A stretch of DNA of 64,000 bases from Paragordius varius (Eukaryota; Animalia; Nematomorpha): NCBI GenBank assembly GCA_964247055.1, contig OZ176050.1, positions 11,594,001-11,658,000 on the forward strand, read 5' to 3'. The notes under the pieces are model-generated. The model was not told where the DNA came from, did not search any database, and was given only the letters and a program-made list of their open reading frames with translations. Numbering within the stretch: position 1 is the first letter of the stretch; every line of letters begins with the position of its first letter. Shown here piece by piece: positions 1 to 64,000 of this stretch. The position numbers and the translations under genes are program-made.

Positions 1-25
1 TATTTACAACCATAATATACATTTA

Positions 26-1519
26 CTAGCTGGCCCTGTCACGCTTTGCTGTTACGCAGTTTCACCGATAATTATTCTTAATAATTAGCAATAAGGGGTA
101 ATGGAGATTCATATATAATAAAAAAACATTTAATAAAATTATTCTTTTACGGGTTTTTTGCATAGGCTAAAATATTTACTCGAAATTGACCATATTTAAA
201 CTCTTCCTTATTAAAATTAATATTCAACTATCATTGGATTTATTTTAAGATTTTCGTTTTACGAAATCATGGTTAAAAGTTTTAGTTTAAAATGTTTATA
301 CAGCTGGGATCAAAGGATATAAAAAGTAAATCATTTGTGGTCCCTTTTTAAAGGTAAGAATGATATTACACAAATTCCCGAGAAATGTATAACTTAATTC
401 GTATGGCTTCCCAAGTTTTTTATAAATTAGCTCCAAAACCACGCCATTTTTGTATGGCCTCTCAGTTTAAACCGGTAAACTCCTACCCATATACCTATGT
501 GGAAAAAGCGCTGAGTTAATTTCTTTGCCTTTATAAGGCAAATATTTGGAATCTTCTTTGATACCATCATAGGTTATTCGAAAAGATACTTTAACGCTAA
601 ATAATCGTTATATGATGGCGTATTTTTAGAGGCCCTCAATTAACGGCTAATAAAAAACGCCTGACCTTTTTTACCTAGTTACGGGTAATATTTCAAACTT
701 TTAATGAGCTCACATGGATTCTTAAATTTTCCGAAAATTAGCACCAAAACAACGCAATTTCTATATAGTGGCGCAGTTTTTGGCAGGTACCCCCTAACCC
801 AGGGGCAGGTAAAAAGTGCTGGGCAAAATTTTTGCCATTATATGGGGAATATCTGGATTTATCATGGATTTCATATGTACTAGATTCATAGGTTTTCTGA
901 AATTTGGTTCGAAAGGCATGCTATATCGATCACGGGTAGCCCCCTAACCAGGGGCGAAAAAAAATCGCTTATGTTTGCCTTAATTCGGGTAATACCTAGA
1001 ATCATGATTGATTTTATATGCTCTCGTTGGATTTTCGAAAAATTGCCATAAAACCAAAAAGTCATTCTATGATGGTGCAATCAGGGCGTGAAGGGCCTAA
1101 TTAACGGCTAATTTTAAAAAACCGTACAACCTAAATTTTTGCCTTGTTACGGGTAATATTTTAAGCACTTATTGAACTTATATGGCCTGATAGTTTTCTA
1201 AAATTTAGCCCCCAAGGCACGCTATTTCAATATGATAGGGCAGTTTTTAGCAGGTATATCCTTACCCAGCAGCCTATATAAAAAAACGCACGGCTAAAAT
1301 TTTTGCCTTTTAACAGGGAATATCTGGAACCTTCATCAAATTTTTACGGTCTCATACCCTGGGCGAAAAATACACGGGGTGGGCCCGAAGGAACCTTTTA
1401 AAAAAGGGCGAAGCTATTGTCGGAGCATTCATTAATGATTATATTTTTCCGATATTTAGATTAAAATGGGTCTAAAACAGAACACAAACCACGACTTTCC
1501 ATTTTTATAAATTAATAGA
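26..1519 (-). mobile_element. Non-autonomous Helitron, apparently complete, with internal ~145-165 bp tandem subrepeats
   Basis: On the minus strand it starts A|TCTATTAATTTATAAAA (1520/1519). It ends with an imperfect GC-richer hairpin (plus strand cacgctttgctgt) followed by CTAG|T (26-29/25), so it sits in an A|T site with no TSD. About 6 diverged internal units. No Rep/helicase ORF. Homologous to 12757-15225. Confidence 0.75.
480..1345. repeat. Diverged tandem array (~145-165 bp units) inside Helitron copy 1
   Basis: The motif tttgcctt..acgggtaatatttcaa / ggggaatatctgga recurs at about 523, 667, 830, 973, 1136 and 1299. Confidence 0.8.
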
Positions 1520-2604
1520 TTTTCCTGTTGAATTAGCGAGTAAAAAATTTATAAAAAATGACGGCAAAAAAGTTTGACAGAGGATTTTTTTACATATTAA
1601 AAAATTTTGTATAATGCTTCTAAAAGGCTAAAGAAAGCCTATTTTATAATTCGACTTAATAACTTAAATAATTTTTAAGATATTTTAATTCAACTCGCTT
1701 TGGGATATAAAATTACCCCAAAAGGTAATGGAATGTTAAATAATGCCAGTATATAACCGTCTAAAAATTAAATCAATGCATCCTGATTTAAAAACCCATC
1801 AATAATCTGGTGGATGCCGATTATTAATAAGCTGTTTATGAACGAATGCATATAGTCTCATTTAAAAAATTGTTTTTGCATGCATTATACCAGATAATTT
1901 TTTTTTGAGGGCTTTGCTTTCTAAATCTTATACAACACACACTTTTAGAACGCAAAAAATTTTTATTTGTTATAAATCCAAATATTTAGCCCACTTAATT
2001 AGGCTAGTTTTCTAAAAATAAACGCGAAAATGAGATCGTGCGATAATAATTTTTAATGTGTACTAGATTATGACATCAAAAAAGTATTTTTAAAAAATCG
2101 TTACCATGCTTAATTAAATAATTAAAATCATAATGAAGCATATTTATGGTATTTTGAAGTAAAGAAACAGTATAAAACGCCTTAAAATATTATAAAAACA
2201 CTTTTCATATATGACATTAAACATTTTTACTACCTCAAAATGAAAACATTTGTTCGTATAATTTCTAGTTTTTTTTGTAACACATTTTATGTTTAACTTA
2301 AATTTGAACACAAACAATCTTTTAAACTTTGGACGAAAGATATGATTAATAATATCAAATTAAGAGTGTTTTTATAAGTTTAATGATATCGTTTTTATCA
2401 TGCTCCAAAATACTAAAAATTCGATTCATCAGAATTTCGCTAACTAATATATTAACATAATTATTTTTCAAATATTTTATAATACTTATCGTGATCTTTA
2501 AACCAAACATACGAGACTACCGGAGCCCACCTGAAATTAAAAATTTTATAAATATATTGTTTTGCTTTTAAATATAGTGGATATATCTTAATGGTATTTT
2601 TTGG

Positions 2605-3810
2605 ATGGAAGCAATTAGATTTTACGAAAAAAAATTTATTTATTATAATGTGCATAAATTTTACAATTTTTTGATATTAACGAAAAGTGGTGATTACTTT
2701 TTAAATCATTCTTAAGGCTCAAAACCAAATGCACCCTGAGAAGCCTTATATATTATTTATATATTTAATAGGGGAATCTTTACAAACCCCTCTCGAGTTT
2801 GTGCACTGTATATATGGAAGTGTAACTATGATTTATGGTAAAAAAATTCTTTATTTGTTTTTTTATTGAATAACTTAAAGATTTATCCATTTACTAATAT
2901 ATTAATTAAAGTGAATCGCAATTAATTATTGATTAAATAAAAATTTTAGAATCCACTTATATTATTTTGAAATGGCAACAAAACTCACAATCGATTCCTA
3001 TTACTTTTAAATTATTTTTCCCTAATGCAGTTATTTACCTGGTTGTTATCAATTATATAGGTTTGAAAAGGATCAAGCCGTTTAGATTTGGTAAATTGTT
3101 TATCATACATGCCATGTATATTTTATAATCTAATTGTTATTGATTTTAAAAATCGTTACGTTGTTTATATTAATTAAGCCTATGGATAAAAAACATTCTT
3201 AATATTCATCACTTAAAAAATCTTGTATAAAATGGCGGATTTTTGTTTTAACAGCCTAAGCCTATTAAGTCACTTCCCATGCTAAAATTTAAATTGTACT
3301 GAAATGTCAACGTGAGTTTTGAATAAAAGGAAAGTGCACATAAAACAAAAACATCATCCCATGATGCCAACTCAGTACATATCTATCTTTATAAAATTCA
3401 TACCAAAAATATAAAAATCATTTCAATATAAGGGTAACATACATTATGCCTAAAAATAGTTATTCTTTTTATAAGTTTTCATTATGCACGAACTTTTATG
3501 GGGATTTTGGGGAATGTTTAACATTTTTATTGGTGACGTTGGATCTAAAAAACTTTTTATTCCAACATCTAAAGCAATATTAAAATAAAAATTGTTAACA
3601 TAGAGTTTTTTACAATTTGTCCTATAAGGGATCACCTTTAGATATGTTCTATTATAATATCACACATGTTTTATTCTTAGCACTATTTCCTGGTGAGTAT
3701 GTTTAATGCAGAGAATTTATGAATTTGGCCAAAATTATGCAGGATACAACCTATCATTAGATCTCCTCAGATATAATGCATTTTTTTGCAATACTACATA
3801 TGGATTATAG
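2605..3810 (+). other. Candidate small multi-exon membrane-protein gene (unverified)
   Basis: Phase-compatible GT-AG segments 2605-2686, 2772-2837, 3031-3090, 3476-3532, 3681-3692 and 3743-3810 join into a 114-aa hydrophobic ORF. No family recognised; segments were selected by eye. Confidence 0.25.
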
Positions 3811-4109
3811 ATTTACTTAAAATTATTAAGTTATTTTGTTAGAAGTGCTATTAATTTTCCCATAGGTATAGTAATATCGTTTTAGGGATGTTTTTTTAGG
3901 AAACTCAAGAATAAATCAGTTTTATTATTTCAATAAGGAAACCCTTTCTTAAAAAAATGAGCTTAGGAAAAACTTAAAGGGTTTTTTATACACTCCACCC
4001 AATGATTATAGGTGATGCAAAAATAACTGTAAAATATCCACATTTTATGTGCATAATGTAAAATATGGGTTCACCTAAAATGCTCTAGTCTGAAAGGAAA
4101 ATTAATATT

Positions 4110-4720
4110 TAAATGCCCATATTGGGGAAACCAAACATATCTAATGCACGGCAGTTTAATATAAAATTTTGGGTTCGAAATTGTAAACATCATTATTCTA
4201 GTAATATCAGTTATAATAATGGAATGTCTAAACAACCATCTCACATAAAAGAAAACTCGGCTGGGTGATATTCAAATTCAATTATGTATTAACAGATAAA
4301 GACATAACCGCAAAAAATTAAATTAATATGTATAAAATAGGTGTCCGTCCAACCCTTACATACGCCAACGAAACTTTAGCCATCACAAAAGCATTAATTC
4401 AAGGCTAAAAAGAACAGAGGACAGAGTTTTAAAATATATAACGATAAACTCTATCATAAATAAATTGAACCAATAACAGCTTTTATCAGAACAAATAGAC
4501 TCGGCTACTTGGATCACATAAGCAAATCTGATATATTCTAAACAAGGAAATTCTCGATTTACATATCCCTCCTGCCGAAATATCTTAAAATAATAAAGAC
4601 ACTACAAAAAATAGAGACTGTTAATTTTGAGAAATATAAAGGGACGGCCCAAAACACCTTGGACTCAAATCATACAACAAGATTTTAAATCCCTAAACAT
4701 ATCTAGAAACGCCTAAAAGA
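4110..4720 (+). mobile_element. Decayed RTE-like non-LTR retrotransposon (RT C-terminal region)
   Basis: Broken frames give GWVIFKFNYVLTDKDIT..INMYKIGVRPTLTYANET and NRLGYLDHISK. These match the RTE-clade KxxVYKxxxRPxLTYGxET and RLRWxGHVxR motifs. Multiple stops and frameshifts. Confidence 0.65.
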
Positions 4721-5924
4721 TAGAGTTTTATATATTTATCGTAAAATTATCTATGGAATCCCAGTATCTGGGCCAAATAAATAATACCTAAACATCGACC
4801 CTTATTTTATAGATATTCTCAAAGATTCTGCTATAACTCCATAGTTATTCATACAATATGTAAATCTTAAGGGAGAGGGGGAGGAGCGGTTGTTTTTTGC
4901 AAGCTGATAATATAATTTTATTTAATTTGACAGATTAAAATTTAAAGCTAATAGATGTATAAACATTTTAAAGTAAATAAAGGGCAAATAAATATTAGTA
5001 TTGGTTGCAATTAAGCTAAAACTTAACACAATGATAGTAATATAGAATGTGAAACAAATTTTAAATTTATATTATAATAAATAATATTAATTGTAGCAGA
5101 AAAAAAATCAAATGCTTTGAGATAAACGTATTGGCTTTTAATTGAAAGAGGTACATGGGTCTGTTGTACAATCCAATAATATGTACCACTATCAAATAAA
5201 GAAGATATTAGAATATAAACTTAAGAGAAAATGTTTAAATGGGTAGAATTTTTAATAAATTTAAATTTGACCATGTTTAAATACCGGGCAGTGAAGTTAA
5301 TTAATACAGAGGGAATGGCTAAAAACAGATTACATGGTTTGGACATTATAAAGAGACACACATTCTATGGAGCTGTGTAGGGACAATATTTGTAAGAGAA
5401 ACGTGGTCATCTTTACGACTTATGATTCCATTCATAATAGTTAAACCGATTAAAAATTTTCTATAAACTGTTAATGATTGTTAAGGCAGTCATTTTTGCT
5501 TATATACTATGACTTGAATGTTTTAAAGAGCATATTTTAAGGTAATAATACAAATTTCATCGGATATATTTATAATTTTCAAAGGCAAACTTCCACAATA
5601 ATATATACGTGCCTGATTCCCCTCTTTTTTCAAAGCTGTTGATTAAATCAAACGAAGCTAATATTTTTTTTATAACATTATTTATAAAACATCAAATTTA
5701 CTATAAAACATTGCGATATAGTGATGGAAAAAATGTTGTGGGATCTGTGCATAAAACAAATAAATTTTAAAAAACAATGTATAATTTGATTTATTTTGAT
5801 TCATTATTCGGATGACAAGGCCAAACGTAACATTAATTCTCAATAATTTTTTAGTGGTTTGAATTTCTTTATATTATTAAAAAATCATAAATTTAAAATT
5901 TAAATATTTTACAATAATTTATAC

Positions 5925-6475
5925 CCTGATATAGCTAGGGTGGTGATGGAAAACAAAAAAATCATGGAAAAAATAAATGCACCCATAATTAAATATTTAA
6001 CCAATTTGCCAAAAACTGGGTTTGAAAAACGCCCTAATAATGTAAATGGTTGTTGATAGTTGTATATAGCCTCTTGGGAATGTTGCGATTTCATTATTTC
6101 CAGATCCCTATAATTTTCATCCTTTTGTTCAAAATTTTGTTCGCTAATATCATCATTGTTTAATATCTCGTTTTGCATGGTAGGCACATAATTTTGATTA
6201 GAGTTAAAGATTTTGGATGTATTAAAGTTATCTTCCACCATATCTGGCCCTATATCGGATTCGGTAAAATCTGTGAGAAGATCATCCTTTACATTGGCAT
6301 TTTCATTCGGTATACGAGCATGTTTGGAAATGTAATTTTTATAAAAGGAATATAGCATTAGAACTTCAAGTACTAAAACTAACAGGATATTCATTAACGA
6401 TAATAAGGTCATACGGACCAAAAGTTCCGTTTGGGATAGTTTGTATCGGGCAAACAAAACCTCCCAAGAATCCAT
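5925..6475 (-). CDS. Probable first coding exon of a membrane protein; N-terminus resembles transmembrane adenylyl cyclases
   Basis: 551-nt open exon from ATG 6475 to a GTATAA donor at 5924. WEVLFARYKLSQ followed by a hydrophobic helix resembles the E-x-L-(Y/F)-x-R-Y motif before TM1 of membrane adenylyl cyclases. A second hydrophobic helix lies near the exon end. No downstream exon was identified in the window. Confidence 0.4.
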
Positions 6476-8491
6476 TTTAACACACCCAATCGATTTTAAA
6501 AATAAAAATTATCGTATACCAATAATAATTTGATATTTATTGATTAAACAGTAATAGCATTATTTGACATTGGTACATTGATTTTATTTGTGAAGGAAGT
6601 AAGCTATTCTATGTTGGAAACATATTTTTTATAAAATGAAAGAACAAAAGAAAAGTTAACCGATATATATACGCGGTTATTAATTGTAACACAATGAAAT
6701 CTTAAAATCGATAATATAATTTTTACGAATAAATTTCTAAATATAATATTTACAGTATTTAGATATATAACTAAATATACATACTATTTTAACGCTTTTT
6801 GAATTGCGCTTTTTTAATTTTCATTTTTTGCGGACAAAATTTTTTTTATCGCGTTATAACTTAAAATATTATATTATATCCTATAAGGTGTTTTTGAATA
6901 AATTTTATATATAATGATGAACTAACAAGAGAATGAGAGTTCCATTAATATTATTCACATCATTATATTTTGGGTAGTTTTTTTAACACAGAGCGATTTC
7001 AAATTAGAACATAAAATTATATATATTGGGCTAAATTTAAAAGTATGCATTCTATAGGATATTAGGGACATTTTTTTGAAATGTAAAATTGTTAAAAAAT
7101 CCTGGTCTCAAACTTTTTGGCGCTATATTTCTTTTTCCATTTTTCGTTATACCGTTGGGAAATTAAATTGCTGTTAAAAAATAATATTATAAATTTTAAA
7201 ATGCTTTTGTTTGCAGTTAATCAGTCGTTACATGTACATTTGGTTGAATAGTTACAAATTGTAAAATCTATAAAATAGAGGTGTGGTGTATTTTTGATTA
7301 TAGGAAACAGCTTATTTTTACACAAGTTTAAGTGCAATATTAATTTCCCCAATATTTATTCCATAATTAATACTAAAATTAAAAAGATAAATGGAAAAAA
7401 CTAAAAATATTATTTAAAAACTATATTGTTTTAACTATAGCTTTTAGGTATAGATGGCAAGGGAAACCGAATCTTTGACTGACTAAATTATATATAATTA
7501 TAAAGTTTATGTAGGAAGAATTAATGCAAAAGTATGGCTGTGTATAAAATATTTTTCTTCTGGTTTTGAATTTTGTCCTGATTTAAATTTTTACTGCAAA
7601 AGCTAGAAGATAATTAGATGTGAGTTACATAAAATCATAATTGTTACGGATTGTTTCGGCCTAAATAAAACAACCCAACTAATCTAAAACATTTTTCACA
7701 CTAAATATGATGAAAGATCGCAACATTGTTCTTCATAAAGTCTAAAATACCTTTAAATTATTTTTATTCTTACAATTAACCATATAAATTAAAAAAATAT
7801 TAAAGTCAAGGTTTATATTTAAAACGGAATAAAAATTCTTGAATCTGATTGCCGTAAATATTTGTAATCATTATGATTAAATACAATTTCGATCTTTAAC
7901 ATGTTATATTATTAGCTCTTTCAATGACACAAAAATAGAGGAAAATATTTATAAAATGCCATTTAATATATCATTTAGAAGTTTGAAATGCTATTTAGGT
8001 AGAAATGTTAAAGGTTTGAATTAAATTTAAGCACATGCGACAACTCAAATTATATTATCAAATTTTAATTTGTTTCTGTAGTATACTCCATAATGACTTC
8101 ATTAAAAACGGGTTGTTCACTCTCATTACAATTTCTAAATCATTACCGATGAGATTGGTTAAAAATACTTTATAGCCTTTTAAGTTTATTTTTTTATACA
8201 GAGTTATCTATCTCCAATTTATTGTCGCCAAATAATTAAATTGTAAAATCCATATGAAAATAATACGATTTTATATAACGTATATCCCTATGATTAACTT
8301 AATTAATATAATCGTAATTCCAAAAGTAAACTAAAATTAAACATGTGAAACTTCTTATCCCTAAAATATCATCTCTAATCCAAAAATTTTCATGTTATTT
8401 TTTCTTGTTAACTATTTTTTATATTAACAATATATATAGCGATCATTAGTTTATGGCTATAACGCAAAATATTAAAACTACATTTTGAAAT

Positions 8492-9054
8492 TTATTGATA
8501 AATGGCAGATTGCATGGTAGAAAGTGTATTCTCCGCCACTTTTTCGGTTAATTGATTTGGTTGGCTGAGGTGTATTGTACGATAATTAATATATAGCAAC
8601 GGGACGGCGATATATGTTTTTAATTTGGTAGTAATATGAGAATCCTTTTGTAAATGTTAAAAAAACCTGAGTTGCAATCATATAATGTGACAAATTTTTC
8701 TTTTTCACCATACTTAGTAAACATTTGTTTGCTTTTATTGGAGAATCGATGTGATCACATGTTTTAATTTTGTATTGTTTTGCTATGTGAAGAGCACCAT
8801 ATACAGGTTTTCCTTAAAATTTGATATTAAAAGAAACCTAATTTTGTTAATTCGTGCAAGACACAGGATGTAACATAACATTTTATTTCTCCATTAAGAT
8901 ATTTAGTTAATTGTTCTTTAATGTTAATTTTTTCTTTGAGGGCAGTATGACAGAATGTTCCATCTATTAGAATTTGATAAGGCTCTTTAAAATTAAAATT
9001 TGTTTTGTAAAATTTTAAGATTTTTTTTGAATGCCTTTGACGCTTAATTTTCAT
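8492..9054 (-). CDS. UTP23: rRNA-processing PIN-domain protein UTP23 (3 exons, 171 aa)
   Basis: Exons 9054-8838, 8812-8667, 8644-8492; introns of 25 and 22 nt. Spliced product MKIKRQRHSKKIL..EPYQILIDGTF..TSCVLHEL..LGKPVYGALHIAK..TCDH..KCLLSMV..HYMIATQD..VPLLYI follows the UTP23 consensus across both junctions. Confidence 0.93.
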
Positions 9055-9127
9055 TGCTTCGCTATCTCATATGTAAATTAATTTAGAAATTACTTATTCA
9101 AAATTGTTTACACAAAACACGTGCTTA
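9055..9127. promoter_or_regulatory. Putative compact bidirectional promoter between the UTP23 and REEP start codons
   Basis: Only 73 bp separate the two divergent ATGs. The spacer contains one CACGTG E-box palindrome (9118-9123). Function is inferred from geometry only. Confidence 0.5.
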
Positions 9128-9831
<704 letters not shown>

Positions 9832-10645
9832 AGTTTTATTTATGGATAACACTAACTCACAATTTTAATACTAGTCCAAACATTTTGTGTGCTTTTATTG
9901 TTTTGTTCTTTATATTGTATTTATACCAAAAACATTCAAAAATTATCAAAAAAATGTTAGTAGGCAATATCAGCTAATACGCTTTATTTTTTGTGATTTA
10001 TTGTGATAATGGACCACACATAACAAATGATCAATATAAATTTTGTTTTTGCTGAAGAAATTATTTTTGAAAACAATGTTGATGAATTAATTCTACCTAA
10101 GAAATATTTTTACCAATGCGTTATTTTATATTTATTTGATGCATTGTTTTAGGATAGCTAACATAAATAAAATTCGATTAACGATTCTCAATATATGAGA
10201 GAAACGACCTTGTAAAAATATATATGAGAATTATGTTATATAAAATTTTTATTATAGTAAATACTCTTAAAAACGGTATAGTCCGTCGTAACAAGCATTG
10301 CTCAGAAAAATGGAAATAAATTTGGCATTTACCAATAAGTAAACACTCTTTTCGATGACTTGTTTGGTGCTTTTGCGCTAAGCCAAAAAATTTGTTTTTG
10401 CGAGCTTATATTTTGATTAAAAGCTTATAACTCTTGGAGTTTTTACAGTTTATAGAGTTTAACGCACTTTTGTCAGTATTAAATGTAATTCAATTATGTA
10501 TTGTTATTTGGTCCACATTTTTATACCTTCAACTTAAATTTCAGGGGTGGTAAATGGCCATAAGAGTTATAATAGTAACGAAACAATTTTTCACAAAACT
10601 TGCAAAATAAGTTATGGAAGCAATTTGCGCAAATAGCGCTTATAT

Positions 10646-12343
10646 CAGTGGTACTCACCAAAAAAATTTGACGGGCCAAATAAAATATATTTTTTTTTCA
10701 AGGGCCATGAACCTAACAATGGCAAATATTCCATAGTTATAATCAGAACAATGAATTTTTTGCGGATCGCATGTAAATCCAGCTAAAAACTAGTTTTGAA
10801 CCATTAAGTTTAAAAATTAAAATATATGATAACTACATTTATTTTAATATTTACCAATAATTTTTAACAAATATGCCTTCGCCTCATGGCAGGCCAATCT
10901 TAATAAGTCGTTCATATGATCATCGGTTAAGCGATTTCTGTATGTATTCTTGACATGCTTCTTTTTTGAATATGCCGTTTTACACGTGTAAGTGGAGGAA
11001 AAAACAATTAGGATGACTTGAGCACATTTTTTTATATTTTCAGATTTATTTGGAACATCTTGCCAAACTCTACATATCTTTTTTCTCTACGATTATCCTG
11101 AATATAGTAACCAAATTAGAATAATTTTTTTAAGTCTACGAATTCTTTAATGATACGTCTGATCAAAACCGAAATGCTCAATTTGCTTAATATTGGATAT
11201 CCATATGCCATGGATTTTCAACGAGTAAGCAATTTTAATATTTCTTAATTCTTGAAATCTGAATTTCATCTCATTAAAATGTTAGATGATTGTCTATTAT
11301 TAAATTAATCTTCGCGGTAAATTCCATATTTTCTTTATGAATCGATTTAAGTGTTGGAAAATATAGGAGTGTTTTATTTATAAAATCTTGTTTATATATT
11401 ATTAATTTTTCAAAAGCAAATATTTGATCAGCAAATTGGGTTATTATTTTGCTTACTTGAAGACTTGTAATAAAAAAACCAAGTTTATAATGTCGCAAAG
11501 GGTGGCTAATAAAACCCATGTCTTAATTTCCTCGTACTTGCTGTTATCTTTTATAAATAATAAAATTTTATGTCTTAAACAAAAAAATCTATTTATTTTT
11601 TGCTATGGCTAGCCATCTCACAACGGTGTACAAAACATCAACTGTGGATATCTTTGAAGGTTTTTGAATTTAGGGCGGTTGAATACTTTGTCACGGATGT
11701 GGTTGGCTATATCTTTTCGTTTCTTTTCTCATGATTTTCTGGTATTTTATGAAAATTATGGATTGTATATGTTTTAATTTTAAACGACAAAGAATTATTC
11801 TTCCCATTCTTATTAAGGTGCGATTTTCATCGGATAATTTATGTTTTTAGCATTAGATGTCATTCTTTTTTAGGTTTAAATATTATGTATTTTTTTTTAA
11901 ATAGGAATATAATTTTAATTATGCATTAAAAAAACAGGTCGACATTTAATGAAGTTGACTTTGAAAATATTTTATGGGAATGAGTTATAAAAAATGATGC
12001 AGGATAGCATTGAAAGAATATGTATATGCAAGTTTGGGTGAAAGGCTGCTTAAATACAAAAAAAGGAATATAATAATTCAAAATCGAAAAGAAAATACAG
12101 CAGAAACAACGTGTGCCAAAATTTTGAAATCATTTTAATTAAGGAAATTTTTCTACAGTTCAAATTGGGTTAAATATACCAAAATCAAATCTAAAGCAAA
12201 TAAATTAAAATTTAAATAGGCGAAATTCGTTTGTCAAATTTAAAAATTCATTGATAAAAAATAAAATTAATTTGGTCATAGGGCAATTTTAAAGCACTCT
12301 TGGGGCCGCATGCGGCCCGCGAGCCGCGGTTTGAGTATCACTG
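10646..12343 (-). mobile_element. Decayed hAT (Charlie/SPIN-like) DNA transposon, copy 1
   Basis: Termini CAGTGGTACTCA / TGAGTATCACTG. Perfect 8-bp TSD GCTTATAT (10638-10645 and 12344-12351). Subterminal GGGCCGCATGCGGCCC palindrome. Transposase remnants homologous to copy 2. Confidence 0.9.
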
Positions 12344-12756
12344 GCTTATATAGTGGCTATGGGATGTATACAATAATGATGATTTATCAAAAAGACGGGT
12401 CTTCTTATCAATACCAAAAAATAAGTTTTCCCTTTACTCTGATAGCATATGTATGTTGGGCTTAGATAGTGAAATTATAAAATTGATTAATATTCTTACC
12501 TTCATTAATGTATAAAACCAAATTTATAATTTAAATAATTATACGAGAAAGTGAATAGATTTATTTGCATTCAATAATGACCCCACAGTATCTATATGCA
12601 GATGCAGCGTTTTTATCTATGTTCTAGGAGTTATGGGTCTTACATGCCATTCATAACCTAGCACTTTTGTTCCATATGCAAAAGTGGCAAAGTCGGCGCA
12701 TATCATATCGAATAAAATTTTTTAGGCAAAGCTGACAACCTCAAATAAAATATTTT

Positions 12757-15225
12757 ATTACTTGCCCTTTCACGCTTCGCTCTGTCGTAGTCTCACCGAC
12801 AACTATTCTTAACAATTTTCAATAAATAATGGAGGTAAAAAAAATATTAAAGAACATAAATATAAAGAATGTCTTTAATTATTCTTTTCCGGGTTTTTGC
12901 ATAGGTTCTAGTATTGTTTACTCGAAATCGACCATATTTAAACTTCATTTATTAAAGTTAATATTCAACTATCATTGGATTTATTTTAAGATATTCATTT
13001 TACAAAATGGTTAAAACTTTGATTTTGGAATTGGGTTTACACAGCTGGGATCAAGGGATATAAAAAGTAAATCATTTGTGGTTCCTTCTAAAGGAAAGAT
13101 GGATATTATACAAATTCCCCAGAAATTTGTTTAACTGAACTCGTATTTAAGTTTTTTTAAAAATTAACTTCAAAACACGGGTGGACCCCTACCCATAGAC
13201 CTATATGGAAAAAACACTGAGTCAAATTCTTTGCATTATAGGGAAAATATTTGGAATCCTCTTTGATACCATCATCTCATGGGTTATTCGAAAAAATACC
13301 TCAACACTAAATAATCGTTATAGGATTGCGTATTTTTAGGTAAAGGCCCAAAATTAACGGCTAATAAAAATAATGACCTTAATTTTACTTAGGTACGGGC
13401 GATATTTCAAGATTTTAATGAGCTCATATGACTTCATAAATTTTCTGAAAATAGCTCCAAAACAACCCAATTTCTATAGAGTGGCGCATTTTTGGCTGGT
13501 AGCTCCTTACCCAGGGGCAGGTATAAATAAACTTTGGGCAAATTTTTTGCCTTGATATGGGGAATATCTGGAATTATCATGAATTCCATATGTTCCTATT
13601 AGACTCATAGGTTTTTAGAAATTTGTCTCCAAAGGCATGCTGTATCGATATGGGGACGCAGTTTTACGCGGGTAGCCCCCTAACCAGGGGCGTAACAAAA
13701 AAACACTTGATCAAGATTTTTTCCTTAATTCGTCTAATACCTGGAATCATGATTGATTCCATATGCTCTCGCGAGATTTTCAAAGAATGGCCTCAAAATC
13801 AAAAATTCATTCTATAATGGCGCATTTTTCAGGGCAAGGGTCTTATTAAGGGGTAATTTAATAAAACCGCTCTTAAATTTTTGCCTTTTACAAGTAATAT
13901 TTCAAGCCCTTATTAACTCATATGGCCGGATAAGTTTTATAAAGTTTGCGTCCAAGGTCACGCTGTATCGATATGGTGGCGCTACCCAGAAGTCAATATA
14001 AAAAAGACGTTCAATAAAAATATTTTTCTTTATAGGGGAATATCTAGAATAATCATTCATTCCTTATTTCTTAGTTTTTGGAAGAATGGCTTCAAAACTA
14101 AATAATAGCTCAATGGCGCATTTTTTAGGGCGTAAAGGGCCTAACTAACGGCTCATTTTAAAAAAACCACTAGACTTAAATTTTGCCTTTTTACGGGTAA
14201 TATTTCAGGCTCTTAATAAACTTATGTGGCCTGATAAGTTTGAAATTTAACTCTTAAACAACGCCATATTCATATGGTAGCGCAGTTTTAGGCAGGTAGC
14301 TCCCTACCCAGAGGTCGATAAAAAAAGCCCTCGATAAAACTTTTGCCTTTTTACGGAGAATACCTGAAATCATGATTGATTCTATATACTCTCATTAGCT
14401 TTCGGAAAAATAGCCTCAAAACTGAAAAATCATTCTATGGTGGCGCGATTTTCAGGGCGTGAAGGGCCTAATAAACGGAAGCTTGCCACCTAAATATTTG
14501 CCTTCTTACGGGTTATTTTAAGCATCTATAGAACTCATATGGCCTGATAGGTTTTTTGAAATTTAGCCCCAAGGCTATTTCTATATGACGGGGCAGTTTT
14601 TAGCGGGTATCTCTTGCCCAGCACCCAATATAAAAAACGCACGACTAAAATGTTTGGCTTTTAACTGGGAATATCTGAAATCCTTATTGAATTTTACGGT
14701 ATCATACTTTGAGCGAAAAATAGATTCAGAAAATTATTTTTATTATTGCAATTATAAATTAACTAAAATTAAATGTATTTATTCGGTGAATTTTCTATCA
14801 CTACTAGTAATCTCTAACGTAAAAAATTAACATATAAACTAAAAGTTAAAGTATAATTGTGGTTTTTTGCAAATAACATTTTACGAAAGGAGCAGGTAAG
14901 AGGGCCTCAATTAAAAAATCGAGCCGACTATGTTCGGCGCAATAAAAAGTAAAAAAAATAAATGAAATCGAGTCCAACACGTTTCACGGAAAATTATCAC
15001 AAAGACACGATTTATGTGGACTTGTGATTTCAAAAAACCCTTTTTTTACACGGGGTGAGCCTGAACTGGGGGCCTAATTTAAAAAAACGGCGAGGCTATC
15101 TTCGAGGCATTCAATAATCGTTAAATTTTTTTGACATTTGGATTTAAATGGGTCTACCGGTTTTCCGGAAACAGATCACAAAGCTATCATTTTCTATTCT
15201 CCTTTTCCGTCAAATATTAATATAT
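12757..15225 (-). mobile_element. Helitron copy 2, decayed termini, ~10 internal subrepeats
   Basis: Collinear with 26-1519 (for example actcgaaat.gaccatatttaaact..cagctgggatcaa.ggatataaaaagtaaatcatttgtgg). Repeat units at about 13229, 13380, 13545, 13720, 13878, 14025, 14178, 14340, 14495 and 14650. The terminal CTAG is lost, so boundaries are approximate. Confidence 0.7.
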
Positions 15226-16673
15226 GTTGTGATTTGTGTTGTGTCAAAGCTTTAAACCTTATATTGTTGTCTATATTAAAAATTGTTTTACCGGTTTAAT
15301 GCAAAATATTTAAAAATTTAATTTTAACATATACATTTTATACGTTTATTAAATTATACCGAATCAAGTCTATAGCATACTAAATTAATTGGAGAGTTGT
15401 ACGTATTCTAATTGCTGTATTTTCTCCGTTACATATCTTCTGAATACCAGGCACAAATCAGCCCTTAAATATCAGCAAAATTCTACTTTTTTATATTGAT
15501 TAGGAATTTATAGTTGCTCACCGCTTTTGTCATTTGCCTTTAACCACCATATAATTGATTTTAAATAAATGTTGTCTGCTTTTGAAATAATATTTAGACT
15601 AGGGTTGCAGGTGGTGCTTCAGAATTTTCCAATCGACGAAAACAATTAAAAACCAAATAAATACGACATTTCATAATAGAAAAAATTTTGGTAAAATCAT
15701 AAAATTTATATCATTTACTTTAAATTTAAAATATTATATTTTAACAATAATTTATTCATAAATATATCTATTTTGTTTATTTATAATTAGTTTGGTAATA
15801 GGTCCTCTTAGGGCCGTTTAATATATATTAATACTTATTACCCTTAAATTGGATTTCAGGGATTATTATGAGATTTAGGTAAAAATTACCATTATTTAAA
15901 ACTTATATAGACCAAACCAGGAAAATAAAGTTTAATTCCTGATTTTTAAAATATAGGTATTCTAAATATATTAAGTTCAAAATTGTAATGAAATAAATAG
16001 TAGATTTAGTGGTTTTAATTTTTTTACAGTCCGCTATTTTTGGCCCACTAAGTTATTTATGTTGGCCCCTGATTCAGGCCTATAACTTTACAAAAATTAA
16101 ATTGTTAAAAGATTTATGGTTTATTATTATAAAGGGTATTTTGAGTAAAACGATTTTCCTTATGGACCTAAGTTTAAATAATTTATGAATATAAATGAAT
16201 GCTTATTATGTGAGAAATATTTTTTAGTAGTTTAATTAAGTTTTAGTGTGTTAATAGAAAGTTTAAGTTATGTTAAAAAATGTTTAATGCCCTGTATGCT
16301 TGGCTGAACAATACTACAATTGTAGGCAGAAAACAACTAATTAACTTTTTTAAAAGAACGGTTTAATTTGAATTAGAAAATTTTAGTTTTAATCCTGATT
16401 ATACATAACAATCCAACCCGGTTGCCTCGTTAAATTCAATTTTATCCAAATAATCCTACATATCTGGATATACTTTCCTCACCAAAAAAGTACAAAGTGA
16501 TTTAATTATGTTACAAAACAATAGATATGGATAAATATTTATTTAGTTTTTTATTAATAAAATGGGATATCATAAAATATTATGTTTTATAAAATTATGG
16601 GAGATATTGAGCAGTAGCATCACAATGATTGAGCTGGAACACATTCCACATATACGGTTTCAAAATTTGGACT

Positions 16674-17757
16674 TCACTTTGTTTTTCGGAGTTTGGCTCT
16701 GCGATTCTTAAACCAAATCTAAATATCAAAAACGGACATTAAAGCAATGAAATTAAGAATTAATTTTACGTATTTTTAAGGAGTTAAGCAAGACAATGTT
16801 TTTTACCTCGATTCTTTCTTCACGCAAATTAATATTGCTAGCCAATTGTTCTCGTTCATGGATATCGGGGTAAGGAGATTTCCTAAACGAAAGTTCCAAT
16901 TGTTCGATTTGGTGATCTGTGTAAATAGTTCTATGCCTCCGTCTCCGTTTTTGTTTGAGTGTCGTGCATAAATCCTGAACACTAATTTCGGGTAGGACAG
17001 AACCGTCAGTCGTATTCGATTTATGATATGTTTCACTCATCGTATTATCAACATTATTTGTGGCTGTAGAAATAATGGAGAGACAATTATCAAAGGAAAA
17101 CACCCTGGAAGTCCCATAATGCTGATTTATACCACCAAGGAGAAATGGAGATAGTAAATTACTTTTTGAGGATGTACTACCACTGCTATAGAAGCTTTTA
17201 GTTTCATCGTCATACGAACTATTATTACTGGTTGAAGATAAGCGAGTGTCAATTGCTGACCCAACCCCATCATTCCTAGGTAAATTTGTATTCGCCGAAT
17301 CGATCTCTACATTCTCAACGTAGAAATCTATGTCTTTGCGTGTTTTGTTTAAACTTTCGTGAGTTGTTATGTCTAAAGTCTTGGTAGGGTTAAATGGTAG
17401 AAAATCAGACTTTAAAAATGGGGTTGTTGTCGATGCCCACAGACTGGCATAATATCTCTGTAAGGATTGTATATACTGGCCATATAGAAGTTGCTGATAC
17501 AAGGAGGATGCGTTTGAAGCATTCAATATGGCTTCGTTAAAGTAATTGCTGATATAGCTCTCATTACAATTATTGTTGTGATTTGTGGATGTTAGACCAA
17601 AATATGTAGATGTTTCATTTCTACTATTATTAGCATTGGGAATCGATAGATTTAGTGGGTTCATTGAAGTTAAAAATTGATTTTTTAGCAAGTTATTATC
17701 GGAACTGAAACCCATAACGCAACTGGTATTGTTAAATGGTATGCCAAATTGAAGCAT
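16674..17757 (-). CDS. gsc: Goosecoid, PRD-class K50 homeodomain transcription factor (2 exons, 331 aa)
   Basis: Exons 17757-16807 and 16718-16674, with an 88-nt intron at the PRD-class homeodomain 46/47 position. Homeodomain [48 protein letters not shown]|[12 protein letters not shown] has K50 and Gsc-diagnostic RHRTI, REQLA and LREERxE. An eh1-like FSFDNCL lies upstream. Confidence 0.88.
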
Positions 17758-20652
17758 AAAAATGAGTTTTGAAACTTTTTTTTCAATTATAAGTTTTTAT
17801 AATTGGTACTATAAGGTATTTTATAAAATATATTTGCCTATCATATTAAACATTATTCAGAAGATAATTATAATGATATATGTATTAAGATATTTAAAGA
17901 TATTCATATTAATTAGTTTTGTTAATGATATAAAAGATTATTTTGTTATTTATTTAAAGGATTAAAATTATTGAATTGAATATATGGATGTATATAATGT
18001 TTGAATAGGTGTATACATACATGCCCATGTATGTTTGTTTATGGAACAAAAAAGGACAAATTTCAATGAGTTTATTTTCAAGGTAGACTCCAAGTCTCCC
18101 ACAATTTAAAATATCACTTCAAAATGTCTTGAACAATATTTGTAATATAAACCCTCTCTTGTTTATTAAAAAACTAATTAAGACATATTAATATTGCATA
18201 ACAATATTGAATAATGGTATACCATGTAGTTAAAATATAACGAATAATTATTAAAAACTACTTTTGTCTTTGTGTGTGTGAAAATTTCGGTATTTCTTTT
18301 TTTTTTCATTTGAAAGGGTGATACTTGTAAAGAAATCACTTGAAAATGAGTGGGAAAACAGATAATATATCCTTACAAATATACTATTACCTTATGATAT
18401 TAATTAAATGTTTTACAACAGACATTTTGGAACCTGGGTCTATAAAAAACGCAACCGTATATGTTGTTCTTTTAGTTACCTGTAAAATACTTAAAAATAT
18501 CAGGAGCAGAAAATGTAAGTAAAAAAACTTTCCCACACGAAGATATATTAAAGTTTTTTTAATTAATCTCATTATTTTTATTAAAAACAACATAAAAATA
18601 ATATTAATTTGTGGTAATATGTTTTACATATTAAGCTTCCTGTCTTTTAAGTGTCTGTTGTGAAAAAAATATTTATTTTTTAAGATTTCGTGACTATTTC
18701 ATTTGTTACCTATTAGAGTCTCACACAATTTAATACTAAGTTTTACATCTCCATATCTAATTATAATAACTCTATATATTTCGTTAATTATATTAGATTA
18801 ATTTAATTAGTAATTATTACTACACATACTTCAGATAGATAGGTAGTGTTTTTAAAATCGTAGACTTTCTGGCGCATAATCCAAAAGGGGTGTTTTTGTG
18901 AAAAATCATATAATTTTTTTACTTATATATTCACTAAGGTATTTATAATTAAAGACTTTACAGGGGAGACATAGTGTCACCAAAAATGTCGTTTATTATT
19001 CAATAAAATATATTTAAATATATAAATTTAAATTTTTTCATTTTAATTTAGTAAAAATGTAAATTGGTAAGTGGAGTATTTACAAGTGGTCATATAATAT
19101 TAATTTTATCATAATACTCATCTTTTAAATTTTTAATAATGTAATTTTAGATATTATGCCTGAAATGAAATTGTTTGTCAATTATATTAGATTATTCATT
19201 ATATGCATTTATTTACATAATTTCAAATTTTTGATTTTATATTTTAACCCTATAGCAGGTTGCTATGCGAACATAACATTGATACATTGTCAACAAAAGA
19301 AGTCTCTGTTCAGTAAATGGCAAAAAAGCCTAAAATAAAGTTTTTAAAATACAAATAAATAATTAATTAATTATAAATAAATTTTATATATAAATTGTTT
19401 ACAGTTAAAATTTTTGCGTTTTGACCATGCTCATATGCGTTGCAATATATTATTTGGGTGTGCCGAGAAATCTGATAATATCGTATCATTTATTTATGGT
19501 TTAATGAATACTTTTAGGGATTATATACCGTTTTGATTAAATATTTTTGTCATAAAGGTTATCAGTGAGAAATGAAAAAAATAATTAATAAAAAATAAAC
19601 TTGATAAGTAAATTCACATTAATTCATCACATATTTATCTTTTTGTATACGCGATGGCATTTCGGGGTAGTTTTTACCACAGAGCTTGAAAACTGCTGTT
19701 TAAAAAGTTGTTTTGGTTAAAATTTCATAATCAAGCTCTCTTCTCCCTCATTAGATAAAAATTTGCAATTAGGCTTTCCCGAGTTAATTATTTATATTTT
19801 TAACCAATATATGCATTTGTTTTCCAGTTGTATTAATTTAAAAAAATTAAAAGAAAACAATGGCGGTCGAAAATTTTGAGATGAATTTTTATGTTTCATT
19901 TTTTAAATAATTTTTTTTGTGTAATGCGCCTTAGAGTTATAGAAAGCATATATTTAGCCCAATGTTAAAAATATATTTTAAGATTTTCAATTTTTCAATG
20001 GTCCGAGGGTATAAATTTACTCCAAAAGGACATAATGTGTGAATATTGAAAACCGTTTTGATTTCAAGGTGAAATATTTATAAAATCAAGTTCGTATATA
20101 TAATGATATCGTTTTGTTAATATAAACATTACTTTTAATTTTTACAGTATTTCTGTCACGTTCACTTGGTAGTGACGGTGTTTTAAAAATCAGCTTTTCA
20201 AATTAGTGACCTGTCTGTGATCACATCACTGAAGAAAATGTATAAAGCCATAATTAAATTCAAATGAGGACGCTTCCCAAAAATCACCGCAAAGCGATGA
20301 TTGTTGGTATACTCAAAGACTAATTTAAAAATTAAACCATTATATCTTTATCTTTAATTTGTGAGGATTTTATTAGCGAAAAACGCTTACAAAGTCGGAG
20401 CCAAGATTTAGGCGAACGTGTTTCGATTATGTTTGGATTCAAAAAAGGAATAAAAATTTCCTTTAAATGGACATTCCCATTTTTCCAATTAGCTTGAAGA
20501 CACAATTTTATTAGGGGCGAGATAACGCGGAAACCATTTCAGATAAATGATTTTATTATGCTCTGTGCATTCACTACGAGCAAAAATATCTTTTGTAATA
20601 TTTGAATGGTACACGATTTTCGGATTCCTTCAAAATTAACATTTTATATTTA

Positions 20653-20928
20653 CAGTAAAAATTAAAATTATACGGACAAAATGCAAAAATATAAAGACAA
20701 ATTTTATCTAAAAAATAGCCATACTTTTATAAACCTTAATTATTCATATATAAGCTATTTGGTACAATTGTAAGACATAGAATTGATTGTGCTATTAATA
20801 TATCTCTATTCCACCATTTACTATTTAAAACAATGAGTTTTTGAAAAATTAAAAAGTATGGTTGTCTTTCATTAAAAAATGTTTGTCTTTATTTTTTCGT
20901 TTTGTCCGTATAATTTCAGTTTTTACTA
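20653..20928. mobile_element. Palindromic MITE, Tc1/mariner-like (TA-flanked, CAGT terminus)
   Basis: Left arm ta|cagtaaaaattaaaattatacggacaaaa..aaagacaaa..ccatacttt is the reverse complement of the right arm aaagtatgg..tttgtcttt..ttttgtccgtataatttcagtttttactat|a. Confidence 0.6.
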
Positions 20929-22108
20929 TAAATATATAAGTACAAATGAATACACTGACTCACTGCCAATCTTATGTAATTCAATTTATAAATCTAAGCC
21001 ACAGTTAATAAAGGAATTATACCGATATAAAATATGACATAGAACTTCAATTATGGCAATATCAAACGTAATCTTAACATAATTGAATTTAATGTATAAT
21101 AATTAATATAATAGGGAATCAATATAAATATCAAGAAAAAAATATTTTTTTTGTAGGATACATGATTCCCATGGTGCTTTTAGATTTTTTGGGGTTACGA
21201 TACAATCAAAAGAATTATTTTAATTTTATAGTAAATACAGAAACGCAAGCAAATTTAGATACTTTTGGTTAAATATTATTTGTTAAGGTTGCTTTAATTA
21301 TCTTAATATTTATGTATTATATTTTAAAAGTTAAACAATGTTTATATTATAAATTTTTTAGTTCTCATAAGATCAAAAATCCGGAGTAATCAAATATTTA
21401 AATTTATTTTAAATTATGAAAACATTTTTTTGGAACATTAATTTTTTGCCAAATTTGTTGGACCGTGTTTAAAGGCATTTTGGGGCATAAAAAGTTGGTT
21501 ATTCCTAATTTTTCTATCCTTTCAGAATTTTGAATTTAGAGCTTTTTCGCTACTAACTTTTATTTTAGCCTAAACTAAACCGAATTATACAAAGGGTTTT
21601 AATATTGTTTTATTTTTATAAATTTTTTCATTGCTTTATAATACTTTAAAATAAACTTCAACAAAATTTACTATAAAAAGGTGGTTAAAGAAGCATGCTT
21701 TTTTAAAAAATGATTTCGATGTGACAATCTTACTTTCCTATTTAAAAATTATTTTATCGCTCCATCGGCCTCAATTTATCAGCACATTAACTTGTCTTAA
21801 CGGGTTTTATAAATGCATTCTGAATTAGACATATTATAATAAAAAACTATTTATTATATATCATCACATATTTTAGATCATTTGTTTACAATCAAAAAAA
21901 TTAATTAGTTTGCGTTAATATTGCGTTTATGAAAAAATATCATAAATTAATGTAACTTTATATTTGGTCCGCAAACCCCAAAACAAAAAGGATCCTAACA
22001 ATTTTAATATATTCTAGCATATTTATGTATTTCATTTAGATATTTTCAATATCCCCGATTTTGTGCTCTCTATGAAAATTCAATTAACTGTTGATTATTG
22101 ATTTAAAT

Positions 22109-24083
22109 CAGTGATACACAAACCGCGGCCCGCGGGCCGCATGCGGCCGAGTGCTTTAAAATTTCCCTATGACCATGTTGATACTTATATCTTATTGATG
22201 AATTATCAAAATACACATAAACGAATTGCTCATTTTGATATTAATTTATTTTCTTTAGATTTAATTTTGGTAATTTCATTTTTTACCCAATTTGAAATGC
22301 AGAAAAATTTCACCTCATTAAAATGATTTCAAAAATCTTAGCACACGTTGTTTCTGTTTCTGATTTCTATTTTCTTTTCTAATTTGAAAATTTGTTGCAT
22401 TCCTTTTTTGTTTTTAGGCAAGCTTTTCACCCAAACTTGTATGTACATATTCTTTTCATTGCTATCCTGCGCTATTTTTTATACTTATTCCCAAATTCAA
22501 AACTTCATTAAATTTTGACCTGCTTTTTATAGCATTCATACATTCCTATTTTTTTGAAAAAAATTACATAATATTTAAAAATAAATTTAAATTGATGATT
22601 AATGCTAAAAAACGTAAATTATCCGATGAATCGCTCCTTTAAAAAGAATAAGAAAAATTCTTTTTCGTTTTAAATAAAAATGTTGATACCTGATATGTAA
22701 CGACAACATAATTATAAAAAAATACAATATGTAAGACCTATCAATGTGCGCTCTTCGTGAGATTTTGCAACGAAAACATAATCAACGAGAATTTAAAATT
22801 TTTACCAATGAATAATACCACAAAGAAAGTTATTTTCTCGAACTAATTAGCACTTTTTACGATAATAATGGCATATATATGAAAAAATTGAATTCGAGCA
22901 CAGATGGCTGTCCCTCTATGATTGGAATAAACAAAGGATTAAATCCTCTATGGAAAAACAAATATAATATGCAAAATATTTTATCCTTTCACTGCTTTAT
23001 TAATCAGCAAAACTTGGTTTCGCGTGTAAAAATAAATCACTATCAAACGGTTGTGGATATAGTTAACTACATCCGTGGCAGAAAATTCAACCGCCGTAAA
23101 TTCAAAAACCTTCTGTAAGATATTCACAGTGGTTTGATGATTATTACTTATAAAAGATAACAGAAAGTTTGACGAGGAATAGTGACAAATATGGGGTTTA
23201 TTAGCCTACGTGTGCGACATTATTTATATACTTGATATTTTAATACAAGTCTTCAAGGGTGCAAAATAATACCCAATTTGCTAACCAAATATTTTCTTTT
23301 TAAGAAAAAATAATATATATAAAGAAGATTTATTAATTAAAACACTCCTATATATTCCAACACTTAAAACGATTCCTAAAGAAAATATAGAATTTACCGC
23401 TTATTAATTTAATAATATACAATCATTTAACCTTTTTATCTTATGAGAAGAAGTTCGAATTTCTAGAATTAATAAAAATAAAAATGCTTAATCCTTGAAA
23501 ACATGGCATATGGAAATCTTCCATATTGAGCAACTTAAGCATTTCAATTTTGATCAGGCGGATATGATTAATAAATTTGTACATTTTAAAAATGATTCCA
23601 ATTTGGAGGCTATATTCAAGGAGAATTGTAGAGAAGAAAGATATGTAGAGTTTTGGCAGGATGTGCCAAATAAATAAGAAAATATAAAAAAATGTGCTCA
23701 AGTTAGCCTAACTCTTTTTCCCTCTTACACGTGCGAGACGGCATAATCAGAAATGAAGTATGTCAAGAATACATGCAGAAATCGCTTAACCGATGATCAT
23801 AGGACGACGTATTAAGATTGGCCTGTCATGAGGCGAAACCAAATTTGTCAAAAATTATTGGTTAATATCAAAATAAATGTTGTTATCAAATATTTCAATT
23901 TTTTAAACTAAATGGTGCAAAACGAGTTTTTAGCTGGATTTACATACGATCCGCAAAAAATTCATTGTGTTGAATATATGTGCATATGTGTCAAATAGCT
24001 AGGAAATATTTGTCATTGTTCATGGCCCTCGAAAAAAATATATTTTATTTAGCCCGTCAAATTTTTTTTGGTGAGTACCACTG
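22109..24083 (+). mobile_element. Decayed hAT (Charlie/SPIN-like) DNA transposon, copy 2
   Basis: Termini CAGTGATACACA / TGAGTACCACTG. Perfect 8-bp TSD ATTTAAAT (22101-22108 and 24084-24091). Transposase fragments STDGCPSMIG..FHCFINQQNL..VVDIVNYIR..RKFKNLL, and dimerisation-domain EFWQDVP..YTCETA..MKYVKN..RNRLTDDH, interrupted by stops. Confidence 0.9.
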
Positions 24084-24499
24084 ATTTAAATTCAGGTGTT
24101 TGTTAGAAATAGGAGCTCCTCCAATTTTGGACTGTCGATCTTAAACTAATTTTTTTCTTTTTCTTTAATAAAATAAATTGTTTCATTCCAAAACACCGTA
24201 TAGTATTTTATCTTTAAAAAATATCATCGAGGGGCAAAAAATAAATATAATTCACATAAATATATAAGATTCAAATATTAATATACAATTCTTAAATATA
24301 TATCCTAATTGTTAAATTATTTGGGGATATTTTAAGATACATTTTGAAAATCCATAAAATACCGATGATATTGAGTATTAAAAAATATATTGAAATTGCC
24401 TTTAAGGTAAAAAAATATTTTGAAAGAATTAAATTAAAAAGTCCATTTTCCATCTTCATAGGTTTATAGGTAAACCATAATATCGAGAATTTTAGGACT

Positions 24500-25750
24500 A
24501 TATTAACGAAAATGCCTCTCTAGTCACCGGAGTTAGCGGATGCTATGGTTAAGGTCCAATCATTTGTACAAACCGCATGATCTCCCATCAAGATTTACAT
24601 TTTCACCTGTTAAATATAATGCAAGATAATCACTCATTAAGTTGTTGTTGAAAAGAAGCCCATCCTTTTAAACTATTCTTATAAAGTAGACGACGGTCAT
24701 CAAATTTGCCAAAAGTAATCCGGTGTTAATGCAGTTAGGGCATATCCACCTATGAACTATGAATCAATTTTTCCTATTCTAGTTTTCTACCTAATATTAG
24801 AAGGCAGGCACGTCTCAGGGTTAAACCCTTCACATGACACCTGCTACAGTAATCAATGCCTTGGGCAACGAAGTTCTGAATACGCTCTTTGGCATCATCG
24901 GTTCTGCGATTTTGCTATTTCTAACGGTTTCGAGGCATCATAGCAAGCCTTAGCTAAACTAATAAAATATTTTAAAATTTTATAAAGAGTTAAGATATAA
25001 ATATATCAAATTTGTAAGCTAACTTCTAACCGGATATAGAGTTTAATACCATGCCGCATCAGTCAGACCAATACGGTGTTAGAAGATGGTGAGGAATAGT
25101 ATAAACCCCCTTTATGTTTTGTTTCATCTACCTTTTCCTCGCACCACTTCTCCGATGGAAAAGGAGTTCTTTCTCTATTTGTTTTCTTAAGGAAAAGCCT
25201 TTCCAGTGTGTAGCGGTTATTAAAACTTTAGCTTCTGCATACACGCCTCGTAAAACGTGCTATAACCATATTTATAATACCAAAATGATTGGTGCTAATT
25301 ATAGTTTTCGATCAAGCACCTCCAATATCAAACATCCATGATTATGCCATATTTGATATCAAGTATATTAAAACCCGCCACACACTTAATCATATTTAAT
25401 AAAAATTACGTCATTGAGTTAGAAATGAATCTTTACTCATTTGAAAACATCGCCAAATAAACGCTACAGGTTCTATTTTGTAAGAACTTGCTTTGTGGAT
25501 GCATTTAAAGTAGACCAATTATGCATATAAGCAATTTAATTTTACGGCTGCCTTTTTAGATCGCCATAAACTCATCAGGCCCGAGGGCCCCTATATATCT
25601 ATGTATAATAAAAGTTGCTGGCCGATAGATCTCAACTTCTCGTATGACCTGGATACCGCTATAAGCTTTTTTCCAGAATTTTCCTTTAGGCCAATATTTT
25701 AATTGTCCCCACCATATCTGCTCGTGAGCCGGTTAACAAACTGCATCTAA
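24500..25750 (-). mobile_element. Decayed non-LTR retrotransposon (RT region)
   Basis: Minus-strand fragments ALGPDEF (compare KAPGPDG), HVLRGVYAEAKVLI and SSPSSNTVL (compare LSPLLFNxVL) occur in RT order. Heavily disrupted; boundaries approximate. Confidence 0.5.
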
Positions 25751-26187
25751 ATAAATAACGCTTATAATTCCAATATCTGGGGTCTAATTTAGATAATAAC
25801 TAGTAATTTAAGGGATATAACGCGTTTTTAGATTAATTTTAATATAACGGTTAAGGTAAAAAAGAAACAAGAGGACAAACTGATAACGTAAAAACGACTA
25901 TGACCATGCAAAGTTCGATATATATGCACAAAATTGTTATGTAAAACTCCAAGTCGAAATGTGAGTATCGAAGAGTGCCAAAAAAACTATACTACAGTCA
26001 TAAATATAATTAACGAAGAGTTTCCCATTTCAATATGTATTTTTAGCTTTCTAATACGAAATCAAGAAAAGGCGAGGGTATATCTTTGGATATCGTTGGC
26101 GAATGCCAGTTAAGGCACACCGGGAATGTTTAAACTTCGCTAATAAAAATTAAATAAATATGCCAAAATATCTAAATAAAATTTTGT

Positions 26188-27161
26188 TTAACACTTGGAT
26201 ACAACACACTCATTTTAGTCCTTCGATTCAAATTGGGGTAATTGGATACCCCAAGCCTGTTTAAAATCAAATACTTAAAAAAGTATGGAAGGAAGGAATC
26301 GAAACCATGGCAAAATTTTGCACTTATATAACATTAATAAACCGAAATATATAAAAAATTTTATTCAAAATTTTTTGATATTACTTATTTTAAGCTAATA
26401 CAGAAAGGTAAAAATTTCGTCAACGTGACATGTGTGAGGTAATATTAAAAACAATACAAATAAACCGCTTTTTCTATATCTATCAATGTTAGATGTAATT
26501 AAAATAAAAAATTAGTTTTATTACCCTTAAAATTAAATGAAGACAATATTTTGCAAAAATTTTGTGAAATAAAAATGGCGTCGAAGTAGTTTGATATAGA
26601 ACCTTTTTTTCAAAACAAAATTTTAGTCAGATATTTTGGCATATTTATGTAATTTTTATCAGGATAGAAGCATAAATTTAAATTGAGACCGTTTCCCTCA
26701 GTAGTTTTTTAAAAATATAAATTTAAATTTAGTCTGGGGTATTTAGATACCCCAATTTGAATCGAAGTGTTAAAAAAGTTCCATGTCAAACTACTTCGAC
26801 GTCATTTTTGATTTACAAAATTTTTGCAAAATATCGTCTTCATTTATTTTTAAGGGTAAAATTACAGATAATTATTTATTTATATTACATCTAACATTGA
26901 TAGAAATAGAAAAAGCGGTTTATTTTCACATGTCACGTTGACTATATTACCTTTGGGTTTTTGCTTAAAACGTAATATCTAGTATTTTTGAATAAATTTT
27001 TTTATATATTTCTGTTTATTAATGTTATATAAGTGCAAAATTTTGCCATGGTTTCGATTCCTTCCATATTTTTTAAATTTAATTTTAAACACGCCTGGGG
27101 TATTTAACTACCCCAATTTAAATCGAAGGACAAAAATGAATGTGTTGAATTCAAGTGATAA
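26188..27161. mobile_element. ~970-bp fold-back element with ~420-bp inverted arms, TTAA/piggyBac-like termini
   Basis: Arm ~26188-26610 is the reverse complement of ~26770-27161 (for example ggaatcgaaaccatggcaaaattttgcacttatataacattaataaac). The left end is TTAA|CACTT. An extra internal terminus (ggggtatttagataccccaatttgaatcgaagtg|ttaa) lies at ~26735-26772. Confidence 0.7.
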
Positions 27162-27198
27162 AATGAATTTTTAAAATATTAAAATTTCACGCATTCAC

Positions 27199-30100
27199 AT
27201 GGCCATGTCTGAAGTCGAAGTGGAACCTAGTGAAAACAAGAGTTCTCCGAAATCGGAGGAAATCGAATATAAAATTTTTGTTAATGATATATCTCAAGAT
27301 GTTGATAGTGCAACCCTATATTTATGCTTTGCTCGAAGATATGCATCCTGTACAGGAGCTAAAAGTTATTTTTTTCCTCATATTTAGTAATTAGAGATTT
27401 GGAAGGTTGTAACACTGGTTATGGATATGTACGTTTTAGTACAGAAACTGATAAAGATCGAGCTATCTCTGAGATGGATGGATACTTAGGTTTGGGCGGA
27501 AAAGCTATATCAATTAAGGATGCCACAAATGAAAAGTTGGTATTTTGTATTTCTTCCTTAAACTTTTGATTTCAAGCTCTTTTAGCGAGAAGACCATTTA
27601 AAAATAAATTTAAAGCCAACTTTTATATAAATTTTTAAAATTGTTTTCTATATTTTTAAATAAAAAATAAATCTTGTCAACAAAATTAACTTTTTAGCTA
27701 ATAATGATATTGTTCAAACTAAATTGATTATTTTTACATTTAAAATTGGAACTACTGGGACGGTAATTTTTTATAATGTGTAAAGCCATAACCAAAATTT
27801 ACAACCGTTTCGGTTTCCATATACTTAATTTATTTTTAATTTTTTTACATAAATGTAAATAAAAAGAGAAAAGATTCCGGAAGACCCGAATAAACATATG
27901 GCGAAGCCACAACCTGCTGCTCTGCCACCACCTATTATATATCAAGTAATTTATTTGTCTGTTATTAATCCTTTTGACAATAATCCATTAAGTTTTTGAG
28001 ATTAAAGTTTTTTCTACCGCCCTTTTAAGCATATTTTCCGCCACCAAAATTAAAAAATACCAAATACATATATTTTCTTAATTTGGAAAAATATGTTTTG
28101 TACAAAATATTAATTAAATTATGTATACCATATTTGACCTTACAATATTATTAATGTCTAGATTTATCCCTATGTGTATCTATTTTATTTACTATATACC
28201 ATTTATTTTTAAGGGTTATTTATTAAGTAATAAACGCCCATACGTAATTATTTTAATGCGGCCCGCATAGCCATTTGTGTGGAGTATCCCTGTTTTAACC
28301 GATCTAAATACTTAATCACTGAACCATATATAAATGTATAGCCAAATTTACATTTTTTTGTTTTATCCTTAATATATGGACATTTAATGATAGAATCCTT
28401 ATGTGATGGTTCCCAATATGTTTTATGCCTCGATTCCCCCACCCAATATAGCGATGGCTGGAAAAAAGGGAATTAACTCTGCCCTACACATGCCTTATTA
28501 TCAAAAGTATGGAAATTACGCCAGTGCAAAAGGTAAAATATTTTTTATATTTAATTTTGATGTTCCCAATATCACACAGTTTTATCTTATTTGTTGGTTT
28601 TTATCTAATAATCAACTGAATTAAACCCATACAACATCACTAAAAATTAAAATTATAAAAATAAAACGTAATTAAAGACTAATTTTTTTCATAGAGTCAA
28701 TCATGTATTTTTTACCTTTTCAAATATAACCTATAGTTTTAAATTGCGAAAAGAGTATTATGAACGTAAATTATATTTAAAATATAATTTTAAGACAATA
28801 TATAGAAAAAACTTTGTAATAATATATTTGTTATTTAGCTTACGTTTTGTCTTTATAATTTTTAATTTTTACCTTATATTTAGTGAGTTTTGCTGAGGCC
28901 GCTGAAAAAGCTGCACGAAAACGATATCTGAGATCAAATATGAACAATCCTCAACTATACCCCATACCTGCTGAAAATGAAGATGTAAATTTCTAATAAT
29001 TACATTTTTAATACATTTAAATTTTAGTAAAACTAAGTTATCAGTTATTATACTACTTTTATATGATTTTTTACAAATATTTACGCACACCACGATTCAT
29101 GTATGTCATTTTTGATGTGTTTTAGTGTAAAGAAATGGATGGATATGATAATTTATCGATATAATTTTCATGTTTTTCTAACATTCAATTTTATCTTTTC
29201 ATCAAATATTAGCTCAGTGAACTGGTTAATTATTATCCGGCGTTTGATGCTTCCCTTTTGGAGGACCAAAATTTATTTAACCTCTCGAATTCAGCTGCTA
29301 TAAACACAGATCAATCTACTAAGAATAACGTAAACTCCCTGCAACAAATTGTTTTGGTTGATCCACTGTCCCGTGCTATAGTGGATTCCGAAATGTTGGC
29401 TAAACTGCATCACAAAATAACTTTACAACAGGAAGAAGAACAAAGACTGATGGAAAGCCATCAAGAATATTTAGCAGAAAACAACCAAAATCAGAGGTAC
29501 ACAATATAGTTTATTTTAAATTTGAAGACTTTTTTAATTTATTTTATACATAAAGATCTGAGTTGACTAAAATAATCACTTAAATTTATGTAAAATAATT
29601 TTGTTTTTTGAATAGTAATCTAAGTTTTATAGTTTGCGTAATTTTTCAAAGATATTATGCCCGGTTTTATGTTACATACATTTTTAATATGTATTAAGTG
29701 AGCAAGATACTACGAACCCAGATTTAACTCAAAATGTCAACCCTGAAATTGCCCCAAGCTTAAACGAACAATTTTATGACATAAAAGCTTTGGTTGAGGA
29801 AACGTTAAGTCCTCCTTCATTGACAGATCTTCCTCTCATACCTATGGGTAATTTAGTACAGCAAATCAATACTTCGGAATTGATAATTAAATATCTTATA
29901 TTTTTGAAATTTTATTATTTTGGGCATAATTTTAGTTTGTGTTTTTCGAGAAATGAGTATACGAATTAAAATTTATATTTTCGGTATTTAATTAACTCAA
30001 GATAACTGACAATCTCTATTTATGATTGAAAAAAACTATTTGTTTTTAATTCGGATACGCTTAATTGATATTAGTTGTTGATTATATCTTCCTTGCTGAG

Positions 30101-30334
30101 TATTTCATTAATCAATTATAATTTTAGGTTTTTTAAAAGTTTTAAAATAATTTTAATGGATAATTTTTTTAACATTCTCATTAATAATCTATCATAGGTG
30201 GGAATCCGCTCATTGATAAAATCAACGAAGAATATATGTTATCCCGGTATGGTGAAGTGTTTGAGAGTTTTGAGCGTGCTAGGTGGTGTCCAATCAATCC
30301 AGAAACTAACGAATTTTTATTATTAGATTGTTAG
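27199..30334 (+). CDS. TRNAU1AP: tRNA selenocysteine 1-associated protein (SECp43)-like, one RRM plus conserved C-terminal motif (8 exons, ~400 aa)
   Basis: Exons 27199-27364, 27388-27535, ~27867-27945 (junction ambiguous), 28394-28532, 28884-28984, 29213-29496, 29699-29847, 30198-30334, all phase-consistent. EYKIFVNDISQDVD..FARRYASCTGAKIIRD..GYGYVRF..GYLGLGGKAI matches TRNAU1AP RRM2. INEEYM..EVFESFERARWCPI resembles its C-terminal motif. First intron is 23 nt. Confidence 0.75.
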
Positions 30335-31041
30335 CATCAAATATTTATTTTTTTCCCATTCAGTTTATGTAAATTTAAAAAATAAATATATAACTCATGT
30401 TTTTTCATGTTTGCATCATATATTCATATTTTTATAGGTTGTTAATTAAAATAGTTTTTAAGTTTTCTGTTTTATTTTAAATAATCAGGATATCATACAT
30501 AAATGTTTGTGAAAAATAACTTACAAAAGGTATTATTAGTTTATTGACATATTGTTGGAAGAAGTTATTTAAACGAGTGTATTTCTAATTTTGTATTTAG
30601 AAATAATTGGATATAAAACAATTTTCAAATTAGCCATTTGAAAAATTAAACTTGATTTAAAAACGGTAGTATTTTATCAGTGAAATATAAGCAGGACAAT
30701 TTTTTGGAAAACACGGATACCCATTCTACCTCAATCAACCTATATATTTGATATATGCGCTTAACATAACGGATCCCCTTTTCAGACTCTGAACATAACG
30801 CCACTCTATGTAAAAATGATGATTATAAATAGCAACGAACAAAAAAGCATCAGTTGGAAAAAAAATTAAATTATAATCGGGAATGTTTAAAATTCCTTGG
30901 AGTTTATCGATTTTTTCATCGCATGATTTTTTGTTAGAATGCGAAATAATGTCACCAAACTTGATCTATAACTTGAAATATAAAAACGGCTTTTAGGCTA
31001 TTATAAAGTGTAGGCCCATTCATCAATAATGGTTTAATTTC

Positions 31042-31308
31042 ATGGATAATGATAAGATAAGCGAATTAGCCATAGGGGCCGCCACCCTATGGTTTAAGAT
31101 ATTTAAGACATATTGTGCCACAGTTTCAAATATAGACCCATATATTTTCAAATCTATAGGTATTTGTCTATTAGGCATCGTTCATAGACCTCTTTATGAA
31201 CTTGCCCTTGAATTCGACCCAATATTTCATAAAACATATTGTGCTATTTACGATCAAGCTGTTTGTAAACAGTTTATGTTACGCCCTAAAAATCAATCTG
31301 CTCAATAA
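31042..31308 (+). CDS. Orphan single-exon 88-aa ORF with an internal duplicated motif
   Basis: ATG-to-stop ORF with balanced, non-repetitive composition. KTYCA occurs twice (aagacatattgtgcc / aaaacatattgtgct), each near a DP.IF-like motif. No family recognised. Confidence 0.4.
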   Translation: MDNDKISELAIGAATLWFKIFKTYCATVSNIDPYIFKSIGICLLGIVHRPLYELALEFDPIFHKTYCAIYDQAVCKQFMLRPKNQSAQ

Positions 31309-32000
31309 ATTTAAATGGCTACAATCATGACTTTTAAATATTTTAGAAGTATTAATTCTAATTTAATTTAGCGTAAATGTAGAATTAAACTTTTTAAATT
31401 AGCCACAATTAAAAATACGCCTCTGTATGAAAAGCTTTAAACGCCATAACAGAAGCCATATATATTTATTCAATCATCATATTATTATATTTATGAATGC
31501 GCTAATAGTTAGGCGCTTGGCCACTAAGTATATCACATAAAAATATACGTTTGCGATTAAAGCTTACTTACACTCCTGGTCACATGTTTCTATCATCCGT
31601 ATTTCATTTATAAATAGGTGTCAATTATGGTGTTTAGATTAACTAGTTAAATTCCGCTTTGAAATAATTACGGACAAAACTATATTTATATAAATATCTT
31701 TAATAAATCTCGATCTTATTAACAATTTCTCTAAAATAAATTAAAAAATCATTCAAAGGAAGAAACAGTCAATAAGCGATTTTGAAACCACTATTAATAT
31801 ATCGCAGAACCATTCACTATTTATTTAAAATTCCACTTAACTTACCTCCAATTTATTCAAAAGGTTAACGAATCAAAAATTTATATATATTTCATAAGGT
31901 AAAAATCAGTGTTAACAATCAATAATTATTTAATATATAGGCTTAGACTTATTTAATTAAATAAAATCAAAGTAATGCTTTTTTATCAAGCATAATTATT

Positions 32001-32776
32001 ATGATAGATAATAATGATAATCATGTATATAAATTTGAACCATTTAAGATAAAAATGGTGGAGCCTATTAAGATGACGAGCAAAGAATATCGTTTATCTG
32101 CTCTGAAAAATGCGTTTTACAATCCATTTCAACTGAAAGCTGAGGATATACTCATCGATTTATTAACGGATTCAGGCCTTTCAGCCATGAGCTCTTACCA
32201 ATGGGCTCGCATGATGGAAAGTATAAATATTTTTCATCATATATATGTGTTAGAGATTGAAATCGAAGTTTTCGGTCGAATCGGTTGTTTTTTGGTGAAA
32301 GGATTCTGATCTCTATTTGATTAAAGATTACAGACACTTCAATTATTTTAATCCATGTAAATTAAAAGCCACAATAAATATGTTTAAACAAAAAATTTAG
32401 GGTGCATTTTTATTCAAAAGTAAGTAAAATTAAATAAAAAGCTTCTTAAAAATTAAGGTTAACATTGAAGTATTTATGTTTTGGCCGTTTTCTTCCAAAA
32501 AACCTCAGAGTCCGGTTTCCCTAAAACGAATCCAGTTCCGATCCCCGCTATTTAATTATAAAAAACACTTAAAAATAGGTCAAGATGCTTATATGGGTTC
32601 ATCAAGCTTTTCCAAGTTCGTAAACACTGCAACTCATGTGACGGGATTTCAAGAAATCATCCCAACTCAACAAGGCAGATCGGCTGAAAGAATTTTGTTT
32701 CAGGGTTTGGAGTTAAGAAAGCATCACATTGTAATCTCTAATGGCTTTTTCGATACCACGAAATGTGCCTTAGGTC

Positions 32777-32828
<52 letters not shown>

Positions 32829-34577
32829 TATTAAATTTTAATAGTGTGGTTGAAAAAACTAATGCCTTGGAAAATGAAAGCCTAGACTATTTTTTGAACA
32901 AATTAATTTTGATGATGAATTTCATAAATCTATTGTTATGTTATATCATAATCAGATTGTATTGGGTGTACAACTCTAGAATATCCTGAAGTCCGAACAA
33001 AAACTAATAAAACATCAAAATTTATGGGTAACATGAACGTGGAAAAATTCAAATCGTTTTTGCAAGGTTAAATTTTAATAAAATCGAAAATTAAGCCACC
33101 TCTTTCATTTTTTGATTTAATGTAAAAAAACTTTTTCCGGGCTAAAAAAACGATTGTTACAGAAACATTCTCGTTTTAGCCTTGGAAATATTAGATTACT
33201 TATATACCCTTTAATGCAGATTTTTACAATGAATATGAATACTAATCGGAATTAAATTACTTTATATTAATATTTTTTATTTATGGGTTTAATTAATCGT
33301 AAAATTACAAAATTAAATAATAAATCTCCGATAATAGTTAGAATTGTTATACCGTAACCGCGAAAATAAAGTGGTAATGTTTACAAAAAGAAGAGATATA
33401 AAATCAACATCCTTTTTACATTAAAATAAACTTATGGCATTGTAAATTTTTATTTTATGAGAATTTACTATACATCCGATAGCTTTTGACACATATTTTT
33501 TAAAAAATTTATTAACCACAAGTTTGTTATTTATAGGACCCGAACAATATAGAGTAAATCTGTGCATTATGTGCATTACCAATTCGCACTTTAATGGATT
33601 TCCCGTTTCCCTTGAAAACGTTGCCCAAATCTCCGAACTCTGCAAGCATTATAAGATATGTTTTATCCTGGATGCTTGTCGGTTTGCCGAAAACATTTAT
33701 TTCAACAAACGCTATGAGGCTGCGTGTTTTGACAAGTCACTTATAGGTAAGAAACGTTAATTTTGTATTTAAACAAACGGTATATATATTGAAGCTTATA
33801 ATATTGAGAAAGATCTTGAGGTAAACAACTATGTTAAATTTTAATATATTATTGCAAATGATAAATTAGTAGTATAAGATAGGCTTATTACGAAGGTATT
33901 GTAAAAAGCAATGATTTAATTTTTTTTAAAATATCGATGTTTTATACACTATAAATGATGGGTTCAGTGGTGATTGTATTTAAAAAATTATCAATAATTT
34001 TGCACTGATTTAATATGATATTGTAATATTTTTAATTAGTTGAAGCGCTGTGAAATGGTTTCGCCATTATTTTTTTCTTTGCGAATCTTTCCTTCATATC
34101 GGAAAAAAGAATATATATTTTAAGCGGTTTTTCGTTTCTCATAAAACTTAACCGACTTCGATTCAAAGTAGTACTGTAGTTGTGCAATCTAAAGATATCT
34201 AAGGTTAGAGAAATTAATTTTTCAAAAAGTGTTTTTTACTGTCCCAATATTTAAATTATTCAAAAATATTTCTTAATTTTTCACATTTTTTCTATTTCAT
34301 GAGCATTTTTCATACACCAATTCTATTTGGTAATAATCATTTCAGCACTATAAATCCTAAGTCGTTCGTTACAATACATAAAATTTAGAATTTTTTGCTT
34401 AGAAATTTGCCGCGAGATGTTTTCCTACGCTGATGGTTGCTACATCTCTATGAAAAAAGACGGCCTTTGCAACACAGGTGGATTTCTAGCTCTTAAGAGC
34501 TTTGATTTAGCCCAAAAGTGTCGCGAAAATATAATTTTGAATGAAGGATTCCCAAACTATGGCGGTTTAACTGGTAA

Positions 34578-34624
<47 letters not shown>

Positions 34625-37150
34625 TATCCGTTAAATATTTTAACAAACAAATTAGAAAATTTGATTTCTCTGTATTAGGACGAGACCTTGAAGCAATGGC
34701 ACAAGGATTGTTAGAAAGCATTTCTGAGGACTTGTTATCCTACCATTTCAATTTAGTGGAAGATTTTGGAGCTCTTCTTGATCGTTTAAATTTACCCGTG
34801 ATATTACCAACTACAGGATATTCCGTATTTGTAAATGCAAGTGATATATTCCCTGCAATCAATAGATCGGAACACCCTGCCTGGTCCTTAGTTTGTGCCT
34901 TATATGTGGAAGGCGGGATTAGAGCATGCGAAATAGGTAAGCTTAGAATATATTCAGGAGTAAACCTTGCAATAATCTTAAATATGATTTTAATGGACAC
35001 TAATGCAATTATAATGTTAATTAATTACGGATTATACGTATTAACATTATTATTTAAAATTAATAATTGTATAAAAATTATTGTATAAAAAATATTTTAA
35101 TTATTTTAAATTAATATTTGTATCAACAGAAAGAGTGAATATTTAAGAGCGATAGCATTTACGGTCACAAATAAAAAAAATTTATTTTTTGGCCATTTAC
35201 AAATATTTTGATAAAAAAGATACGGCAGATCTCATATGATTCTTGCGTTACTTTTTTAGTTTTGAGGGTTATCAGTCATTAATTTAAAGCATTATTAAAT
35301 TTTTATAATTGAATCCAAAAATCGTAAATTTGGCGCCTATTATAATAGATTTTTTAAGTAGGAGCCCGAAATTTTTTATATATATATATATAATATATAT
35401 TTGGCAAACTTATCAGTATTTCGTCCAAAATTGACGAGTCATGAGCCATTGTGTAAATAAACGCAAACAATCTATGATTAAGCGATAAGTTGTTTAATTT
35501 ATGTTGATTTTTATATCCAAATCCTTTTATTTAAAAAATGCAAATTATGAATATTAATCTTATAATATTTGTTGGACCGTTTTTTAAGTCATTGGTAATT
35601 GGATGTCGCTAAAACACAGAATCGGATTTAGAAGCACCAAATTTTCTTTTGAAATGAAAAATTTAAAGTAAATTTGGTTGCGAACAAATTTTTGTTTATA
35701 TACAATGGTAAAATGTTTCATGTTTTAAAAATTTTGATGGATTTTATTTTTAAAGGAAAATATGCTTTTCCAAAATACGATTTTGATGTGATCGTATAGC
35801 ATTAATATAAAACCTCGCCCTATACTGGTTTTTGCCTTATTTAAAGTGTCCCTATCAACGATTCACTTTTTCTTGGATTTAGCTACTCTGCTAAAGTGTT
35901 ATTAGCATTAAAAGCACTAGTTTTTGGGGCAATTATCATCTAAAAGCACCATGATTAACCATAATATATTGAGAGATTGTTTTAAATGTGGAAAGCGCAT
36001 TTAAGTCATTGTAAAAAGCTGCAAAGATAAACCAAACCTTCTAGACCACCGGTAATCAAACCGCGGACCACGGGCCGCATGCAGCTCTTAAACTGTTTTT
36101 TATGACCCTATTCTTTTTTTAGCTATTTTATGGATTATAAATATCTCCATATATATCTAACAGCTATGTAATTGTTTTTTATTGTAAGGTGCACGGCCCC
36201 TGAAACACAAAAAATATTATATTCGGCACTTTTAAGAATTCAGTTAAATCTACTGTTCTAGATGCTTTATTAGTTAATATAATATTGATTGTGGTAGAAT
36301 TGTTGCCTTTATTCAATATATCTATTAAGCACTAACTCTTGCTTTTTTTGAATATGATTTGTAGAAAACAACCAGTTTTCTGTACTTACCGACATTTATG
36401 AATATAGTTATAATTATTAATAACCATGCAAAATATTTAGGAAGTGTGATGCAAGTTCCTGGTGATTACAATAGACCTCGATTGATACGGTAATATATAT
36501 GAAACCTTTTATTAATATTTATTGTATTATTTATTCTACAAAATGTTGATGGTATCTTACTAATATCTAAAAATATCAAAAAGCTTCCAAATTCACAAAG
36601 TTAAATCATAAAAAATATTTTTTATTTGAATCAAATGCCTGTGATTTATAAATGTCAAATATTTTTGCCTTTAAATACCAGGGTTTAAATTCATTTATGA
36701 CGAAATTGAGCAGCAAAAATTAAAAAACTTTGCTTAAAATAAAAAAACACAGACAAAAAAACTCCTTATAGATACATAATTTCCAAAAAATAATAAATAA
36801 AGCTTTTGACATTTACGCTATGCCTTTTTATGTCTATCTAAAGATTTTCGATTCCAAGAAGAGTCTATACTGCGTCTCACATTCAGCATGTTGCTGATAC
36901 GTTAAAATATATTGCCGATAATAGAGACATGTTTGGTGGCTATGAAATTATTGAAGAAAGCGATATTTTGCGTCATTTTACAATAAAGCTTCGGCCAAAA
37001 ATACCTTATATTTTAACGGCCAGTAAAAACAGCGCAATGACATGGAATGAAATCAAATTGAATAACACATTAACTAAAAGAAATTCTTCAAACTTGGAAA
37101 CAAAGGAAATTGATATTAATATAGATAAAAAGTCTCTGATTTTAACTTAG
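32001..37150 (+). CDS. tnaA: Tryptophanase (tryptophan indole-lyase) / tyrosine phenol-lyase family PLP enzyme, intron-containing (8 exons, 506 aa)
   Basis: Exons 32001-32220, 32579-32773, 32956-33066, 33537-33746, 34403-34573, 34679-34936, 36441-36489, 36844-37150; all GT-AG and in phase (1521 nt). Motifs [58 protein letters not shown] (PLP lysine), [28 protein letters not shown] and LRHFT. Confidence 0.93.
32783..32825. repeat. (TA)n microsatellite at the start of tnaA intron 2
   Basis: Pure TA run directly visible. Similar tracts at about 34581-34621, 51751-51788, 53711-53745, 55929-55965, 61316-61341 and 63476-63515. Confidence 0.95.
36045..36240 (+). mobile_element. hAT terminal fragment/MITE in tnaA intron 6
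   Basis: ccggtaatcaaaccgcggaccacgggccgcatgcagctc is a degenerate copy of the hAT left end seen at 22109. Confidence 0.5.
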
Positions 37151-39279
37151 AACATCAGTAATTTATTATATAAAAACACTAACGCATTGTAATTAACCAA
37201 TAAATATGTTAATAAGCTATTTAATTAGTTTACATTTGAAGAACTAAATTAACTTCATGAACCATACTGTGAATAATATCAAAAATAGGTCGGCTTTGGA
37301 AACATAATTGATATATGCCTTAAGCATATAATAGAGAGAACATTTGTTGAAAAAATTAATACGAGATATGGGTTTTAAAGTTATGCCATGCGTGAGTCGA
37401 ACCCCGACCTTCATTATTTACTTGTCCATCAGCCATGGGCAGGTTAGTGGTTAAAGCTTTTTTTGGTGCTCAATACAATTTGAGTTCTAAATGTTTGGAA
37501 ATAAGAAAGAAGACACTCTATGATAAATATATTCATTTTATGTTAAATATATATATTTAACAAAACATTTTTATGTATAAAAACCCTAGTACATAATAAC
37601 CATCAACATGCAATATATGATCAAATTTAATATCCAGAAAACATGTGATATCACATCACAGATATTCGTAATATCTTAGTCGATTGATGTATTTCAAAAA
37701 TTATACTCAATTGTTTATTTCTTTCTGCTACAATATGATCGTATGTATAAAACTAATTGTATGCCATCCTGTATTTACTATTAATTAGATAGCTTAAACT
37801 CTTTATCCTCAATAATTAATGATGATTCTTATATCAAATTTAACATTCACCGATAACAATGAGACTGATATTGAAGACGACCTTAAAAAATTTAGGTATA
37901 CAATAACATACTTAAAACAACAAAACACAATAAGATTGATTAAAAGCAACATTCCTTAATTAGCGATAATAGCATTTGTTTGCGACATCCTGCATTCAAA
38001 TGACATATCACGGGGTACACAAAAATATCCTAGATATTCTGAATGGACCATTATTCTCATTGTGCTTTTGTTTTGGGGTCTAGGAGTTATTTAAGAAAGA
38101 TGTTTTCCGTTTTATGGTAATTGCTTATCGAAAAATTAGCGAACATTTGCTAAATATAATTATGTAGTTGAAAAAGCTTATATATATATATATCATTTAT
38201 ATAAAACAATAAAATATTTTTCCAAAAATGTGGGACACTGATGATGGGATGTTGTTTATAAAAGATGAACCATTGTTTCGATTCCTAGCCTTGAAAAATA
38301 CCTGCTATGATAAAAAAATACTAGCATAAAACTATTGCACAATTTATTATTTCATATATTATTGTTTTGGTATCATTGAATAGAGCGAGGTGTCTAAATG
38401 CCTTTCAAATTAATTACAGGTATATACATAAATAAATTTAAAGATAAATAAATAAAATATCTTTTAATAACAATGCTGACTGGAAAAGTACTGTGCCAGT
38501 GTGTATAAAATATTAATATTAAATAAGGTGCGATATAGAGGTTATTAATCAATTTCTGTGGGAGAAAAAAAGATATGCGCGATGTATATCAATAAGCTAT
38601 AAATATATTAATTAATAAAATTCAAAATATATTGCACATTTTTCACTATATCGAAAAATCAATCCTCACATAATTTTGACATCATGACCACAATTAACAA
38701 AAATAATATAGGTTTGTCGAGTATGGTATATTAGGAACGTGGAATGATAAATAAAACTGACTTGATAGACTAGAGAAAGGAAAGAATAATGTTGTTTATC
38801 AAAGTTTCCTAAAAATTAGTTGACATTATCCCGATTTCATTTGTAAAAATTTATGTGTAAAAGCATTTTTTCATTGCATAGCACATAAATGGGCTTGATA
38901 TACAAGTTTAAGGGGTTAGGTTATATATTTTCGAGACGGAAATATGTATGATAAGGAATGTTTGGAATGGGTCTTTCAATGAGATCATTTGAGAAATGAA
39001 GGTAGGATATTATTAGAGACAGAAATTCGTCAACACATTGAGTGGGATATTTCTTACGGATTTAGATTATGTCTGGAAATTCGTTATAACATGTTTTTTA
39101 TTTTTTAAAGATCCGATCTGCATAAAAGCTAATCACAGTTTAATCGCTTGTTTATATGCATTTTCCATATTTTTCATGCGCCACTTTTAATAGCTGTACC
39201 GGCTGTACCGTTTGATATTATAGCAAACAACCAATCGGTTTAACATTTCTATTATTCATCTTTGGCCTATTATTTGTTA

Positions 39280-62260
<22,981 letters not shown>

Positions 62261-63483
62261 ATTTTAATGGTTAATGCTGGATAATTATTAATGATACAAT
62301 GTTGAAAATGAAAATATCAAGAATTTTTATTGGCAGATTAGGTATAATAATTGGAGGTGATATAATAATATTAAGGAATGATTTCAAAGCCACATTTCTT
62401 TTCTCGTTTGAAGTAGATTAATATTTAATGCAAAAATAATCCCTAAATGATAACCTGGATTATGTGTTTTCCAAATATAAGTTATCATTTTATGCGGCAT
62501 AATCTAGTTAAAAAAACATAAAATTTGTCCATATCACAGATTGATTTTTAAAATAAATATCTTTTTGCTTTCTAAAAGTTTCAGGTATTCGCTTAATTAA
62601 AGTTTATAGTAAAAATATATGGACCAAAAGTATCACTGGCGAAGGTTAAAATATCACAAAACAGTTTTTTTGAATCGACGTATGATTCGAAGAGATGTCA
62701 AATATAAAAAAATTAATTCAATTCGGAATACCTCAGCAAATGATTTTAGATAATTTTTCATTACTAGCACATATACATAGTTATTATGGCAATTAAGCAA
62801 GAGTGTGAAAAAAACCAAAAATATATAAATATAAATAGAAAGATAGATAAAAAACGAATGACAATTTATCAAATTAATATAATTTTTGGTTGCAGCATTT
62901 TGAAAAAAAAATAGACAGAAAAAAAAGACAAAAAAATTCCACAAGAGAAGACGTGTGAGCATGCCATTGAATATTAAAGAAATTTAACAATTAGAATATA
63001 AATAATGCTTAATAATTCATCCCCCACCCCTCTGCGCATAGGGTATATATGTGGTGTGAAAAAAACAACTTGTAACTAGTATTTTTGTGTATTGACACAC
63101 ATATTATCCAATATGTCATTAAAAATTAATGACTCTAGAAAAACATAAGTAGTAAGTATATGGTTAATTTGTCTATTCAAAAATTAAGCCTTATATACCA
63201 AAATTGTGCGATTAATATAAAAGATAACGTTCAAAATTATAAAAGGGAAAAAAATGTTGACGAATAATCAAAATTTTTACTCTATTATATACAAGTAAAG
63301 TAGGTACTTTGTGTTATATTTAATATATATATGTGTGTTTAATTTTAAATCCGTGTCTCATTATTATCGATAAAAACCAAAATTGCCATTTCTATCAAGA
63401 ACCAACCAACCACCAACAGAAAAAAAAGATAAAAATATAATTAAATCAATAAAATTATGTTGAATTGTCATATATTTATATAT

Positions 63484-63515
<32 letters not shown>

Positions 63516-64000
63516 GCTAGCTTTGCAAGAGAAATAAAGAAAATACTAAAACTTATAACTTAATACGGATATATGTGATCATAATAATTTTCCAACTTTA
63601 TAATTAATTAATTATTATGCGATTCCCATTGGCTCACTCAATTCACTCATTTTTCAAAACGCTCTTTTTTTGTTAAAATATTCTTTTGTGATTAAAGCTA
63701 AAAAACATAAATGATATACATATATATTTAGTATGTGACAATTACAAAAACCAACCATTTCTATATGTCCAACAAAAACCTGAAAAGATAGATATATAGA
63801 TTGTTCAGTATTATATCCATAAATATAATAATTTTTATTTATGGATATAAGAGGTGTGAGTGTGTGTGTTTTGATAATTATATATTGGAAATTTATGCAT
63901 GGAAGCAAGCAGGCAGGCACAACTTTATACATATACTTTGTTAATTAATTATTATTTTACTGTAAATGTCAATATGAGAGATGGCCTTTGTCGACAACAT

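Follow-up and report, generated by a model that had tools for sequence, protein, structure and literature searches.

A spliced tryptophanase-family gene in the hairworm Paragordius varius, probably an ortholog of metazoan tryptophan indole-lyases

Animal, bacterial and protist relatives

Metazoan tryptophan indole-lyases (TILs) have reportedly been published already, by Boya in 2021 and by Yuasa in 2023 (Comp Biochem Physiol B 263:110801), and the hairworm gene analysed here is of this known kind and not a new kind of system. A nematomorph member was not found in the searchable literature. The animal proteins, from Saccoglossus, Ptychodera, Glandiceps, Nematostella, Liolophura and Haliotis ('tryptophanase-like'), have TIL-type specificity residues, a TN(N) loop variant and short C-terminal extensions in common with those of the hairworms, and the hemichordate genes also share an intron with them. 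The hairworm genes differ in having six additional introns, a much longer branch in the tree and Ser in place of Asn198 (E. coli numbering).

The bacterial enzymes E. coli TnaA and Proteus vulgaris TIL (PDB 2OQX, 2C44, 1AX4) belong to the same fold family as the P. varius protein and are colinear with it. Residues Y74, R103, D137, D227, R230, K270, R419 and H463 are common to both sides and the same chemistry is predicted, whereas the hairworm gene has a eukaryotic structure and lacks the tnaC/tnaB operon context of E. coli TnaA. The sister enzyme TPL of Citrobacter freundii and Erwinia (PDB 2EZ1, 1TPL, 1C7G) is a member of the same subfamily, and the HMM scores for TPL resemble those for TnaA. 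A further homolog is TnaA of the eukaryotic parasite Blastocystis (PMC8448343), which sets a precedent for changed directionality; this protist gene was ascribed to a separate horizontal transfer and does not figure among the rows of the tree computed here.

Gene structure, host origin and constraint

The P. varius lyase gene occupies positions 32001-37150 on the forward strand of the window, the 64-kb stretch of DNA that was analysed as a whole. It has 8 exons and 7 introns, all with GT-AG borders, and a coding sequence of 1521 nt that specifies 506 amino acids followed by a TAG stop. Exon 1 (32001-32220) opens with the ATG and codes for the N-terminal arm, in which the DLLTDSG motif lies; its 3' border is in phase 1. 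Intron 1 (32221-32578, 358 nt) interrupts, in phase 1, the codon that corresponds to G70 of E. coli. Exon 2 (32579-32773) carries Tyr78, Arg107 and, within FFDTT, Asp132 (E. coli Y74, R103 and D137), and the 111-nt exon 3 (32956-33066) encodes a variable surface segment that alone gave no HMM match. A loop of 10 residues with Ser192 (E. coli N198, TPL N185) is encoded by exon 4 (33537-33746) together with Asp221 and Arg224 (D227 and R230), and the SMKKD motif with the PLP-binding Lys264 (K270) and its neighbor Lys263 (K269) by exon 5 (34403-34573). The 3' end of exon 6 (34679-34936) encodes ACEI, in which Ile388 corresponds to E. coli I396. Exon 7 (36441-36489) is only 49 nt long. Intron 7 splits the codon of Arg405 (R419 of E. 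coli, which binds the carboxylate), with two bases at the end of exon 7 and the third at the start of exon 8. Exon 8 (36844-37150) encodes SIPRR and LRHFT, the latter with His449 (H463) and Phe450 (F464), as well as a tail of about 50 amino acids past the end of the bacterial proteins, and terminates with the TAG at 37148-37150. An AATAAA at 37199-37204 on the same strand, 49 nt 3' of the stop, is likely the polyadenylation signal.

The gene lies between animal genes, as the original prediction had stated. Upstream, on the reverse strand, there is a homeodomain ORF (16753-17757; PF00046, 1.3e-12), and downstream, convergent with the lyase gene, reverse-strand exons of UNC-13 with a MUN domain (40757-45593; PF06292, up to 1e-26). 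The GC content was 37% in the lyase coding sequence, 24% in its introns and ca. 27% in the genome. DNA contigs of two individuals bridged the exon-intron borders at host depth and contained heterozygous sites at half depth; this excludes bacterial contamination. Apart from the bacterial look of the protein nothing pointed to contamination or an assembly chimera as the source of the gene, and with seven spliceosomal introns, the GC values and the animal genes on both sides also against it, we assign this explanation a negligible probability.

The introns had been thought to hold microsatellites and host transposable elements. The microsatellites were indeed present, as (TA)23 in intron 2 (32779-32825), where the DNA contigs break, (TA)20 in intron 5 (34581-34621) and (TA)12 in intron 6 (35377-35400). 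The transposable elements were not recovered: blastn with all lyase introns gave no second copy of any intron segment within the window, and an inverted-repeat scan of intron 6 yielded only AT-rich chance pairs and no TIR element. At 36051-36082 the depth rises and contigs break, which is the sole hint of a dispersed repeat in the introns.

An ortholog occurs in Gordionus sp. m RMFG-2023, where it is annotated as 'tryptophanase-like' with isoforms X1 and X2 (XP_065315992, XP_065315993; P0271, P0001). The two proteins are ca. 60% identical according to BLASTP and 62% identical across 460 columns of the tree alignment. The Gordionus gene is likewise divided into 8 exons; each of its 7 introns agrees with the P. 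varius counterpart in alignment column and phase, and exons 2-6 are of equal size in the two species. Both proteins carry N198S and about 20 other derived substitutions, and both C-terminal tails contain an SSNL..KEID motif. At the position of E. coli F464 Gordionus has Ile where P. varius has Phe. The gene neighbors differ from those in P. varius, being MRPL44-like and LRP-like in Gordionus, and ORFs from the 10 kb flanking the Gordionus gene in either direction had no match in the window.

Between the two hairworms dN was 0.30 and dS was saturated, with differences of 0.32, 0.19 and 0.59 at codon positions 1, 2 and 3, respectively. The NG86 method fails on saturated synonymous sites, which restricts the values given here to dN and the differences per codon position. 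In the DNA contigs of P. varius, 9 of the 15 listed exonic SNPs were synonymous against an expectation of 21% (p = 0.001), and the 12 listed indels were all intronic (p = 0.02). The lyase gene is evidently under purifying selection. In the P. varius runs labelled as RNA no sampled word of the gene was found, and one of these runs, X6, gave 0 contigs; they are small libraries in contig form, which do not show transcripts to be absent. This lack of RNA contigs over the gene is what an unexpressed relic or a young pseudogene with a frame open by chance would give. We consider such a state very unlikely in view of the saturated dS and the dN of 0.30 between two genera in which frames of 506 aa (P. 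varius) and 524 aa (Gordionus) remained open and every splice site stayed intact, the excess of synonymous polymorphism and the restriction of indels to introns. The two RefSeq isoforms of the Gordionus gene, which usually reflect transcript support, also argue against it.

Family membership, active site and predicted reaction

Six exon pieces matched the NCBIfam model NF009709 ('tryptophanase') colinearly at model positions 8-68 (exon 1, 85 bits), 72-131, 176-239, 243-299, 302-386 and 410-460 with E-values from 1e-13 to 1e-24. Added piece by piece, and therefore approximate, their scores come to ca. 401 bits (cut-off 285); the Gordionus ortholog, scored at full length, reached 536 bits. Exons 2, 4 and 5 matched PF01212 of Pfam as well, and the predicted beta-eliminating lyase fold of the hairworm protein is not in doubt (E = 1e-160). 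Together with the gene model, the colinear matches confirmed the original call of an intact, spliced 506-aa gene of the TnaA/TPL family in 8 exons. On the equivalog models TIGR02617, which represents the enterobacterial enzymes, and NF053783 the Gordionus ortholog scored below the cut-offs (369 versus 826 and 406 versus 750 bits, respectively). Since the hemichordate and chiton TILs also remained below these cut-offs, both models cover bacterial subgroups only.

The residues that discriminate tryptophanase from TPL are all of the tryptophanase type in P. varius, in agreement with what had been read from the motifs FFDTT (YFTTT in TPL), EIGS, which reads CEI|GS across the exon border, and LRHFT. 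Asp132, Ile388 and His449 correspond to E. coli D137, I396 and H463 and stand where the C. freundii TPL has Thr124, Arg381 and Phe448. On the TPL model TIGR02618 the Gordionus ortholog scored 393 bits against a cut-off of 721. The catalytic Tyr and the PLP-binding Lys that had been reported as retained were likewise found, as Y78 and K264, and the motifs DAY, SMKKD, QGR and IPR are present. In E. coli numbering the conserved set comprises Y74, R103, D137, D227, R230, K269, K270, I396, R419, R424, H463 and F464. Of the residues typical of the subfamily, K263 and K264 in SMKKD, Asp221 for PLP-N1 and the neighboring Arg224 are present, as are the general-acid Tyr78 and the carboxylate-binding Arg405.

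Both hairworms have Ser in place of the active-site Asn (E. coli N198, TPL N185). This position is Asn in 378 of the 382 other homologs, and the alignment to the PDB chains is ungapped here. In TPL, mutation of the equivalent Asn185 to Ala destabilized the quinonoid (review PMC5054688). Among the 124 columns that are conserved at 95% or more, P. varius deviates at 27 and Gordionus at 24, compared with 10-12 in hemichordate TILs and a 95th percentile of 22 for the other sequences. Two further replacements in exon 2 were observed in P. varius, Q104 for the conserved His100 and D76 for Glu72; Gordionus retains both His100 and Glu72. From TPL structures we take the Glu72 equivalent to be a K+-site residue.

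The product would be a cytosolic PLP enzyme of fold type I; it lacks a signal peptide and its N-terminus aligns to the bacterial N-terminus. In the predicted reaction PLP would be bound as an internal aldimine on Lys264, and L-tryptophan would then form the external aldimine with its carboxylate held by Arg405. Abstraction of the alpha-proton would give the quinonoid, after which Tyr78 would protonate C3 of the departing indole in a pocket shaped by Asp132, His449 and Ile388. The predicted products are indole, pyruvate and ammonium. Transcription, activity and substrate of the P. varius protein are predictions from sequence. The Asn-to-Ser exchange at a position that stabilizes PLP and the quinonoid, together with the many substitutions in the stem lineage, suggests that catalytic efficiency may be lower or altered as compared to the bacterial enzymes.

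Alternatively, the function may have shifted or degraded, such that the fold and PLP site were kept in a protein that is no longer mainly a lyase converting tryptophan to indole. Such a protein could run the reverse reaction for salvage of indole to tryptophan, act on beta-substituted amino acids besides tryptophan (with H2S or pyruvate from Cys or Ser), or be a weak enzyme or regulatory subunit. The fixation of N198S in both genera, the 24-27 deviations at highly conserved columns with the long stem branch, and the exchanges of His100 and of the Glu72 equivalent in P. varius are in line with a shift. There is also the example of Blastocystis TnaA, for which the indole-to-tryptophan direction is preferred (PMC8448343), and a panel assay gave clearly lower activities for eukaryotic than for bacterial TILs (PMC12980246). 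However, every known contact to substrate and PLP except N198 is kept, the Asp, His and Ile specific for indole among them, and Ser remains a potential hydrogen-bond donor. Purifying selection is strong, which speaks for the retention of a specific activity. We regard a shifted or degraded function as unlikely, although it deserves more weight than the other alternatives considered here, and prefer the reading as a tryptophan indole-lyase.

Descent of the gene and its possible role

A maximum-likelihood tree was computed from 61 rows with the LG+C20 PMSF model (supports as UFBoot / SH-aLRT). It contained a metazoan clade of 13 rows (99/95) with both hairworms, Nematostella, three hemichordates, chitons and abalone, in which the cnidarian branched outside the bilaterians. 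The bacteria that are closest according to BLAST fell outside this clade, and TPL-type sequences formed a separate clade of their own. The hairworms grouped with the hemichordates (100/89) on a long stem branch of 0.78 substitutions per site. This grouping disagrees with the species tree, and a constraint compatible with the species tree, in which the hairworms were placed beside the mollusc group, was not rejected (AU p = 0.40).

Intron positions were compared for the hairworm and other animal genes, leaving out Glandiceps, Nematostella, Gordionus isoform X2 and Potamilus, the last because its gene model is internally truncated. The phase-1 intron at G70, intron 1 of P. varius, is common to P. 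varius, Gordionus, Ptychodera and Saccoglossus and is the only intron of both hemichordate genes. Under uniform insertion the chance of such a match in column and phase is ca. 0.005. Mollusc TIL genes have another, N-terminal intron or no intron. Both the exclusively animal clade and the intron that a protostome has in common with deuterostomes favor a single ancient gene with numerous losses rather than recurrent recent transfers.

A special or recent bacterial acquisition by the hairworm, as implied by the original prediction, disagrees with the clade of cnidarian, hemichordate and mollusc sequences, with the intron shared with hemichordates and with the intron-for-intron correspondence to Gordionus. 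The outcome that had been named beforehand as removing the novelty of a transfer is the one that the tree gave. Another explanation would be an independent, lineage-specific transfer from bacteria to the hairworm stem, followed by the gain of seven introns, with the placement among animals being an artefact. After itself, the Gordionus protein indeed best matched Bacteroidota- and Gemmatimonadota-type tryptophanases; its identity to bacterial proteins (47-50%) equals that to hemichordates (48%). The tree may have misplaced the long hairworm branch, the two hairworm loci share no synteny within 10 kb, and a constraint joining the hairworms to the bacterial clade with most of their best BLAST hits was formally unrejected (AU p = 0.084). 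That constrained tree was 26.9 lnL worse, however, and the metazoan clade was obtained under a site-heterogeneous model. The position and phase of intron 1 match those of the hemichordate intron, the cnidarian branches where vertical descent predicts, and any transfer must be older than the split of two genera whose proteins are ca. 40% different. We consider an independent transfer to the hairworm stem improbable.

The P. varius gene is probably the nuclear, spliced, single-copy hairworm ortholog of metazoan TIL, an ancestral gene kept in few phyla. Such a gene, ultimately of bacterial type, would most likely have been present already in the cnidarian-bilaterian ancestor and lost in most phyla.

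Tryptophanases encoded by animals are rare and have received little study. With this gene Nematomorpha, a phylum of ecdysozoan parasites that manipulate their hosts, joins the few phyla in which one is retained. For enzymologists the fixed Asn-to-Ser exchange offers a natural variant at a quinonoid-stabilizing position. Hairworm biology gains a candidate enzyme between the parasite and the tryptophan, serotonin and indole chemistry of its host. It is a long shot that the enzyme works during the parasitic stage, alters tryptophan or indole in the insect haemocoel and takes part in behavioral manipulation. If so, it would either drain the precursor of serotonin and kynurenine or give off a neuroactive signal in the form of indole, which passes through membranes. 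Such a role could account for the retention of this gene, and the remodelling of its active site, in a gene-poor lineage of parasites.

Structure of the tryptophanase-like gene and its place in the host genome

The window has a GC content of ca. 27% and carries tryptophanase-type open reading frames interrupted by stop codons at 32001-37150 on the forward strand. Joining these at GT-AG borders gave eight exons on that strand, at 32001-32220 (220 nt; 229 nt in the ortholog of Gordionus sp. m RMFG-2023), 32579-32773 (195 nt in both), 32956-33066 (111 nt in both), 33537-33746 (210 nt in both), 34403-34573 (171 nt in both), 34679-34936 (258 nt in both), 36441-36489 (49 nt; Gordionus 52 nt) and 36844-37150 (307 nt; Gordionus 346 nt). 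The coding sequence of 1521 nt encodes 506 amino acids and ends with TAG; the introns, at 105-1504 nt, are of ordinary size, with none in the 20-32 nt micro-intron class, and an AATAAA signal lies 49 nt 3' of the stop codon. The exon translations matched the NCBIfam tryptophanase subfamily profile NF009709 in strictly colinear order (profile positions 8-68, 72-131, 176-239, 243-299, 302-386 and 410-460), with E values of 1e-13 to 1e-24 and scores adding up to ca. 401 bits (cut-off 285). Pfam PF01212 was matched by exons 2, 4 and 5. The eight GT-AG-joined exons and their colinearity with NF009709 show that the gene had been described correctly in the original prediction. Within the window it is single-copy. 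The introns were also said to hold microsatellites and host transposable elements; (TA)n microsatellites occur in introns 2, 5 and 6, while the transposable elements were unconfirmed. In intron 6, at 36051-36082, contigs of sequencing run X1 branch into unrelated flanks at a GC-rich core of ca. 30 nt, where depth rises ca. 2.5-fold. No second copy of this core was found in the window, and it is probably a short dispersed repeat.

That the gene belongs to the host and is not bacterial contamination was borne out by several observations. It is flanked by animal genes, a homeodomain open reading frame on one side (16753-17757, reverse strand) and exons of the UNC-13 MUN domain on the other (40757-45593, reverse strand). 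Logan contigs from DNA runs of two samples labelled as the same species covered the exons and the introns equally, with a depth like that of the flanks, spanned the exon-intron borders and contained heterozygous variants at half depth. GC content is 37% in the coding sequence and 24% in the introns. The closest protein among 1.84 billion representatives was that of Gordionus, with 72% identity over exon 6. We conclude that this is a real host gene of the tryptophan indole-lyase (TIL) type. Run X3, labelled as another organism, yielded low-depth contigs identical to window 31800-37400, introns included, and the X3 sample therefore contained DNA of the worm species (host tissue, a mixed sample or a label issue). 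The top matches to exon 6 also included double-length proteins from Deltaproteobacteria MAGs (P0002, P0004, P0005, P0006 and others), which at ca. 900 amino acids are about twice the normal length and contain two tryptophanase-like stretches, as in a tandem-fused duplicate.

RefSeq lists the Gordionus protein as 'tryptophanase-like isoform X1/X2' (XP_065315992, XP_065315993); it shares 60% identity with the window model across 487 residues. Its 524-residue isoform mapped exactly onto its genomic locus, revealing eight exons with all seven introns at the same alignment column and phase as in the window gene. The Gordionus gene has MRPL44-like and LRP-like neighbors, as against homeobox and UNC-13 here, and no common microsynteny was found within 10 kb. 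Past the point where the bacterial proteins end, those of both hairworms continue in a low-complexity tail (window 36991-37147, the last ca. 50 codons; ca. residues 462-524 in Gordionus) with a common SSNL-x-x-KEID motif.

Enzyme class and active-site residues

Residues were examined in an alignment of 391 full-length homologs and E. coli TnaA (MG1655). The window protein has kept Y74, R103, D137, D227, R230, K269, K270, I396, R419, R424, H463 and F464 (E. coli numbering), which correspond to its own Y78, R107, D132, D221, R224, K263, K264, I388, R405, R410, H449 and F450. Three positions that separate TIL from tyrosine phenol-lyase (TPL) govern specificity, and all three are of the tryptophanase type: the window protein has FFDTT where every TPL chain in the PDB has YFTTT, EI where TPL has ER, and LRHFT as in tryptophanase chains. 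The residue argument of the original prediction holds. The TPL mutants Thr124Asp and Phe448His have been listed (PMC5054688). The Arg of IPR had been put forward among the retained catalytic residues; both Args are indeed present, but the carboxylate-binding one is that of LIRFS (E. coli R419), the codon of which is divided by intron 7.

The Gordionus ortholog scored below the cut-offs of the tryptophanase equivalogs TIGR02617 (369 vs. 826) and NF053783 (406 vs. 750) and of the TPL equivalog TIGR02618 (393 vs. 721), as did the hemichordate and chiton proteins; the class predicted for it by HMMs is the subfamily only. At the near-invariant position of Asn198 (TPL Asn185), which aligns without gaps to solved structures, both hairworms have Ser and 378 of the 382 other sequences have Asn. 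The TPL mutation Asn185Ala is cited in PMC5054688 as destabilizing the quinonoid intermediate (Barbolina 2000). Because of the N198S replacement the hairworm enzyme is probably a TIL of modest or altered efficiency. Eukaryotic TILs are clearly less active in vitro than bacterial ones (PMC12980246), and Blastocystis TnaA favors the reverse reaction (PMC8448343).

Of 124 columns with a conservation of at least 95%, the window protein deviates at 27 and the Gordionus protein at 24, compared to 10-12 for hemichordates and a 95th percentile of 22 for the other sequences. Ca. 20 of these changes are common to both hairworm genera, and the stem branch of the hairworms is long (0.78); the enzyme was therefore remodelled in this lineage and kept in its new form from then on. 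The N-terminus lines up directly with that of the bacterial enzymes and lacks a hydrophobic leader, which suggests a cytosolic enzyme. Judged from its sequence, the protein would best be explained as a tryptophan indole-lyase of the metazoan clade that is cytosolic, PLP-dependent and under constraint.

Probable descent within a metazoan clade

Animal homologs were sought with Gordionus, Glandiceps and Liolophura protein queries and by cluster look-ups. Proteins named 'tryptophanase-like' were found on chromosome-scale contigs of the hemichordates Glandiceps, Saccoglossus and Ptychodera, of the chiton Liolophura, Haliotis species and the mussel Potamilus, and of Nematostella. Liolophura sinensis has two tandem paralogs, 50% identical and ca. 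1 kb apart on the same chromosome (L005, 3001-4398; L006, 3001-11444), one of them intronless with N198H, D227E, I396E and R424G and the other with canonical residues. A cephalopod TIL paper by Yuasa may, going by its title, describe a comparable case. A 'tryptophanase-like' protein of the chigger mite Leptotrombidium deliense (P0089, on a 5.3-kb contig) fell outside the metazoan clade and was either transferred separately or is a contaminant.

For each animal group, raw similarity to bacteria (47-58%) is about the same as to the other animals, so that a BLAST view hints at separate transfers. In a maximum-likelihood tree (61 rows, 469 columns, LG+C20+F+G4 PMSF) that included the five best bacterial matches per animal query, E. 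coli TnaA and TPL-type sequences, both hairworms fell in a 13-row clade (UFBoot 99, SH-aLRT 95) with Nematostella as first branch, hemichordates, chitons, Haliotis, two sequences from megabase-size or eukaryote-like contigs and one Logan sequence. Hairworms and hemichordates grouped at 100/89. Holding the hairworms with the mollusc group, as in the species tree, changed the likelihood by -4.4 lnL (AU p = 0.40), and the data are consistent with vertical descent. Holding them with the bacterial clade in which most of their best BLAST matches lie cost 26.9 lnL; this placement is disfavored but not formally rejected (AU p = 0.084).

Intron positions gave support for the metazoan clade that is independent of the tree. 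The single intron of Ptychodera and Saccoglossus coincides with intron 1 of the hairworms in both column and phase (phase 1, in the codon for G70 of E. coli), a match with a chance of ca. 0.5% under uniform insertion, which proto-splice-site bias would raise. This common intron and the position inside the animal clade spoke against a novel or recent bacterial transfer. Most probably the hairworm gene was inherited vertically within an old metazoan TIL clade; a transfer, if there was one, took place before the two hairworm genera split at the latest.

Of the seven introns of the window gene, which fall within 32221-36843, six are in phase 1 (p ca. 0.004 at a 30% background rate), and exons 2-6 are therefore all symmetric 1-1. 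AG precedes the intron at four exon ends, and G-initial codons (Gly, Asp or Glu) are interrupted by five of the six introns in phase 1, a pattern that is the same in Gordionus (L002, 10001-16292). Since hemichordates have only intron 1, the others look like gains at proto-splice sites on the stem of the hairworms.

Selection, expression and significance

Comparison with Gordionus gave a dN of 0.30 with saturated synonymous sites, and differences of 32%, 19% and 59% at first, second and third codon positions. Of the 15 exonic SNPs among the intraspecific variants listed, 9 were synonymous (21% expected; p = 0.001), and all 12 indels among those listed were intronic (p = 0.02). Purifying selection acts on the gene, which is no relic. 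Sampled words of the gene were found in none of the species' RNA-labelled runs, and one such run mapped to the gene gave no contig; these libraries are small and silence is not implied.

Animal TILs as a kind are already known from the literature (Boya 2021; Yuasa 2023), and RefSeq already has a name for the Gordionus ortholog. No literature linking tryptophanase to Nematomorpha or hairworms was found in the searchable library, where a nematomorph TIL is undiscussed. Overall, the observation of the gene was confirmed and its interpretation partly supported, with enzyme activity being predicted. The find would gain importance only if the worm expressed the gene during its parasitic stage and produced indole.
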